Part shown: positions 1 to 64,000 of the stretch, in pieces | How the letters are laid out: each line of letters starts with the position of its first letter | How positions within the stretch are numbered: position 1 is the first letter of the stretch | Origin: Phyllosticta citribraziliensis | Lineage: Eukaryota | Length of the DNA: 64,000 bases | Assembly: GCF_038025025.1 (NCBI RefSeq) | Contig: NW_027117352.1 | Span: 496,001 to 560,000 of the forward strand | Direction: 5' to 3' | Position numbers and translations under genes: made by a program | Notes under the pieces: model-generated | Told to the model about the DNA's origin: nothing | The model's input: the letters and a program-made list of their open reading frames with translations, nothing else | Databases searched by the model: none

Positions 1-3000
1 CAGAGCGCAGCCCAGCCTTGTGCTACCGTCGTCTACGCCATGCCGTGTTCGATGCGCGCGCACAGATACTTAGGTCGGCGTCTGCGTCTGCATCTGCATC
101 TGCGTCTCCACCTGCGCGCCGTCCCGTCAAGCCGTCTGGCCCAGTAGTGTTCCCGGTCGAAGGCAGGGCGACGCAGGCGCATTGACAGCAAGGCGTGTGC
201 AGCGGAAGCGTTTACCTGGTCTGCCGTCGACACCCCTTGCGGCCGGAGCTGCCGGGTCGGCGCGCCGCCGTATCGCTTATTTCTTTTGCGTCCGACGCGT
301 CGGGCCAGAGGCGCGGCATGATCAAACGAGGCTCCAGTCCTGTCTGAGGCGAGGAATCAGTGTTGGCGAGGAGGCGCGGAGAAACAGCAGACGCAGGGCT
401 TGGGGGCGCAAGTGCTGCCCGATTGCGAGCCGTCGGCAGCAAGGCTCAGACGTGGTGCACGAGACGAGAAAACGGCACGTTGCGTAGACGAAAAGGGTCG
501 AAAAAGAAGTAAAAGGATACGCAGGTGTAAGCAGCCGTTGGGGCGAATATTCAGCCCGTGCTCGCCAAAGGAGTAGGCGTGCATGGCGTGTCTCGGAACA
601 TATTGAAAAAGCGGTTGAGGGCGCAGAACAAAGTCGTTTCTGGTAAGACGACGACGTTTGAAAAGGTGCGCCTCTGGTGTTGCTTTTTCCCGACCCGGCG
701 GACTGGAGAGACGGCCAGCCAGCCACGCGCGCGGAGATGGACTTTTGTTTTGATTGCGGCATGCGCTTTCTGCTCGACTGGGACTTGAGACTGGGCTGAA
801 TTGCTTCTTCTGCGCGGTCAGCTGGAATTGCTTTGGAGGCGATAGGTATCCAGCTCTCTGGTTCACCCGCAAGCCAAAGAAAAAGAAAGTGTTTTGATGA
901 CGGCGCATGTCCGGCGGTCGACGGGGGTAGTTGCAGAAACCTGGGCTGTAAGTGCAGTGCCCATCTACTTTGGTGTTTCTCGCAATCTCAAGTTGCCTTT
1001 GCAGCTGAACGACTCCTCCTCCTCCGAGCTCTTGCACCTCGACGGCGTTGATCTCCTGCATGTCGACTGAGCCTGAAAGTTCAGGCGCTGAGCCACTACG
1101 TCATTGCTCATGTCTCCGCAGCACCACCCGACGTTCCAAATGAAACGCACTCCACGCGGACCCTTCAAAGCGTCGCGAGTCGTCCCTTTGGCGCTGATCC
1201 ACAGGCGGACCTGGGTCCTGATCGATGTGCGGTGTAAGGTACCGTTCCTGAGCCGTTCCTGAGTCTGGCTGGCATGACGGCCTTCACCCCAGATCCCCGC
1301 CCATGACGCAACGGGATCAACCTGATCGACCTCATCACGGAGAACCTGCCCAACTCAACCTCAATCTGCCTCAGGTACCGACGTCTCCATCGTCATGTCC
1401 TCCATCGTGAGCCGTCGTCCCTCTTTCCCCCCCGCTGACCTCATGCCTGATGTGATGTGACTGAACCGCCTCATCTCACCGATCTCCCGACGCTGGCTGC
1501 CCGCCCTTGACAGTGCCCCACCTGTGCCCAGTTGTCTGTCAAGCGCATGTCAGTCCATCGATGCCAGGGTGGCTGCATGGGCCGATTTCAGACAAATGGC
1601 GGAAGCAGGTGGGGTCTGCGACAGACGCGCGTTGGCGACGGTATTGATGCGATGTGTAAGTTGGCAGACGCCTGCCGCGCCAGATAGGCGTGTAGGGCGC
1701 GCAAGAGGCGAATGCGAGCGATCAGTTGAGTAAAGGCTGGCGCGCATGCTGTCATGCCTGGGCAGAAGACTGGAGATGGTGAAAAAGGCACGCGACCAGA
1801 CTGCGTGTCGTTTGCTCGATGCGCCAGCGAGTGGAGACCAGGAGAGATCACGCCAAAGAGAGCGGGAGTGCTCCACTCCACCCCTCTCCACTCCGCTCCG
1901 CCAGCTCGCCTGTTCTTTCTCAGTAGCCCACCTTTTCGTCGTTCGTCTCCAACTCCAACGTCCTTCAATGACTGCAGCCACAGCGGACAAAGTCCCGTTT
2001 GCCATTGCCTCTCGCCTCGTCGCCCCGCCCATTCAAGCCTCAACCCGCCACCCGCAGTGAGGTCGTTTCCCTCATTCCGCCGCCGCCACATCCATTGCCA
2101 CAGTGCTGCAAAGCGCCACACGCCACCGGCCACGCCGCCGCCACAGCACGTCTCATCCGCGCCCTTTCCGCTCCACCAGATGCTACATTACCCGATCCGA
2201 AACATGGCCGTCCACTCGTGCGCTGGCCGAATTGAGGATACCTGGCACTGTCAACATGGTCCCTACAGTGCGACCGCTCCACTGATGCCCATCCACCAAC
2301 ATGAACCCAACGAGCAAACCCCCACGCTCCCCCACGCCCAAAATGCCCCGATGGCCGATGCGCACCTCCTGTTTCGAAGCACCCGGGGGCCATCGGGTAC
2401 CTGCAGCGTGCGAAAAGGAAGCTCTATCCTCGCGATTAAATGAGCACCAAATGCGCCTGAACAAAGCCATGACGGAACCCATGCGCCGACAAGCAGCAAG
2501 CCACAAGGAACCAAGAGCAACCTCGTCTCGATGCCCACCACCACGGCGGCGGCGGCCGGCCCGGATGCTCGCCCAGGCTCCCATGACAGCATCCGACGAA
2601 TCAAGCGTTTGGCCTGCCTGTCTTTGAACTTGTCCGCCAGCCTCGCGTCCCGAAGAGGCACCCATTGGCGCCACCGCGCCGTTTGGCTCTCACGCTCGCT
2701 GAGCCGCGCATCGAGCTTTTGCTGCTGCCATCGCGATGGGTGGGCGGACGGCTGCTCACTTCGGTGCGGGCTATTTTATTTGGGTGGTAGAGTGCGTTGC
2801 GGCATTTGGCGCAAGCAAGCCCAAGAAGTCGCATCGCAGGACTACGCTGTGCTTCTTCTCCTGGCTGGGGCTGTTGCGTCGTCACTGAAATGCCACCGCC
2901 CTGACAACTGACCTGCCCTGCCGTCAGCCACTCATCTCGCCAGCTCTCAGCAAATCAAACCAATGCGCCGCATACTAAACATCAGTCGCCAACACTTACC

Positions 3001-6000
3001 AATTACCAATCCCCTCCCTTCCACAGGGGGGAAACGAACGAACGCACCAGGCGCAGGGGGCCAAGGGCAAACCCAGAAATAGCGAGCGGGGCCCATCCCA
3101 TCACGCCGACGCCGCGGAAACGTGTCCGCGACGCCGAGTCGATGGGGTATTCCCTGCTCGACCACGTTTGTCTCGCTCGCTGTCTTGCATATGAGGGGTG
3201 CGTGCGTGCGAGCGAGCCTTGATGGGGGTGGCCCTGCTCTGGTTGTAGGTGCCTCTTCGGAGGAGAGCGACGCCGGTGTTGAGTCGACGACTCGGGAAAT
3301 GCGATGCTGCCTGCATGCGGATGTCGGATGCGTGTGGTGGTGCGGTGTCTGAGAGGAGAGGTGGAGGCTTTTGGGTTTGGTTTGGTTTGGTTTGGGGAGT
3401 GCTGCCGCTGCCGCAGACGACGCGGCGGCGGCGGTGGGCGCCTGGAGGGAGGCGAGTTGAGTTGTTGACTTGACTTGATTATGGGCTAGAGGGTGGGTTG
3501 GAGGATGCGGGCAGGTGGACGAGTGCTATGTGTGTCTGCTGGAGGTAGTAGGAAGACAGACTCTCCTTGTCCTCCTCCTCCATGTCCTCCCTCACGAAAA
3601 GATGCCTTGGACAGCCCGGTAGACAAGCACACCACCCCCATCCCCCCAAGCCTTCCACGCCCCCTTCCTCATTACATGTTCCCCCTTCTTCATTCCCTCT
3701 GCCCCCGTGCCCCCCACGTCGCGTTGCGTCGCCACAAAACGTACACTCCACGTGGCAAACAGCAACGACCACAGGTCCAGGTCGCCAACAACGCCTCGTC
3801 AGGGTCCAGTCTCCTCGCATCTAGCCACGCATCGCCTCCCTCTCTCTCTCTCTCTGCTCCACCCGCCGCAACGCGCCCTAGCTCTTGCACGTCCATCCAT
3901 CTCCTCCCGTTTGGAGTGCGATAGGTATCCATTCATGTCACCGTCCGAGCCATTCCCGCGCACAGACGTTGCCTGCTGCTAGGAGTATCCCTACAGGCTG
4001 CCTGCGTGCTGGGAGCAGGGATGCGGGGATGAGGCGAGCAAGCGAGCGAGTGCGCGAGCGAGCCGGGGCCAGAGTAGGCAGGGATATGGCAGGGACAGGG
4101 AGTGCGGGGCAGCGTGCTCCGTGGGTCCGTGTCCGTTGTTCGGGGGGAGGGGGGGGGGTTATTGGGATAGGGATTAGGATACCGGTGGGGAGTGTGAGAT
4201 GAATTGGGACGCTTGAGATGGGAGATGGATGGACGGAGATGATGGGGAAAGCGATGGAGGGAAGGGGGAGGGGGGGAGGGAGGTAGATGAGGGATACCTA
4301 GAGGGGGTGGATGGGAAGGGGAAGAGAGACGGCAAGTATATCTACAGTACATACACGCTTTTCTCAACTGTCTTCTTCTGGGTAGCAGAGCTTGGACAGA
4401 CAGACAGGCAAGTAGAGAGAAGAAAAGCGGCGCGGGCTTTTAATCCGTCCAGTCGTTTCCTGTCTCCCAAGAAACTACCACATCAGCTCTCTTCAACCCC
4501 TAGATGCGCATGTATGTAGCAGCGCACGACGACAGCGGCGGCGGTGTGCAACGTTCCGCCCGTATCGCGCGCACGCACGCAACAACGTCAAGGCGCGGAG
4601 GGAGGGACAGCAGCACGGCAGACAATACTCCGTATGTCCAGGGAGTCTAGGGGAGCAGCGGGTGGCACGACGACAGCCAGCCTGTCCTGTGAGCTGAGCG
4701 TTGGCGACGTTGACGTCTGGTCTGCAGCAGGGCGGATGTGCGGTCCTCATCTGCTCTCTGCTCTGCTCTGGCGTTGCAGTTGCATCGTGGCTTGCCCCAT
4801 GCTGTGCGACGCCAGCAGCCCTGTACATGTATGTACATGTCGCTACAGGGTGACATGGATGATGCAGAGAGCGAGGGGGCCGAAGAAGAAGAACGTTGTG
4901 CCAGGCTTGGCTGGACTAGTTGCTGTCGTGTGTCCCTCTCTTCTCTCAGCCTTTGCTTCCTAGATGACTGGAGTCGCCCGTTGGACTACTGTAGGCGTTG
5001 AAGGTGCATTCCCTAGGCATGGCATGATAGTAAAGGGCGGCGGTCAGATGCTAGCTGTGCTGGCACGCAGGCAGCCGCCAACGGCCAACTACCGCAGCGT
5101 ATAGCCGTCTGGATGCCTACTTTTGGCTGGAGATGGACCGGAGGAGGCAGCTCGCTATTCGGCTCGACAGGGGACGCGACGACGACGACGCGCAGGAATA
5201 GCAGCGGTAAGGCGTGAGGCCAGCCGAACCCAAGACGACTCGCAGACAGACAGGCCAACCGCATGGCACGTTTTGATTGTCGCAGGGCCCCGACTCGCGC
5301 CAGTACCCATTGATCCGCAGTGCGTCGCCTCTTGGGTCCCTGGCGTGGTCGCCTAACAGACTTGCCTTTGTGGGCAGTTCCGTAGGAGCGTCAACCCGGT
5401 CCACGGACGACGACGATGATGTCGCTGCGGCTCGTGTTGGTGTTGAGAAGAGCGCGGGTCGCGGGCGAGGGTGTGCGCATCGTTATCTCTGTCGTCGACT
5501 CCAGGTCGTCGTCTGTTGGTGATGCGCTGTCTGTTGTTGCGGCTGTGAGCGGTTGCAGAGGATGCACACCGCACTTTTGGCGCTGGGAAGAGGCAGGCGA
5601 AAAAAGCGCAACGGTAGGGCGGTTGAGCATGTGGGTTTTGGTGGTCTATTGCCGAAAGGAGCACGTTTGGCGCAGCGGACAAGGGTGGCTTGCTGACCGG
5701 GTGGATGGTTGGCGTGTTAACGTGCGGTGCCAGGTCCAGGTCCAGGTGCCGGACCAGGATTGCAAAAAGACGAGAGTTGACAGGAAAGCCACTCGGGTTT
5801 CACGCTGGTCGTGACGGGTCTTCGGCAATCTCGAGCGGAACGCGGTGGGACGAGAGGGCAAATCACTGTCTCAGAAAAGGCCCTTCTCGGCCTGTTCGAG
5901 AGGCTTCTGCAGCATTGCTGCTTTGGGGCGAGTCGTCGACGACGGACGGTCAGACTTGGTGTGTCGCGAACGGTAGTGGTAGAGTGACCTTCACATGCTA

Positions 6001-6615
6001 GAGCAGTGCGTACTGTAGTAGTGTTGGAGACGAAAGACGGTGGACGGCGACGGCGACGGGAAGAGAGCATGACGGCGCAACGGCGATCCTTCAGGCCAGG
6101 ATCCGGGATTGCGGGATTGCAGCGACAGAGCAGAGCAGAACAGCCAGCTGCAGCCACAGCGGACAGTTGAGCGAGGTCAGAGGTTGATGATGGCGGTTAC
6201 GTTTCGGTGGAGCAGACCCTGGGACAGCGACGGGTGCGGCGCAGTCGTTTCCCTCCTCCGTTGCTTCTTTTCGGCCCTCGTGAGCGCCCAAGGTTTTGCC
6301 TTCTCCCCACACAGCCCGTAATCTCGATTGGCGCTGATGTAATGCGCCCTACCCTGCCTGCCCACGGCCGGGGCACGCCCACCCGACATACATTACGAGC
6401 GCATCCTCTTAACCCTGCCCTCCCCCGGCTCAACACCACGCCTCCATACCCGCTCCTCCACCTCCACCTCCCGTCGCCCTCGGCCCGCCTCACCACCCAC
6501 TGCGCCCGCCCTCGCCCTCGCCTTCGTCCTCGTCCTCGCCCTCCCTCCCTCTCCCCATGTCCGCCATGAAGGTCGCATGAGGCCTGCCCCGCCGTCATCA
6601 GACGAGCAAGACGAC

Positions 6616-8035
6616 ATGGACTTCATTGTACGTCCAAGACATGCCACACGCCATGCCATGCCTGCCCCATCGCGCTAGCATGGCGCGCGTGCCCGCCCTT
6701 GTCTCCCTCCCTTTGCTAACTATTCTCCAGATTTCTCTCGCTCACTTTTGTGAGATTCACGGCCCTACCTCCGTCCTGTGTACCCAAATCACTCCCTCGG
6801 CTTGCACCACCTGCCACCCTTGCGACACGCCGCCCGCCGACGATCAACCCCCCAAGCCTTCATACTTTGCCAACTCGTTCGAGTCCCTCGCCGTTCCGTC
6901 ATTCTCCTCTCCCTTCGAAACTCCTCCGACCAGCCCGCGGTCGCCCTACAATCCGCACAATCCCTACTTTCCGACCGCCGACAAGGCCATTGCTGCCTTT
7001 GGCCATCACCTGGGCGACGCCGACGACGCTTGCGAGAGCTGCTCATTCCTCGTCCCCAAGAGCGTCACGGAGCGGCTGCCGGACGGCGCTCCTGGAAGCC
7101 CCTCCAAGGATGGAAAGCAAAACGGCAGCCCCGTCCTCAGGACCACCCAATCAGTCATGGCCCGCGCCCCCAGGACCTCGACCGACGATCGCGACACCAG
7201 CTCAGAGTCATCCGAGGAGCAGTCCCAGGCGTCCACGTCATTCTCGCGCTCGCCCACCAGTCTGACATCATCTCCCTCGTCGCCGCTCTTCGCAACACGC
7301 ACTGCGCACACGCATACCTTGAGCTATCTTTCTACCCGTCAGCCCGTGTCTCCCAGCGGCTACTCTCGCCTCCGCCGAACCATCATCCGGACTCTGTCGT
7401 CTGAGCTCATTCCCCGCGGAGCTCCCTCGGGGCCCATCTACTTTGGCGACCACGTGTTGGGATACTCTGTTGCGTACCTTTTCCGCGTCCCGGATGCATG
7501 TGCTCGTGGGCGCCGCCGCACGTACGCCCTCATTGCGCTGGGCGGGCGCGACAGTTGCCGCGTGAGCAAAAACATTGTCAAGATTACCGAGGAATTCGAG
7601 CGGATCGCCAACGACATTGTCGCCAGGGCCAACAAGACGCTCGAGCAAGAGAGTTGTCTCGTATCGCAGCCACACCTCATTCGCCCCTGCACTTCGGGTC
7701 CTGGCACCATTACTCCACCCCTCAGCAGTTCCGGTGGTAGCAACGCACCCCCTCGACGGGCCAGCGTACAGGTCGCCGCCGGCAGGCCCGAAGTTCACAC
7801 TCCCACCTCGGCCACCTCTTCTCCCTCTCCGCCACCGCCTCGCAGAATTACACCCGTCTCCTCGTTCCTCGCGGCCAAAAAGGTCGACCCAGACGGCTAC
7901 CCTCGAGTTGGCCGGGACCTAATGCGCAACAAAGGATTGGCGGAGATAGTCGGCAAAGAAGATTACTTTGTCGATCTGCACGCCAAATTCTGCGTGCTGC
8001 TTGCAGGGCTCTTGAAAGAGAGCGGAACCGGTTGA
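6616..8035 (+). CDS. LST7: Folliculin/Lst7 family protein (longin-type folliculin domain; Rag/Gtr GAP subunit)
   Basis: 12-nt exon ATGGACTTCATT (MDFI), intron 6628-6730 (GTACGT...CTAAC...CAG), then ISLAHFCEIHGPTSVLCTQ, LRRTIIRTLSSE, GPIYFGD..GYSVAYLFRVPDACARGRRRTYAL and GLAEIVGKEDYFVDLH, all typical folliculin motifs. Confidence 0.9.
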
Positions 8036-10182
8036 AAGACGCACGGTGCCAGTACCCTGGAACTTTTACGTTATATTCGCGAGCATGAAAGGACCGTGCT
8101 TCGCATCGCATATTCTGCAACGGCTCTTCCCGCCGCTGCCTATTCTTTCGCTCGAGCTCCGAACCAATGCCAGTGGCTGGTTCAAGGGCCGAGTAATCAG
8201 GGGCCCACTGCTTTGTAAAGCAGGATCGATTTTGGCACGAGCTGCCGAGCAGTTTCCATGGCCTTGAGAGGACCTGAATCTCGTCGAACGAGGGTCCTCC
8301 CTGACTGCAGATTCGTTTCGCACCTGCCGTTTCACCTTTTCCGTCTTTCTGCTTTGTCCTGCGTTTTAGCGATGTCCCTTTGTTTCTCTCCTGTCTTCTG
8401 GCGCGGTGCGGTAATGTCGCTTTTGCTTTTGAGACGGCCTATCTCATGACGCTGCTCGCACCTTGCTTCCACTCGAACCCTGCCCTCTTTTTCTCCACGA
8501 TACCCCCTAGCTCTTTGTCTTTGTCCCCTCGAGTCGCGCGTGGTGGTATTCTAGAGCGTCGTTGTTGCTGCTCAAGAGAGAATGTGGGACTTGAGATTGT
8601 CGCCTGCAACCTTGCGAGATGTCTGCCTTTTTCTGCTTTCGACTTGATGACGGGCCTGATGACTCTGCTTTGCTTACAGTCAACGACGGGTGGAATCTGC
8701 GGTTGCTTTTTGTCTTTTCGTTCGAGGTTGTTTACCATCTCTTGTACAAGTAGTCAGCGTTTCGTTGGGTTGGCGTTTTTCGGTCGTCGTTTTCCTTGCT
8801 TTGGCCCGTGGCGATATACCGCTTGCTTTTGCCTGAACGGCCTTTGCGTTGGCCTTGGTTTTGGGGCGTGGATGATGGAATCGGGGAATGGTGGTAATCG
8901 GCGGCGGCTCTACTCCGCTGCTCTGTAGATGCTGAATCCTAAGACCTACACAGCTCGATTTACTCTCGATCGCTTGCTTGTGATTGATCATCTCGTCTGG
9001 AGAACACCACGGCAGGACATTCGTGTAGACTGGACTTGAGCCGGAAGAGATGGGAGGTGCCCCCCAAAGGCCACTAGTAATTACTACGGATATTCCTTCT
9101 CCCTCTTTGCACCTTGATGTCCGCCATCAACCAAAATACACCATAAGCAATTCAACAATACCACACGTGCCCGACTGCCGCATCCAGATGCCGGTCTCAT
9201 CAACAGCATGCGTAGTGCTGAGATGAGATGGGTCAAAATACCATCCAACCCGAGACAATGACACTAAGCCGTTGAGTCATCCCATCCATCGATCCCGCCG
9301 TCCTCGCAGCGCCAGCCAGCGTGACGGTTCGGGATGGATTAGTCTAGCTCATCCCACATGCTCCAACTCCGAACCATGAAGGGAGGGAAGAATACACTAC
9401 GCCCATCGTGCGTCGCGCATGCATGCATGAGTGGTTTATTCTGCTGCTTTGCGAATTGCTAGTGCGCGTACTAGTTGGCAACTACGGTAGGTTGTAGGCG
9501 GCAAGCTTCCTTTGTGGGAAGACTTGATGCGCCGCGCGTGGGCGGGTTGGTGGTTGGTTGCAGGTACCTAGTGGTGGACGGGAAGATGGAAGTGACTTAC
9601 TATGTACAGTACTTGGGCTGATGCCGTCGGGCTGGTTCGGTTCCGTGGAGAAACCAATCCAAGTCGTTGGTTTGTCGCTTATCTGCATCCATGTCCATGT
9701 CGGGTCCCTGCCCGGGCCCGTCTGCGGTGTCGGTGGTGCTGGTGCTTGGCGTCTCACGTGTCGCTCACCGAAAATGTGAGTCAGGGTCCACGGTCCGATG
9801 TTGCTCCGACACCACCCACCACACAGGACGGGCCGAGGACAGGCCGGCCGATGACTGCCGTGGCAGACTTCTGACCGGCTGGCAGTCGACAGCACACTGC
9901 CCCGTACATGTGAGCACGACGGACGACTACGACTACGACTGAGCCAGCATGTCTTTGACGACGGCCGCGATGGCATGCGTTTAGGGTGCGTTCAACGCCT
10001 TTTTCTTTCTTTCTTCTCGCTGTGTCGCATTGCTCGGGGATGCGTCATCAGCAGTCTGCCTTGACATGCGTAGGGCGCGGGCAGTGGGGATGCTGTGAGG
10101 ATGTCGCGCCGATACGGGATACGGAGAGGATGGTGGGAGGTGTTGGCTGTCGAGAGCGAGCGCTGCTGCGAAGGCTGCGACG

Positions 10183-10189
10183 TATAAAA
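10183..10189 (+). promoter_or_regulatory. Probable TATA box of the SPT10-like gene
   Basis: TATAAAA about 165 bp upstream of the ATG at 10352, in GC-rich surroundings. Confidence 0.5.
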
Positions 10190-10351
10190 GGAGCGTGGCT
10201 GACTGACTGAGTGAAGGCGACATCTTTGTGCAGTGTATTTTCACGTCCGCGTCGTTTGCAAGTTTTCATTCCGAGTCATCTATTGTCCGTCTGTCCCTGG
10301 CTGGCTGCCGACATCTATACGCATTGAAAGAGCAAGGAAAAGAGAAGCATT

Positions 10352-12444
10352 ATGCCTGCCATCCTCGACGACCCCTCGACCCCAACCATCTACCGCCAGT
10401 CTGGCGCCGCGCCCTTCCCAGATGCCTCGACGCCCCTGCCCGCGTCCATCGTGTCCAAGCCCGTGATGCTGCGCGACCGCACGACCAAGGCAACCCTGAT
10501 TCCGTTCGGCTCGGCCGACCGCGTGCCGCTGTCGTTGGTCGAGTACCTGTGCGCGCAGATGAACAGCGAGATTGAGCGCGGCGACACGTACCCGATGATG
10601 GCGCCGTTCAGCGTCGAGGCGTTTGGCCGCTACTGGTTCCAAAACTTTGCCGCCGTCATGGTGCTCGGCGACGTTGCGGACGACGGGCAGGGCGCGCTGT
10701 GGCGCTGGGAGGCCGACGGTGCTGGATGGGACAAGCTGTGTCTGGGCAGCTTTTACATCAAGCCAAACTACCCCGGCCGCAGCTCGCACGTCTGCAACGC
10801 GGGATTCGTCGTCACCGATGGCGCGAGGAATAGGGGCGTGGGCAAGCTGATGGGCGAGTGCTACTTGGAGTGGGCGCCGCTGCTGGTACGTTTGATTCCG
10901 TCAACAACGCAACGTTTACTCATGAGTCGACTCGTTCTCCGCAGGGCTACACGTATTCCGTCTTCAACCTCGTCTACGAGACCAACGTGGCGTCGTGCCG
11001 CATCTGGGACGCGCTGGGCTTCAAGCGCATCGGCCGTGTTCCCGGCTGCGGCAACCTCAAGACTCAGCCCGAAGGCCACTTTGTCGACGCCATCATCTAC
11101 GGCCGCCACCTGGGCTACAACAAGGAAGACGCGGACGACGAGCGCCGCTTCGAGCGCATCAAGTATTACCTCTTGACGGGCAAGTATCCGGGCGACGCTG
11201 ATTCCGCCGAGAAGAACAGACTCCGAGCCGCAGTGAGGAACTACACGCTTGTCGAGGTGGGCGATGGCGACGGTGACGACGCAAACACCAGGGCGGCGGC
11301 CACCGCTGCAAGGCCAACTCCTGGCATCTCTTCCATCTCGACCGACGCAGGGACCCGACGCGTCAAGCTGATGCTCGGTGACAAAGAGGTGATTTCGGAT
11401 CCGCGGCAGCAGTACGAGATTGCGCGGCAGTTCCACCGTAGCGGCGGTAGCATCATCAACAACAATGGTAGCAATCACAACAGCAACAACAACCACGGCA
11501 GCAACAGTAACAATGACAATGCCGGAGCCCTTGCTGGAGGGAGCCACCACGCGGGCATCAATAAAACGACGGCCAACGTGTCGGAAAAGTACCACTGGAA
11601 CCGCATCAAGGGCACCGTGACGGACGTGATTGAGAACTGTGCCGAGTGCGGTGAAAAGGTGCGCAAAAAGGCGCAGCTAAAGTCTGCCATTGCGTCCTCT
11701 TCTGCCACTGGTGGCGGTGGTCAAATTGCTGCTCCCCCTCCTGCGTACAAAGCCGCTGCAACAGACACAACCATGACGAACCCTTCTACTGCTGCGGATG
11801 GTGCTGAGCAAAATGCACTGTATAATTCTTTTGATGCTGGTGGTGGTGGTGTCTTTGCCAGCAGTGCCGCCGACGCCTCTTGTCCTCCTGCTTCTGCTTC
11901 TGCTCCCACCGCTTCTCACCTGTCCATCTCGCAACTCGGCCACAACACGGCTCCCAATGGCTTCGCCCCCGCGTCTACATCTCCCGTCGTCGAGCCCGAC
12001 CCGGCGTTGCCGCCGCCACTGCATCCGCCCATATTGTCCAACTCCACCACTACCGCCGCTGGCCCGCACCAAGGCGCCTTCGGTCACGAGCATCACCAGC
12101 AGTACCCCTATCCGCAGCATCAGCACCAGCATCACCACGACCCGCCGCCGCCACCACCGCCGCAATTCTTCTTGAGCGCCACGACTGCGACAGGAGGAGC
12201 GGTGCACGGCGGTAGCAGCGAGCACCCGCAGGGCTCTCCTTACGCTCACCCCCTCCATCTCGACCCTCAGATCCACTACCGCCCGCCTGACATGTCTCCC
12301 TCGTCGCCGTCAGACGTCGACGCGCAGCTGGCGCACGCTCTGGCGCATGACCTTGCCCGCGACGATTCATCCGCGGCTATGGCGCTTGATCCGAGTATTT
12401 TGGAGGCGGATGTGGATGAGGGGGAGCGTGGGGGGTTGGGGTAG
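10352..12444 (+). CDS. SPT10: Spt10-like GNAT acetyltransferase with C-terminal H2C2 zinc-binding domain
   Basis: EIERGDTYP, GSFYIKPNYPGRSSHVCNAGFVV..RNRGVGKLM; intron 10886-10944 joins WAPLL to GYTYSVFNLVYETNVASCRIWDALGF; then HHAGINKTTANVSEKYHW..V..CAEC (H2C2) and a low-complexity Q/H/P tail. Confidence 0.88.
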
Positions 12445-13109
12445 GCAGGGGGCGAGAAGGATAGGAGGTGACTGACGGCGGCGACACTTGGATTGAGTAT
12501 GAGGTCTGGCAGCAGTGAGCAAGTCAATGAGTGAGTGAGTGAAGAAGCAGCCGAGGAGCGCCAGACAGGTCGGCAGTCAAGGAGATGCGTTGACGAGCGA
12601 GCAAAGCACTGGCTGAAGGGTGGAGGGGCGTCTCGGTCAGGGGGAAGAAAGAAAGGAGACGGGAATGAGAGCTCGACTCGGACCTGCTCAAAGCGGTGGC
12701 ACAGAGTAGAGCAGAGCAGAGCCTCTTCCGTCTGGTCTCGTCGGCTGTGTTGTCGCACTGATACTTCTGCTACTGTCCCGCCTACATTGCCAACATTGTT
12801 CATCCAAGCATGGAGGCATTGCGGCGACAAAGGCGTCAAGAGCGTCAAGAAAGGTCGCCAAAGGAGCGCGAAGTCAGTGCATTCCCATTCCTCCCTGCCA
12901 TCATCTTTCCTTCAACTAACGCAAGCCAACGCAAAGATTTGTCGATCTATACCAATACCATCATCTAAATAGCTTCCATCCTTTTAGGTTATGGTGAGGA
13001 GATAGACGGCCCGCCTGACACGCTTTTGCTCTTCGCCTTGCTCGAGAAGCTCTCTTCAGGGGCGCTTTGGCTTTTTTTGGGGGACACAATCTTAATCCAC
13101 ACCTCGTTG

Positions 13110-13345
13110 TCTAGAAGCATCGCAATCCACATCTAAAATCTACACCTACGACCCCCTATTTTACTCCCAATCAAGTATATCTACATTACTATTTGTTGGC
13201 CCTAGTAAGTGCTGCTACTATTTTGACCACTCTTACAGCTAGGGTAGAGTACCAGGATAGTACTTGCAGGGCTATCTAAATACTTACAATATCAAGGCAT
13301 CCTATTGTAGAAGAAATTAGCCTCAAACATTTGAGACAACTAAAG
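13110..13345. repeat. AT/TpA-rich degenerate patch, RIP-like relic
   Basis: Abrupt drop in GC and dense TpA (CTATTTTACT, AGTATATCTACATTACTA, CTAGTAAG, CTATCTAAATACTTAC) against GC-rich flanks; judged by eye. Confidence 0.4.
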
Positions 13346-16300
13346 TGTGGATTCCGACAATAACCCTTTATCCTTCGTTGCTTTGAACACTATTACGAGC
13401 TGCGTTGGCCTGACAAGACGCGTGTTCATGGGAGCAGAGCGACTCGTTACCGCTTTGGGCAAGTTGTGGCGTTTTACTTGGTTCTCCGCGGCGGCCAAGC
13501 ACTGAGTGAGCATGCACACGCTGGCAAGCAACTTCGCCAACAGCCTTCAGCGCTTCCGCCGGCTGGCGCCGTTGTGCTTCGCCTTGTCTCTCTCCTCCCA
13601 GTCGTCCCGCCTTGAAAGTTTCGCGCGCGTCGCTGTGCGCATATTGTGGTGGTGCTGGCAGTCGTTGCTTTGTCGTCACTTAACCACTCGCTCCCTCAAT
13701 CTATTACCTTGCTCTCTCTCCCGCTCCGCGCCAAGTCTGACACCTTCATGCACGCATGTGCCCAGCTCCAGCCCACATCTAGACTCCGCTGCGCTCCGCT
13801 CCCCTTTCCTCCCTTCCTCCCTTCGTCTCAGACAAGCACAAATTGCGCAATCTAGTATGCACGACCACGTCTGTAAAATCTGGGATGTCGTGGATTTTCT
13901 TGCACGCATGGGGGGGTCTGACGACTGCTCCACGTAGACGTGATGAGCTGCTGCTTGGCTTTTCTTTTCGGCGGCATCCCTGCTCGCTGGCTGGCTAGCT
14001 GCCTTTAGTAGACTTGGCTGCGCGCGCTTGGCTTACTCTTGGTGTGCGGGAAAGATGTTTTTGCCGCCCCGTCGTATCTGGTCTCATCCTCAAATGCTAT
14101 CGTGCTCCAAGGGACTCTGGGAATCTTGGTCACGTCATGTACACGTTTTGAGTTGCTTGTTCGAATACAAAATAAGCCTCCAGCACAATTTGGGGCCCGC
14201 AAAGGAGGCCCCTGTTGGGCAGTTTTCATCAAGAGCACACTCACAAGTGCTCTCATGGCCAATAATTGTGCGTGTAAGCGTTCCGTCTGGATTTGACCAC
14301 TACAGGATAGATACATGAGGCTCGATGCGGCTCGCGTGGCTTGTGGCCCGGTTGCTAGCTCCAAAGAGCAGTGAAAGTGCAGGGAGTGTGGTCGTGAAAA
14401 AAAGAGGGGGGGGGGAGGGAAAAAATACGCGCGTGCCGGCGCCGCTGGTTTCCTGTTTGATGCTTTGGCTGCCGCCACGGTAGTTTTGACGGACATGATG
14501 ATGCCATCGACGATAAGACTAGCCATCGGTTCCATTTGTACTAACTCGCTCGACTACCGCGTTTTTCTTCCACCATGCCTGAATCCATACTGCTGTCCTT
14601 CATCAATGAGTTTGATATAGGCCAACTTGCGGACTTAACGGCTACTTGGGGCATGCGGCAGTGCTCGTTGTGCAGCTTAATCCGTCAAGTCGGCCGGTTC
14701 GAGGGTTGCGGGGGCGTGGCCTGCAAGAAGAAGAGAGAAGGGTTGTGTCGGGAGGGCTTGGTACATTCGTGGTCGTGGAGTTTGTCGTGAATACTTGCGC
14801 GAATCTGAATTTGTCTGCGCCGTGTTGCCTGCAGACACGGTCCGGTCAATGGGAATCTGGTTAGGAGAAGGGAAGGAGAAAAGGGGCTGGGCGGACAGTA
14901 GCACGGTCTGTGGTGGATGGAGTCTGCTGAGCTGACGAGACGCTGTGGCTGCTTTGCGACTTGGTTGTGTCGGTTCCCCTCTCGCTGCTGGTCAACATTG
15001 CATCGCCACGCTAGCATTATCTCTGCTTTGTATTGCTAGAATCGAGGATTGAGATGCATGGCGGCACGCTGTTGCTTGAGCGCTTCGAAATGTCTGCAAG
15101 AGTCCTAAGCACGTTGCTTGTCCTTCACTTTCGCAATGCGTCGTGCCCGACGTTCTCTCTGCTCATTCATGTGGGATTGGATAATTGTTTTCGTGGCAGG
15201 TGGTCCAATGTTGCGCTCGTCGCGCCAGCGAGGGTGGTTTTCGTCAACGTGGGTTGGAAGGAGAACGAAGAATTGCTGGCCCTTCAAAAAAAATCGAATA
15301 GACGAGATGTTGGCTGGTGTCGACAATCTGCGCTCGCAGCTTCCGAGTGTAGTCGGCCCCTGAGCAGCGGAACATTCTACTCTCTACCTCCAAGTATTTT
15401 GTGAGAGCAGTGCAATGTGCCACATGGCGAAAGCAAAGTGTGGTTGCAAAGACTGATGCTCGTCCACTTCAAAGCGCAGCATCACAGCAAACAAGGAAGC
15501 GTCTTGCTCCCAGAACAGAGGATAGACACCGCTTGCCGCCCCCTTGCCGCCTGTGTGCTACATGCCGCATATCCTCCGGCTCAAACCTCCCACCATGTGG
15601 AAGCTTCCACGTCGTTCGCGGCGCGAGTCTAGTCGCCACTGTAGTGTACCAGGACCAGGGTCTGTCGGCGTGGCCGAAACGGCAGAAGTTCATCTACAAG
15701 CTCACGAATGCACCTAAACTCAATACGGCTCCTTCTTTGTCCGGGGTTTGATGCAGGTCAGATAGCGCCGTTGGCTGGTACGGTGCGGTACGCCTGACTC
15801 TGGAATGTGTAGCTCGCCGTCGAAGGCAAATGTAAATCATGGACAGCCACTCAGACTATTTGGGACAAACAAGGCAGAGCTGGGAGGGCACGCGAAAAGC
15901 TTGCGCGTGGGTGAGCTGCGTGTAATAATGCAAGTGTTGAGCATGCGGTCTTTGCAGCTGGCCGACACTTGTGCTGCGTATGGACCATCGAACAGCTGGT
16001 CTCTGGCAAGTTGCTGTTGTTTTGGCCCTGGTCAGGGGATGACCGGGAGCGATGTTGACGCACGCTAAGGAATCTAGTCACTTACACGAGTAGCTTCTAA
16101 ACACTGGGGCTTGGGCCTACAGGACGTTGATTACTATTTTTTTGCTTCTCGAAATGAAATGTTCAGGCGACCGTCTTCGTAAATCAAATAGCTTGACCAC
16201 ATTGGGTGCCGGACACATCTACCGAGAGCACACCTTTTATGATATGGAGGAAGCCTCACGGCATCTACCATTCCAAATTCTCTCATGTCGACTTGTGGAG

Positions 16301-18495
16301 AGCCCGGTTCTAATTTGATCTGTTGTCCGGCATGTCGTTTGCCAGCTCAGTTGGCTGACCGAAGAGTCAGTGACGTCCGAAGGCTTTCCGTGAAGCTGAC
16401 CGAGAATGAGAAATGCATGATCGGTGACCAGGACATGTATCTTTTCGAAGCGAGAGCTGTCACCTGTGGCCGACTCCCGGGTCCCTGTGATCCTCTCGGG
16501 GGGCAAAGCTTTAGTGCGGAGAGCCCGGACGAGTTGCGGACTTCCCAATCCTGACCCAAGAAAATGCCCAAACAGCAAGAACACCATGAGGCGAGGAATG
16601 CCTTGGAGCACGTTTGCGGGTCTGACATTTGATTCAACATTTCTTTCGTAAGGAGTTTTCGGCAAGCCAGTCGTCGAAGGGTCTGTGTGTCATGAACGTC
16701 TCGAGAAGTAGAACAGGGACGAAAGCTCAACAAGGCCAAATTCAGGCCTGAGAGAAGCCGGAGAAAATTTATTTTGCAGACAAGGTATCAGGAAGTCCAG
16801 CGGTCCTTGGAGAATACTCCCATATATCGAGTTCCCTTCGCTCAGCGAGTTATACGGCGGAGCTCAGTCAACGATGAGGGGTCCAATCGATTAGAAGATT
16901 GATTGGAAAAAGGAGATCCAACACGATTGCAAAATACTGACTTTGATTGAAAATTCCTCTTTGATGCTCGCTTGTAATGCCCCTTGTTGGCAGCGAATCC
17001 AAATAGTTATCGCCAGAAAGCGGGGAACAAATTCGAGACATCCATGCATAGTCCGCGCCAGCTTGAATGTGCAACATAGGCAACCGTTGAGTCTCCGTGT
17101 AGTCCCCGTCTCCGCAGAATGGGTTTTTGGGACGGGTCTTATCTCGGTCGCCGTCGGGGCCTGGTAGATCTGGGAGTCAAACTATCCTGTAAAAATCTTC
17201 AGGCCATTTCTTTAGCCTCAGAGAAGGAAGGCTGCCGTCAAAGGCTGAGCATTAGAACGAGGCTTTTACCCATCTTATACTTGGCGACGGACGGGAAGAC
17301 ACTTCAGATTACTATTTCAGCGACTCTCCCCCCACATCTTTAGCTAAATGCGGTCACTGTGGTTCAAGTTATGGTGCACTTGAGCCTGATTTGCGATAGC
17401 GTTTGACTGCTTAGTGAAAAAAAAAAAAAAAAAAAATTTGATTACTTTCTTGCCGAGGCTCAAAGGAAAACTCCGCAGTAGACAGGAAAAAGGACGAAGA
17501 TGGGGGCAGGGGAGATTCCCGCATCTCGCTGGGATATGGACATATCGAAGCCTCCGCCGGACGAGTGTTCAGGAATCTCCAGTGGGGGAAAAAGTAGGTA
17601 AGCGTGAGTAGTCGAGCAGTTGTTACTTTCTCAGCCTAAGCATATTGCAACTATGGCGGGAACGCACGCATGAAAGGGGTCGGTCGGGAGCGGGTAGTTG
17701 GCTTCCGGAAGTCCGAGGTTACCTATGTTACGCGACCATCCCGACGGAACACCTCAACACCCAGCCCACCGTTTGCAACAACCGACCGGACTCTTCCAAC
17801 CAGGATTTCGATCCACTAGCACCACTCCCACGATGGATACCTTTTGCCTGTTTGTCGATGGCATGCGGTGAATGGCGTTACGGCGGGCGCTCGTCCATTA
17901 AACTCGACACGTCGGCCGACCGCCATCCCGTGAAACACTCCAACAAACTCCATCAGTCACTCTGATTGCTTCTAGAAAAATTCCATAGGACACCAAATCG
18001 GCGACGTCGACGGGTGCTGAATAAGCGCAAAGCATGACTAGTCGTAGCGCGGGTCGCGGGCCTTTTTTGCCCAGTTTGTTTTTATCCAGCTACAAGCCTT
18101 CGAACTACACTTGAGGCTCGGCTGGACATCCTAGAGCTTAGATTTCATTGGCCACACGATTCAGGGCAAAAGATGTTTATGGGAAGGGGATCACTTGCAA
18201 GGACAAGGTAGGTAAAGTGGCTGACGTGCGTCCTTGGCGAGTTTCTCGACAGGTAATTTGCACAAAAGTTTCTGCCAGCCATCACTCTAAGTGCGGGCTC
18301 GAGCGGAAGTTGACTTTGGCCTTGTACTATGGCATTGGCTTGGAGTATTTGTAAATCCATGATGCTGCTGCAACTCCAAGCCAGGACAGCCGGGTCACGA
18401 CAAAAACCAGATCCTCTTCGTCGCTCGCTTGTCATAAACTGCCAAACACCTATGACATTGGTTTGAGTTGTTTCCATTCTTTTCAGACGCTCACC

Positions 18496-21255
18496 ATGCC
18501 TAGGTCGCATACGTTCTTTCTCTCCTTCGTCCTTCTGCTGTGCACCTTTGCACTTGCAGCGGCCAGAGAAGGTCGAGCAGCACCACACCAGGTTGAGGAT
18601 CTTGCCGGACTACGACGGGACATTGAACACCAGCCCATCGGCAAACCGAAGCCGCACGCGAAGCGTCAAGTACAGGTTTCGGACACGACGGTTGACGTTA
18701 CTGTGTCCTCATCCTTTTCATCGTCATCATCGTCTTCTGAGGGGTGTTCTCCTTACTGGCTTGAGAATCTGCCTCACCAAGGAATTTCACCTTTTGCAAA
18801 CAACTCGGGCTCTTACAAAGTCTTCCGCAATGTCAAGGACTATGGTGCCAAAGGCAAGTCACCCACTCCGGGTATCGTTTTTATGAAATCTGCTGACTGG
18901 ATTACAAGGTGACGGAATCACGGATGATGCAGATGCAATCAACCTCGCCATCAGTGACGGCATGAGGTGTGAGCCGGGAATCTGCAACTCCAGCACGACC
19001 ACTCCGGCGCTGGTCTATTTCCCTGCTGTAAGATATTCTGTCTGGCTGACAGAACTGCACTAACACTAATCTAGGGAACTTACATTGTCTCCAAGTCCAT
19101 CATTGACTACTACTACACCCAGCTAATTGGTAATCCAAACTGTCCACCCCTGCTCAAGGCCACGGCCAACTTCACTGGCCTTGGTGTCATTGATGGCAAC
19201 AAGTACGGAGAAAAGGGGACGCTCTCCTACAAGGCCATCGGCGTCTTCTTACGTCAGATCCGCAACTTTGTCATTGACATCACCAACATTCCGGCAAACG
19301 CCACTGCTACTCCTACTGGAATTCACTGGCCAACGTCTCAGGGAACTGTCATCCAAAATGTCGTCTTCCAAATGTCGAGGCGCCCCGGGTCTCAGCAACA
19401 GGGCATTTTCATGGAAGAAGGTACGTGGGTCGAGCTTCTTTGGTAGACTGTGTCTGACGCACTCAGGATCCGGTGGCTTCATGGCCGACTTGGTTTTCTA
19501 CGGCGGAAGGGCCGGGGCTCAATGGGGCAATCAACAATACACCATGCGCAATCTGTCTTTCTACGGTTGCGAGACGGCCATTGACCACCTCTGGGACTGG
19601 GGATGGTACTACAAGAGCATCCACATCGAAGACTGCGGTATTGGAATCAACATGACAGCCCAGAGCCCTGAGAGCCAAAACATCGGATCCATTTCTTTTG
19701 TCGACAGCGAAATCATCAACACGGAAACCGCCTTCAGGACGTCGCGCGATGAGTTTTCCCAGCCTCCGACGGGTGGTAGTCTGATCATCGAGAATGTCAA
19801 CTTCACCAACGTCAAGAACATTGTTACCGGTCCAAAAGAATCCGTGACCTTGCCTGGCTCTTCAGGAACCACGTTCATCGACGCTTGGGGCCAAGGACAC
19901 TGGTACAACCCGGCAGGACCAGTCAAGTTTGAAGGCTACTTTCCGCCAAACGAACGGCCGTCAAGCTTGAAGGATGGCAGCAGCAAGTACTTCGAGTACT
20001 CGCGGCCGTCGTATGCTGAGCTGACTGTCGCGGATGTCATTTCTGCCCGCGATTATGGAGCCAAGGGCGATGGAACGACCGACGACACGAGTGCTCTCCA
20101 ACGCGCCGTCATCTACGCCGTCAAGAACAACAAACTTCTCTTTGTTGACGCTGGTAGCTACATTGTGACGAGGACACTCTACTTTCCCGCTGGACTTCGA
20201 ATCACCGGAGAAGCCTATTCGGTCATTCTCTCTACAGGCTCGTACTTTGCCGACATTGACGTACCTCGTCCTGTCGTGCAGATCGGTCTTCCAGGCGAAC
20301 TTGGAAGAATCGAATGGACGGACATGGTTGTTTCCGGTCAGGGACCTCAGGCCGGCGCCATCCTCATCGAATACAACCTCAAGTCTCCCGAATCCCACCC
20401 GGCTGGAATCTGGGATGTGCACACGCGACTTGGAGGCTTCACGGGCTCACGTATGGGGCTCAATGACTGCCCCAAGGCCCCCGGCACCAGCTTGACCCCG
20501 GAGACGGAGAACCCAAACTGCTTCTCCGCCTTTATGAATATGCACATTACTCCTTCGGCTGCTGGCCTATACATCGAAAATGTCTGGCTCTGGACCGCCG
20601 ATCAGGCTATCGACGAGGGCGGTGCTGACTTCAAGATCAATGTCTACACTGGACGCGGTATCTGGATCGACCGTGTTAGCGGGCCTCTCTGGCTTATCGC
20701 CACGGGCGCCGAGCATTGCAACAAGTACCAGTACCAAGTCACCGGGTCCAAGGACATCTTCATCGGGTTCGGGCAGACCGAGAGTCCTTATTTCCAACCT
20801 TGGTCGGACGCAAACGACGTCTGGACATCGCTTCCTGGGCTAGACGACCCAGTCTTTGCGGACCAGGAGTCGGCCTGGGGTATGCGCATCGTTAACAGCG
20901 AAGTCCTGTTGTACGGTGCCGGATGGTACAGTTTCTTTAACGACTATGACGACTGTAAGTGTTCCCTTTTGGTCCCTCATGAATCGAGCTAACGCCTGGG
21001 ACAGCGAAATGTGCGCAGCCTCCGGGTGGCCAGTGCCAGAGCCGCATCTTCAGCATCGAGCAGGACAGTCAAGTCACGGTGTACGGTCTGAACACCGTCG
21101 GCACTGCAGACATGATCACAAAGGACGATGTCCCGATTGCCAACTTCGCCGACAACCAGAACAACTTCACGCAGACCGTCATGTTCTACAGGACTCCAAA
21201 GGATCCCAAGGTATCTGGGGCGGACAACGAGGAACAGGTAGACTGCAAGTGCTAG
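18496..21255 (+). CDS. Secreted GH55 exo-beta-1,3-glucanase (two pectate-lyase-3-type beta-helix repeats)
   Basis: Signal peptide MPRSHTFFLSFVLLLCTFALA; YWLENLPHQG..YKVFRNVKDYGAKGDG.TDD, GIHWP, SGGFMADLVFYGG..GNQQYTMRNL, second GAKGDGTTDDT, ENVWLWTADQ, QTESPYFQP; introns 18854-18908 (GC-AG), 19028-19074, 19421-19466, 20955-21004; TAG at 21253-21255. Confidence 0.93.
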
Positions 21256-24200
21256 GTTTCTTCTTTTTCTTGTCTGACAAATGCTTTTTCCCGTTCTTCG
21301 CTTGGAAATTTAGTTTGAAAACCGGTAATTATTGGTTGTAGTATTGAATGGATATTCCCATCACAGATTGCATTCCCAAGAACGACATCTTTCTCACCAC
21401 TTCATTCGAGATTAACGCAAAAACAAACCCACTTTCACTCCTTAAAAAGGCCTTAAACAGACCCGCGATACCAAGAAGCCTCGTATAAGGCATAATTCCG
21501 AGAATAGTCAGCGCCCGGTCCGAGGCCGAACGAACGGGGATAGGATTCGCGAGCACGCTTGCAGGGGTCCAGAGAAGAGGTTCTTACCGTGGGGCTCCGC
21601 TCTTGAGCTGCTTAAAGTTTCCATCATCGTGCGGGACTGCCCGGGTCCCTGTTACAACTTGAACAGATACTGCACATCAGGCTCTTTGACGTACATTTGA
21701 GCCGCCCGTTTCTCTACGCAAAGAAGTTTGCCATGGCGGACTCAGACCGTTGACCGACCAACAGCAGTCAACAACTGCTGAGAATGACGCGCTGTTACTC
21801 TCGCCAAGTTGAAATCCTCTAGTCCTGGTGTCAGGTACACAAGCTTTTTCTTGGTATGAAGAATCGAAGCCTCAGCATATTTATTTGAAACTTAGCCACC
21901 GACAAAGCAAAATAGGCGCTTCTTACTGCCTTAAATGATATGCCTATCGCCTTGCAGCTAAGACCAGCGGCAAACATTCCCATTTGCAACTAGGCAAAGA
22001 GACTCATTTCTGAGCGCCTAGATATCCTTTCTCAGAATGCTACATTGCTCATGCCTCAGCCTTCCAAAAGTTACCAAGAAGTCGAGTCTAATTGTCCTTG
22101 AATCACTCTTTCTATCGCTTCTACAACACCATCTCTTCAAATGTTTGGTCTCCGAGAGCATTCGCAGTACGGCCATTATGTCGAAGCATACATCTATACA
22201 GGTGACCGCCGCCCAGGGACTCAATCGACCCAACGCCTCTTTTCCTCCTTGATCACTCTCGCGGACATTTTGGCCGCAGTCTGAACAACAAAGACCGCTT
22301 TAATTCAAGCTGCTCACCCAACCCCGCACATATGCTTCGAGAAGAAAGATCTAGCGTGGAACACTTGATCCAGCTCCAGCATGCTTTCACTGAGGCGTTC
22401 ACATCTACTCGGTAGCCTGGAAACATTTACTCAATTGGGAATGAATGAATGGTCTTCGAAGATATCTTTTCCGCTCTCTCGACGCCAGCCTCCAGCAACC
22501 TCCAAAACTCAAGGGAGTACGAGCAGCCTTCCAATGAATGCAAAGAGAGTACGACGCACCGTCTCAACCCCCCGCCAAGATGACGATCTCCGCAGGCGCA
22601 GTCCCGCTCCCAAGTCGAACAAGCTTTCGGAGAAGACCATCTGCCAAGACGAGTGATCGAGACGAGAGACGCGGAATGAGTCTTCAAGTTTGCGCAGCAT
22701 GGTGTTGAAGGTGGCTGGACGCTTGCCTGAACAACTAACTGTAGACGAAGAGGCGCGGCCGGCTACAAAAAGAGCCGGCATTTCGTCTCGGTAGCGCCAG
22801 AATTTACCTCATGGCACTGACTCGGCCGGTGATGCCGGTGATGTGGGGCCGAGATGGTTCAAAAGACCAGCGCCTCCTGCCAACTGCCGGACGTGAGCAT
22901 CGAGATGCTCCATCAAGTCTGCAGAGAAACGAGAACTCTTCCGATTGAGCGATTTGAAGCACCCAAGAAGCTACGTCATCTGCAAAACACGGGGGCAGGC
23001 TTGAATGCTCCATGACAAAAATATCCAGAGTCAATCTGCAAACACTTGCTTGTTGCCTTGACGAAGCTTCCATTTCTTCCACAGAAATTCCACGCCCTTG
23101 TCCAGCACATGGCGGAGCGATAAGAACTTGGCGAGCGCTAAATCGCTTGTCCCGCTCGCCAACCACCCTCCACTTTTCCGCCGCTTTTCAGATACGAATC
23201 GGAAGCCGGAACGAAGCCCTTCCTCACTCCTCCCTGCTCTGAAAATGTCTCCATCTGTCAGGCAGCAGTTCCCAAAACTTGTGTTGCAGTACTCCAGGAC
23301 ACGCAAAAGTCTGCTGTCTCCCGCATTTTACGCCAAGATATGGCTTGTTCTGAGTATGCCTGTCAACATCTATGGCGGGGGTTTTAATACTAAATCAACA
23401 CCAACGCTCTGATCAACTGCCGAAAGCGCGCCACGGCTTTGGGACCCAAGCCTTGCAGCTTGATATGGGTAGCCTAGCGGTGTTAGCGCCATCGTGACAT
23501 GACCGCTAGTAGGGGATCCCTACTTTCTTGGCACCAGTGTCTTGCATACCACTCTTACTACCCCCTGCACAATTAGGCGGATCGGGCGGCGGGAACCGAC
23601 CACAGGGACAAAACCCACTTCAGGACATTTGGATTTACGCCTCCCATTCCCAACCTACGATTCGACAAAGGCGTCTGTTAATCCGCATGTATCCGCATGT
23701 ATCCTCACAGAACTGAATTCTTGAAGTCACTTCCGCTCCACACAGCAATGCCAACACTTTGCGACTGTCGTCCAAGGAGAGATGCAGCGCACAATCTGCG
23801 CCTCTCAGACGCTTTTGCTACCGCACGAAGACAGTCCAGTGCTTCCATTGCCTTCCGCAATGGGTGTGGTGGTCTGTTAAGCGAACCCGGCGACGCACAC
23901 ATGGTTCGCATGTTCCGATTTCCGCAATGGTCTTGTGCCAGAAGACTTGCTGAGATGAAGGACAGAGGTTTCGAGATGGGGGAGAGACGACGCTCTTGCG
24001 GTCGTCGCCTTCAACTGAACCTTATCAAAGTCTGTCGCCCCCCCTCCGTTGGCCTTTCCACCAACATCACGATACTTTTAGGCCACAACTCCACTCGATC
24101 GCGGACAGTCAGCCCAAAGCATCCACGACGGACAAACATGTAGACATGCAGGCCTGCAGACGGGAATGAAAGAAACCGTCATGCACGCCCAAGCCCCGAC

Positions 24201-25426
24201 GCGAATCTCACGCTTCGCCTTCGGCTTCGTCACCAACGCACCCTTACCCGGACAACACCTCGTCGCCGCTTCACTCCACAACCTCACCCCCAGCCGCACT
24301 TCTTCATCCCAATCCTCATTCTCATCCTCACCCCCCTTCTCCTTCCCATCCCCAGTATTCAGCACCATCCAAGCTTCTAGCACAGCAGCGGCGAATATTG
24401 CAAATCACCACGTTCCAGAGTCCCCTCTATTCGCCGCTGCGTGTGACGGCGCGGGCGACAGGGATCTCCCGTGCCGCCTGCTGCCTGGCTCGATCGCCGT
24501 GACAGGGGTGTGCGAGATCTGGCGTTTGTCTGCAGTGTGCGTGGGGTCGTTTGACTTGCTTTTGATTCTTCCTTGCTCTGTGCTCTGTGCTCTCTGGTCG
24601 TTTGCGTGCGCGCGTCGACGACGTCGGAGCTGCTGCCGTTCGTGCGGTCTGCTGCAGTGTTGCGATGCTGAGGTTTCCAAAGTTTATTTTGGCTGGCTGC
24701 CTGTCTGCCTCTCCGTCTGTCTACCCACTGTCCAAACGCCTCTTCTCTTTATATCTGAACACATGTCCCTGGCCAGCGCTATTATACTCACATACGCCTG
24801 ATGGGCTGATCGGTTTTACGGGCGACGCGCGCGGTTGGTTGCGCTTCTGCGCTACCGGTATTGCAGACTTGGAGTTCTCTTCTCTCTCGCTCTCTCTCCA
24901 CATCTCTTCATCCCCCAAAGTCCGGCGACGTGTGTTTGTATGTGAGCAGACATCAACCCATTAACCCACGCACACCCCACTTCGCCCTCCACCCATCTCA
25001 ACAGTCGACCCAGAGATGAGCTGACATGGCGCCAGTATGACGGAAGTGGCGCGGGCAACGGATGGACGGCCGGGCACATGCGCGTCGGGATGGGATGGGA
25101 TGGGATGGGACAGGACCCTGCATATCCGCATACGTAGACGACCTCCAGTACCTATGTACCTGTGTGCCGACGCCATCGATTCACATTTACACAGGTACGG
25201 CGAGCTGGTCGATGGGTCTGGGCTTGTTTGCGATGAGGTGGGATAAGTCGCGTGGCTAGCTGGTTGAATGAGGGCGTAGAAGGACGGGAGAAGGCAGAAG
25301 AGAGGGATGATGTGGGAGAGGGCGTCGAGTACATAGATAGTGAAAGGCTGGCGTGGAAAAAGGAGGAGGCATAGTATTACCACCATGCCGGCGAGCTTCT
25401 CCGCTCCACTCGACCATCCAGGTCAG

Positions 25427-28112
25427 CTAGCTACCCAACTCGACTCTCCTCTCCAAAACATGCCTCGCCTCCGTCTCGCTTAAGCTATCAAAGCCCAGCT
25501 CCTCCAACGCCGCCCTAGCCTTTTCATTATCGGCAAAGATCCTTTGCTCCACTTCCCACAAGCCCAACCGCACATCATCTTCAGCCTCTCGCGTGTCCGC
25601 TTCCGCTTGTCCCTCGTTGCTTGCTTCGTTGATGGCCAAGGGAGATGATCCCCTGGCGCCCCTGACAGGCAAACCCAACAAGCCCACGCCCTCTCTGATC
25701 TTCCGAAGTCCGCTGCCCGCGCAGCCGTCGCCCGCCCAGTGATCCACGACGTCGCAAATGGCCGCGATGTCGGCGGCAAACTGTGCCGCGCCGGCCGTGC
25801 TGAACGAGTGTGCCATGAGAATGCGGTCCCAAAGCTGCGTTTGAATGACGGCGCAGCCGTGGCGCGCTATGCGCCTGAGCGGGGCACGAGCGAGAGTTTT
25901 GGCGAGAAAGCCAAGCGAAGACGACAGGTAGGTGAGGAGAGGATCGAGCTCGGCGGTGATGGCCAAGGGGGAAGAGCTCGAGGGGTGGACGGAAGACGCC
26001 GAGCCAGTAGCGGTAGATAGAGTGGCCCAGGGGTTAACGCGCGTGTAGGGCCGGAAAGATTCGCGGATGTTGGATACAACAACATCGATGATGATGGATT
26101 CTGAACGAACGCGCAGGCGGTTGTACGCTGATGCCGTCTCGTCAAATAAAGCTCCTGCTTCGTCGTCTGTGCCGACTGTGCTGCTCGTGCGCTCTGCCAC
26201 GGTGCTGACGTCGAGCGCGCGGCCGAGTTTGGCTGACGTGCTGCGGCGCGCGCGATCTTGCAATTCCTCCCACAGTTCGAGGAAGAAGACGTCGTCGCTC
26301 CAGTCGCGCATTGCTCGCTCGAGATAATCGGCACTGCCGTATACACGACAAAGACGGTCAAGTCCAGCGATGCCTTGCAGCTGGGCCTGCTCTTCGCGGC
26401 TGATGCCCTGTACAGCGCGACCAACAGATGAAGTCATGGTGAGGAATGCCTCCAGACTCGAGCGCAAGCGTTCGTGAAAACGGTCGAAAATAGAGATTTG
26501 AATGTCGATGAGAAAGGTCAGTTTCTGGGAAAAGGACGACAGTGGCTTATATCGATCTGGAATAGTCAGCGCCGTCCTTTCGGTTTGCGAAAATATACAC
26601 ACCGGTAATGGTTTCAAGAAGGTCGTTGACACGGATTGCAGCCTTGGTGGGTTTCGTAGCGCCTGGGTCTACACTGTCGTAATCTAGTTCTCCGCTGTCA
26701 GGGGTATCAATGATGGCTTGGTATCGTGAAAGAGCAACTGGGGGAGTCAGCATGGTTCAGTTGTGAATTGAAGAACAGCGTACACTCTTTTTCAACATGG
26801 AGCCATCGATCAAACCAATCTTGAGACACCAAAACTTCCCAAGCAAGCCCCTTCCAGCCCACCGCTCCGTATCCACCGTCATATCTCCACTCTTCACGGA
26901 GGTTTGTATCAAAGTTCATAATCTCGTGCACCCAGTGGCTCAAAAGCTGAGGCTGGCTCGCGGCCTGGGGCAGGGTTGCAAAGATCTTGGCTCGCAACAT
27001 CGGCAAAAGTGCAGTGATGAAGGCGCAGGTAGCATCAATGTAGATGGTGTTGAGGGCCATATCGGTCCCTCGGAACCTCTCCAGAAGTATCGGCTGCAAG
27101 TTGGCGACCATGAAATCATTGAACGTGTCCAGCAAGTCCGAAATGTGCGAAAGAAAGTATTCTGGCTTGTCCAACCGGTTGGTAGGCTTGTCGCCATAAA
27201 AGTGATACCTGAAGCGCATTTCTAGCGGTTGGACCAGAACCTCGAGGGGCAGCAGAACCACGGGGCCGGATTTGGCATTTTCAGCAGCTTCCAGCTCGGG
27301 CTCTTGCAGTCGCAGCAGATTGCAAACACTGCTACACCAGTCATCGTGAAGGGAGCCGAGGAGTGCGGTTTCTGGCCGCTTTGGCCAGCCAATCTTTTTC
27401 AAGACGGCCTCGAGCCTAGCAGCGAACGCGTCCTTGAGCTGGCCACGCACGTGGTGCGTTGTCCTCGATATGTGATCAATCAGATGCGGTGCAGCTCCTT
27501 CAGCAGCCTCGTGCAGAGGGCCTAGGCTGGAATTGAGCTGCTTGAGCTGATGATAGGCGGCCAGGGCAGCTTCGTCCGAAGAATCGAGATGGGTGGTAGC
27601 GTTGCGGCTACAAGAACGGCTTAGCGTGCATACACGAGATGCTGCGGCGCGTGGGATACCTGAGTGCGTCGACTTCCTTCAGCCTCTCGGTGTAGCGGCC
27701 AGCAATGTCGAGGGCCAATAGCTTGTCCATGCTCCCGCGGAAGCGGTTGACGGCATCATCGGTGGTGTCGGAGCGGGTGACGATGGCCAGACGACGGTCA
27801 ATGTCGGACTGGACGCGTTCAAAGTCGGCATGTTGTGCGCGGAGGGACGAGGCGTGGTCGTCGGCAGCGTGACGGGCGTCGTGTGCATCGCGTTCGGCTT
27901 GTTGGAGCTGGTCACGTTAGCGGGGTCGGCAAAGCTGGCATGGCATGGCATGGCATGGCATGATGTAGGTGAGATGGACAGCTTACCTGCTGCTTGAGCA
28001 GGGCGTGGTGGGAGCGCGTCTCGGACAGCAGATGATCGAGGGCGTCGAGGTCGGCGAGGGTCTGTAGCTTGTCATCGAGAAAGTCGGCGGCGCGCTCCTG
28101 CAGGTCGGCCAT
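25427..28112 (-). CDS. TIP20: RINT-1/Tip20 family subunit of the Dsl1 tethering complex
   Basis: MADLQERAADFLDDKLQTLADL start; LEMRFRYHFYGDKPTNRLDKPEYF; LLSHWVHEIMNFD; FLIDIQISIFDRFHERL; WSDDVFFLELW; FSTAGAAQF; several GT-AG introns link the ORF pieces. Confidence 0.9.
27937..27961. repeat. (TGGCA)n pentanucleotide microsatellite in TIP20 intron 1
   Basis: Five tandem TGGCA units read directly. Confidence 0.8.
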
Positions 28113-28431
28113 GGCCGTGGCTGGGGCTGGGGGCGCAGGCGAAGGGTGAGGTGGAGTGGTGTGTTGAAGTACGGGAGAGTTAGGCGATCCGTGTGAGATC
28201 TGTGCCCCCGCGATCTGGGCAAGAAGTCGCCGGCGAGGGCCAGGGTCACGCCCATCGTTTGCTTGGGCAAAATCCTTGTCCAACCCGTCACCATTGCTAT
28301 TTTAGCTCCACTCTGCCCTCTTCTCCCAACTCACCCCCCTCACGCTCTTCTGCGAGCGCTTCTTCCGCGAGCCCTGTCCATCTTTTCCCTGCATATCCTA
28401 CCGCTCCGTATCTGCCTTATACCCCGCCGCC

Positions 28432-30577
28432 ATGCCCAAAGAAAACCGCAAGCGCGGCCGCCGCGACGAGAGGAAGAAGCGCAAGCTCGACCACATCGCC
28501 ACCGAAGACGACGCACACCAGACCAAGAGATACAAGGCCCAGGACCAGGACGACCAACCTGCGCTCCCTCAACATCCCGTCGAACACGACCAGAATGCAG
28601 AATTTTCCGCCCAACCCCCGCCGGGTGAGGTCGTCTTTTATGGCATGCTCGACGACGAGGAGCAGGACTACTTTAAGCGCGCAGACGAGATGCTCGAGTT
28701 GAATCAGTTTGGAGATCCCGAAGAGCGCGCCCTCTTCCTTGCCAACGTCTATCGCGAAGCCGACGGCAAGGAACTCAAGATTGCCAACAGCCAATCCTGC
28801 TCGCGCCTCATGGAGCGCTTGATCCAACTCTCGGATGCTACACAGTTGAAGAATTTGTTCAAAAAGTTTAGCGGCCAGTGGGTTCATCGCTTCCATTGCT
28901 TCAAACTATGCTAAGATTTCCAGTTTTCTGAATCTCGTCCAACACCGCTTCGCGTCGCACTGCTGCGAAGCCCTCTTCATTCACTCTGCTCCCGTCGTCA
29001 CCCACGAAATGATCAATCCTCCCCAAGACCAATACATTGATCCGCAGGATGTACAAGTGTCCATGGAAAACCTCTTCCTCTACGCCGTCAACGAACTCGA
29101 AGGCAACCTGGGCTATCTCATGACGGACAGGTTTGCGTCGCACACTTTGCGCGTACTACTGGTGGTCTTGGCCGGCGAGTCGCTGGCGCGCTCGTCACAT
29201 AGGTCGTTATTACACAGCAAGAAAAAGGAGCAGGTCAGCGTGGCAAGGGCCGAAAACCCGGACGAGAACATCTTGGAATCTCGGGCCGTCCCCGAAGCAT
29301 TCCTGGCAGCCTTGGAGAAGATGATCAACGGCAGCGTGGCCGGACTGGACACGACCTATCTCCGCGCGCTTGCAACGCATCCAACCGGAAACCCCGTACT
29401 GCAGCTCCTTGTCAAACTCGAGCTGACCAAGTTTGGCAAGCAACGGGCCAAGGACCAAAACTCGCTCCTCAAGAAGCTGCTGCCAGATGATCTCGTGACG
29501 GAGACGAACGAAAGCGGCGCCTTCATCCACGGCATGCTTTTCGACACGATTGGATCGCGGTTGCTCGAAGTCATCATCGAAAATGCTCCCGGAAAGCTAT
29601 TCAAGTCCATGTACAAGGAATTTTTCAAGCCGCGCATGGCCAGCCTTGCCCGAAACGAGATAGCCGGTTACGTCGAAACCAAGGTGCTGGAACGGCTGAG
29701 CAAGGAAGACTTGGAAGAAGCAATGCACTCGATCCTGCACGAGGTGCCGAAACTAGTGGATCGGAACCGCATCGCCGTCATCAGGAGCTTGATCGAACGC
29801 TGCGCCGCACGACAGGTCAACACTGCGCCCCTTGCGCAAGCTCTGGAAAAAGCATATGCGGGACCCAACGGTTTTGAGATTTCGAGGCTCCTCAAGCTCG
29901 GAGAACCGGCGGCATCCGAGGGCTCCAAGGGGGAGGCGCAGGGCAAAAAGGGCCAACCGTCGGCGGACAGCCTGCACGGATCGCTTCTGGCGCAGACGAT
30001 GCTGGGGGTGCCGGGGCCGCTGAGTGGACTCGTTTTCGATGCGCTGGCTCGACTGGGCACGCCTCTGGCGTTGAACATGGCAAGATCGGCCACAGCCAGC
30101 AGGGCTCTGCAGGAAGCACTGACGTCGCCGCTCGCCACCATCATCTTCAGGCGCAAGGTGATTCAGCAGTTTTACGGGCACATTGGCGAACTGGCTCTGG
30201 ACCCGTCGGGATCCCACGTCATCGACGCCATTTGGAAGGGCACGCACGGGCTTGCGTTTATTCGGGAGCGCATCGCCGAGGAGCTGGCGGAGAACGAGGC
30301 GGCGCTGCGGGAATCACACGTGGGCCGCAAGGTGTGGAGGAACTGGCGGATGGACCTGTACAAGCGACGGAGATCCGAATGGGTCAACCAGTCGCGTGAC
30401 ACGGCGGGCAACGGGGCGTTTGTGCCATTTCCGGAGCCGGCAGACAGCAACAGCAACAGCAACAACAACAAAAGGAAGGCCAAGACGGCCATAGAGCTGG
30501 CGCGGGAAAATCATGCGGCCGCAAAGCAGCGCAGCAGGAGGAATCAGGACAAGGGCAAGGCAAAGGAGGAAAACTGA
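28432..30577 (+). CDS. NOP9: Nucleolar protein 9 (PUF-like repeats, 18S rRNA maturation)
   Basis: MPKENRKRGRR; FYGMLDDEEQDYFK; GKELKIANSQSCSRLMERLI; 46-nt intron 28878-28923 joins to HFLNLVQHRFASHCCE; FASHTLR, GSRLLE, GSHVIDAIW, KVWRNWRMDLYKRRRSEW. Confidence 0.93.
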
Positions 30578-30876
30578 GGGCACAGGAGACGGCGGCGGCG
30601 TATGCGGCGCATGTAGGGAGCATTGATGTAATGGCGAATCTATCGAGATGTGGGTGAGATCGGAACCGAAGTGAGATCCAAACGAGATGCGGTGCCAAGG
30701 ACGGGCACACTGTGCGGTCTGACCGCGGGACCCTGTCACTGCGCGGCCAGATGCATGGCTCCGTCATAGCCGCCGCAAAAGTCGTGATCAGCCAGTCACA
30801 ACTTGTGGTGTTGACTTTTTGCACCACCGCGCTGCACTTGTTTTTCGTCGCCTGCATTCCGTTCCATTCTCCCACC

Positions 30877-31407
30877 ATGGCCATCAACGGCACCAACGGC
30901 TCCTCCAAGGCCCATGTGCTCTCGCGCGCTGACGACGTTGCCGAGGTCGGTGCGCCCATGTACCCGGTCGTGTCACATTCTTGCCATGCTGATCCATGGA
31001 TTGCTTCCTCTGTAGCTGCTAGACGCCGTTCAAAAGCTGCTCATCCCGTTTATCCGCCGCGCCGACGACGACGCCGCCACCAAGCCCACAGCCCGCGGCC
31101 TGCAATCCCACGGCGCCAGCGGTCCGCGCACCGCCCTGGTCGACCTGCTGCCGCCGCACAAGCTGGAGCCACTGCTGGCCCTCGACCTGTCTGACGATGG
31201 CGTCGGCAAGGACGGCGTTCTCCAGCTCGTCGAGCGCGTGCTGCAGTACTCGGTCAACACCTGGGACCAGGGCTTCTTGGACAAGCTGTATGCCTCGACC
31301 AACGCCGTGCGTACCTGACGTCCTCCATTCTGTACTTTTTAGCTGACCCCGACCAGATTGGCGTAGCGTCTGAACTCATCCTCGCCGTGCTCAACACCAA
31401 TGTAGGC

Positions 31408-31443
<36 letters not shown>

Positions 31444-32692
31444 CCGCTGAAACACCGCTGACACGCTCCCCAGGTGCACGTCTACCAGGTGTCGCCAGCC
31501 CTCACGCTGGTCGAAAAGTACGTGACCAAGCGGCTGGCCCAGCTCATCGGCTTCACGAGCCCCAATGCCGGCGGCATCAACCAGCCAGGCGGCAGCGCCT
31601 CCAACAGCTCGAGCGTCGTGATCGCGCGCAACACACTGTACCCGGAGACCAAGGACAACGGCATTGGCGGGCGCCGCTTCATCCTCTTCACGTCGGCCCA
31701 CGGGCACTACAGCCTGGAAAAGGCGGCGCAGATGTTCGGCTTCGGCAGCCGCGCGGTGCGCGCCGTCCCCGTCGACGCCGCCGGCCGCATGGATCCCGCG
31801 GCGCTCGAGTCGCTGGTCGTGGCGGCGCGCGACGCGGGCGAGACGCCGTTCTACGTCAACGCGACGGCGGGCACCACGGTCATGGGCTCGTACGACCCGT
31901 TCGACGCCATCGCCGACGTCTGCCAGAAGCACAACCTGTGGCTGCACGTCGACGGCAGCTGGGGCGGCTGCGTCATCTTCAACGACGCGCTGCGGCGCGG
32001 CCGCACCGATGGCATTGAGCGCGCTGACAGCGTCGCCATCACGCCGCACAAGATGCTCGGCGTGCCCATGACGTGCAGCTTCCTGCTCGCCAAGGACTTG
32101 CGCCAGTTCCATCAGAGCATGACGTTGCCGGCCGGCTAGTGCGTTGCCCCCCCCCCCTGACCCCCTTTTCGACCCCACCCCCCTGATTACTGACGCTTCC
32201 TCCCGGCACAGCCTCTTCCACAACACCCCCACCGACGAAATCTACGACCTGGCCGACCTCACCCCGCAATGCGGCCGCCGCGGCGACAGCCTCAAACTGT
32301 ACCTCTCGTGGGCCTTCTACGGCTCCGCCGGCCTCTCCTCGCACGTCGCAACCGCATTCGCGCGGTCCGAGCAACTGCACGCCCTCCTCTCCGCCTCGCG
32401 CGACATCGTGCTCGTCACGTCCCCCGACTCGCCGCCGCCGTGCCTGCAGGTGTGCTTCTACTACGCGCCGGCCGGCGCGCTGCACGCCGACGCCGACGTC
32501 AACAGCGCGCGCACCGTCGCTATGGCCGAGCGCCTCATCCGCCGCGGCTGGATGGTCGACTACGCGCCGGGCGCGCGCGGCAAGTTCTTCCGCGTCGTCG
32601 TCAACCGCGAGACGCTGCCGGGCACGGTCGAGGGGCTGGTGCGCGCCGTGGTGGAGGCGGGCGCGGAGGTTGTCGGCGAGGAGACCGCGTAG
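30877..32692 (+). CDS. Group II PLP-dependent decarboxylase (glutamate/cysteine-sulfinate/aspartate decarboxylase-like)
   Basis: YSVNTWDQGFLDKLYAS; LNTNVHVYQVSP; QPGGSASN; HYSLEKAA; TAGTTVMGSYDP; WLHVDGSWGG; PLP lysine in TPHKMLG; DLTPQCGRRGDSLK; four introns, the last splitting codon TA/C. Confidence 0.9.
31409..31441. repeat. 33-nt poly-C homopolymer in decarboxylase intron 31402-31473
   Basis: Read directly. Confidence 0.9.
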
Positions 32693-32933
32693 GGGGTGCG
32701 GCGACGGTAGGTTCATGTACGTAGCAAGAGAAGGATATAGAGAAAGAGGAAGAGGAAGAATGGAGGGCTGTTCGTGGTGTGGAGAGCTCAACTTCGCAAG
32801 AGGAAGATGGTGAACCGGAAAAGTTCTGCTCGCTTGCTTGCATGTTTGGTGGCTATTCTGCTTGGGATTCTAGATGGTGGTAGACCTTTTTTCTTTGCAT
32901 CGGACAACATCCACATCCACTTAGTCTCTTCAT

Positions 32934-34032
32934 GGCTCCCCGCCGTGCTCCCGCGTTGGCAGGAGGTACGCAACTTGCGTGAATGCCGCAGTGTAACGTC
33001 AGCTCTCAGAGTGGTCTTGTATGAAGCCTTCAATTCTCTCGTGTCTTCGAGAGGGTCGATAAAAAAGGAGAAAAAAGAGAAGACGAAGGCCCCCAGAAAC
33101 GGTGAGAAAAACTTGGAAACCAGCCAAAATCCAGAACCAACACCACAGAGCCCCATGTGCCCGGCTTTGGGAGCGGTAATGGTCATGTCATTAAGGGGGG
33201 TTCGGGGCGGGCGGCGGTCCAGGACAAAAGAAAGCAAAAAAGAGAGCGACACCACAAACACCACCCGCCAAAACCCACAACAAACACCGCACAACCGCGT
33301 GCCACCCCCTCAACGCCACCTCCTCCATCCCTCGCCTCCTCCGCAGCCAACTGGCTGCCACCTCGGCAGCAGCGTCGCCGCCCAACAAACAAAACAACAC
33401 CAGACAACAAAGACAACAAAGCCCCGCGAGCCGGGCCTGAACGCACGCCAGCGCCATAGGGGACGCCGGGGTCAACCACACCGCGGCAAAAAGATCCAAG
33501 ACCGCCCGGCACCGCCTCTGAGACATCCATCAGCGATGTTCGATCTGGAGACTCCGCCTTAGTGCTTGCGGCGTCTCGGTGAGCCCCCCAGGGAACAGCC
33601 TCACGTTGCGAGGCCGCAACAACGACGACATCAGAGTTTCCTCCACTCGGGGCGCGGCTGCCGGGCTGCAAGCCTTCGGTGTCATGTTCCCGGTGGTGTG
33701 GTGGCGATGGTTATGAGGAGGGAGCTATTGCATCATTAGCATGAGATCTTCAACAGACGCAAGCGAATGAGTTGTCTACGTACATGCTGGTGCTGGTGCT
33801 GGTGTTGTTGTTGTTGCTTCTGCTGCTGCTGCCGCAGCCGACTGCTTCCTGAGTTAGCAGTGTCTCAGAAATGCTGGATAAGATTGGACGAGGTTGCAAG
33901 AGAACGTACCCCTTGCCGCCGCTGCTGCCACCGCCGCCGCTTCTCCTGCTGTGGAAATTGTCAGTAAGTTGTTGAACAGGGAGATTTGAATGTGACGTAC
34001 CTCCTGCCAACGCGGGAGCACGGCGGGGAGCC
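32934..34032. repeat. Perfect 37-bp inverted repeat (arms 32934-32970 and 33996-34032)
   Basis: GGCTCCCCGCCGTGCTCCCGCGTTGGCAGGAGGTACG at the left arm and its exact reverse complement at the right arm. Confidence 0.9.
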
Positions 34033-34066
34033 CGTAGGCGAGTTCCAACGCCCCGGGAAACGACAT
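33191..34066 (-). pseudogene. Spliced membrane-protein paralogue 1 (low-complexity N-terminus, hydrophobic C-terminus), probably disrupted
   Basis: Three GTACGT...CTRAY...YAG introns (33949-34000, 33849-33909, 33725-33783). One spliced frame runs APRRAPALAG..RLRQQQQKQQQQHQHQHQH.. and, through a single TGA at 33530-33532, into hydrophobic ORF 33191-33526. Start codon unresolved. Confidence 0.45.
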
Positions 34067-35472
34067 GGCGGCGGGACGGGGAGCAAGAGGCTGGGGGCTG
34101 GACGCGGGCGGGCGAGACGCGAGAGTCTTGAGAGGTGAAGGGGAGAGCGAGAGCGAGAGGTATGGGCGTCGGGCGCGCGTGCAACTTTGAAAAGGGGGAA
34201 GAATGCTCTTGCAAGCGAACGATTGGACGGCGCGGCGGACGAAGAGGGTGCTTCAAGCAGTGAGTGGATGGTTGAGAGATGGAGGATGGAGTTTGGAGGA
34301 CGGAAGACGGAGGACGTTGGGCGGGGCGGCGTGCTCGGTCGTGTTGGCAACGACGGCAGCTGCGAGACGCGGGAAAGAGCACTTGCTTTGATCACCCCAC
34401 CGCCCCCATCGCGGCCGGAAGCGGGAACACCAGGGAAATCCGAAGAATGCTCCTGGAGTCCGAAGTTGACGGCAGACGACAGACAGCTCCCCGAGCTCAA
34501 GTCGGATGGAGGATGACCACTTTCTGGTGCGGCTCAATCCATGCCGTCCAAATCAAAGGCATGAATGCCATGTTGGCAAGGAACTTGACCAGATTTGGCA
34601 GTCACCTTTCCCAATGTTTGCTTGGCGAGACTGTGGCAGTGAATGATTGATGGCAGGGGACGGCGTGATGTCAGGAAGCATCACTTCTTCAGTCACACAA
34701 AACGTGGGCAAAGCGGGATGGATGGGAGACTCACTCAGATGAGTACATACAAAATTGGCTCGTTTTACGGATTAGTGGGTTACTGACTGTCGGACAGATT
34801 CCTTCTCGTCTCTTCGTCTTCTGCTCCTGCTCCCATATCCTCTCAGGGCATCCGCCTCCCAACCTTTTTTCTTTGCATCTCGTTCGACATCGACGTCCAC
34901 ACAGTCTCTCTTTCCATTGGATGCTCTTGAATGCTTCTTTTCCGTCTCTCTACTTCTTGTTCTTCTTGGTGGTCACTCTCCGTTCACCGAATGCTCCTTG
35001 GTTCTCTACCCTACCGCTTTGAGCTCGAGTGCTTCCTTCCCGTCCCTCTACGTGTTGTTTGTTGTTGTTGGGTGGTGATGGGCGTGATGGCGTGATGGCT
35101 GTAAGTGGGAAGCGCCCACGGTTGGAGCATCCACGCTCCCACCCCTTCTGTTTGCACCACTTGTGGAGCTCGGGCATCGAGCATTGGTTGGCAGGTCCCT
35201 CCTGTCGGTAGGTACCAGTGGCTAGATTGGCCGGTATGTTAGGCGGCACCGCCATGTACCTGAGAACGAGGCTTGGTCTCAAAAGCTGTGGCTCACGACA
35301 AGAGTACCAGGGAATCGGGAGTATTCATTTGCTCGAACAGACTACTGATGGGAAGCATTCATACCTAAGTCTGTGGCTGTCCACTGATATGGAGCATTCA
35401 AGCGTCTGAAAGTGGTGATTGGCATGGCTCAGGTTGGAGTGACCTCCCTCTCTGCCAGGCAGGTCTGCGGAA

Positions 35473-35519
35473 ACCGCAGCTTCACCGCAGCTTCACCGCA
35501 GCTTCACCGCAGCTTCACC
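35473..35519. repeat. 11-bp tandem repeat (ACCGCAGCTTC)x4
   Basis: Four exact copies plus ACC. Confidence 0.9.
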
Positions 35520-35791
35520 TTCCGCGTCACTTCCGGAGATTTCGAGGAAGCTTCAAAGGTTCATGTCTGTGTGTGCTCCTTCACCTTTATCGTTGCGACA
35601 GCAACGAGCTCGAATGCTCCCTGTGCTTATATGTGCCGGTCCCCCCTCTCCCCTGTTTTCGTTCTCTGGCACCACCACTGACGACCAATCTCTCGCAAAA
35701 GCAAAGAATATTTTTATCATCCAACGTCAATCACGCCGCCTCTTTTTTTTTTTTTTTTTGCCCGTCTCTCGCTCTCCCTCTCTCCCCCAAA

Positions 35792-36582
35792 ATGAACATC
35801 ATCGAGCTGGAGGAGCTGGGGGGCCACCCGGTGTCCGTACGTGGATCATTCACTTTAATCAAAGACGTCTGGGAACGTTGCTAATGACATCGACAAGACA
35901 GCGAAACAAGCCTCCGTCCCGTCGTTGAGGAGGAGGACACCGAGGCGGCACGGTGGCGGTGGCGGGAGCAGCGATGGCGACAGCGACAGCAGCGCCATGT
36001 ATGTGGACAACTTGCTTTCCATTGATCAAGCATCTCGGAGAACCTTGCTAATAGTTGTGATAGTACCGCCTGAGAGCGTGGCAGCGTGCGCTCCCTGCTC
36101 CGTCACCACCCCCTTCGCCTCCAGCTCCGCCGACCCCAACACCACCACCAACACCACCACCAACACCATCACCACCGCCACCACCACCACCATCACCACC
36201 AACACCACCAACACCACCACCTCAACTGATGTCTCCCCGGGCGGTCGGCCGGGCCAGGCCTTCGGCAAGCCTGTCGCGCCCTGGAGCCGTCCGGGGGGCG
36301 GCCGCCTTGATGGTGGTTGGTTGGTTGGTTGTCGTGGCTGTTTTGTGGTCGGCGGCGTCGCGCGGGCGGGCGCCCGAGGAGCGCAAAGCGCTCATGACCA
36401 AGCGAGTGGCGGCGGTGTCCGGTTTGGTGGTTCTGGGGGGGGTGGCAGTTGAGGGAGGAATGATGTGGTGGGAGAGGGGGAAGGGGGGATGGAGGGGGTT
36501 GGTTGGGGTGGTAAGAATTATTTTTGTTTTTTTGGTCGTCGCTGTTGCGGTGGTGGGGGCCGTGGTTGGATTTGTTTTGTAG
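35792..36582 (+). CDS. Spliced membrane-protein paralogue 2: proline-rich region plus three hydrophobic segments, unknown family
   Basis: Introns 35837-~35897 and 35999-36063. Last exon 36064-36582 is open: YRLRAWQRALPAPSPPPSPPAPPTPTPPP..QLMSPRAVGR..AAALMVVGWLVVVAVLW..VAAVSGLVVLGGVAV..IIFVFLVVAVAVVGAVVGFVL*. 5' end and start frame uncertain. Confidence 0.5.
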
Positions 36583-39500
36583 TTTTTTGTTTTTTTTTGT
36601 CCTCTCCGCCTCCCTCCCTAATGCAATTCTTCAAGTCTCCCACAATTCTTTCAAAATGATCCACGTGAAATGTGTCTTTCGACAAAGCACCGCTCTGAAA
36701 CGCATCTGCAAAGCAAAAGATTCAATTGCATTTGACCTTGAGCGAGGGCAAAGCAATGGCGGACAGCGCATGAATGCTTCCTAAGCGCGACTGTAGCAGT
36801 GAATGGATGCTCCCTAAGCGTGATTGCAATATCAGATTCCTTCACCTTGCCTTTTCTGCTCTTGGTCTGCCCGGTCCTGGGCATCGTTTAGAAGCGCGAT
36901 GGTGTCTGCCCATTTCTTTCTCCAGCGCTTCTTACTCATAATCCCAGATGTGCCCTCAAAGATGAAGAAGTCACGCTTCATGCCCCTGAGTCTCTTTTTA
37001 CCTTTGGAATCACGGCCACCTCCAGTTGTCAAGCTGTTTTTACGCAAACCGAGCTTTTCCTCAACACCATTCAGCCACCGCCGGTCGATATCTGCGTAGA
37101 AGTCTTTTCGCCTCCGTGCTTGCTCGAGATCGAATTGCCTTCGTTCCTCGTCCTGTTTAGCATCAAACTCGTGACCGTTTTCAATGGCCTCGGTATCGCG
37201 ATCGGCCTTTGGCCACAGGTTCAGTTTGCCGTTTTTGTATTTGCCGCACATGCGCTTCTTCTTCGTCGGGTTCCGTTTGTCGACAATGTCCGCGCACACG
37301 TCTGCGACGGGGATGTCGTGCTTACCCTTGACTTTTGGAGACAGTTCCAGCTTGTTGTCTTTGTATTTGCCGCAGAGACGCTGTGTTCCATTTCTCCCAT
37401 CTGGATAAGGAACGTCCGCACATGCATCGCCCGTAGGAGTATCTCGGCGTGTAAGTCGCCGTGCAAGCCGCCGTACAAGGCTGGCAGATCCTTGTTGTGC
37501 TTCAGGCTCCCGCTGCTGCTGCGACCCATTCGTCTGCCTTCTCTGCTCTTCATCGACACGGTCCTGGGCGTCATTCAACATCGCGATGGTCTTCGCCCAT
37601 TTCTTCCTACTCATAAAGCCAGATAGGCCTTCAGAAAGGAAAGAGCCTTTCTTGATGCCTTGTGGGATTGGCACCATCTTGCCGTTCTCGAGTTTGAAGC
37701 AGAGCCGCTGCGTTCCATTTCCTCCGCCGGGGAGTTCGTAAGGCACGTCGGTACATGTGTCGCCGTTGTCGCCGTTAGGAGCACCCCGGCGTTCAAGTCG
37801 TGCGGGTCTTTGCGGGTCCTCGGGCTTTTGCTGCTGCTGTGACTCCTTTTCCGCTCTGAGCGCATTGTCAACACGGTCCTGAGCACTGTTCAGGAGCTCG
37901 ATGGTCTTTGCCCATTTTTTCTCCCATTTCTCCCGGCTAATGGGTCCAGATAGGAGGCCTTCATGAAGGAAAGCGTTGCGCTCCTCGCCCCAGAGCCTCT
38001 TTTCACCTTTTTCGTTAAAGCCACCCAGAGTAGTCAAGCTATTGTTGCGGAGACCGAGGTATGCTTCAATGTCGTTGAACCATATGCGGGCGTCCCAGTG
38101 ATTGAATTGTCTCCATTCCTCTCTTTGGTTGCGGCCGAATTTGGCCTTTCTCTCCTTTTCTTCGCGTTCGAATTTTTTCTTCCTCTCCTTTTCATCGCGT
38201 TCGTACTGCTTTCGTTCCTCCTTCTGCTCGCCGTAGAATAACTTCCAACGTGAAGCCTCTTGCTCCATGCGACCTGCTTCTGGCCACATCTCCAATTCGC
38301 CGTTTTTTCTGTACATGCCACACAACCGCGTCTTCCAAGGCATGCCCTTTCGATCAACGGCGTCGACGCATATCTGTGTGAGGGGGATCTTGTCTTTGGG
38401 GCCGCTCACTGGCCGAAGGCGCATCCGCCCTTTTTTGAGTTCGCCGCAAAGGAACTGCCTCGTCCCCTCTAGGCCAGGGCGTTCATCCGGGATGTAGACA
38501 CACAAGCCGATGGGATGCTCTCCGCGTCGCACAAGTCGGTTAACGCCGTCTGGCTTTTTGACCAAGCCGCCCGAACCGACGTCTCGCTTTGCATTTTTCT
38601 CGGCGGCATCCTCGACGTGCTGGGCCTGGTTGAGAATCTTGATGGTCTCTGCCCATTTCTTGGCCCAGGCGTCTCTTTCTTCTCCGGTTTTTGCATCTTT
38701 GAAGGCGTAGAGGAATGCGGAAAACTTCCGTTTCGGTATTCTCTTCTTGCCGGACATGTCAACGCCGCCTGCAGTGGTGAGGCTGTTGTTGAGCAACACA
38801 CCCATCCTGGCCTCCAGTTCGTTGTAGTATTTCCGAAGGGTCCATTTTTCATATTCCTTCTTCCTCTGCTTCTCCTCGCGGTGGAACTGCTGTTTTTCCA
38901 GCTTCTGCCCGTCTTTGAATTGTTTGTGGAGCTTCTTCTGTTCGGCGATGAACTGGAGACTGCGCTCAGAAAGCGCTGATGTTTCAGGCGTCGCTCCCTC
39001 TCGTTTGACCAGTGAGCCTCTTGATTCGGCGCCCACTTTGCGCTCAGCGCCGAGCGTGGCGTTCCGCCGCTGTTCGTTGACGACCTCCTGGTTCCGGTTT
39101 AACCATATGAAGTACTTTTCATAGTGGTCCATCCAGTTTTCAGCGCTCATCCACTGCGCATCCTTAATGAGTTGCGCAGCGGTATTGGCCCAGTTGGACT
39201 GCTGAGCGTGACGGTTCGAGTTGCCCATGCTAGACAGAGCGCCCTCAAGCAGCCCCAGCTTCCGCTCGAGCCTCCGGAAGAGTTCCTCATGCCCTGTCTG
39301 GTCCTCGAGCTGCTCTTCGTGCCACTGTTGCCACTTTTTGAACGCCTTTCTTTCCTGGTCGCATTTCTGCTTCTTCGTCCTCTCCTCCCATTCGTTCCGC
39401 GGTGTGGGTAGGAAAGTGCACTCGTACGTGCCCATTACGGTTGTATAGGGCTTGATGGTTCCGAAAACTTTGTACCCGGTCGTTGGTCGCCATTGTGTGT

Positions 39501-40960
39501 CCCGTGTCTCCAAGAGCAAACCGTGTGTTGCAGTTGGGGTAACCAAAGATTCGTTCTCGTCACGTGGAAAGGCATGTTGAGACGTCTCCATGTTCGGGGC
39601 TGAAGTGACGAGTATTTCCGGAGACTTGAGGGCTGCAGTCGCAACATCTCGTTTCTCATATCGCGTGTACCATGCGAAATCCACTGCACCTGGACCGGCT
39701 ACAAAATGAACAATCAGCAACTGTCTGCAATTGGAGTTTTTCAGGCAAAAAGCAAGAAAACGCCCTTACCGGTGCAAGGCTTCGAATGCTCATGACTATA
39801 CGGATCGACGAACGGGTCCCAAGAAGGCGAAACACTCCCGGACGTGGGCGCAGGCGCAGACAAAGCTTCCCAGAAGAGGGAGAAGACGATGATGGCGACC
39901 CGGGAATGCATGGTGGTGCTGATGCTCGAGAAAAACAAACTTGATCAGAGTGTAGTCGATGGAAGAAGCGAAGAGTCCCAGGACTTTTTTATCTGGAGCC
40001 AGGAGGAGATAGTTGGGGAAGAGTTTTCTGGTTGCGTGGGGAGGTTTCTCCTCATTCCCAGACTTCAACCATGGAGTGGTGAACCTTTGTTCCAGGAGAA
40101 GCTGTCTGTCGTCTGCCGCAACGCTCGAACTTCGGAAGCATTCAACGATCCCCACACACATGCCCAGGGAGCATACACTCCCTACTGCAGTCACACCGAA
40201 GGAGAATTCATCCGCTGACTCCTGGAGCAAGAGACACTGACAAGCCAACGACCCCAAGATCCCGTTCAAGACCTAAAAGTGTCGGCATTGCCCGCCAACA
40301 GCAGGCCCCTCCCCGAAGTTTTGTTTCAGGAACGATCATGGTTTTTTCACAAACGAAGAAAGGAAACGAAAAGGACGAAGAATGAATCCACCAAACTGGA
40401 CTGCCAATCGTCGCTTCAAGGTACGTACAATTGAATACCTGGAGACCAATCTGCAGACGAGGACAACGAAGACGCATCCTCGGACTGAACCATTTGCTTT
40501 TCAAATGCGTCTCAGAGCCGACATTCAAAACACCAACAACGGCCAACAACCACAATGAAAATCCACCCTCAATCCCCAAACCGCCAAAACACCAGACACT
40601 CCCGCCACCTTCGATTTTGAAAGAATGGTGGGAGGCTTGAAGAACTTTCATAAGAGGCGGCGGCAGAGGAGACCAAAAAACAAGAAAAGAAAAAAACCTA
40701 CACCAAAAACTCAACTATGGCGCCCACCACCGCGACAGAGACGACCAAAAAAACAAAAAAACTCTCACCATCCCCCTCCCCCCTCTCCCACCACATCATT
40801 CTTCCCTCCCTCAACAACCACCCCCCCAGCACCAACAACCCGGACAGCCCCGCCGCCCTCCTCTCCACGCGCGCCCGGCCATCCTCGGGCGTTTCCACCC
40901 ACCACCAGACCACGCCAACCAACCAACAACAAGGCGGTAGCCACCCGGACGGCTTCAGGG
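36279..40960. repeat. Diverged ~350-380 bp inverted repeat (arms 36279-36656 and 40615-40960) bracketing the secreted precursor gene
   Basis: Shared blocks between left arm and reverse complement of right arm: GAATGATGTGGTGGGAGAGGGGG, TTTTTGTTTTTTTGGTCGTC, GCGGTGGTGGG, TTCTTCAAG.CTCCCAC.ATTCTTTCAAAA. Confidence 0.85.
36832..39911 (-). CDS. Secreted ~1002-aa modular repeat precursor with Kex2-type sites; unknown family, candidate effector/toxin polyprotein
   Basis: Exon 1 39911-39770 encodes signal peptide MHSRVAIIVFSLFWEALSA/PAPT; 71-nt intron 39699-39769 (GTAAGG...GCTGAT...TAG) splices in frame to a 2867-nt open exon with internal repeats (NSLTTxGG; KKWAxTIxxLNxAQ; Cys-pair ...RLCGxY) and YEKR, LVKR, LVRR, LERR, LVRR/LARR/LTRR sites. 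Confidence 0.85.
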
Positions 40961-41730
40961 CTGGTCACGTCCTTGTGGCGAATATTGTACATGGCGGCGG
41001 CAGGAGCGCGAGAGGAGCCAGAATCTGATGTCGGCGCCGAGAGGGCCAGGCATGTCTGAGGGCTGCCGACGGGCGCGCGAAGGAGAGAGGAGAGAGACGG
41101 CGCAGGTTGTTTGACAGCCGACCGGAAAAGAGGACTGAGGTCGCGGAGCTCCTGGTGGAGCAAGAGCAGAATCGCCGTCCTGAGAAACATCAGCAACTGA
41201 TCGGCAAGCAATTCCAGAGGGTCGAAGAATGAAACCTACACCGTGTCCGCCTGCACACAGACGTGGAGCCTTTGGCCAGCGTTGATGCCTTCGAGGCGAT
41301 GCTCAAAAGCCGAATTGGCACCTTGAGAAATGTCAGCAACTGAATGAAAGCCAAGCGTTTCGGGAGTGAAGCTTACATTGTACACAGCTGGCCCTACTTG
41401 TGGCTCAGCACGCGGACGAGCAGCCCGAAATGTTGGTGCTGGACGGGTGCAACGAAGACGAGCCGCCGCAGGGAGTGCTGCGAGGTCTTGAGCGGCCAAG
41501 CTCGCGGAGGAACGACAGAAGAGAAAGGAGAGAGTGGTCGTGGGCGAAATTTTGGAGGTTGGCCGATGGATGGGGACGACGATGGAGGATAATGGATGGA
41601 GGATGAATGATGGATGATGATGGGAGACAGGCGAGCTGGGGGGACGGGGGAGGTCATAGTCATATCCCATTGTTGCTAGGGAAATGACGAAACGGAAGGC
41701 ACTCACCTACCTTACCTGCCCGAACGTCAT
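40698..41730 (-). pseudogene. Spliced membrane-protein paralogue 3, frameshifted
   Basis: PEAVRVATALLLVGW (ORF 40765-41211) and RAAGLSGLLVLGG..MMWWERGEG..FVFLVVSVAVVGAIVEFLV* (ORF 40698-40922) match paralogue 2 but lie in two frames; intron-like GT...GCTGAY...AG segments near 41180-41240 and 41320-41376; 5' limit uncertain. Confidence 0.55.
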
Positions 41731-42772
41731 GAGCGCCGAGAGTGCCAAAGAAGCTGCGGCTTCCGCAATGGAAGCTGAGAAGGGAGGTCGCACCACCTTT
41801 GGCCACCCATGAGCCAGCAGTTGCAGCACACGGAGCCTCCCCATCACTACTCCCACCCACCTACCTACCTACATGTACCTACCTCACTTGGCGACCACCT
41901 GTCAGCCAATCGGTCGATCACGACACCACAGGTATGTAGCAAGTACATGTAGAGAAAGAAAGACGTCGCCGTCGTCCCTCACGCCTGTCTGAGCTGAGCT
42001 GAGCTGACGAGAAGCTTGCAGTTGCTGCAGTCCAGCCATACCCCCTCAGAGCCTCTTTCTCGACCAGGCAGGCAGTCGGTCAGTCGTTTCTCAACACCAC
42101 AGGAGAAGGACCTTGGAAGGAGAGTCCCTCGGAGACAGATTGCAGGCGTCGGATCGAGGGCGAGGAATCAGAGCCGCGACGGACAATGCCTGGTCGAGGT
42201 AAGGTACCTAGCCAGCCAGCAGTCAGTACTGTTCAACAAGCGCGTGTGTGCGTGGTCAAGTGTGCGTAGTCACTGACTCCGCTGTCCAATTCCTCCCCCA
42301 TAACTCCATCCAGTCTCCTCTACTGCCAGCGAGGACCTTCCACTGCCATCACGCACCGCAAGCACCAGACCATCAATCAACCCAGCCGTGTGAGAAGAAA
42401 GCATTCCGCACGCCCCCAGAGAAGTAGGTAGGTAGACAAGCAGACGACGCACCAAGTCAGTAAAAGCGTGTAATCATTAAGCATTACCTACCCACCCTCC
42501 CCCAGCGCAACCTACGGCATTCATTTTTGCAGCTCGAAGCCCTTGGTCAAGCCCCGGATCATTTCCCTCTCCTCCTCTCCGTTCCACCGTCCAGCCAATG
42601 ACAACAAATGCCCCTCGCACATCATCCCATCGGCTCAAAACAAAGAAAAAACAGCAGACAGCTGCACCATCGCAAGAATAAATGCTGCTCCAATCGTACA
42701 GCGGGTAGACGCACCAACGAGACAAATGCTTTTTGAATGGAATGGCAAAACAGCGCTAGATGACAATTGACT

Positions 42773-45263
42773 TCATCGGTCGCCGCCAGCGCCAAAGCGG
42801 AAGCGGCCGAGGTTGAGCTTCGGTGCCGTGGGGAGTTCGTCGCCACTCTCGCCCTCGCCCTCGCTCTGGCTGTCCGGTATCACCAGCAAGTCTTCGCTGC
42901 CTTTGCTCTTGGCTGCTGCTTGCAGCTGCTGATGTTTTTGTGGGGGTGATGTGATCGGAGGGGGTGAGGACGACAGGACGCTTCGCCGCTCTCTTTTCCT
43001 GGGCGAGAGTTTGGCGACGATGGCGTCGAGTTCGTTCACCGTCTCCGCGATCGTAGACTTGTTTCCCTTTTTCTTCTTCTCTGGGACGGTAGGTAGGCCA
43101 TCGTCTTCTGCGCCGCAGCTGTCAGGAACAATAGGGGCGACATCTCCAGTGTCGACAAAGAAACGCTTAGGGGAGGTGGGGAGGGAAGGAGATGATCGCC
43201 CTGGAGCAGAGTCCTTGCGAGGCTTTGAAGATGACTTTGTCTTGCTCCAGGAAAACTCGGCAATGTTTGCCTTGCTGAACGCCTGCTTTGCGATGCGGCC
43301 AAGAGACGACGTGGGTTTCGTGTTGACAAACGACTCTAGAGGCTTCCGCGTGACTCGGGTCTTCTTCTCGATTCGATGCGCTGGAGAGCTGACGGTAGGA
43401 GAAGCTTTGGGCGGCGTCGTCGTGTACGCAAACATTTCCTCCAGCTGGCGGAATTTTCCAGGCAGCACCTCATCGTTGGAAGAGGTCTGCGAATCCTCGA
43501 ACTCTGCAGGGCTGTTGTATGAAGTATCGGGCGTGTTTGTGGCTTCGCGATCGTCCAGCTTGGATGCCTGGGAATCTTTCTCTTGTCCTTCCTGGCCCTT
43601 CACGGAGCGCTTCTCGCTGCTTGCCGAGGTGCTTTCTTGGCTGACAGTAGGTTGACTCGGGTCAGGTATCTGAGCCATAGCCTCCTCAATCGAGTCATCC
43701 GAGAAAATTCCAAAGTCCTGCGAGGCCCGCCTCTTCGAACCAGCTCTATTGGCCGAAGGGCTAGAGTCGCAGTCCGCATTGACAAAGAAGCGACTACTCT
43801 CCTCGACGTGAATGCCACCTTCAGCGTCGTGTATGGCCAGCGAATCGGAGCAAAGTCTCTGGCGCTTCGCCGGTCGCGTCACTGACCGACCAAGTATCGG
43901 GGTAGATACCACGCGTTGCGACGTCTGCCTTGGCGCGGTGGCTGGTAACGTCTGGCTTTGGGGCAGAGGGGGGCGAGACGGTGCTGGTGAAGCACTCCAG
44001 CTGCCACGGCTCTGCTGCTGTAAAATTTGCTGCTGGGTAGGAGAAGGAGTGAAGAGGTTGATATCCAGCTCGGCCAGGGGTATGCGACGGGGCTTAAAGA
44101 ACGAGTCGATTGACTTGCTCTTTTTCAATTCCGGCGTCTGCACCAGGGTCTGCCGAGTCCTCGGCATGATGGGTCTGCTTGGTGGCCCCATGGTACTAGG
44201 GACAGAAAGACGCTCCTTGGTGTTGGGATGCAATGCCCCTGTCGCGACGCCAACAGCGATCTTTGGCTCGTAGTAGCGGCCAATGTAGAGAAGCTCTTCC
44301 AAACGAATGGTAGCATCAGGTTCGGTGAAATTGACAAGACGCTTGGCTTCCGGACAATAGACCCATTGATACATAAAGGTCATCTCGGCCTGGACAAAAT
44401 CCTTCGCATAGCCATCGGGGACCTTGAATTTGCCGTCAAACTGGATTTGCCGCAGGACCTTGTCCACCGTCTTGTGTTTGCGAAGCAAGCGGTATGAAGT
44501 CATCAAGCCCATCTTGCTTATGTTGGGCAAGTAGTCGCACCCGCTCAGGATCGCCATCCTCCTAAACTCGGCATCAGTCCAACCGACGAAGCTGACGTCC
44601 TTGCAGGCGGTAAAGTCATGGCGGTTGATGGCGATGCATTCGCCGTACGGGTCCAGCTTGGTCATGAGACACTTGGCACCAAAAACGAGAAGGTCCGAGT
44701 CCTCGGATACAATCCCTTGGATGATTCCTTTTCGTTCGAGGTACACGAGCTGCGAGTCTGCCTCGTAAGGGGCAACAACATAGTCGACATTGATCTGCTT
44801 CAGCTCCTCAATCAAAGCCTTGGCCATTTCAGGGGTAACGTCGACAGCCTTTTGGAGTTCAGAGTGGGCCTGCGCGGACTTGCCCAACTTGAGCAACTCC
44901 ATGCCCTGTCTCTTGCTGTCCCTCCTCTTGGCGGCTCTCTCCTTGTTGGTGACATCCTTGCCGGGCAGGTGATCGCCGTCGAAGACAATGTAGGGTTTGA
45001 CGCCGAAGTGGAGGAGCATTCGCACCCGGTGCAGGCAAAAGTCGATGTGCTTGCGGGTTGGCCTGTCCAGTGCCAGATCAATCGCACAGGCCACAATTCC
45101 ACGATGCAGCCAGCCGTAGGCGTCTACACCAATTGTCTTGCCCGCGAATTCCCGAAGATGGCATGGCTTGTGGATCGACTTGAGCAGCGGGAGCAGACCT
45201 TGTCTATATCAGCAAAACCAGTAGAGACGAGACTGTTGATGAGACGGTACCGGAGATGCCCAT
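42773..45263 (-). CDS. EXO1: Exonuclease 1 (XPG/Rad2 family)
   Basis: MGISG-intron-LLPLLKSIHKPCHLREFAGKTIGVDAYGWLHRG; VFDG..LPGK; VAPYEADSQL; SEDSDLLVFG; ILSGCDYL; long S/P-rich tail. Confidence 0.95.
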
Positions 45264-45838
45264 GATGGCGGATACCCAGCGGCGATGGTCGACACCAGGT
45301 CAGAATGGGTAGGGAATGGATGGCAACGAGGCTTAGTAGTCGGACATGATGAGTCTCCCCAGGTGCCACAGGTAGAAGGAGCCTGACAGCTGACGGCACG
45401 GTGGAGCAAAGAGTGAAGGTTTTGAGGCGATGAGGTTGCGGGCGGATCGCTGACGCGCCTGCGATTGGGACGCGTCCGAGGCTGGAGCAGGACCCTGGTA
45501 GGCGCCACGACAAGGTTGGCGCTAACCGGGAAGCCTGTGGCGTCCACTTCAGGCACATCTCGGTGTTGCGTTTTCTGTTCAGAGAACAAATTGTCGGCTT
45601 TTGACTTGTACACATCTGTTTGGAAGCAAGATGAATATTCTCCAGTGCCAGCACAAGATCAAACCTGTCGCAAACTCCACACCAGACCATCATTCCCAGT
45701 CTCGTGCGCCACAGCCTGCCACACCGCCCAGGCCACCGCTCCACCGACCGCATCGTCTCCAACCGCAGCTCCAAAAAATATCACCAGCACATCCCCACGC
45801 CAACAGCTGCACCAAGCACGCCTCTCCCCGCCGCCAAA

Positions 45839-46588
45839 ATGCCCAAATCTCTCGCCAAAGTCTCCAAGAAGATCGGCAACAAGCGCAAGCATGCCGGCAA
45901 GGCCAGCGCCATGCACGAGCACAGCCGCGACTCGAAACGCCTGCAGCGCGCCGCCGCGCGCGACACCCGCCTCTCCAAGACCCTCGACTCGCGCAGCAGG
46001 CAAAATATGCCATACCGTACGGTCCCTTTTCTCCCCTCCCCTCCCCACCTCTCCCATTCTTCTGTCTCCCTGTCTTGTCTGCCTGGGAGATGGGCGAAAT
46101 TGCAATTCTGTGCCCAGCCCCGCGAAGAATGCGCGGCACGCTCCAGGCCGTTGGGTCTAGGGCCCAGATGTACGTACATCCGTGTACAAAGGTAGCTGAC
46201 ACCCGTCGCAGTCGAGCGCCTCGCACACTTCCAGGAAGCCCTGACGACGACCGACCCGACCGCAACCACGCTCACGCTCCCCGCCATGCACGACCTCGTC
46301 GCATCGTGCATCAACCGCGACGCCGAAGAGCTGGCGACGCTGCACGCGACGCGGCGCGCCGGCCGGCCGCCCACCCCGCGCGAGCAGCTGCTGGAGCAGC
46401 GCGTCGAGCGCGAGAACAAGGAGTACGACGGCGGCTTCTGGGTGCCCGACTTGGAGGACGCCGGCACGCTCGACAAGGTGCGCGAGTGGGACGGCGAGTG
46501 GGTCAGCTGCAATTGCATGCGGTTTGTGAGGCTGGCGCGCGCCGGCGAGAAGAGAGACAGCGTGTGGCCGCCCAATGGCATGAGTTGA
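45839..46588 (+). CDS. TMA16: Translation machinery-associated protein 16 (pre-60S factor)
   Basis: MPKSLAKVSKKI..HEHSRDSKRLQRAAARD; intron 46017-46211; RDAEEL..RRAGRPPTPREQLL..EYDGGFWVPDL. Confidence 0.85.
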
Positions 46589-46806
46589 GCCAGGATGCGG
46601 CGTGGGCGGTGGTGAAAGGAGGATCGGACATGCATATGATACCACTATTTTGAATCGTAAAAAAGTCTGTATTTGATTGGTATTCCTACAACTGACGGAC
46701 GGCATTGGGCCCAGCACCTCGCTTTGGCAGCTTAAACAAAACAAAAAAACTAGAGTGGCGAATGTTCAGGTTCTGAACCAGCTTTTTTCCCTTCTCTCGG
46801 ACGCGT

Positions 46807-47808
46807 TCAAGCCGCAACAAAGTCCTTGACGTTCTTCAGCCACCTCAGGTACTCCTTTTGCTCCTTGAAGTCAATGTACTCGGGGATGAAGATGGCCAGG
46901 GTTGCGTCGACGCCTCTCTCGGCCAGGTACTCGTCGAGCAGGAGCTGGAGGTCCTCGTCGAGCTGGCCGAACGCAGGGCCGGGGTAGATGCCTCTCCGCG
47001 AAAAGTCCGTCTGCGGGTCCTTGGGGTCGGCCATCTTGGCGTCGGGGAAGTAGAACATGTTGCTAATCTCAATGGCCGAGTGCTCGGCAAGGGCGTCAAT
47101 GACGAGGGCGCCCTTTTGGCCGTCCTTGGTGATGGTGATGTTGAGGTGCGCAGGGAAAGTCGTGCCCTCCTCTTGGCCCTCGTCGTACTCTCCCTCCTCC
47201 TCGGGCTCAACCTTGACGTTGCCGCCAGAGGTGCGGCCCTTGTTGACGGAGCCCTTGGTGTTGGCGCCGCCGGACTGTCCGTCAAACTCGTCTTCCAAGG
47301 CTTGGTCCTCGAAGGGGTTGGGCTGCTCCTCCTCGGGGAACTCGTTGATATCGGCAGTGGTGAAGCGCACAGTGATGCTGCAAACGCGTTAGAGCGTCCC
47401 AAAACACAGCTGGATTTACCTACGTCTCGTTGTTGAACTTGCGGGTCAGGACGACGTCCTCGCTGCCATCCTTGTCGACGAGCTCGAAGGGGCTGTTCTC
47501 GATAAAGTCCTTGAGGGTGTCCGAGTACGCCTCTGGCTCGGGAACGTTTTCTTCTATGCTGTACTCGTTTTCGAGCTTGGCAATGAGGGTTTGAGCTGGA
47601 GAAGTTAGCTATGGTCAACCAGTGTCCTGGCTCATAAGCTCATACTGTCATTCTTCCGCGTCGAGGTCGTAAAGGCAGCGAGTCTGGGTGCAACGGCCGA
47701 CCTCCAAGCAGCAGTCCTCGCAACAGCGGAAAGCTGTAGGCGGGATGCGGTCGCGAGACGGGAGATGGAGCGGGGCGCAGCGCGCGCAAAAGTTCTCAGA
47801 GACAGCAT
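46807..47808 (-). CDS. MAM33: Mitochondrial acidic matrix glycoprotein (MAM33/p32 family)
   Basis: R/S/A-rich presequence MLSLRTFARAAPRSISR; acidic body; YPGPAFGQLDEDLQLLLDEYLAERGV..FIPEYIDFKEQKEYLRWL; two introns. Confidence 0.92.
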
Positions 47809-48122
47809 TGCGACTGAGTGTGACAGGATTCCGCGATGCGATTGGAAGCTGGGTGTGCAGAAGAGAGGTGGATTTGGGTTGTGGTGGGAGGCCAAGAGAA
47901 GAGCAGCATGGAAAGTCGGCCGAAGTTTCGTCGGCGTGAAGCTAGCCGGGAGCACGGGCCAATCGACCTGACCTTGCAGCTCCGGGCACGTCCGTTTTGT
48001 GCTAGCCCACGTCTGCCGGCCCATCCCACGACGTACAGTTCCTACGCTGTCGATATTGCGGGACACTTTGTTCTCCTCGCCCGTCCAAGTCTACATTCAC
48101 GCCGGGGATCAGAAAAGGCACC

Positions 48123-49182
48123 ATGGCCGCAGACGAGCAGAAGAAGGCCAAGGTACCCAACCAATTTCTCAAACCTACAATCATCCTCTGCAGCCAGTCC
48201 GACACCGGCATCATGACCTGAGCTCGCACGACTCTTTCAAAGACAACCAGCTAACAATCCCACAGCCCAGCGCACTGCGCTCCATCATCGCGGGCAGCAC
48301 GGCCGGAGCCGTCGAAATCGCCATCACGTACCCGGCCGAATTCGCCAAAACGCGCTCGCAGCTCAACCGGCGGCTGCCAGACGGCAAGAAGCTGCCATGG
48401 CCGTCATTTGGACCGCAGTGGTACGCCGGGTGCACGACGCTCATCATCGGCAACTCGATCAAGGCCGGCATCCGCTTCGTGGCCTTTGACCAGTACAAGA
48501 CCATGCTGGCGGACAAGGACGGCAAGGTGTCGGGCCCCGCCAATGTCATTGCTGGCTTCGGTGCCGGAGTGACGGAGAGCGCGTTGGCTGTGACGCCGTT
48601 TGAGAGCATCAAGACGCAAATGTGAGCATGCAGCATGTTGGATTCCCTCACCACGGAGCCCTTCCTAACGCGCAGCCCAGCATCGACGACCGCAAGCGCG
48701 CCCAACCGCGGATGCGCGGCTTCCTGCACGGCACGCGGCTCATCTACGCCGAAAAGGGGCTGTCGGGCTTCTTCCAAGGCTTCGTACCGACAACAGCGCG
48801 GCAGGCAGCCAACAGCGCGGTGCGGTTCGGCTCGTACACGTCGCTGCGGCAGCTGGCGCAGTCGTACACATCCCCGGGCGAGAAGCTGGGCGCGGCCAGC
48901 ACGTTCGGCCTCGGCGCCGTCGCCGGCGTCATCACCGTCTACGCCACCATGCCGCTCGACACGGTCAAGACGCGCATGCAGAGCCTCGAGGCGCGCGCCG
49001 AGTACCGCAACAGCCTCGTCTGCGCCGCCCGCATCTTCAAGGAGGAGGGCCTGACCACGTTCTGGTCGGGTGCTATGCCTCGTTTGGCGCGCCTTATTTT
49101 GAGCGGCGGTATCGTGTTTACTATGTATGAGAAGAGCATGGAGTTGATGGATAGGATGGACCCGCAGAGGAAGTACATTTGA
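48123..49182 (+). CDS. CTP1: Mitochondrial citrate/tricarboxylate carrier
   Basis: Three carrier signatures YPAEFAKTR, TPFESIKTQ, MPLDTVKTR; GNSIKAGIRF, RQAANSAVRF, PRLARLILSGG are citrate-carrier-type; two introns. Confidence 0.92.
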
Positions 49183-49996
49183 AAGGTGAGCGTGTTCGTC
49201 AATCACCAGAGACGGCGGCGTTTCGACGAAAGCAAAGCGGAGCAGTCCATCAGGGGGCATCCATTATGGAGCCAGCCAACCCGCTGCGCTGCGCCAGGGG
49301 GAGGCAGGGGGCAGATGAAACTCTACCCCTGACTGACGCCCCGCAGGCGCGCAAAACAACAAGAAGAAGGGAACCCACACCACACGACGCCAGCGAGGCA
49401 CCACCGTCGCCCTCTCCGTCCAAAGCAGACCCAGGGGCCATGGTGGTCAGTAGAAGCGCAGGGTCGCACAGGGGTAGCGCGGCTCGGCTCGGCGCGGCGC
49501 GGCGCGGCGGCAGGCCATTGTATCAAGAATCAACGAGTAAACGTGTACGACCACCCCAGACACCAGCTAAAAAAGAAGTAGAATGTAGAACAAGCTCACG
49601 CCACTGCCACGTTCTGGTTCGATTGTACCGTATTATTTGGAGTATTGTTTTGAGCTGCACGAGAGGATGGGACCTAGAGCCGTCAATCTGCTTCTCGTTC
49701 CACATCCCTTCAGTTCGTTCGTCCTTTGAGACGTTTCTGCCTCTGTCCGTTTGATACGCCATGATCCATCCATCCAATTGAACCGCCCAGTCCAATCCAG
49801 TCCAAACCAACCCGGCCGTCCCAAGACCCAAAATCCCAAGATAAAGAACGATGCCGGCCATGCGCATATCCACGCCCACGCCCAAATCCTTGACCTACAC
49901 CTATACTCACACCCATACCCATACCCGTCATATAGTCATCTCAAATCTTCCATCATTACTTACCTCGACTCCACCCAGCATCCCAGCCTCGTCAGG

Positions 49997-51524
49997 TTAC
50001 ACGTCAAGCATACTCCTGACGCGCTGCGCCGGCGCCGACTCAATCCCCAACGTCGTGCCGGAAATGACGCTCGCGCCATCGCCGCCGATTTCGCGACCAT
50101 GCTGGCGCCGCTCGGGCGACGGATCGCGGAAGGGGTTGCGCGCGCCGTCGGCTTCAGCCTGGCGGGCCGCAGCGTCGCTCACGGGGCCCAGCTCAACATT
50201 GGCAGACGGGGTAGTGGGGCCAGGTCCTTCCTGGGCGAGGGCGCGCAGACGCTGCTCGGGCGTCAGGTGGACGCCGCCGTCGTACTTGCGCCACCACGAG
50301 GGCTTCTTGACGATGCCGAGGCCGGCGTCGGCGGCGTGGTCGCGGGAGCGGCGCTGCTCGAGGAGCAGCTTGTCTTCGTTTTCGTCGACGTAGCCGGCGA
50401 TGTTGAGCACGATGATGAGGAGCACGATGGGCCCGTAGCCGAGCCCGAACGGCCAGGCGGGCTTGACGTCCTTGTTGAGCAGCGACACGTCCCAGACCCA
50501 TGCCGCGGCCATGTCGTAGACGAGGCGGAAACCTAAGATCAGGATGGCGAGGAACAGCTTGGTGGGGCAGTGGGTGCAGAAGGAGTTGATGCGCGCAAGG
50601 ACGCCAGGAGTGGCCGGGCGCGGGCGGTAGTGATGCAAGCTGTGGTGGAGAGAGAAGATGGTGATGCCCCAAGCAATGACGGCGATTATCGAGCCGGCCT
50701 TGAAGCGGCCATCTGTGGCAGTCTTTTCTGCAAAATGGGTCTGCTGCCAGTCGGAGCGCTGGTACTCAATGTTGGTCCAGCTGCGAGGTATGGTCATGAA
50801 AAAGTTGAGCCAGGCGAAAAAGTAAAAGATCAGAGGAAGGTAGAATTCCGTCTTGCCACGTTTGTCGTCTTCTGGAAGCAAAAAGGGATCGCGATCGCAG
50901 ATCTGCCTCTCTTGCCACGAGCCCCTGCGGCGTGTTAGGTGGGTGATGTCAGAAGAGAGTGGGAACTGACCAGTGCCGCGTTGCCTCCCAGACCATTGCC
51001 AGGGACGCAGGGAGCATCAGAGTAAAAAAGAAACATTGCAGGACGATTGCAATGCTAGTCAGGTAGTTTCGGTCCACGTCAATGCCGGTAATGGTGCTGA
51101 TCAATCCGCAAGCAGCGGCAAAGAGCATCCAGTACCACTGCCACCGTCTGCCAATTATGCGGAAGCGCTTTTCTTCGCGGACAAACTGGCGGCCATGTTT
51201 GCGGAGGTTGATGAGTATGAACATTATGCTGACGGCGAAGAGGGTCGCAAAGGAGATGCCGACTTTGCCGCGGGTGCTGATGCCGTAGTAGGGGACGTAG
51301 CACGAGGTGCCATTGATCCAGCTGCCGTTGCTGAGCATGGTGGGCTGGAATTTGCCAAAGACGAGGTAGCATCGCGACTTGTTTGAGATGGTGCCATTGT
51401 CGTAAATGGTGTAGTTGTAGTGGTCCAGGGCGGTGCGATTGAAGTGGACGCCGTTGATGAGCGTGTCGGTCGCGTTGTCGCCAGACGGGTAAGGAATCAG
51501 GTCTCGGAGTTCAAGCAGCGGCAT
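49997..51524 (-). CDS. Fungal multi-pass membrane protein, DUF2434-like
   Basis: NGVHFNRTAL..YNYTIYDNGTISN.SRCYL; NGTSCYVP; GRRWQWYW; IDVDR; HW-intron-GSWQERQ; several TM segments. Confidence 0.75.
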
Positions 51525-52552
51525 CGTGGGAGGCGGCAGTAGCCGTGAGGAGCGCAAGGTGTTTCGAGCGGTTTCGAGCAATGCGCAGGGCGACGTCCGT
51601 GTTGATGGGAGAAGGTGGAGCAAACGTCTTCCGGTTTTGGACGTCTAAGATGCGGCAGAGCGGGTCGGACGGCCGCGGTATCCGGGCCGGTGTTGATGAC
51701 GGCGAATGGGCGAGTTTACGGGACGGGAGTCGCAGACGAAGCGAAGCCCAGGCTGGCGAGGCGACGCAAGGCGAGAAAAGGACGGCGACGGAGTCGTGAA
51801 GAGGTTCGCGCAGGACGATGACGGCGAGAATGGTGTTGTTGGTGGTGGAGATGGCGGCTGAATCCGGTGACGGTGATCTACGCAGCGAGTCATGTTCCCT
51901 GCGCGGCTAGGCTGGGAGCCCCTGTTGGCCCAGCACCAGCGGCAGCGGCAGCGGGAGGCATGCGACAAGCAGCAGGGCGGGGGGTGAAAAGACTGCCCTA
52001 CAGGAACTGTGTATAGAGGAGATGATGCTGCCTGTGGGCTGCCATGGATGGTTTCGAGTAGCGACAGGGCGAGGGCTGAGCGCGACGCCAGAAACGGGCC
52101 CAGAGGCAGCAGCTTGTCGCCCGCGACCGAGGTCAGTCTTGTCCAGAGGCAGAGCTCAGGTCACCTTTGATTCAACTCTCGCCGTCTACCTTAGCACCGC
52201 AATGTACTTACATTAGCTCGTCACATGCCGCAGTCTCTCCTCTCCGCCACATCTCAAACTCAACCTCAAGTCTCTCCTCCAGGCTCCAGTCTCCGCCGAC
52301 GTCTTGAAAAACACCACCACCTACGCTCCCTATAGCTCGAGCTAGCTCTGCGTTGCCCCTCGTCTCCCGCACCCACCGCACCTCAGCCTACACGAGCACG
52401 CGGGCACCTTACGGCCTTACATCCCACCTGTCCTACATACACGCGCCACCGACAAATCATCGCCTCTCCACCGACTTCTTGGGAGACTCGAAATCAGACT
52501 CGCTACGCCCGTAAGCCTGACCCCGCCCGAGCGCGGTCAGTCAGCCAGCTCC

Positions 52553-55500
52553 ATGGCCTCCCCAGATCCCTCCTCAAACCCTCCACCGCGACGCGAGAGC
52601 CCGTCGCGTCCGCCCACCGCTTCCCCCGCCGTCAAACCCCACGCTGCCCCCTCTAAAATTCGGCGCCGCAATCGCTTGATCACCTCCTGCCTGGAGTGCC
52701 GGTACTTGCTCTGCGCCCTGCGTTAATCTGAACCGCCGCTGACCTGCCCCCCTAGCCGCCGCAAGCTAAAATGCGACAAACTACATCCATGCAGCAATTG
52801 CACCCGCTTTTCAAGGGATTGCGTCTTTCTGGCGCCTGCCCTCGATGCCGCTTCGCAGCTCAAGCTGGCCGAAATCAAGGAGAAGATGGGCACTCTCGAG
52901 CGCACTCTCGAGGAAGACATTGCCCGAAAATCAGTGCGCCGCTCACGCTCCGAGTCGAGGCCCGGCTCCAGCTTGCCCGGTCTCGACGGCGTTTCCAGTG
53001 AGGACGAATTTTCCGAAGCAGAGGACGAGCGAGGCCTTGAGCCGACGCCCCTTGCCCTCGAAGCAGCTCCATATGACGACGACGGCAATGACGACAACAT
53101 TCTCGACCTGGGCGTGCAGTTTGGACGATTGCGAATCACCGAGCGAATTGGTGGTTTCGTGCGACCCAAGCTGGCACAAGAGGTTGGTCTGACGATTCGC
53201 CTTGCCAACAGTCGATGCTGACGTCTCGTAGCTGACCGAGGCCTTGAAAGAAGTTCCTGAGCTATTTCCAGATCCATTGGAGCCTCATCCGTTTACAAAA
53301 AGAATTCACCCGAGTGCTTACCTGGTTCCTGGCCCAGACTACCTTGCGCCATCCGCCAGCTTCTTCTTTGCTCCAACAGTCCGGAAAAACAGTCTGGTCC
53401 ACTCTCTCCCTGCAAAATCCATGGCCGATACGTTGCTCAGACAGTACTGGCGTGCCGTACATCCTGTTGCTCCTGCTGTTCACAGACCGTCATTTGAGAG
53501 GCAGTATACCGCATTTTGGAAAGATATTGCCGTGGGCGTCGAACCTCGATCGTCCCTGCAAGCCCTTATTTTGGCCGCCATGCTATCTGCAGCAGTCAGC
53601 CTTTCAGAAGAAGTTGTGACCAATGAGTATGGAACATCGAAGCAAGAACTCGTCGAAAGTTTCAAAGAAGGGACCGAAGCTGCATTATCAAGGGCAAACG
53701 TCGTGCGAACCACCAAGTTTGAGACGTTGCAAGCGTTTGTCATGTATCTTGTAAGTCTGATTTCACACTGCCAGGTGACTTTCTAACTGAATCAGATCCC
53801 CCTTTGCCGCAACGAAATTTCCAGGTCCCACTCTGCCCTGACTGCCATGGCTATCAGGTTGGCCGAGTGCATGGGTTTACATCGCGATGGCGCACAATAT
53901 GGCCTGTCTCCCGTCGAAACCCACGTACGACGTCTGGTTTGGTACCAACTTTGCTTCTTGGACATTCGAGTGTGCGATTCGTGTGGACCCAGGCCTCAGA
54001 TTCGCGAAGACGATTTTGACACCAAATTTCCTCTGAACGTGGACGACATGGACTTCGAGACCAACAACCCGCCGTGGCAAGACAAGGATTGTTTTACCGA
54101 CATGACCATTGCCCGCATGCGCTTCGAGTGTACAGAAATGGCGCGTCTCATCTGGTTCGAGCGGCCGCGGATCGAGAAGAAACAGACAACGCTTACGGCG
54201 GTCCTTGCCAAGTGCCAGAATTTTCGCATTGCCATGGAGAAGCGATACGGGCCAATGCTCGACCCCAAGAATCCGCTGCACTACATGTGGCAGCTGGTAT
54301 ACAACATTTTGAGCTTGAAGCTCCACATAATGCTACTTTTCCGCTACGCCAGCAACATGCACAGAATCATGCCCGAGCGACTGAGGCAGACGGTGCTGGG
54401 CTCCGGGACGTTGCTGTTGGAGAATGCCATCGTCCTCGATACAAACCCGAGTTTGAAGACGTGGATCTGGTATGCGGGCACTCACCAGCAGTGGCACACT
54501 GCTTTGCTCATGCTAGCGGAAATGTACGCCAAGGAACCAGACCCAAGCTACGAAGAGCGCGTTTGGCGCTGTCTGGACTACGCGTTTGACCTGCCTCCAA
54601 ATATTTCCATTGTGGAAAAGGCCAAGTTTGTCCTCGGCGGGCTTCGAGATCGAACACTCGTTCTGCAAAATCTTCGCAAGTTGCATGCGCCAACAGCCAT
54701 GGACCAGCCCATGGGTCCACGGCCTTACACCATGGCCATTGATCATAGCGCAAGGCTTTGGTATCCTAACTTGGCCAAGAGCGCCTTGGCACGCATGGGT
54801 GATACGCCGCCATCGCTTTCGCCGCCGCCGCAGGCTCCATCCACATTTGCGGCTAGTCGAAGCGGTGCGACGCAAAGTCAAGATCGTCATGATGCACAAT
54901 ACAACCAGATGCAGGAAGCGACAGGAATGGGCCAGGTTCCGCCCCACGCATCCATGGCCGCATCATCGTCCTCGAATGCCCCCTATTCGTCTGTCTCGCT
55001 GCCACCAATGGACGCTGTCACCGATCCCTATGCCAGTACTGCGCCGACGCCCTATAACATGGGTAACTTGTTCAACATGAGCCCTGGAGATACAACTAGT
55101 GCGACATCCGGATCAGCCATGGGAGGTCCAGGCAGTGGCAGTCCAGACGACCACATGCTGGACATTGACTGGGTAAGCATTCCGATTACCCTGAGGGAAA
55201 CAATACTAATCATGATTGTAGAACGAGTGGGACAAACTCTTTCCTCAATCCATTGGCGGCGTTCCAGGAGGCGTTGGCGGCGAAATGTTCTCCGCGCCCG
55301 ACTTTAACTATGCATCAGCCTCAGAAGCTTCGTCGTCTGCTCCCACTGCCACCGCTACGGGTTTTCCTACTGGAATTGGTGTCCTCAACTGGTCGCACGT
55401 CGGAAAAGGTGCAAGTAACCACGGCCAGATGCATCTCCCTGCCATGCAAGGTCAAGGCCAAGGACAAGGACAGGGGCGTAACCAAGGGCATGGCTCGGGA

Positions 55501-55569
55501 TTACATCATGGTCAACAGGGGTTGCAACATCAACAGCAGCAGCAGCATCGACATCGCCCGTCGCATTGA
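52553..55569 (+). CDS. Zn(II)2Cys6 transcription factor with fungal-specific TF domain
   Basis: RRRNRLITSCLECR-intron-RRKLKCDKLHPCSNC..DC; AIRLAECMGLHRDG..ETHVRRLVWYQLCFLD; four introns; last exon NEWDKLFP..RPSH*. Confidence 0.92.
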
Positions 55570-56590
55570 TCGCCGTTTGGAACAGATGCTTGTGGTGGGG
55601 TGGCATCAAGCGCGCCGACTATTATGCCGTCGCTTCTCCGGATGACGCCTGGTGGCCAAGAATGCTGCGCACCATCGTGCCCTCCAGCTGTCCAAAACCA
55701 GTCCATATTCTCGGATGAAAGCGAAGCTTGAAGGTCTTAAATGTCCGGGTGCGCAACTGCTGCTATCACACGAACGTCGATAGTAAAGCGCTGCCTGTAT
55801 AGCCTTCGCCGGGTTGTGTGGAGAGACTGGCAGCTGCAGGCGCGAGCAAAGTCCCATTGCAATACCAGGCGCAAGACTTGGATTCTGATCTTTCCATCAC
55901 CGTGTATTATCGCGTTTATTATCGTCGGAGTCTGGCCTGTACAGGACAGGCTACAACTTACGCAGTGTGGGAGACATCGGGATGATTAGTTGCACATGCT
56001 ATGCCACATGCTTCAAATCACGTCTACGAAAGCGATACCACTTGTTTGATCTCTTGTACTATAGTATACAGTGCCTCTGGGCTACATATATATATCGTCT
56101 TGTGCGTATTCAGACGGAGGCGCCGCTGCAATTGGCTACCTGGATCGCGAATCAAAAATAGCAAACTGTCTCGAAAATTCAAACAGAGTCGGGGTGTGTC
56201 TTATTTTCAGCGACCATCACGTTCGAGGAATAGTAGGCGTAGAAAAATAACATTCCAAAGTGTATTCGGGGTGGCAAGAAGCAGCTTCAGAGGAGCAATT
56301 GTGGTATTGAACAACTGTCCCGTAGCTTCATCTGTGTTGGTGAACAAATGCTACTGTAGTCGTACTGCTAATATCATATCTTTGGTAACAACCATGGTGG
56401 AGGTCGCGGCGAAAGGGGATCCCTGCGTGGCGATCCTCCCTCGGCAAAGATGGCCCGATATCGTCATTCGGCGTCAGGACATGCGGGGGCAACTTTCCTT
56501 CAACACACTCTCTCCCCCTCGACACCAGCTCGCTCGCAAATCCCCAAAATTATCCAAAGCCCTGTGTACAACCAGCTTTGGTCGCCAGCC

Positions 56591-58531
56591 ATGGCAGAGC
56601 GAGCATCTCTCCAGGCGCTCCCGGACGAAATCTTGACCAACATTCTCTTCTATCTCGACCCCGATAGCCTCAATGCGGTCCAGCCCGCCAGCAGACGCCT
56701 CCAATCCGTAGCGGGGCAGGAAATCCTGTGGCGGCACAATTGTCGCATCCACTTCCGCCATTGGAATCCCAAACACAACTACACGGCGCTCCTCCAACGG
56801 CCCGTCGCACAAGTACCCTGGCGACAGCTTTTCGTCCAGCGCAAGCGCATCGAGGTCAAGGCGCGACGGCTGGTGGACGAGCTGGTCGCAACACACAAGC
56901 AGCGAGGCGCGCACATTGAATGGCTGGCTGAGCAAGGATACGACGTCAAGGACGAGCTGCTCCGGCAAAAGAGCGTCGATGAAGAGCAGGAGGATGTACT
57001 GGCGAGGCGATATTGGGCCAATGCCGCCCTCACGGCTATACACCGCAGCATGGCTATGGAGGAATGGGCGCGGCTGAGACGTGGCGAGCCGACTTCGCTG
57101 GAGCGGGTTTTGGGCGCATACGATTTGTTCGTAATAGACAGCGCGGAGGGTATTGGCGACTTGGACGACATTTCTGCAAGGTTGGACGACCTGGCCGCGC
57201 GATTCAAATCACAGCACCCGGAATACCTCGAATTCTCCCTGCGCGAGCGGGCGCTGTGTCTCGTCGAGTTCCTGCGCGTCGCCGGGTTTACGGGCGTGCC
57301 TCCAGAAAGGTACGGACGCATCGAGCAGAACTTTATCGGTCTCGCGCTGGCCGGCGACAACCACGAAGCGCTGCCACTTGTCACAGTCGCCATCTTCTGC
57401 TGCGTCGCCGAGCGCCTCGGCATCAACGCGCAACCGTGCGGCTATCCCATGCACATCTACGCCATCGTCAAGGCGCCGCCGGGCGAACCTCTCGACGGAC
57501 CCGACGCCTCCTCCACCAGCAACCTCTATCCCGAAGACTCGGACACCATGTACCTCGACCCCTTCCGATCAGAGCAGGAAGTGCCGCGCAGCCGGCTCGA
57601 GTCGCAGCTCATGAGCTGGGGCGCGTCGCCGCAAAACTTCCCCATGTTCTTGTCATCCGCCAGCGTGACGGAGATGGTGATCCGCAGCGCACGCAACATG
57701 CGGCGGGCCGTCGAAGTCGGCGGCGAAGCGGAACCGCAGCAGCCGCCGGGCGCGGCGCGGCTCGCGCACTCGCACCTCGACCTCAACGCGGCGCTGCACG
57801 CGGCCATGTGGGCGTGGGCGTACCTCGAGCGCGGCGACAACGCGTCCGTCACGGTGCCCGGCGCGGCCGACATCGTGACGCACCGCCGCCGCATCCTCAT
57901 GACCAAGGTCATCCAGCTCATCCTCGAGCACGTGCCGTGGGAGACGTTCCTCGCCGAGCGCTACATGGGCCCGCTGTTCTGCGACCTTCCCGAGTCTCAC
58001 GACTTTGCGCGCGTCATTGGCGAGCAGTACGTCGCCGACCGCATGGCGATGGCGCCCAAGCTGCGCCGCAGTCGGCGGCGGCCGAGCCAGATCAACAGTA
58101 ACAACACTTCCAACACTTCCAACACTCCAGGCATGTCCACCAACACCGACCAAACCGACATCCACAGCACAAACCAGTCCCACGGCACCTGGGCGTCCGC
58201 CGTGCGCCACACAATCGGGACACCCTTCCGGCACGCGCGCTACTCGTACTACGGGGTGATCATCGGGTGGGACCCGTCGTGCAGCGCGGCCGAGGAGTGG
58301 GTGGTGACGATGGACGTGGACCGGCTGCCGCACGGGCGCGCGCAGCCCTTCTACAACGTGCTGTGCGAGGACAGCACCGCGCGCTACGTCGCCGAGGAGA
58401 ACATTGCGCCGACCGACGAGCAGCCGCCGGCGTGGTTGCGGGGGGCACTGGCGGGGCGGTATTTTTTGAGGTGGGATCGCGAGGGGAGCAGGTTTGTGAG
58501 TAATGTGAGGGAGGAGTATCCGGATGATTGA
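56591..58531 (+). CDS. F-box protein with transglutaminase-like and YccV/HspQ-like domains (FBXO21-like)
   Basis: LQALPDEILTNILFYL (F-box); LPLVTVAIF..AERLGI..GYPMH..YLDPF; IGTPFRHARYSYYGVIIGWD..QPFYNVL..RYVAEENI (YccV-like); intronless. Confidence 0.88.
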   Translation: MAERASLQALPDEILTNILFYLDPDSLNAVQPASRRLQSVAGQEILWRHNCRIHFRHWNPKHNYTALLQRPVAQVPWRQLFVQRKRIEVKARRLVDELVATHKQRGAHIEWLAEQGYDVKDELLRQKSVDEEQEDVLARRYWANAALTAIHRSMAMEEWARLRRGEPTSLERVLGAYDLFVIDSAEGIGDLDDISARLDDLAARFKSQHPEYLEFSLRERALCLVEFLRVAGFTGVPPERYGRIEQNFIGLALAGDNHEALPLVTVAIFCCVAERLGINAQPCGYPMHIYAIVKAPPGEPLDGPDASSTSNLYPEDSDTMYLDPFRSEQEVPRSRLESQLMSWGASPQNFPMFLSSASVTEMVIRSARNMRRAVEVGGEAEPQQPPGAARLAHSHLDLNAALHAAMWAWAYLERGDNASVTVPGAADIVTHRRRILMTKVIQLILEHVPWETFLAERYMGPLFCDLPESHDFARVIGEQYVADRMAMAPKLRRSRRRPSQINSNNTSNTSNTPGMSTNTDQTDIHSTNQSHGTWASAVRHTIGTPFRHARYSYYGVIIGWDPSCSAAEEWVVTMDVDRLPHGRAQPFYNVLCEDSTARYVAEENIAPTDEQPPAWLRGALAGRYFLRWDREGSRFVSNVREEYPDD

Positions 58532-59034
58532 TGTGTGGCAATTTGACACAACAGGAGAAAAGCCACAGACGCAGTTGATTAATCGTTGGGCTAGGCAAGG
58601 CGAGGCACATACATGTAGACGTTGGATCGAAGATAGCTAGATACCCACGGCGCGCAGAGCAGGCAAGGAACGTATTCTTTTCACAACAAAGAGCGAGCGA
58701 GCCCACCACCACCCCCACATCCACATATCACGCCACGGAAGAGAAGATAGCTGCGTTGTTGTACATTCTAGCATTTGGTCTGAGTGGTCTTTTAGGTTTC
58801 TCTCATCAGCATGAGCAGCTGCCTGCCATTCGCGGTGCCTGTATCAAAGACGGTCCAGTACGGTCTAGGCCCAAGACTGCTTTTATGTACAGCGACGAAG
58901 GAGAGAAACGAAATGAAAAAAGGAAAAGAGAAGAAAACCCACCGCTCTCAAGGGAAACGCTTCATTCGGACAAGGAAAAGGTGTGGTTTGATGTGATGAG
59001 TGTGTGTCGGTCACGCAACAACGAAAGGAAATCA

Positions 59035-60435
59035 CTACTGGTCGTCGAGCACGTGAATGTACTTCTTCTCCTCACGCTTCTCCTTCTCCGTCTGCGGCGG
59101 CAGGTCGAGGTAAGTCATGCTGCGGTAAGCCTTGAGGTACCTGTACGTCAGGCTCTTGACCTCGGCGGGCACGATGTCGAGGTCCTTGAACGTCTTGGCG
59201 GCCGGGTCGATGGTCTGGTCGATGAACTCGCGCTCGACCTGGTCGGCGCAGCCAATGGGCCACCACAGCAGCTTGTTCAGCGTCTCGGTCAGGGGCTTCA
59301 TGATTTGCTTGGGCACGTTGATGTGCCGCCGGTGCTTGATGATTTCCGTGTCCACCAGCTCCGCCAGCTCCGCCATGCTGTAGTTGGTCGGCCCGAACAA
59401 CTCGTACGTCTCGGCCGCCGTCGTGTCGTCGTGGCACATCTTCTCCAGCGCCATGCCCACGTCGATGACGTGCACGGGCCAGAACCGCTGCTCCATGTTG
59501 TTGGATGTGAAGACGTTGCTGAGGCGCGCCAGCTTGTTGAGGAGCTTGTCCTCAAATCCAAACATGGGGGACGGACGGACAATGGTGGTCTCTGGGAAAA
59601 TGCTGCGGACGGCTTCTTCGCCGCGACCCTTGGTGCGGTAGAACTCGGATGTCGAGTTCTTGTCGGCATTGAACGAGGAGACGTGTACGAAGCGATCTAC
59701 ATCGTACTTTGCAACGGCTTCGGCGATGCGCTCGGCGCCCTCAACGTGGACATCTTCGAGAGAAAAGTTCCTGGCAACGGTTCAACACGACTCACTCGAA
59801 ATGAATGTGAAGGGACGCACTTGGTAGGGTATTCGCGGCCGATCAAGTTGTAAACAATGTCGGAGTGACGGACGCTCTCTTCGATCGATGGGGTATTCCG
59901 AAGATCCATTTCCTAAGACTGTCAATAACTTCATACCGGTCTGGCATGAGTTGGTCTTACGAGGAAGACGACTCTGCCCAAATCACCCGTCACCTTGAGG
60001 TGGCGCTTGGTCATTTCTTCCCGATATGGTACGACCACGGTGCATCCTTGACGTGCTGGACCATTTCATCAGTATTCGGCCATGTCATCGGCAAGTCGCT
60101 CGTACCCAGACGGTGGACAATGTAGCGGCCCAAGAAGCCAGTGGCTCCAAACACGGTGGCCGTGTGTCCTTGCAAAGGAGTTAGCTCCAGAGGTGGGGTG
60201 GGTCCGGGCAAATCGAACCTCCGAGCGACGACCTGTGAAGCTGGTCAGCAACAATTGCAAATGGTGTGGCAGCAGCACATTACCTGCCGCCCTGTACTCT
60301 GATAATTGGCTTGCCGGTGCGCGTGATGGCGACATCATGGAGGCTGCGCCGGGCGAGGTGGGAAGTGAGCTTGGGAGAGGCCAATGCTCTCTGGAGAGCC
60401 GCGTTCGGCCCGGCGCAACTCCTGGGGAAAGCCAT
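59035..60435 (-). CDS. NDUFA9: Complex I 39/40-kDa subunit (NDUFA9/NUO-40, atypical SDR)
   Basis: KPIIRVQGGR/SSLG/GHTATVFGATGFLGRYIV; HLKVTGDLG; VRHSDIVYNLIGREYPTK; MFGFEDKLL; PVHVIDVG; five introns. Confidence 0.94.
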
Positions 60436-60738
60436 GGTCGAATGAAGAGCGGAGAGGATCGAAGGGAGAGGTTGCGGGGAGATGCGGAGTGCTATGGAGG
60501 TGGTTGTAGCTCCGGGGAGAGCACCTCGGAGCGGAAAAACGTACGGCATAACGTCAGGGTGATCGACGGAGCTCCGGTTGGAACAGAAGCGCTGCACCTG
60601 AGCTCAGACCCACCACTACCCTACACGTCCACCGCCGGAGCTCCACCACCATCCGACAACCTCATCACCATCGCCATCGACCCTCCTGTCCAACCTCTCA
60701 CCCGCCTCATATCCTCCACACCGCCGCAACTCGCCACC

Positions 60739-61998
60739 ATGGCTGGACCTACGGCCAAAGACCTGGAGATGATTCCGGGATACCTCGAGGAGCAGCGCGA
60801 CCAGGCCCCGGACGAGCTGCAGCACTACTTTCTGCAGTTTGAAGATTTCTGGGAGAGGAAGCTCTGGCACGAGCTGACCAACTCGCTGTTGGAATACTTT
60901 GGCCACGCAGAGAGCGCGCCGCAGCGGATAGGGCTCTTCAACACCTTCATCAAGACCTTCTCGGACAAGATCAACCAGCTCAAGCTGGCCACTCTCGGTC
61001 TGAGTGCCGCATCACAATACCAAGGTAGGAAAAACGCCAGGCGACCTCTTGATCAGTTTCTTATCATTCCTTAGATCTCAAGGAGCGCCTCAAGTTCCTT
61101 GAGAGCCTCGCGGACAAGGTCAACAAGCCATCGTCGCAAGATGCTTACGTCTACGCCATCGTCGTCGTGGCAAGCGTACAGCTGCAACTCCAAGACCCCC
61201 CTAGCGCACGCAAAAAGCTCGACGAGGCCGAGCGTATCCTGGAATCGTTCGACACGGTGGAGACGGAGGTGCACGCGGCCTTCTACCGCGTCAATGCCGA
61301 ATACTACAAGGTAAAGACAGTCGCGATGGTTTCAAACTCCCAACTCACATCATCAGTCTCAACAAGAATTCGCCGCCTACTACAAAAACGCCCTCCTCTT
61401 CCTCGCCTGCATCGATCTCGCAAAGCTCCCTCGCGAAGAACGCATGCAGCGTGCGTACGACCTGGCCATTGCCGCGCTGGTCTCCGATTCCATCTATAAC
61501 TTTGGTGAACTGCTGCTCCACCCGATCCTAGACTCGCTCATCACCACGCCTCAAGCATGGCTTCGCGACCTCTTGTTCGCCTTCAACCGCGGTGACCTCG
61601 CCGCCTACGACGTCCTGGCCGGTAACATTTCCAAGAACGCTCTCCTCAAGGAGCACCAGCAGTTCCTGTACCAGAAGATTTCTCTGTCGGCATTGACAGA
61701 GGCCGTGTTCCGCCGCCCGCCGCAGGACAGGTCCATGACTTTCAACGCCATCTCCCAGGAAACAAAGGTTCAGGCAAACGAGATTGAGCATCTCATCATG
61801 AAGGCTTTGAGCTTGGGTCTTCTTAGAGGAACAATCGACCAGGTCGACCAGGTGGCCAAGATCAACTGGGTCCAGCCCAAGGTGCTGGACATGAAGCAGA
61901 TTGAGGGCATGAGGGGAAGACTCAGAGACTGGGATTCGAGTGTCAACCAGCTTGGCAACTGGATCGAGGGTGTGGGTAAGGACGTCTGGGCCGCCTAA
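60739..61998 (+). CDS. RPN9: 26S proteasome lid subunit Rpn9 (PCI domain)
   Basis: FEDFWERKLWHELT; KINQLKL; IYNFGELLLHPIL; IEHLIMKALSLGLLRGTIDQV..WVQPKVL; two introns. Confidence 0.95.
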
Positions 61999-62441
61999 GT
62001 AAGAGATTGGATCACTACCGCTCAAGAAGGCCATTCGCTTCAAGAGGCTGGGGACAGTGAATGAAAATGAGGATGACGTCGACAATATCTAGGGAAAGTG
62101 GGGTGTCGATGTACAATCATGGCTCATGGTATCCGGAGTTTGCATGCTCCATAGAAAGCGCTTGTTAGCTGCGCTAATGGAATTACAGAAACCAGTTCTA
62201 ATCCTAGAATTCGATTCCAGTCTCACCTCAGGCTCAGCCGTTATCTGCGTCCAGTGTGCGAGCTTTGACCATGATCACATGGATAGGCAGTGCCATGCCA
62301 ATATCGTCGCTCGTGAACTTCTCAATCGATTCTATTTTCTCAAATCTTGATCAAAACAAGCACAGTCCCAAGGCCATTACAGTCTACCAAAGCGTACGCC
62401 ATCTAGTCACAAAATTTTGGACTTTCTCTTTGAACCGTTGC

Positions 62442-64000
62442 TCATCTTCTCGTCAAATCGGCGCGCATTTTGCCAGCAAGCTCCTTGAAGAAGCCCAACG
62501 TCTCGACCACGGGCAAGACGGTCGAAATGAAGGTGCTCGTAAAGACCCAGAGAAACGAAATCACGACCCACGCAGTGAAGAAGCCCTTGGAAAAGACGTA
62601 CTCGCTGAAAAACATGGGCATCGGCACCAGAATGACCATGATGAAGCTCAGCGTGTAAGAGGCAATGCATGCGGTCTTGTAGGCGCCGGCCAGGGATCGC
62701 GGGTCGTCGAGGGGCGCGGTGGCGGCGGCTTCGAGCGGCGTCGCCGAGTGCACGGCGACGTCCTGGTCGCCCTTGGCCATGTCGTTGCCGCTCTTCTCCG
62801 GCTCGTCGCCGCCTGCGGCCACCGTCTGAGGCGGCGTGGCAGAGTCCGGTGAGTTGCTGTCTCCCGCCGCGGTGGCGTTGTTGATGGCGCGCGTGATTTC
62901 CCAGTCGAACGGCTGCGGGTCCGGCAGCGCGAGCGACACGACGACGGTCACGATCAAGCCCATCATGATCGCGGCCAGGTTCCCAGCGAGCGTTGGGTAC
63001 TGGAGGCCCGTGGTGTGAAGAGTGAGCTCACCGTAGAGGGCCTTGGCCGTGGCCAGCCACGCGATGATGCCGGCGGCGAAGCCGACGACGGCTCCCAAGA
63101 TGCATCCCATGCGCGTCTGCCCGCGCCAGGTGATGGCAAAGGCGCAGGGGAAGACACCGCCGCCAATCAGCAGGCCCATGACGAGGTACAGCCAGCCCAG
63201 GTCGATGCCGATGGCGTCCCAGATGCACGCAAAGATGGCCATGGCGAGCCCGAAGATGCAGATGCACACGTGACTGACGAAGATGAGCGAGGATGGCGTC
63301 GCTTGCGGCTTCAGGTACGTCTTGTATATGTCAAAGGTCAGGATGGAGCTGACGGCGATGAGCTCGGCGCTGGCGCACGACGTCACCGCCATGAATAGCA
63401 CGACAAGCAGAGCAGCGGCGCCGCTCTTGCCGAGGAGCGCTGCCGCAGAGAAGGCTGCCGCCAGTCCGGCAGAGATATCGCTCTCGGTGGGCTTGTTGGG
63501 GTACGTGGGGAAGTTCGGGTTGTCAGTCAAGGCGACGGCAGCGAGGCCCAACGTCGTGCTGAAGCCGAACGGAATGGCAAACCATGCGATGCCACCCATG
63601 ATGTACGCTCTCACGGCGGTGCTGGGTCGCGAGGCGATGGCGCGCTGCCAGTAGGCCTGGTCGAGGAAGACAGTGCCGCTGCCGGCGCACAGCTGGATGA
63701 CGCCGAAGACGAGGCCCTTGTTGGACTTGATGGTGACGTAAGAGCCGTCCTTGTTGCCCTCGACAGGCATCTTTTCGCCGGCAGCGACCAGGAGATCGTA
63801 CATCTTCGACGGAGAGCCGATCAGGTCGCTGGTGGCGTAGGCATGGAACATGAAAAACAGGATGATGATCATGAGGATCAGAGTGTGGGAGTAGTCGCCT
63901 TGGAGTTGAGCGTAAGTTTGAATTCACCCCCTTTTGGCGATTTGTCACTTACAGAGGAATGTCGCCCGTAGCCCTCCCAAGACCACGTACAAACACACGC
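62442..64000 (-). CDS. DUR3: Urea/polyamine active transporter (SSS family), 5' end outside window
   Basis: GGLRATFL-intron-DYSHT; IGSPSKMYDLL; GTVFLDQAYWQRAIAS; WFAIPFGFSTTLGL; FMAVTSCASAELIAVSSILTFDIY; many TM helices. Confidence 0.92.

Follow-up and report, generated by a model that had tools for sequence, protein, structure and literature searches.

Introduction

Cassettes that pair a toxin with an immunity protein or other partner are exemplified by bacteriocin-immunity pairs and by yeast killer preprotoxins, the latter processed by Kex2. Dikaritin gene clusters combine a repeat precursor with membrane-anchored DUF3328 (UstYa) proteins, and Phyllosticta citribraziliensis, the fungus whose DNA is analysed here, is counted among the non-pathogenic members of its genus. 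Ustiloxin/dikaritin-type RiPP clusters are outlined in PMC7329392, and the KEX2-processed repeat proteins (KEPs), as delimited in the account of Le Marquer et al. (2019; PMC6339444), include alpha-factor precursors and Rep1 of Ustilago maydis, with repeat sizes that range from 3 to 352 aa. The pipeline described in that account selects proteins with a signal peptide, no transmembrane (TM) segment, at least three motifs split by KR, RR or KK, and a repeat share of at least 15% (PMC6339444). As for the arrangement of duplicated DNA, the model set out for Drosophila derives inverted duplications at inversion breakpoints from staggered breaks (Ranz et al., 2007; PMC1885836).

Here we describe a locus that recalls each of these systems in part, within a window of fungal DNA (the whole stretch analysed, 64 kb long) for which a first-pass annotation had proposed a candidate cassette, a secreted polyprotein nested among three paralogous small membrane-protein genes. 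Were this true, the locus would represent a fungal toxin-and-partner system of a new sort; the evidence points the other way. The reading that we hold to be probable is that of one genus-restricted secreted repeat protein, with the small loci as decayed duplicates or rearrangement debris and not working partner genes.

One protein-coding gene between two conserved neighbours

The interval is bounded on the left by a gene for a pyridoxal-dependent decarboxylase, whose last exon and stop codon occupy 32212..32692 on the plus strand (stop 32690-32692; PF00282 on the exon before; intron 32139-32211 spliced out in cDNA-like contigs of both runs), and on the right by one for an XPG/EXO1-like nuclease on the minus strand (42773..45019, stop at 42773; Pfam XPG_I and XPG_N; contigs and one intron joint). 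The ~10 kb between these housekeeping genes had been described as holding no conserved gene that could be named, and this was borne out by a Pfam scan of five interval ORFs (a 919-aa ORF and four small ones), which returned no family; no transposase was detected in the interval by Pfam scan, and 0 of 10 unspliced interval ORFs are present in the protein collection. The interval contains one well-supported protein-coding gene, that of a 1002-aa precursor.

The precursor is 100% identical to an annotated, uncharacterised P. citribraziliensis protein (P0001). Its gene, on the minus strand, comprises exon 1 (39770..39911), an intron (39699..39769, GTAAGG...TGTAG) whose junction is spanned by the P0001 sequence, and exon 2 (36832..39698 including the stop codon, a 100% match to P0001), and its codon log-odds of +0.175 is the top of the six frames, a behaviour seen likewise in 12 of 12 training genes. 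The N-terminus, MHSRVAIIVFSLFWEALSA followed by PAP, resembles a signal peptide by eye and by hydropathy, and its hydrophobic character is conserved in P0002 and P0003; these two reach a KD of at least 1.6, a value below which P0001 stays, with no 19-aa window at or above it and hence no TM segment. The protein is rich in lysine, arginine and glutamate and is laid out as an N-terminal region of ~420 residues followed by three repeat units, U1 (37786-38523), U2 (37444-37785) and U3 (36835-37443, all minus strand), each starting a few residues past an L-x-R-R site (borders LVRR439, LERR685 and LTRR799). A unit consists of one or two ~35-residue modules with a cysteine pair, then helical segments closing in KKWxxTIxxLNxAQDRxD. 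The units are unequal in size (114-246 aa), unit 2 being devoid of one Cys module and the long helix, and align with 24 invariant columns, which include one Cys pair and KKW/TI/LN/AQDR/D; units 1-3 also align with the single unit of P0003/7/8. LVRR, LERR and LTRR sit 6-10 residues ahead of each Cys module, as do LARR and LVRR in homologues. Set beside the features used by the KEP pipeline, the precursor has no TM segment, at least three related motifs (unit 2 truncated) and a repeat share of at least 15% (residues 440-1002, or 563/1002).

Such a protein would most likely enter the secretory pathway and be split by a Kex2-type protease behind its L-x-R-R sites, giving pieces of ~110-420 residues. 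This Kex2 "polyprotein" reading is plausible; unit-wise cleavage is not assured, because the protein is K/R-rich and has dibasic sites within the units as well (12 of the form KR and 10 of the form [LIVMF]x[KR]R). Relatives of the precursor were found only in Phyllosticta, with two hits in the search that returned the identical protein and three among 1.84 billion representatives searched with HMMER (P. citrichinensis, P. citriasiana and P. citricarpa), and no known family or fold was recovered in Pfam, the Atlas, Foldseek PDB or a PDB profile search. The number of units varies: the present protein has three, that of P. citrichinensis about two and a half, and those of P. citriasiana and P. 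citricarpa a single one, which is fused to an unrelated proline-rich tail. The precursor is thus a real, genus-restricted repeat protein, similar to Kex2-processed repeat proteins and, judging by its start, probably secreted.

Three small hydrophobic loci and their coding status

Copy 2 (35792..36582, plus strand) is the sole open-frame copy, a 217-codon model with predicted introns at 35837-35897 and 35999-36074 that carry canonical donor, branch and acceptor signals, and with three hydrophobic segments (KD 1.78-3.13) within its last 117 codons, in the block LGGVAVEGGMMWWERGKGG (36229-36579, +). Copy 1 (33191..34066, minus strand, ATG at 34066) is a diverged, broken paralogue of copy 2, with three canonical-looking predicted introns (34000-33949, 33909-33849 and 33783-33725), an in-frame TGA past the third, and a stand-alone hydrophobic ORF of 111 codons (33526-33191) that holds the block LGGDAAAEVAASWLRRRRG (33194-33526, -); none of the intron candidates tried gave an open multi-exon path into this membrane ORF. 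In copy 3, a membrane-frame remnant with the block LGGWLLREGRMMWWERGEG lies at 40701-40961 (-, stop 40698-40700), frameshifted relative to copy 2 and with no ATG ahead of MMWW. The LGG..W..R..G hydrophobic blocks quoted by the first-pass annotation are accordingly present at all three loci, and the frame states that it gave (copy 2 open, copy 1 with an in-frame TGA, copy 3 frameshifted) proved correct, as did the intron position common to copies 1 and 2, where the CAT/GTAYGTRGACAACT donor is present in both; the donor motif CATGTAYGTRGACAACT occurs twice on the two strands of the 64-kb window, at 35996 (+) and 33786 (-). Together, the complete frame and two introns of copy 2, and the intron candidates of copy 1 with the common donor, suggest that the ancestral unit was probably a spliced gene of some kind. 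Copy 1 is also touched by a perfect 37-nt inverted repeat (I4, 100%; left arm 32934..32970, right arm 33996-34032) with unrelated flanks, the right arm of which contains the end of exon 1 and its GTACG donor.

Copy 2 might be a real young orphan gene encoding 217 aa with two or three membrane spans, copies 1 and 3 being its pseudogenes, whose product acts together with the precursor, for instance as a receptor, as an export aid or to protect the fungus itself. The open model with canonical splice signals and the three hydrophobic segments are in keeping with this, as are the block and stop codon position kept in two further copies, and the placement of the copies directly beside and around the precursor gene. 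We nevertheless judge it quite unlikely, on several grounds. Codon usage is non-coding-like, with log-odds of -0.139 for copy 2, -0.192 for copy 1 and -0.067 for copy 3 (corrected frame) against a mean of -0.107 (sd 0.15) for 46 negative controls, and the stop-to-stop frame of copy 2 ranks 97th of 107 interval ORFs in this test, which at ~100 codons of unusual composition is noisy and gives some short antisense ORFs scores equal to that of the precursor. Copies 2 and 3 differ at 24/17/19 of 98/98/99 sites at codon positions 1/2/3, and the downstream non-coding part of the duplicated DNA differs at 28 of 111 sites; there is no third-position excess in this count, which comes from one alignment and pools the changes of a pseudogene lineage with those of one that may be under constraint. 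Protein similarity between the copies is lost under composition correction. Copy 2 is unannotated while the neighbouring precursor is annotated, and its ORF lies in no annotated protein of whatever length and has no match, not even itself, among proteins of 64-2000 aa (5.8 billion clusters). With one frame of three open, the proposal of a small membrane-protein gene family therefore did not hold up. Nor did the co-occurrence of precursor and partner: the precursor family is found in three other Phyllosticta species, whereas relatives of the hydrophobic ORF number zero among annotated proteins of 64-2000 aa, a scope in which a gene may exist without annotation. The link of copy 2 to the precursor is one of adjacency alone, and copy 2 could be, at most, a young orphan gene. 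Its hydrophobic, G/V/W/L-rich frame can be put down to composition, since the sense strand of the ORF is G+T-rich, with only 10% A, and stop codons are rare.

An inverted duplication around the precursor gene

At the DNA level, copies 2 and 3 form an inverted duplication, 36278-36822 versus 40961-40159 (blastn E 4e-53 over 36278-36657 / 40961-40614), in which two further collinear blocks follow downstream (36690-36724 / 40520-40486 and 36764-36822 / 40217-40159; blastn). Arm 1 (36278..36822, +; repeats I1-I3, I6 and I8) takes in the 3' part of the copy 2 ORF and ~240 nt downstream. Arm 2 (40159..40961, -) is copy 3. It reproduces, incompletely and with a frameshift, the 3' part of copy 2, which is all that the two have in common: upstream of 40961, similarity to copy 2 is at shuffle level, with 161/300 and 169/300 shuffles reaching the observed score. 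The arms, ~0.55-0.8 kb long and ~70% identical with many indels, enclose the precursor gene exactly, arm 1 ending 10 nt beyond the stop codon and arm 2 lying ~250 nt upstream of the ATG, with ~3.3 kb between them. Their best conserved stretch is one of 31 nt (94%, I6) downstream of the stop codons. Copies 2 and 1 are joined by a collinear DNA chain scoring 149.9 (0 of 208 window control segments above 90.3), and their intron-2 regions by a score of 19 that was reached by 0 of 300 shuffles. By these sequence comparisons, the similarity of copies 2 and 3 is clearly beyond chance and that of copies 1 and 2 modestly so. The notion of three paralogous loci thus stands for the DNA but not for the encoded proteins, for which tblastn after composition correction matched copy 3 only at E 0.12 and missed copy 1 altogether.

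Inverted arms that bracket a segment in this manner are the pattern expected from a staggered-break inversion or an inverted segmental duplication. Copy 3 duplicates, in inverted orientation and only in part, the 3' portion of copy 2 together with downstream sequence, and either of these two events, the inversion being a small one, would have given rise to the arms; copy 1 is a broken duplicate of greater age. The arms could also be imagined to delimit an invertible segment, or else a Pack-MULE-like unit of mobile or capture type with long terminal inverted repeats, in either case with the bracketed precursor gene as cargo. This seems highly improbable, given that they are only ~70% identical with many indels, that the outer arm end falls within a unit which in copy 2 extends further upstream and of which the third copy is non-flanking, and that the Pfam scan of the interval showed no transposase and the 64-kb window contains no further copy of the arms. 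The decay of a rearranged or duplicated unit, as we propose, also agrees with the earlier view of a fast-evolving locus with duplication and decay, which is upheld by the restriction of precursor relatives to the genus, the variation in unit number between species and the broken state of two of the three small loci. A bolder version, in which the precursor founds a Phyllosticta-only secreted modular class, cut at L-x-R-R into large structured units (disulfide-bonded beta modules and helices), with the bracketing repeats driving unit turnover and copy 2 a newborn membrane-protein gene from the same unstable DNA, is to our minds very unlikely.

Transcripts in the interval

A spliced transcript that the first-pass annotation had passed over lies at 34052..35502 (+), between copies 1 and 2, with an intron at 34743-34797 (GT..AG) whose joint is seen in both runs (one X1 contig joins 34052-34742 to 34798-35502) and a longest ORF of 126 codons. 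On the minus strand, an intron GTAAGC..AAG (41322..41376) is removed in an X1 contig (joint 41319/41375, CT..AC ends) and an intron GTAGGT..CAG (41180..41239) in an X2 contig (joint 41178/41239, the shorter side only 20 letters), the second being a tandem duplicate of the intron-exon unit at 41322..41376 (repeat D13). Copy 3 is covered by cDNA-like contigs only within this minus-strand spliced RNA, which has no long ORF, and the predicted introns of the small loci are absent from the eight splice joints listed for the contigs.

These observations bring up the idea that the small loci belong to spliced non-coding RNAs or to long UTRs of the flanking genes and are conserved for a function at the RNA level or in regulation. 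Contigs reach from the decarboxylase exons to 33551, over the copy 1 ORF, and others start in the 3' region of EXO1 (42006-43237, then 41707-42027) and proceed towards copy 3 with two introns spliced out; the plus-strand spliced RNA between copies 1 and 2 and the location of the 31 best conserved nucleotides outside the frames would fit as well. The contigs are, however, strandless and may merge overlapping transcripts, and no Rfam match was obtained at E <= 0.1; we consider this idea rather unlikely.

Discussion

The locus is best seen as a typical, well-delimited example of genus-specific secreted-protein evolution in a plant-associated fungus, with relatives in Phyllosticta alone, variable units, decaying duplicates, spliced RNAs without long ORFs and a bracketing inverted duplication. 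A comparative study lists 288 secreted orthogroups unique to Phyllosticta, none functionally annotated by its account (PMC9073689), and the precursor is one among many such Phyllosticta-specific secreted genes. The small loci carry a caution, that G+T-rich, A-poor strands yield long hydrophobic ORFs which mimic membrane-protein families.

Among known systems, toxin/partner cassettes resemble the locus in that a secreted precursor with dibasic sites adjoins small hydrophobic ORFs, but the partner ORFs here fail tests for working genes and do not co-occur with the precursor in related annotated proteomes. The neighbourhood of a Kex2-type repeat precursor and small hydrophobic ORFs also recalls dikaritin RiPP clusters. 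A cluster of that type was considered and rejected, the four small ORFs scanned having neither DUF3328 nor any Pfam family and the units, at 114-246 aa, being far above RiPP cores. With SnTox3-type Kex2-processed pro-domain effectors, as portrayed in a preprint (bioRxiv 10.1101/2020.05.27.120113), the precursor has in common that it is probably secreted, that it is cysteine-containing and lineage-restricted, and that its dibasic site follows a motif with leucine; those effectors are small and lose one pro-domain, whereas the precursor has a 420-residue N-terminal part and three repeat units. The DNA around it is similar to that of staggered-break inversions, in the form that Ranz et al. (2007) give them, in having a segment bracketed by inverted copies from one breakpoint, one complete and one partial, although that model comes from Drosophila and the segment here spans only ~3.3 kb between the arms. 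The KEPs differ in that the precursor units are large, structured and unequal, with many dibasic sites inside them, in that the precursor is unrelated in sequence to every KEP motif described, and in that its cleavage is predicted. They are like it in the features by which we place it beside them: a signal-peptide-like start, no membrane span, related units that each follow a dibasic site (RR after L-x), and unit sizes within the repeat range that Le Marquer et al. (2019) report.

Gene content of the interval and a probable secreted repeat protein

The interval of about 10 kb lies, in a fungal window, between two conserved genes, a pyridoxal-dependent decarboxylase (PF00282; stop codon at 32690-32692) on the left, with NOP9 farther left still, and an XPG/EXO1-like nuclease (42773-45019, minus strand) on the right. 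It most likely holds one genus-restricted secreted repeat protein, probably cut at L-x-R-R sites, within a small rearranged region, whose G+T-rich duplicated debris most likely mimics a membrane-protein family. None of the five interval ORFs scanned (one of 919 aa and four small ones) matched Pfam, and Rfam returned nothing at E <= 0.1 over 30000-45500. Elsewhere in the window, an ORF at 10834-12441 (plus strand) with zf-H2C2 and Integrase_H2C2, which are integrase zinc-finger domains, marks a retrotransposon remnant.

The 919-codon ORF (36832-39591, minus strand) is 100% identical to NCBI [quoted passage not shown] (1002 aa; P0001, the precursor), which a two-exon minus-strand model with exon 1 at 39911-39770, an intron at 39769-39699 and exon 2 at 39698-36832 gives exactly. 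Its N-terminus, MHSRVAIIVFSLFWEALSA, resembles a signal peptide, with a hydrophobic character maintained in homologues; K, E and R make up 29% of the protein, which has 13 Cys. Three units, at residues 440-685, 686-799 and 800-1002, are preceded by LVRR, LERR and LTRR, respectively, all of the form L-x-R-R, and homologues have LARR or LVRR at the equivalent place. These repeats were defined by DNA repeats and alignments, self-BLASTP of the precursor having printed no off-diagonal hit. Aligned together with the one unit that the P. citriasiana and P. citricarpa proteins carry, the three show 24 invariant columns, among them one Cys pair and KKW..TI..LN.AQDR.D.

An HMMER search of 1.84 billion representatives gave three proteins at E <= 0.001, the members of whose clusters are all from Phyllosticta; the relatives measure 925 and 948 aa in P. 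citrichinensis, 639 and 617 aa in P. citriasiana, and 640, 359 and 160 aa, together with a 173-aa fragment, in P. citricarpa. Strains of the last species annotate either one 640-aa protein or fragments of 173, 359 and 160 aa (P0004, P0005, P0006, P0008), and the consecutive accession numbers of two fragments suggest a split or differently modelled gene. In the 948-aa alternative model from P. citrichinensis (P0009), 23 extra residues stand exactly at the site of the P. citribraziliensis intron and look like an in-frame intron retained in the annotation.

The precursor has neither a Pfam family nor an Atlas neighbour; an Atlas search with unit 3 gave no usable hit, and a PDB profile search found no sequence relative, its one hit at E 0.25 being uninformative. 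AlphaFold2 modelled unit 1 with low confidence (mean pLDDT 60.4, pTM 0.29) as putative long helices and two small three-stranded beta units, for which Foldseek found nothing in the PDB at E <= 0.001 (best E 0.32, uninformative).

An inverted duplication around the precursor gene

Three small hydrophobic loci share the interval with the precursor: copy 1 (33191-34066, minus strand), copy 2 (35792-36582, plus strand) and copy 3 (40698-40961, minus strand). Copies 2 and 3 belong to an inverted duplication in which blastn pairs 36278-36657 with 40961-40614 (E 4e-53; identity 70%, with gaps), followed by the collinear blocks 36690-36724/40520-40486 and 36764-36822/40217-40159. The two arms tightly flank the precursor gene: the end of arm 1 lies 10 nt from the stop codon (36832-36834), and that of arm 2 some 250 nt ahead of the ATG (39911). 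Beyond the arms, upstream of 36278 and 40961, similarity does not rise above that of shuffled sequence (the observed score is equalled or exceeded in 161 and 169 of 300 shuffles), which makes copy 3 a partial copy, comprising the 3' part of copy 2 and about 240 nt downstream of it. In excerpts of Ranz et al. (2007, PMC1885836), staggered-break inversions leave a whole arm and an incomplete one in inverted orientation; the arms here form the same kind of pair, and by analogy such an inversion might be their origin.

Copy 1 is more weakly related to copy 2, through a collinear chain of weak hits scoring 149.9, against 90.3 for the best of 208 control segments from the window. The intron 2 region scores 19, where none of 300 shuffles exceeds 13, and the exon 1/intron 1 region is not significant, its score being reached by 288 of 300 shuffles. 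In contrast to this DNA-level relationship, the family dissolves at the protein level: with the copy 2 ORF as query, tblastn did not find copy 1, and its E value for copy 3 was 8.5e-18 uncorrected and 0.12 after composition correction. The earlier view of the interval as a fast-evolving birth-and-death locus is supported.

Two further repeats lie nearby. Upstream of copy 2, at 35473-35516, the 11-nt unit ACCGCAGCTTC occurs four times head-to-tail. The motif GAATGCTYCCNRAGYG has three occurrences in the window, where 0.05 are expected, at 36764-36823, 40128-40143 (minus strand) and 34445-34488; it stands directly beyond the precursor stop codon and, inverted, upstream of the precursor start.

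Coding capacity of the three small loci

The features described in the first-pass annotation are real and correctly placed. The hydrophobic blocks read as quoted there, in frames 36229-36579 (plus strand), 40701-40961 (minus) and 33194-33526 (minus), and the donor context CATGTAYGTRGACAACT is common to copies 1 and 2 (33786, minus; 35996, plus), with no third site on either strand of the window. Copy 2 is indeed open, a full 217-codon model being possible on the plus strand (ATG at 35792, predicted introns at 35837-35897 and 35999-36074, stop at 36580-36582). The in-frame TGA reported for copy 1 is present, as read from the frames and three canonical-looking intron candidates, and its hydrophobic block is reached only by a stand-alone ORF of 111 codons; copy 3 carries a frameshift relative to copy 2, as had been stated, and no ATG stands ahead of MMWW. 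Well-formed donors, branch sites and acceptors give copies 1 and 2 a gene-like look, and both probably descend from a spliced transcription unit.

The proposal that these loci are membrane partner genes is nevertheless not supported, since one frame in three is open, codon usage is non-coding-like, third positions show no excess of differences and no homologue is annotated. Several independent and individually weak tests agree that, most likely, copies 1-3 are not working membrane-protein genes. With 12 Pfam-supported window ORFs as its training set, a codon log-odds model scored all 12 training genes positive under leave-one-out (0.085-0.398), each as the best of six frames, and the precursor at +0.175. 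The hydrophobic frames scored -0.192 (copy 1), -0.139 (copy 2) and -0.067 (copy 3; -0.078 for its stop-to-stop frame), within the range of 46 negative-control ORFs (mean -0.107, sd 0.15). In a ranking of the interval's 107 stop-to-stop ORFs of at least 60 codons, the precursor came 3rd and copies 2, 1 and 3 came 97th, 86th and 49th. Differences between copies 2 and 3 number 24, 17 and 19 at codon positions 1, 2 and 3 (98, 98 and 99 aligned sites), a rate similar to that of the downstream non-coding part (28/111). A makes up 10% of the copy 2 ORF's sense strand, so that stop codons are rare and frames rich in G, V, W and L come free of charge.

Among 5.8 billion clusters (proteins of 64-205 aa and of 206-2000 aa) the copy 2 ORF had no match, itself included; the precursor, which adjoins it, is annotated, and none of ten unspliced interval ORFs is present in the protein collection. 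An Atlas search with the same ORF gave only hits of 0.79 or less, which are uninformative.

Transcripts across the interval

Two public runs from two studies, X1 and X2, whose RNA label is only a guess, yielded contigs covering part of the interval. Seven of the eight joints listed remove canonical GT..AG or CT..AC introns (including three in the decarboxylase and one in EXO1), and the contigs were therefore treated as cDNA-like. None of the eight corresponds to a predicted intron of copy 1 or 2. Cover in the bins of 37013-40018, most of the precursor gene, is 0 in both runs except for 4.1 in one X1 bin; the copy 2 bins have 2.2 and 6.5 in X1, and 1.6 and 0 in X2.

One X1 contig spans the decarboxylase exons to 33551, over the copy 1 ORF region; it is unstranded and may merge overlapping transcripts. 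The arms of a perfect 37-nt inverted repeat stand in flanks that are entirely unrelated. The left arm (32934-32970) falls within the cover of the contig extending from the decarboxylase, and the right arm (33996-34032) includes the end of exon 1 of copy 1 with its GTACG donor; a read-through RNA including both arms would fold into a 37-bp stem.

Between copies 1 and 2, a spliced plus-strand RNA at 34052-35502, absent from the first-pass annotation, loses a 55-nt GT..AG intron (34743-34797) in both runs; its longest ORF has 126 codons, and it may be a non-coding RNA. A minus-strand RNA can be traced in contigs from the EXO1 3' region (42006-43237, 41707-42027) across copy 3 (40839-41177, 40421-40754), with introns removed at 41376-41322 in X1 only and at 41239-41180 in X2 only, the latter joint having 20 letters on its shorter side. 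Spliced at both, it has no long ORF and the hydrophobic frame stays closed. Both introns belong to one tandem duplication and are not homologous to those of copy 2; a unit of intron end and exon start (41161-41200/41304-41343) recurs 143 nt apart at 78% identity.

High-depth cDNA-like contigs match 36764-36823 only and continue on both sides into other sequence, so that the GAATGCTYCCNRAGYG motif also belongs to abundant transcripts of other genomic sites.

Comparison with known systems

A dikaritin-type cluster was ruled out, the four small ORFs scanned having neither DUF3328 nor any other family, and the locus does not pass the tests for a toxin-partner cassette. According to excerpts of PMC6339444, KEX2-processed repeat proteins have a signal peptide, no membrane span and at least three repeats between KR, RR or KK sites, these repeats taking up 15% or more of the length and ranging from 3 to 352 aa. 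On paper, the precursor's predicted features qualify it by these excerpted criteria, and its large unequal units and many internal dibasic sites make it atypical of such proteins. As a probable secreted protein of a single genus, it is of a kind common in Phyllosticta, for which an excerpt of PMC9073689 gives 288 secreted orthogroups unique to the genus.

Follow-up and report, generated by a model that had tools for sequence, protein, structure and literature searches.

The window, a 64,000-nucleotide stretch of the genome of Phyllosticta citribraziliensis, a fungus of citrus leaves, contains a two-exon gene whose predicted spliced product of 1002 aa is identical, letter for letter, to the deposited 'uncharacterized protein' J3D65DRAFT_672332 of the same species; the gene and all of its features described below lie on the minus strand. 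Exon 1 (39770-39911) opens with an ATG (39909-39911) in the context CACCATG and provides 47 codons plus one base, the intron (39699-39769; 71 nt, phase 1) carries a GTAAGG donor, a CTGAT branch-like site and a TAG acceptor, and exon 2 (36832-39698 including the stop) has a coding part (36835-39698) of 954 full codons followed by a TGA stop codon (36832-36834). By sequence reading, the two other AG acceptors of the intron both lead into stop codons. Contigs from four sequencing runs, of DNA or of unknown kind, included none that joins the exons across the intron. The first-pass annotation had proposed that an upstream exon, missed by the open reading frame track, brings the protein to about 1002 aa, and this was borne out, as removing 39699-39769 reproduces the deposited protein exactly; since the spliced product is the deposited protein, this exon had been missed only by the bacterial-style open reading frame track and is present in the public annotation.

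The neighbours of the gene (RINT1, Nop9, a PLP decarboxylase, an XPG nuclease, Tma16, MAM33, a mitochondrial carrier and DUF2434) are housekeeping genes. Among the 117 stop-to-stop open reading frames of at least 100 aa between 25.4 and 51 kb, a scan that could miss exons shorter than 100 codons, there was no match to DUF3328/UstYa, tyrosinase or methyltransferase (threshold for DUF3328: E <= 1e-5), and a ustiloxin-type RiPP (dikaritin) context, in which a precursor with short Y-x-I-x-type cores has a DUF3328/UstYa gene and often a tyrosinase close by, was rejected for want of a DUF3328 match in the neighbourhood.

The first 19 residues (MHSR, then VAIIVFSLFW, then EALSA) resemble a signal peptide; this leader is closed by small residues and is kept in three proteins, those of P. 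citribraziliensis and P. citrichinensis and the differently built one of P. citriasiana. Residues 5-19 are the sole strongly hydrophobic 15-aa window of the chain (Kyte-Doolittle mean 2.0, next best 0.93), and in the same hydropathy scan (15-aa windows) no transmembrane-like segment was seen after the leader, the mature chain having a GRAVY of -1.14. The signal peptide that had been placed on the upstream exon is thus supported, by reading and hydropathy, by a conserved N-terminal hydrophobic leader, and we infer that the 1002-aa precursor is secreted. Following the leader is a putative pro-region (residues 20-64; 39649-39854 including the intron), rich in P, S and G, which ends with YEKR (residues 61-64; 39649-39660) and contains a single unpaired cysteine (Cys46), whereas the cysteine numbers of units 1 to 5, described below, are even (2, 0, 4, 2 and 4, respectively).

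The rest of the chain is made up of five units, built from two modules, H and C. Unit 1 (residues 65-280; 39001-39648) holds a diverged H-like module and the cysteines Cys141 and Cys160, and ends with LVKR (residues 277-280; 39001-39012), and unit 2 (residues 281-439; 38524-39000) consists of H only, with four 11-residue repeats, and ends with LVRR (residues 436-439; 38524-38535). Unit 3 (residues 440-685; 37786-38523) has two C modules (38395-38514 and 38263-38382) and an H with five 11-residue repeats, ending with LERR (residues 682-685; 37786-37797), while unit 4 (residues 686-799; 37444-37785) has one C (37648-37767) and the C-terminal half of H and ends with LVRRLARRLTRR (residues 788-799), a triple LVRR-LARR-LTRR site ahead of unit 5 which in the DNA is a 12-nt tandem repeat (37444-37479). 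Unit 5 (residues 800-1002; 36835-37443) again has two C modules (37315-37434 and 37189-37308) and an H, this time with three 11-residue repeats, and the C-terminus of the protein falls just past this H. The predicted masses of units 1 to 5 are 25, 18, 29, 13 and 23 kDa (against about 114 kDa, glycans aside, for the uncut chain), the pI of units 2-5 is 9.4-9.9, and the repeat content, taken as units 2-5 (residues 281-1002), amounts to 722 of the 1002 aa.

The layout read off earlier (H in units 2, 3 and 5, halved in unit 4 and diverged in unit 1, with two, one and two copies of C in units 3, 4 and 5), as well as every dibasic site then listed (YEKR, LVKR, LVRR, LERR and the triple site), was recovered, the former by comparison of the units with one another. 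Units 3 and 5 are 38% identical over 219 aa (E 2e-44), unit 2 matches both of them through its H part at 38-39% identity (E about 1e-17), and unit 4 gives E values of 6e-12 and 4e-16 with its half-H and of 2.6e-9 and 0.002 with its C module; the match of unit 1 is weak (24% identity, E 0.003 against unit 3). The five copies of C, with cysteine pairs 447/465, 491/507, 696/714, 807/823 and 849/865, reach best pairwise E values of 5e-12 to 6e-10, apart from the first copy in unit 3, which is the most diverged (best E 0.032). In the long helix of H a charged stretch of 11 residues is repeated, one aromatic residue being invariant; a 33-nt tandem repeat is found in the DNA at 38136-38223, within unit 3, and every complete H module of P. 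citribraziliensis (at 367, 615 and 950) and P. citrichinensis has a conserved G-x-K-R in a loop.

Kex2 specificity is such that an exposed L-x-R-R on a protein passing through the Golgi is expected to be cut. According to passages of a review (PMC8528282), the preferred motif has Leu, K/R and Arg at P4, P2 and P1, respectively. The P. citribraziliensis protein has 7 L-x-[KR]-R sites where shuffled sequences average 1.33, a count reached in 0 of 5000 shuffles; six of the seven sites close inter-unit spacers and all four inter-unit boundaries are covered. The P. citrichinensis orthologue has 6 such sites where 1.12 are expected (2 of 5000 shuffles), five of them at unit ends, covering its three inter-unit boundaries and the C-terminal boundary, and both sites of the P. 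citriasiana relative flank its single C-C-H unit, the motif not being enriched in that protein taken alone (477 of 5000 shuffles). Plain [KR]R shows no clear enrichment (24 against 17.8; 313 of 5000 shuffles), dibasic pairs being common because the protein is about 19% K+R. Among the relatives the motif is kept while the flanking spacer sequence changes, although it could be kept by descent, since each spacer is duplicated along with its unit and the species compared are closely related. Two further signals were considered and rejected: Ste13-type X-A/X-P dipeptides past the predicted cut sites, where the next residues (DV, EG, GE, GA and DT) follow no consistent pattern, and host-targeting motifs of the RxLR or PEXEL type, since the spacers read R-L-x-R-R and not R-x-L-R.

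The family as found comprises four proteins, all from Phyllosticta. A word-indexed full-length search gave 3 matches among 8000 scored candidates, a search for shorter relatives gave none among 6466 candidates, and a HMMER profile run against 1.84 billion representatives gave 3 matches at E <= 0.001, all Phyllosticta (the profile also held the unrelated tail of the P. citriasiana protein, 615 positions, which may dilute it slightly); tblastn with all units found no paralogues outside the gene within the window (best E 0.078). The P. citrichinensis orthologue is 81% identical over 895 aligned columns and lacks a 106-residue block, about one unit long, that corresponds to most of unit 4. The P. 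citriasiana relative has the leader, a single C-C-H unit and the unrelated tail, and P. citricarpa has only a 173-aa fragment without a leader. Indels in the gene on the relatives' contigs are net multiples of three, which is a weak observation given the few contigs. Both the missing block and the tandem triple site fit a cassette evolving unit by unit, in which the evolutionary unit would be C-C-H bounded by L-x-R-R, unequal recombination would alter the number of units (unit 4 being present here and not in the sister species) and the length of the helix would shift by whole 11-residue steps.

In keeping with the earlier remark that the family was not a recognised one, no described family was matched in the Pfam, PDB, fold and Atlas searches. 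For the exon-2 protein no Pfam family came up at E <= 1, and for the units only sub-threshold noise did; the PDB sequence-profile search gave nothing usable (best E 0.032), the ESM Atlas no usable match, and Foldseek against the PDB 0 matches at E <= 0.001, with models of such low confidence that a known fold may be missed. A Ku-like VIA-align match (best Z 5.1) and a number of helical matches were discarded as lying at the noise level for a low-confidence model. The low scores of the two AF2 models (pLDDT 60.7 and 50.1; pTM 0.30 and 0.19) make the module folds tentative, C appearing as a mini-domain of about 35 aa with three predicted strands. In the model of units 2-5 pLDDT is lowest in the three spacers, which are coil (model segments 133-164, 390-414 and 489-523, i.e., residues 413-444, 670-694 and 769-803), and the G-x-K-R loops inside H are coil of equally low confidence, so that these models cannot tell spacer sites from internal ones.

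The account towards which we lean, with somewhat more confidence than doubt, is that this Phyllosticta-restricted orphan gene encodes a 1002-aa secretory precursor that is cut by a kexin into about five related proteins. The N-terminal leader would direct the chain into the ER, one disulfide would form in each C module, and a late-Golgi kexin (the Kex2 orthologue) would cut past L-x-K/R-R in the flexible Q/P/G/S-rich spacers, a cut past YEKR at the end of the 45-aa pro-region being probable as well. Judging from the presence of L-x-K/R-R in every spacer, the one gene probably releases several related basic proteins, about five in number, of which those from units 2-5 would be strongly basic and very hydrophilic. 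The Kex2-processed polyprotein put forward in the first-pass annotation is partly supported in silico, with optimal motifs at all four boundaries and a two-module layout, whereas the 'effector or toxin' role attached to it found no specific pointer and is speculation. Its figure of 110-250 aa for the products is uncertain, since the conserved G-x-K-R in the low-confidence coil of each complete H might give smaller products. Our best guess as to function is that the products may be extracellular surface- or polyanion-binding proteins at a fungus-plant or fungus-microbe interface, a guess drawn entirely from their charge and from the charged, single-helix-like 11-residue repeat with its aromatic stripe.

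The protein might instead be secreted and left largely intact, as a modular extracellular or wall-associated repeat protein whose basic L-x-R-R spacers act as flexible or charged linkers, or in which only the pro-region is trimmed, as in effectors of the K2PP type discussed below. Fungi commonly have large secreted repeat proteins, uncleaved surface repeat proteins also typically vary in unit number, and a role as spacers suits rigid charged helices; we nevertheless regard this as rather unlikely, given that in three proteins an optimal Kex2 motif stands exactly at each unit boundary, that the motif lies in predicted coil and is tripled ahead of unit 5, and that an exposed L-x-R-R would be expected to be cut in the Golgi (on the strength of passages of PMC8528282).

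A classical KEP- or RiPP-type precursor, in which kexin cuts most KR/RR sites, including G-x-K-R in H and KKKR in C, and short peptides are the active products, seems improbable. The 24 [KR]R sites would suit such a precursor, as would the conservation of G-x-K-R in a low-confidence loop of the complete H modules and the fact that the half-H of unit 4 begins near the G-x-K-R position. Yet in-silico cutting at every KR/RR still leaves pieces of 126 aa and 176 aa, the long repeats carry paired cysteines and a predicted secondary structure, the 117 neighbouring reading frames contain none of the enzymes sought, and the Gly at P4 of the internal sites lies outside the preferred residues as given in passages of PMC8528282.

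That the protein stays inside the cell, as a charged coiled coil or single helix whose leader exon is an artefact of annotation, or else a decaying non-functional orphan, is very improbable: its E/K/R-rich helices and KKKR-like patches do resemble those of nuclear or cytoskeletal proteins, and the family is tiny, with only a leaderless 173-aa fragment in P. citricarpa, but against this stand the conservation of the leader in three proteins, the strong splice signals and CACCATG start context, the cysteine pairs in every C module, suggestive of an oxidising compartment, the open frame of 977 codons, kept in the sister species with a protein identity of 81%, and the frame-preserving indels of the relatives.

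The kexin-cut precursor that we favour can be set beside several known systems. Killer preprotoxins (K1, K28 and KP6) are cut by Kex2 into unlike chains that reassemble as one toxin, and Candida Ece1 is a Kex2-processed precursor yielding short peptides. What they have in common with the present protein is one secretory precursor giving several functional chains, as predicted here; neither is known to carry modules H or C, and no sequence or fold match was found (PDB sequences, Foldseek, VIA-align). Nematode polyprotein allergens and antigens of the ABA-1 type consist of tandem helix-rich units of about 130 aa which come from one transcript and are separated at basic convertase sites into small proteins, but these occur in animals, have R-x-K/R-R sites of the furin type and use lipid-binding units of one kind, so that the likeness is offered as an analogy only, with no claim of homology.

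Among fungal systems, KEPs are delimited, in the portion of Le Marquer 2019 (PMC6339444) drawn on here, by a signal peptide, the absence of a transmembrane segment and at least three repeats with KR, RR or KK between them that make up at least 15% of the protein. The gene shares with the KEPs of PMC6339444 and PMC7329392, as far as those portions describe them, a predicted signal peptide, the lack of a membrane segment, at least three repeats with KR/RR between them and repeats filling most of the chain; however, the repeats of KEPs are peptides of 8-55 aa, whereas here there are units of 114-246 aa with two module types, predicted structure and predicted disulfides. No KEP family is related to it in sequence. 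The screen of Umemura 2020 drops, according to passages of PMC7329392, every protein from which cutting would leave a piece of more than 100 aa, and the P. citribraziliensis protein fails it because of its 126-aa and 176-aa pieces. Rep1 and Hum3 of Ustilago maydis are described in excerpts of PMC4617103 as secreted precursors of 652 and 828 aa with imperfect repeats between Kex2 sites, Rep1 also giving one 228-aa product and Hum3 having a folded hydrophobin domain behind its repeats. In these excerpts the repeats are amphipathic, 31-55 aa long and form surface fibrils, whereas those described here are hydrophilic and basic, exceed them several-fold in length and come in two kinds that are shuffled; moreover, Rep1 and Hum3 are basidiomycete proteins without sequence similarity to the P. 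citribraziliensis protein. K2PP effectors (SnTox3, ToxA, SIX1/4/6), which passages of PMC8528282 recognise by the LxxR/KR/RR logic, have at the N-terminus, within the first half of the protein, a probably unstructured pro-region that is closed by a Kex2 motif and absent from the mature form, to which the putative pro-region described here may correspond; they differ from the P. citribraziliensis protein, as described there, in having one cut and one mature domain where here at least four further sites lie between repeated units.

Overall, a Kex2-processed polyprotein with unusually large units is plausible. Surveys of Kex2 substrates target short repeated peptides and would overlook a precursor with several folded, multi-module products. 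Since the classes named in section 3 of PMC8528282, within the portion drawn on, are only peptide precursors and single pro-domain effectors, such a multi-protein precursor would fall between the two. It is possible, though we put this forward tentatively, that we are dealing with a fungal 'polyprotein of folded proteins', giving four to five paralogous, strongly basic proteins per transcript, each with single-disulfide beta mini-domains and a charged helix of 11-residue repeats, which kexin would release at the optimal L-x-R-R spacers; if so, fungi would use Kex2 in a third way, next to KEPs that release peptides and K2PP effectors with a single pro-domain, comparable to the nematode polyprotein antigens. 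The cassette would then have been born, expanded and lost within one genus, as the endophyte and its sister have it at full length, P. citriasiana keeps one unit and P. citricarpa a fragment, and it could bear on lifestyle differences among citrus Phyllosticta, a lead only, as the pattern of presence also tracks phylogeny. Should the protein be uncleaved or unexpressed, it would merely be one more lineage-specific repeat protein. The gene offers a compact test case of how an orphan secreted protein grows by module shuffling, by gain and loss of units and by lengthening of a helix in 33-nt steps.

The polyprotein gene lies on the minus strand, where its longest stop-to-stop frame spans 977 codons (36832–39765) and is preceded by a 47-codon exon that opens with a start codon (39911, context CACCATG) and closes at a GTAAGG donor. 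The 71-nt intron (39699–39769) has CTGAT as its branch-like site and TAG as its acceptor, and brings exon 1 in phase with the long frame, giving a spliced product of 1002 aa with the exon-1 product (P0001) at its start and the exon-2 product (P0002) at its end; two alternative AG acceptors within the intron, read from the sequence, both lead into stops. The spliced product is identical to the deposited 'uncharacterized protein J3D65DRAFT_672332 [Phyllosticta citribraziliensis]', so the two-exon model of the first-pass annotation is correct, although the upstream exon, described there as missed by the ORF track, was already part of the public annotation.

With slightly better than even probability, this chain would enter the ER, form one disulfide in each two-cysteine (C) module and be cut by kexin at its L-x-[KR]-R spacers, probably also at YEKR, so that about five related basic proteins would be released. 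Nematode polyprotein antigens and killer preprotoxins would be analogues of such a polyprotein. A secreted modular protein that stays essentially uncleaved is an alternative that we consider rather unlikely, yet weightier than any other. The units (U1–U5) were defined by splitting the chain at the previously proposed dibasic sites and comparing the pieces pairwise. U3 (440–685) and U5 (800–1002) align from end to end at 38% identity (219 aa; E 2e-44), and U2 (281–439) matches the charged helical (H) part of both at 38–39% (E about 1e-17). U4 (686–799) consists of a single C module (matches at E 2.6e-9 and 0.002) and the C-terminal half of H (E 6e-12 and 4e-16), while U1 (65–280) has a faint H likeness (24%, E 0.003). 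Each of the five C modules has a cysteine pair with a spacing of 16–18 residues; among themselves the modules match with best pairwise E values of 5e-12 to 6e-10, the most diverged being U3a (best E 0.032). The layout of two shuffled modules read earlier from the sequence is thus borne out in every particular by the unit-against-unit and C-against-C alignments.

Features absent from that earlier description are an 11-residue helix repeat, the charge traits, the cysteine parity and a difference in unit number between species. The long helix of H is built from 11-residue repeats (consensus roughly K-E-x-K-K-x-F-E-R-x-E), each with one invariant aromatic and hardly any other hydrophobic residue; U2 has four of them, U3 five and U5 three, they are kept in the relatives from P. 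citrichinensis (P0004) and P. citriasiana (P0005), the helices of U3 and U5 differ in length by exactly 22 residues, and a 33-nt tandem repeat is still visible in the U3 DNA (38136–38223). U2–U5 are strongly basic, with a pI of 9.4–9.9 and a net charge of +6 to +13, and highly hydrophilic (GRAVY -1.0 to -1.3). Once the 45-aa region before YEKR is excluded, the cysteine count of every unit is even, the odd Cys46 being located in this putative pro-region. Such charge and hydrophilicity, together with the single-helix-like repeat, suggest that the products may bind a polyanionic or surface target extracellularly; nothing specifically favours the label of toxin offered earlier.

Since about 19% of the chain is K+R, the number of plain [KR]R pairs (24 observed against 17.8 expected, a count reached in 313 of 5000 shuffles) shows no clear enrichment. 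L-x-[KR]-R is enriched, with seven occurrences against 1.33 expected and 0 of 5000 shuffles reaching seven. Six of these terminate the four inter-unit spacers, namely LVKR (residue 277), LVRR (436), LERR (682) and the triple LVRR-LARR-LTRR (788–799), which at the DNA level is a 12-nt tandem repeat (37448–37479); the seventh, LFRR (187), falls within the U1 helix. According to PMC8528282, Kex2 prefers Arg at P1, a basic residue (Lys or Arg) at P2 and an aliphatic one, such as Leu, at P4, which makes the spacer sites close to ideal. P0004 has six copies of the motif where 1.12 are expected (a count reached in 2 of 5000 shuffles). Five of them stand at unit ends, one of these behind the last unit, in a C-terminal extension absent from the window's protein. 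P0005 has a lone C-C-H unit with LARR on one flank and LRRR on the other, its motif count alone not being significant (477 of 5000 shuffles). The spacer sequence surrounding the motifs varies freely. As the three informative proteins come from close relatives, common ancestry accounts for part of the motif's conservation.

Finer, KEP-like cutting into peptides appears distinctly improbable. Formally, the sequence would qualify under the definition of KEX2-processed repeat proteins (KEPs) by Le Marquer et al., which asks for a signal peptide, no membrane segment and at least three repeats with KR, RR or KK between them that make up at least 15% of the length (PMC6339444). The stricter screen by Umemura excludes proteins with any piece above 100 aa (PMC7329392), and would exclude this one, as cutting in silico at all KR/RR still gives pieces of 126 and 176 aa; Phyllosticta does not occur in the main text of either article. 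The repeats of known Kex2-processed repeat proteins measure 18–55 aa, although Rep1 also has one 228-aa piece and Hum3 a hydrophobin domain (PMC4617103), whereas the units here are of 114–246 aa and two module types. The two classes in the review PMC8528282 are peptide-releasing precursors and effectors with a single pro-domain (K2PP), and the gene would join a putative, K2PP-like pro-region at the N-terminus to its repeated units. We file it as a variant on the Kex2-processed precursor theme, belonging to no sequence family.

Two AlphaFold runs, with very shallow alignments, gave weak models (U5, mean pLDDT 60.7, pTM 0.30; U2–U5, mean pLDDT 50.1, pTM 0.19), in which the predicted secondary structure faithfully recurs unit after unit: three strands for C, and for H a very long helix (45–71 residues) that a loop separates from a short helix and a C-terminal helix of ~32 residues. 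In the U2–U5 model the three spacers (segments 133–164, 390–414 and 489–523, i.e., residues 413–444, 670–694 and 769–803) are coil with the lowest confidence of the chain (25–31 in 10-residue blocks), but the H loops with the conserved G-x-K-R (366–367, 614–615, 949–950) are likewise below 50, so that the models cannot tell that the spacers alone are exposed and do not fix the product sizes. Earlier the family had seemed of no recognised kind, and sequence and fold searches returned nothing usable: Pfam gave no match for the whole protein or any single unit, a profile search of PDB sequences only noise (best E 0.032), Foldseek with a weak model no PDB match at E <= 0.001, VIA-align, with 48,161 chains compared, no Z above 5.1, and the ESM Atlas no usable match.

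On present evidence from sequence searches, the family appears confined to Phyllosticta. Of 8000 candidates scored in a word-indexed search, three proteins matched (the polyprotein itself, P0004 and P0005); a 'shorter' search gave none among 6466 candidates, and a HMMER profile against 1.84 billion cluster representatives gave three at E <= 0.001 (P0005, P0004 and P0006). Further Phyllosticta species may hold unseen copies, as the representatives are clustered at 50% identity and fungal genomes lay outside the search; the window has no second copy. The family is complete in P. citribraziliensis, known only as a Citrus endophyte from Brazil with P. citrichinaensis as closest relative (PMC9073689), and in P. 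citrichinensis. P. citriasiana has a reduced form and P. citricarpa a fragment: P0006, a hypothetical protein of 173 aa with only the first half of one H module and no leader. A block of 106 residues in the window's protein (P0003 667–772), which spans spacer 3 and, in unit 4, the C module and most of the half-H, is missing from P0004, so unit number differs between sister species. That the gene is a non-secreted or decaying orphan is the least probable reading, and we give it little weight. Beyond its unit and LRRR, P0005 runs on into a 370-aa Pro-rich tail (271–639) that has no Pfam match and corresponds to nothing in the window; either the unit sits in a different gene context there or the gene model is a fusion.

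The neighbours are housekeeping genes (RINT1, Nop9, PLP-dependent decarboxylase, Exo1-like XPG nuclease, Tma16, MAM33, mitochondrial carrier, DUF2434). Among the 117 ORFs of at least 100 aa in the 25.4–51 kb interval there is no match to DUF3328/UstYa or to other RiPP-tailoring families, which makes a ustiloxin-type precursor unlikely. Between the decarboxylase and the nuclease, ~10 kb around the gene (32700–42750) hold no Pfam-matching ORF and look like a lineage-specific island. Within it lies a CCACCA microsatellite (36136–36221) that would translate as a Pro- or Thr-rich tract. An old inverted duplication flanks the gene (36278–36657 and 40614–40961, 70% identity over 393 nt), each arm carrying the hydrophobic C-terminal end of an ORF without Pfam match (36064–36579, plus strand; 40701–40964, minus strand); both ORFs finish ...MMWWERG...FVFLVV.VAVVGA.V, and the gene is thus bracketed by two diverged copies, in inverted orientation, of a small membrane-protein-like gene. 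A further inverted pair of 44–45 nt (34445–34488 and 40100–40143, 80–84% identity) has its left arm further out and its right arm just upstream of the gene. Directly 3' of the stop codon, a short sequence (36764–36838) with locally two similar ~30-nt copies has no second copy in the window; in a relative's run X2 its summed contig depth is about 1280, where the gene itself has about 70, and loose ends and joints are numerous; there it behaves as a dispersed high-copy repeat.
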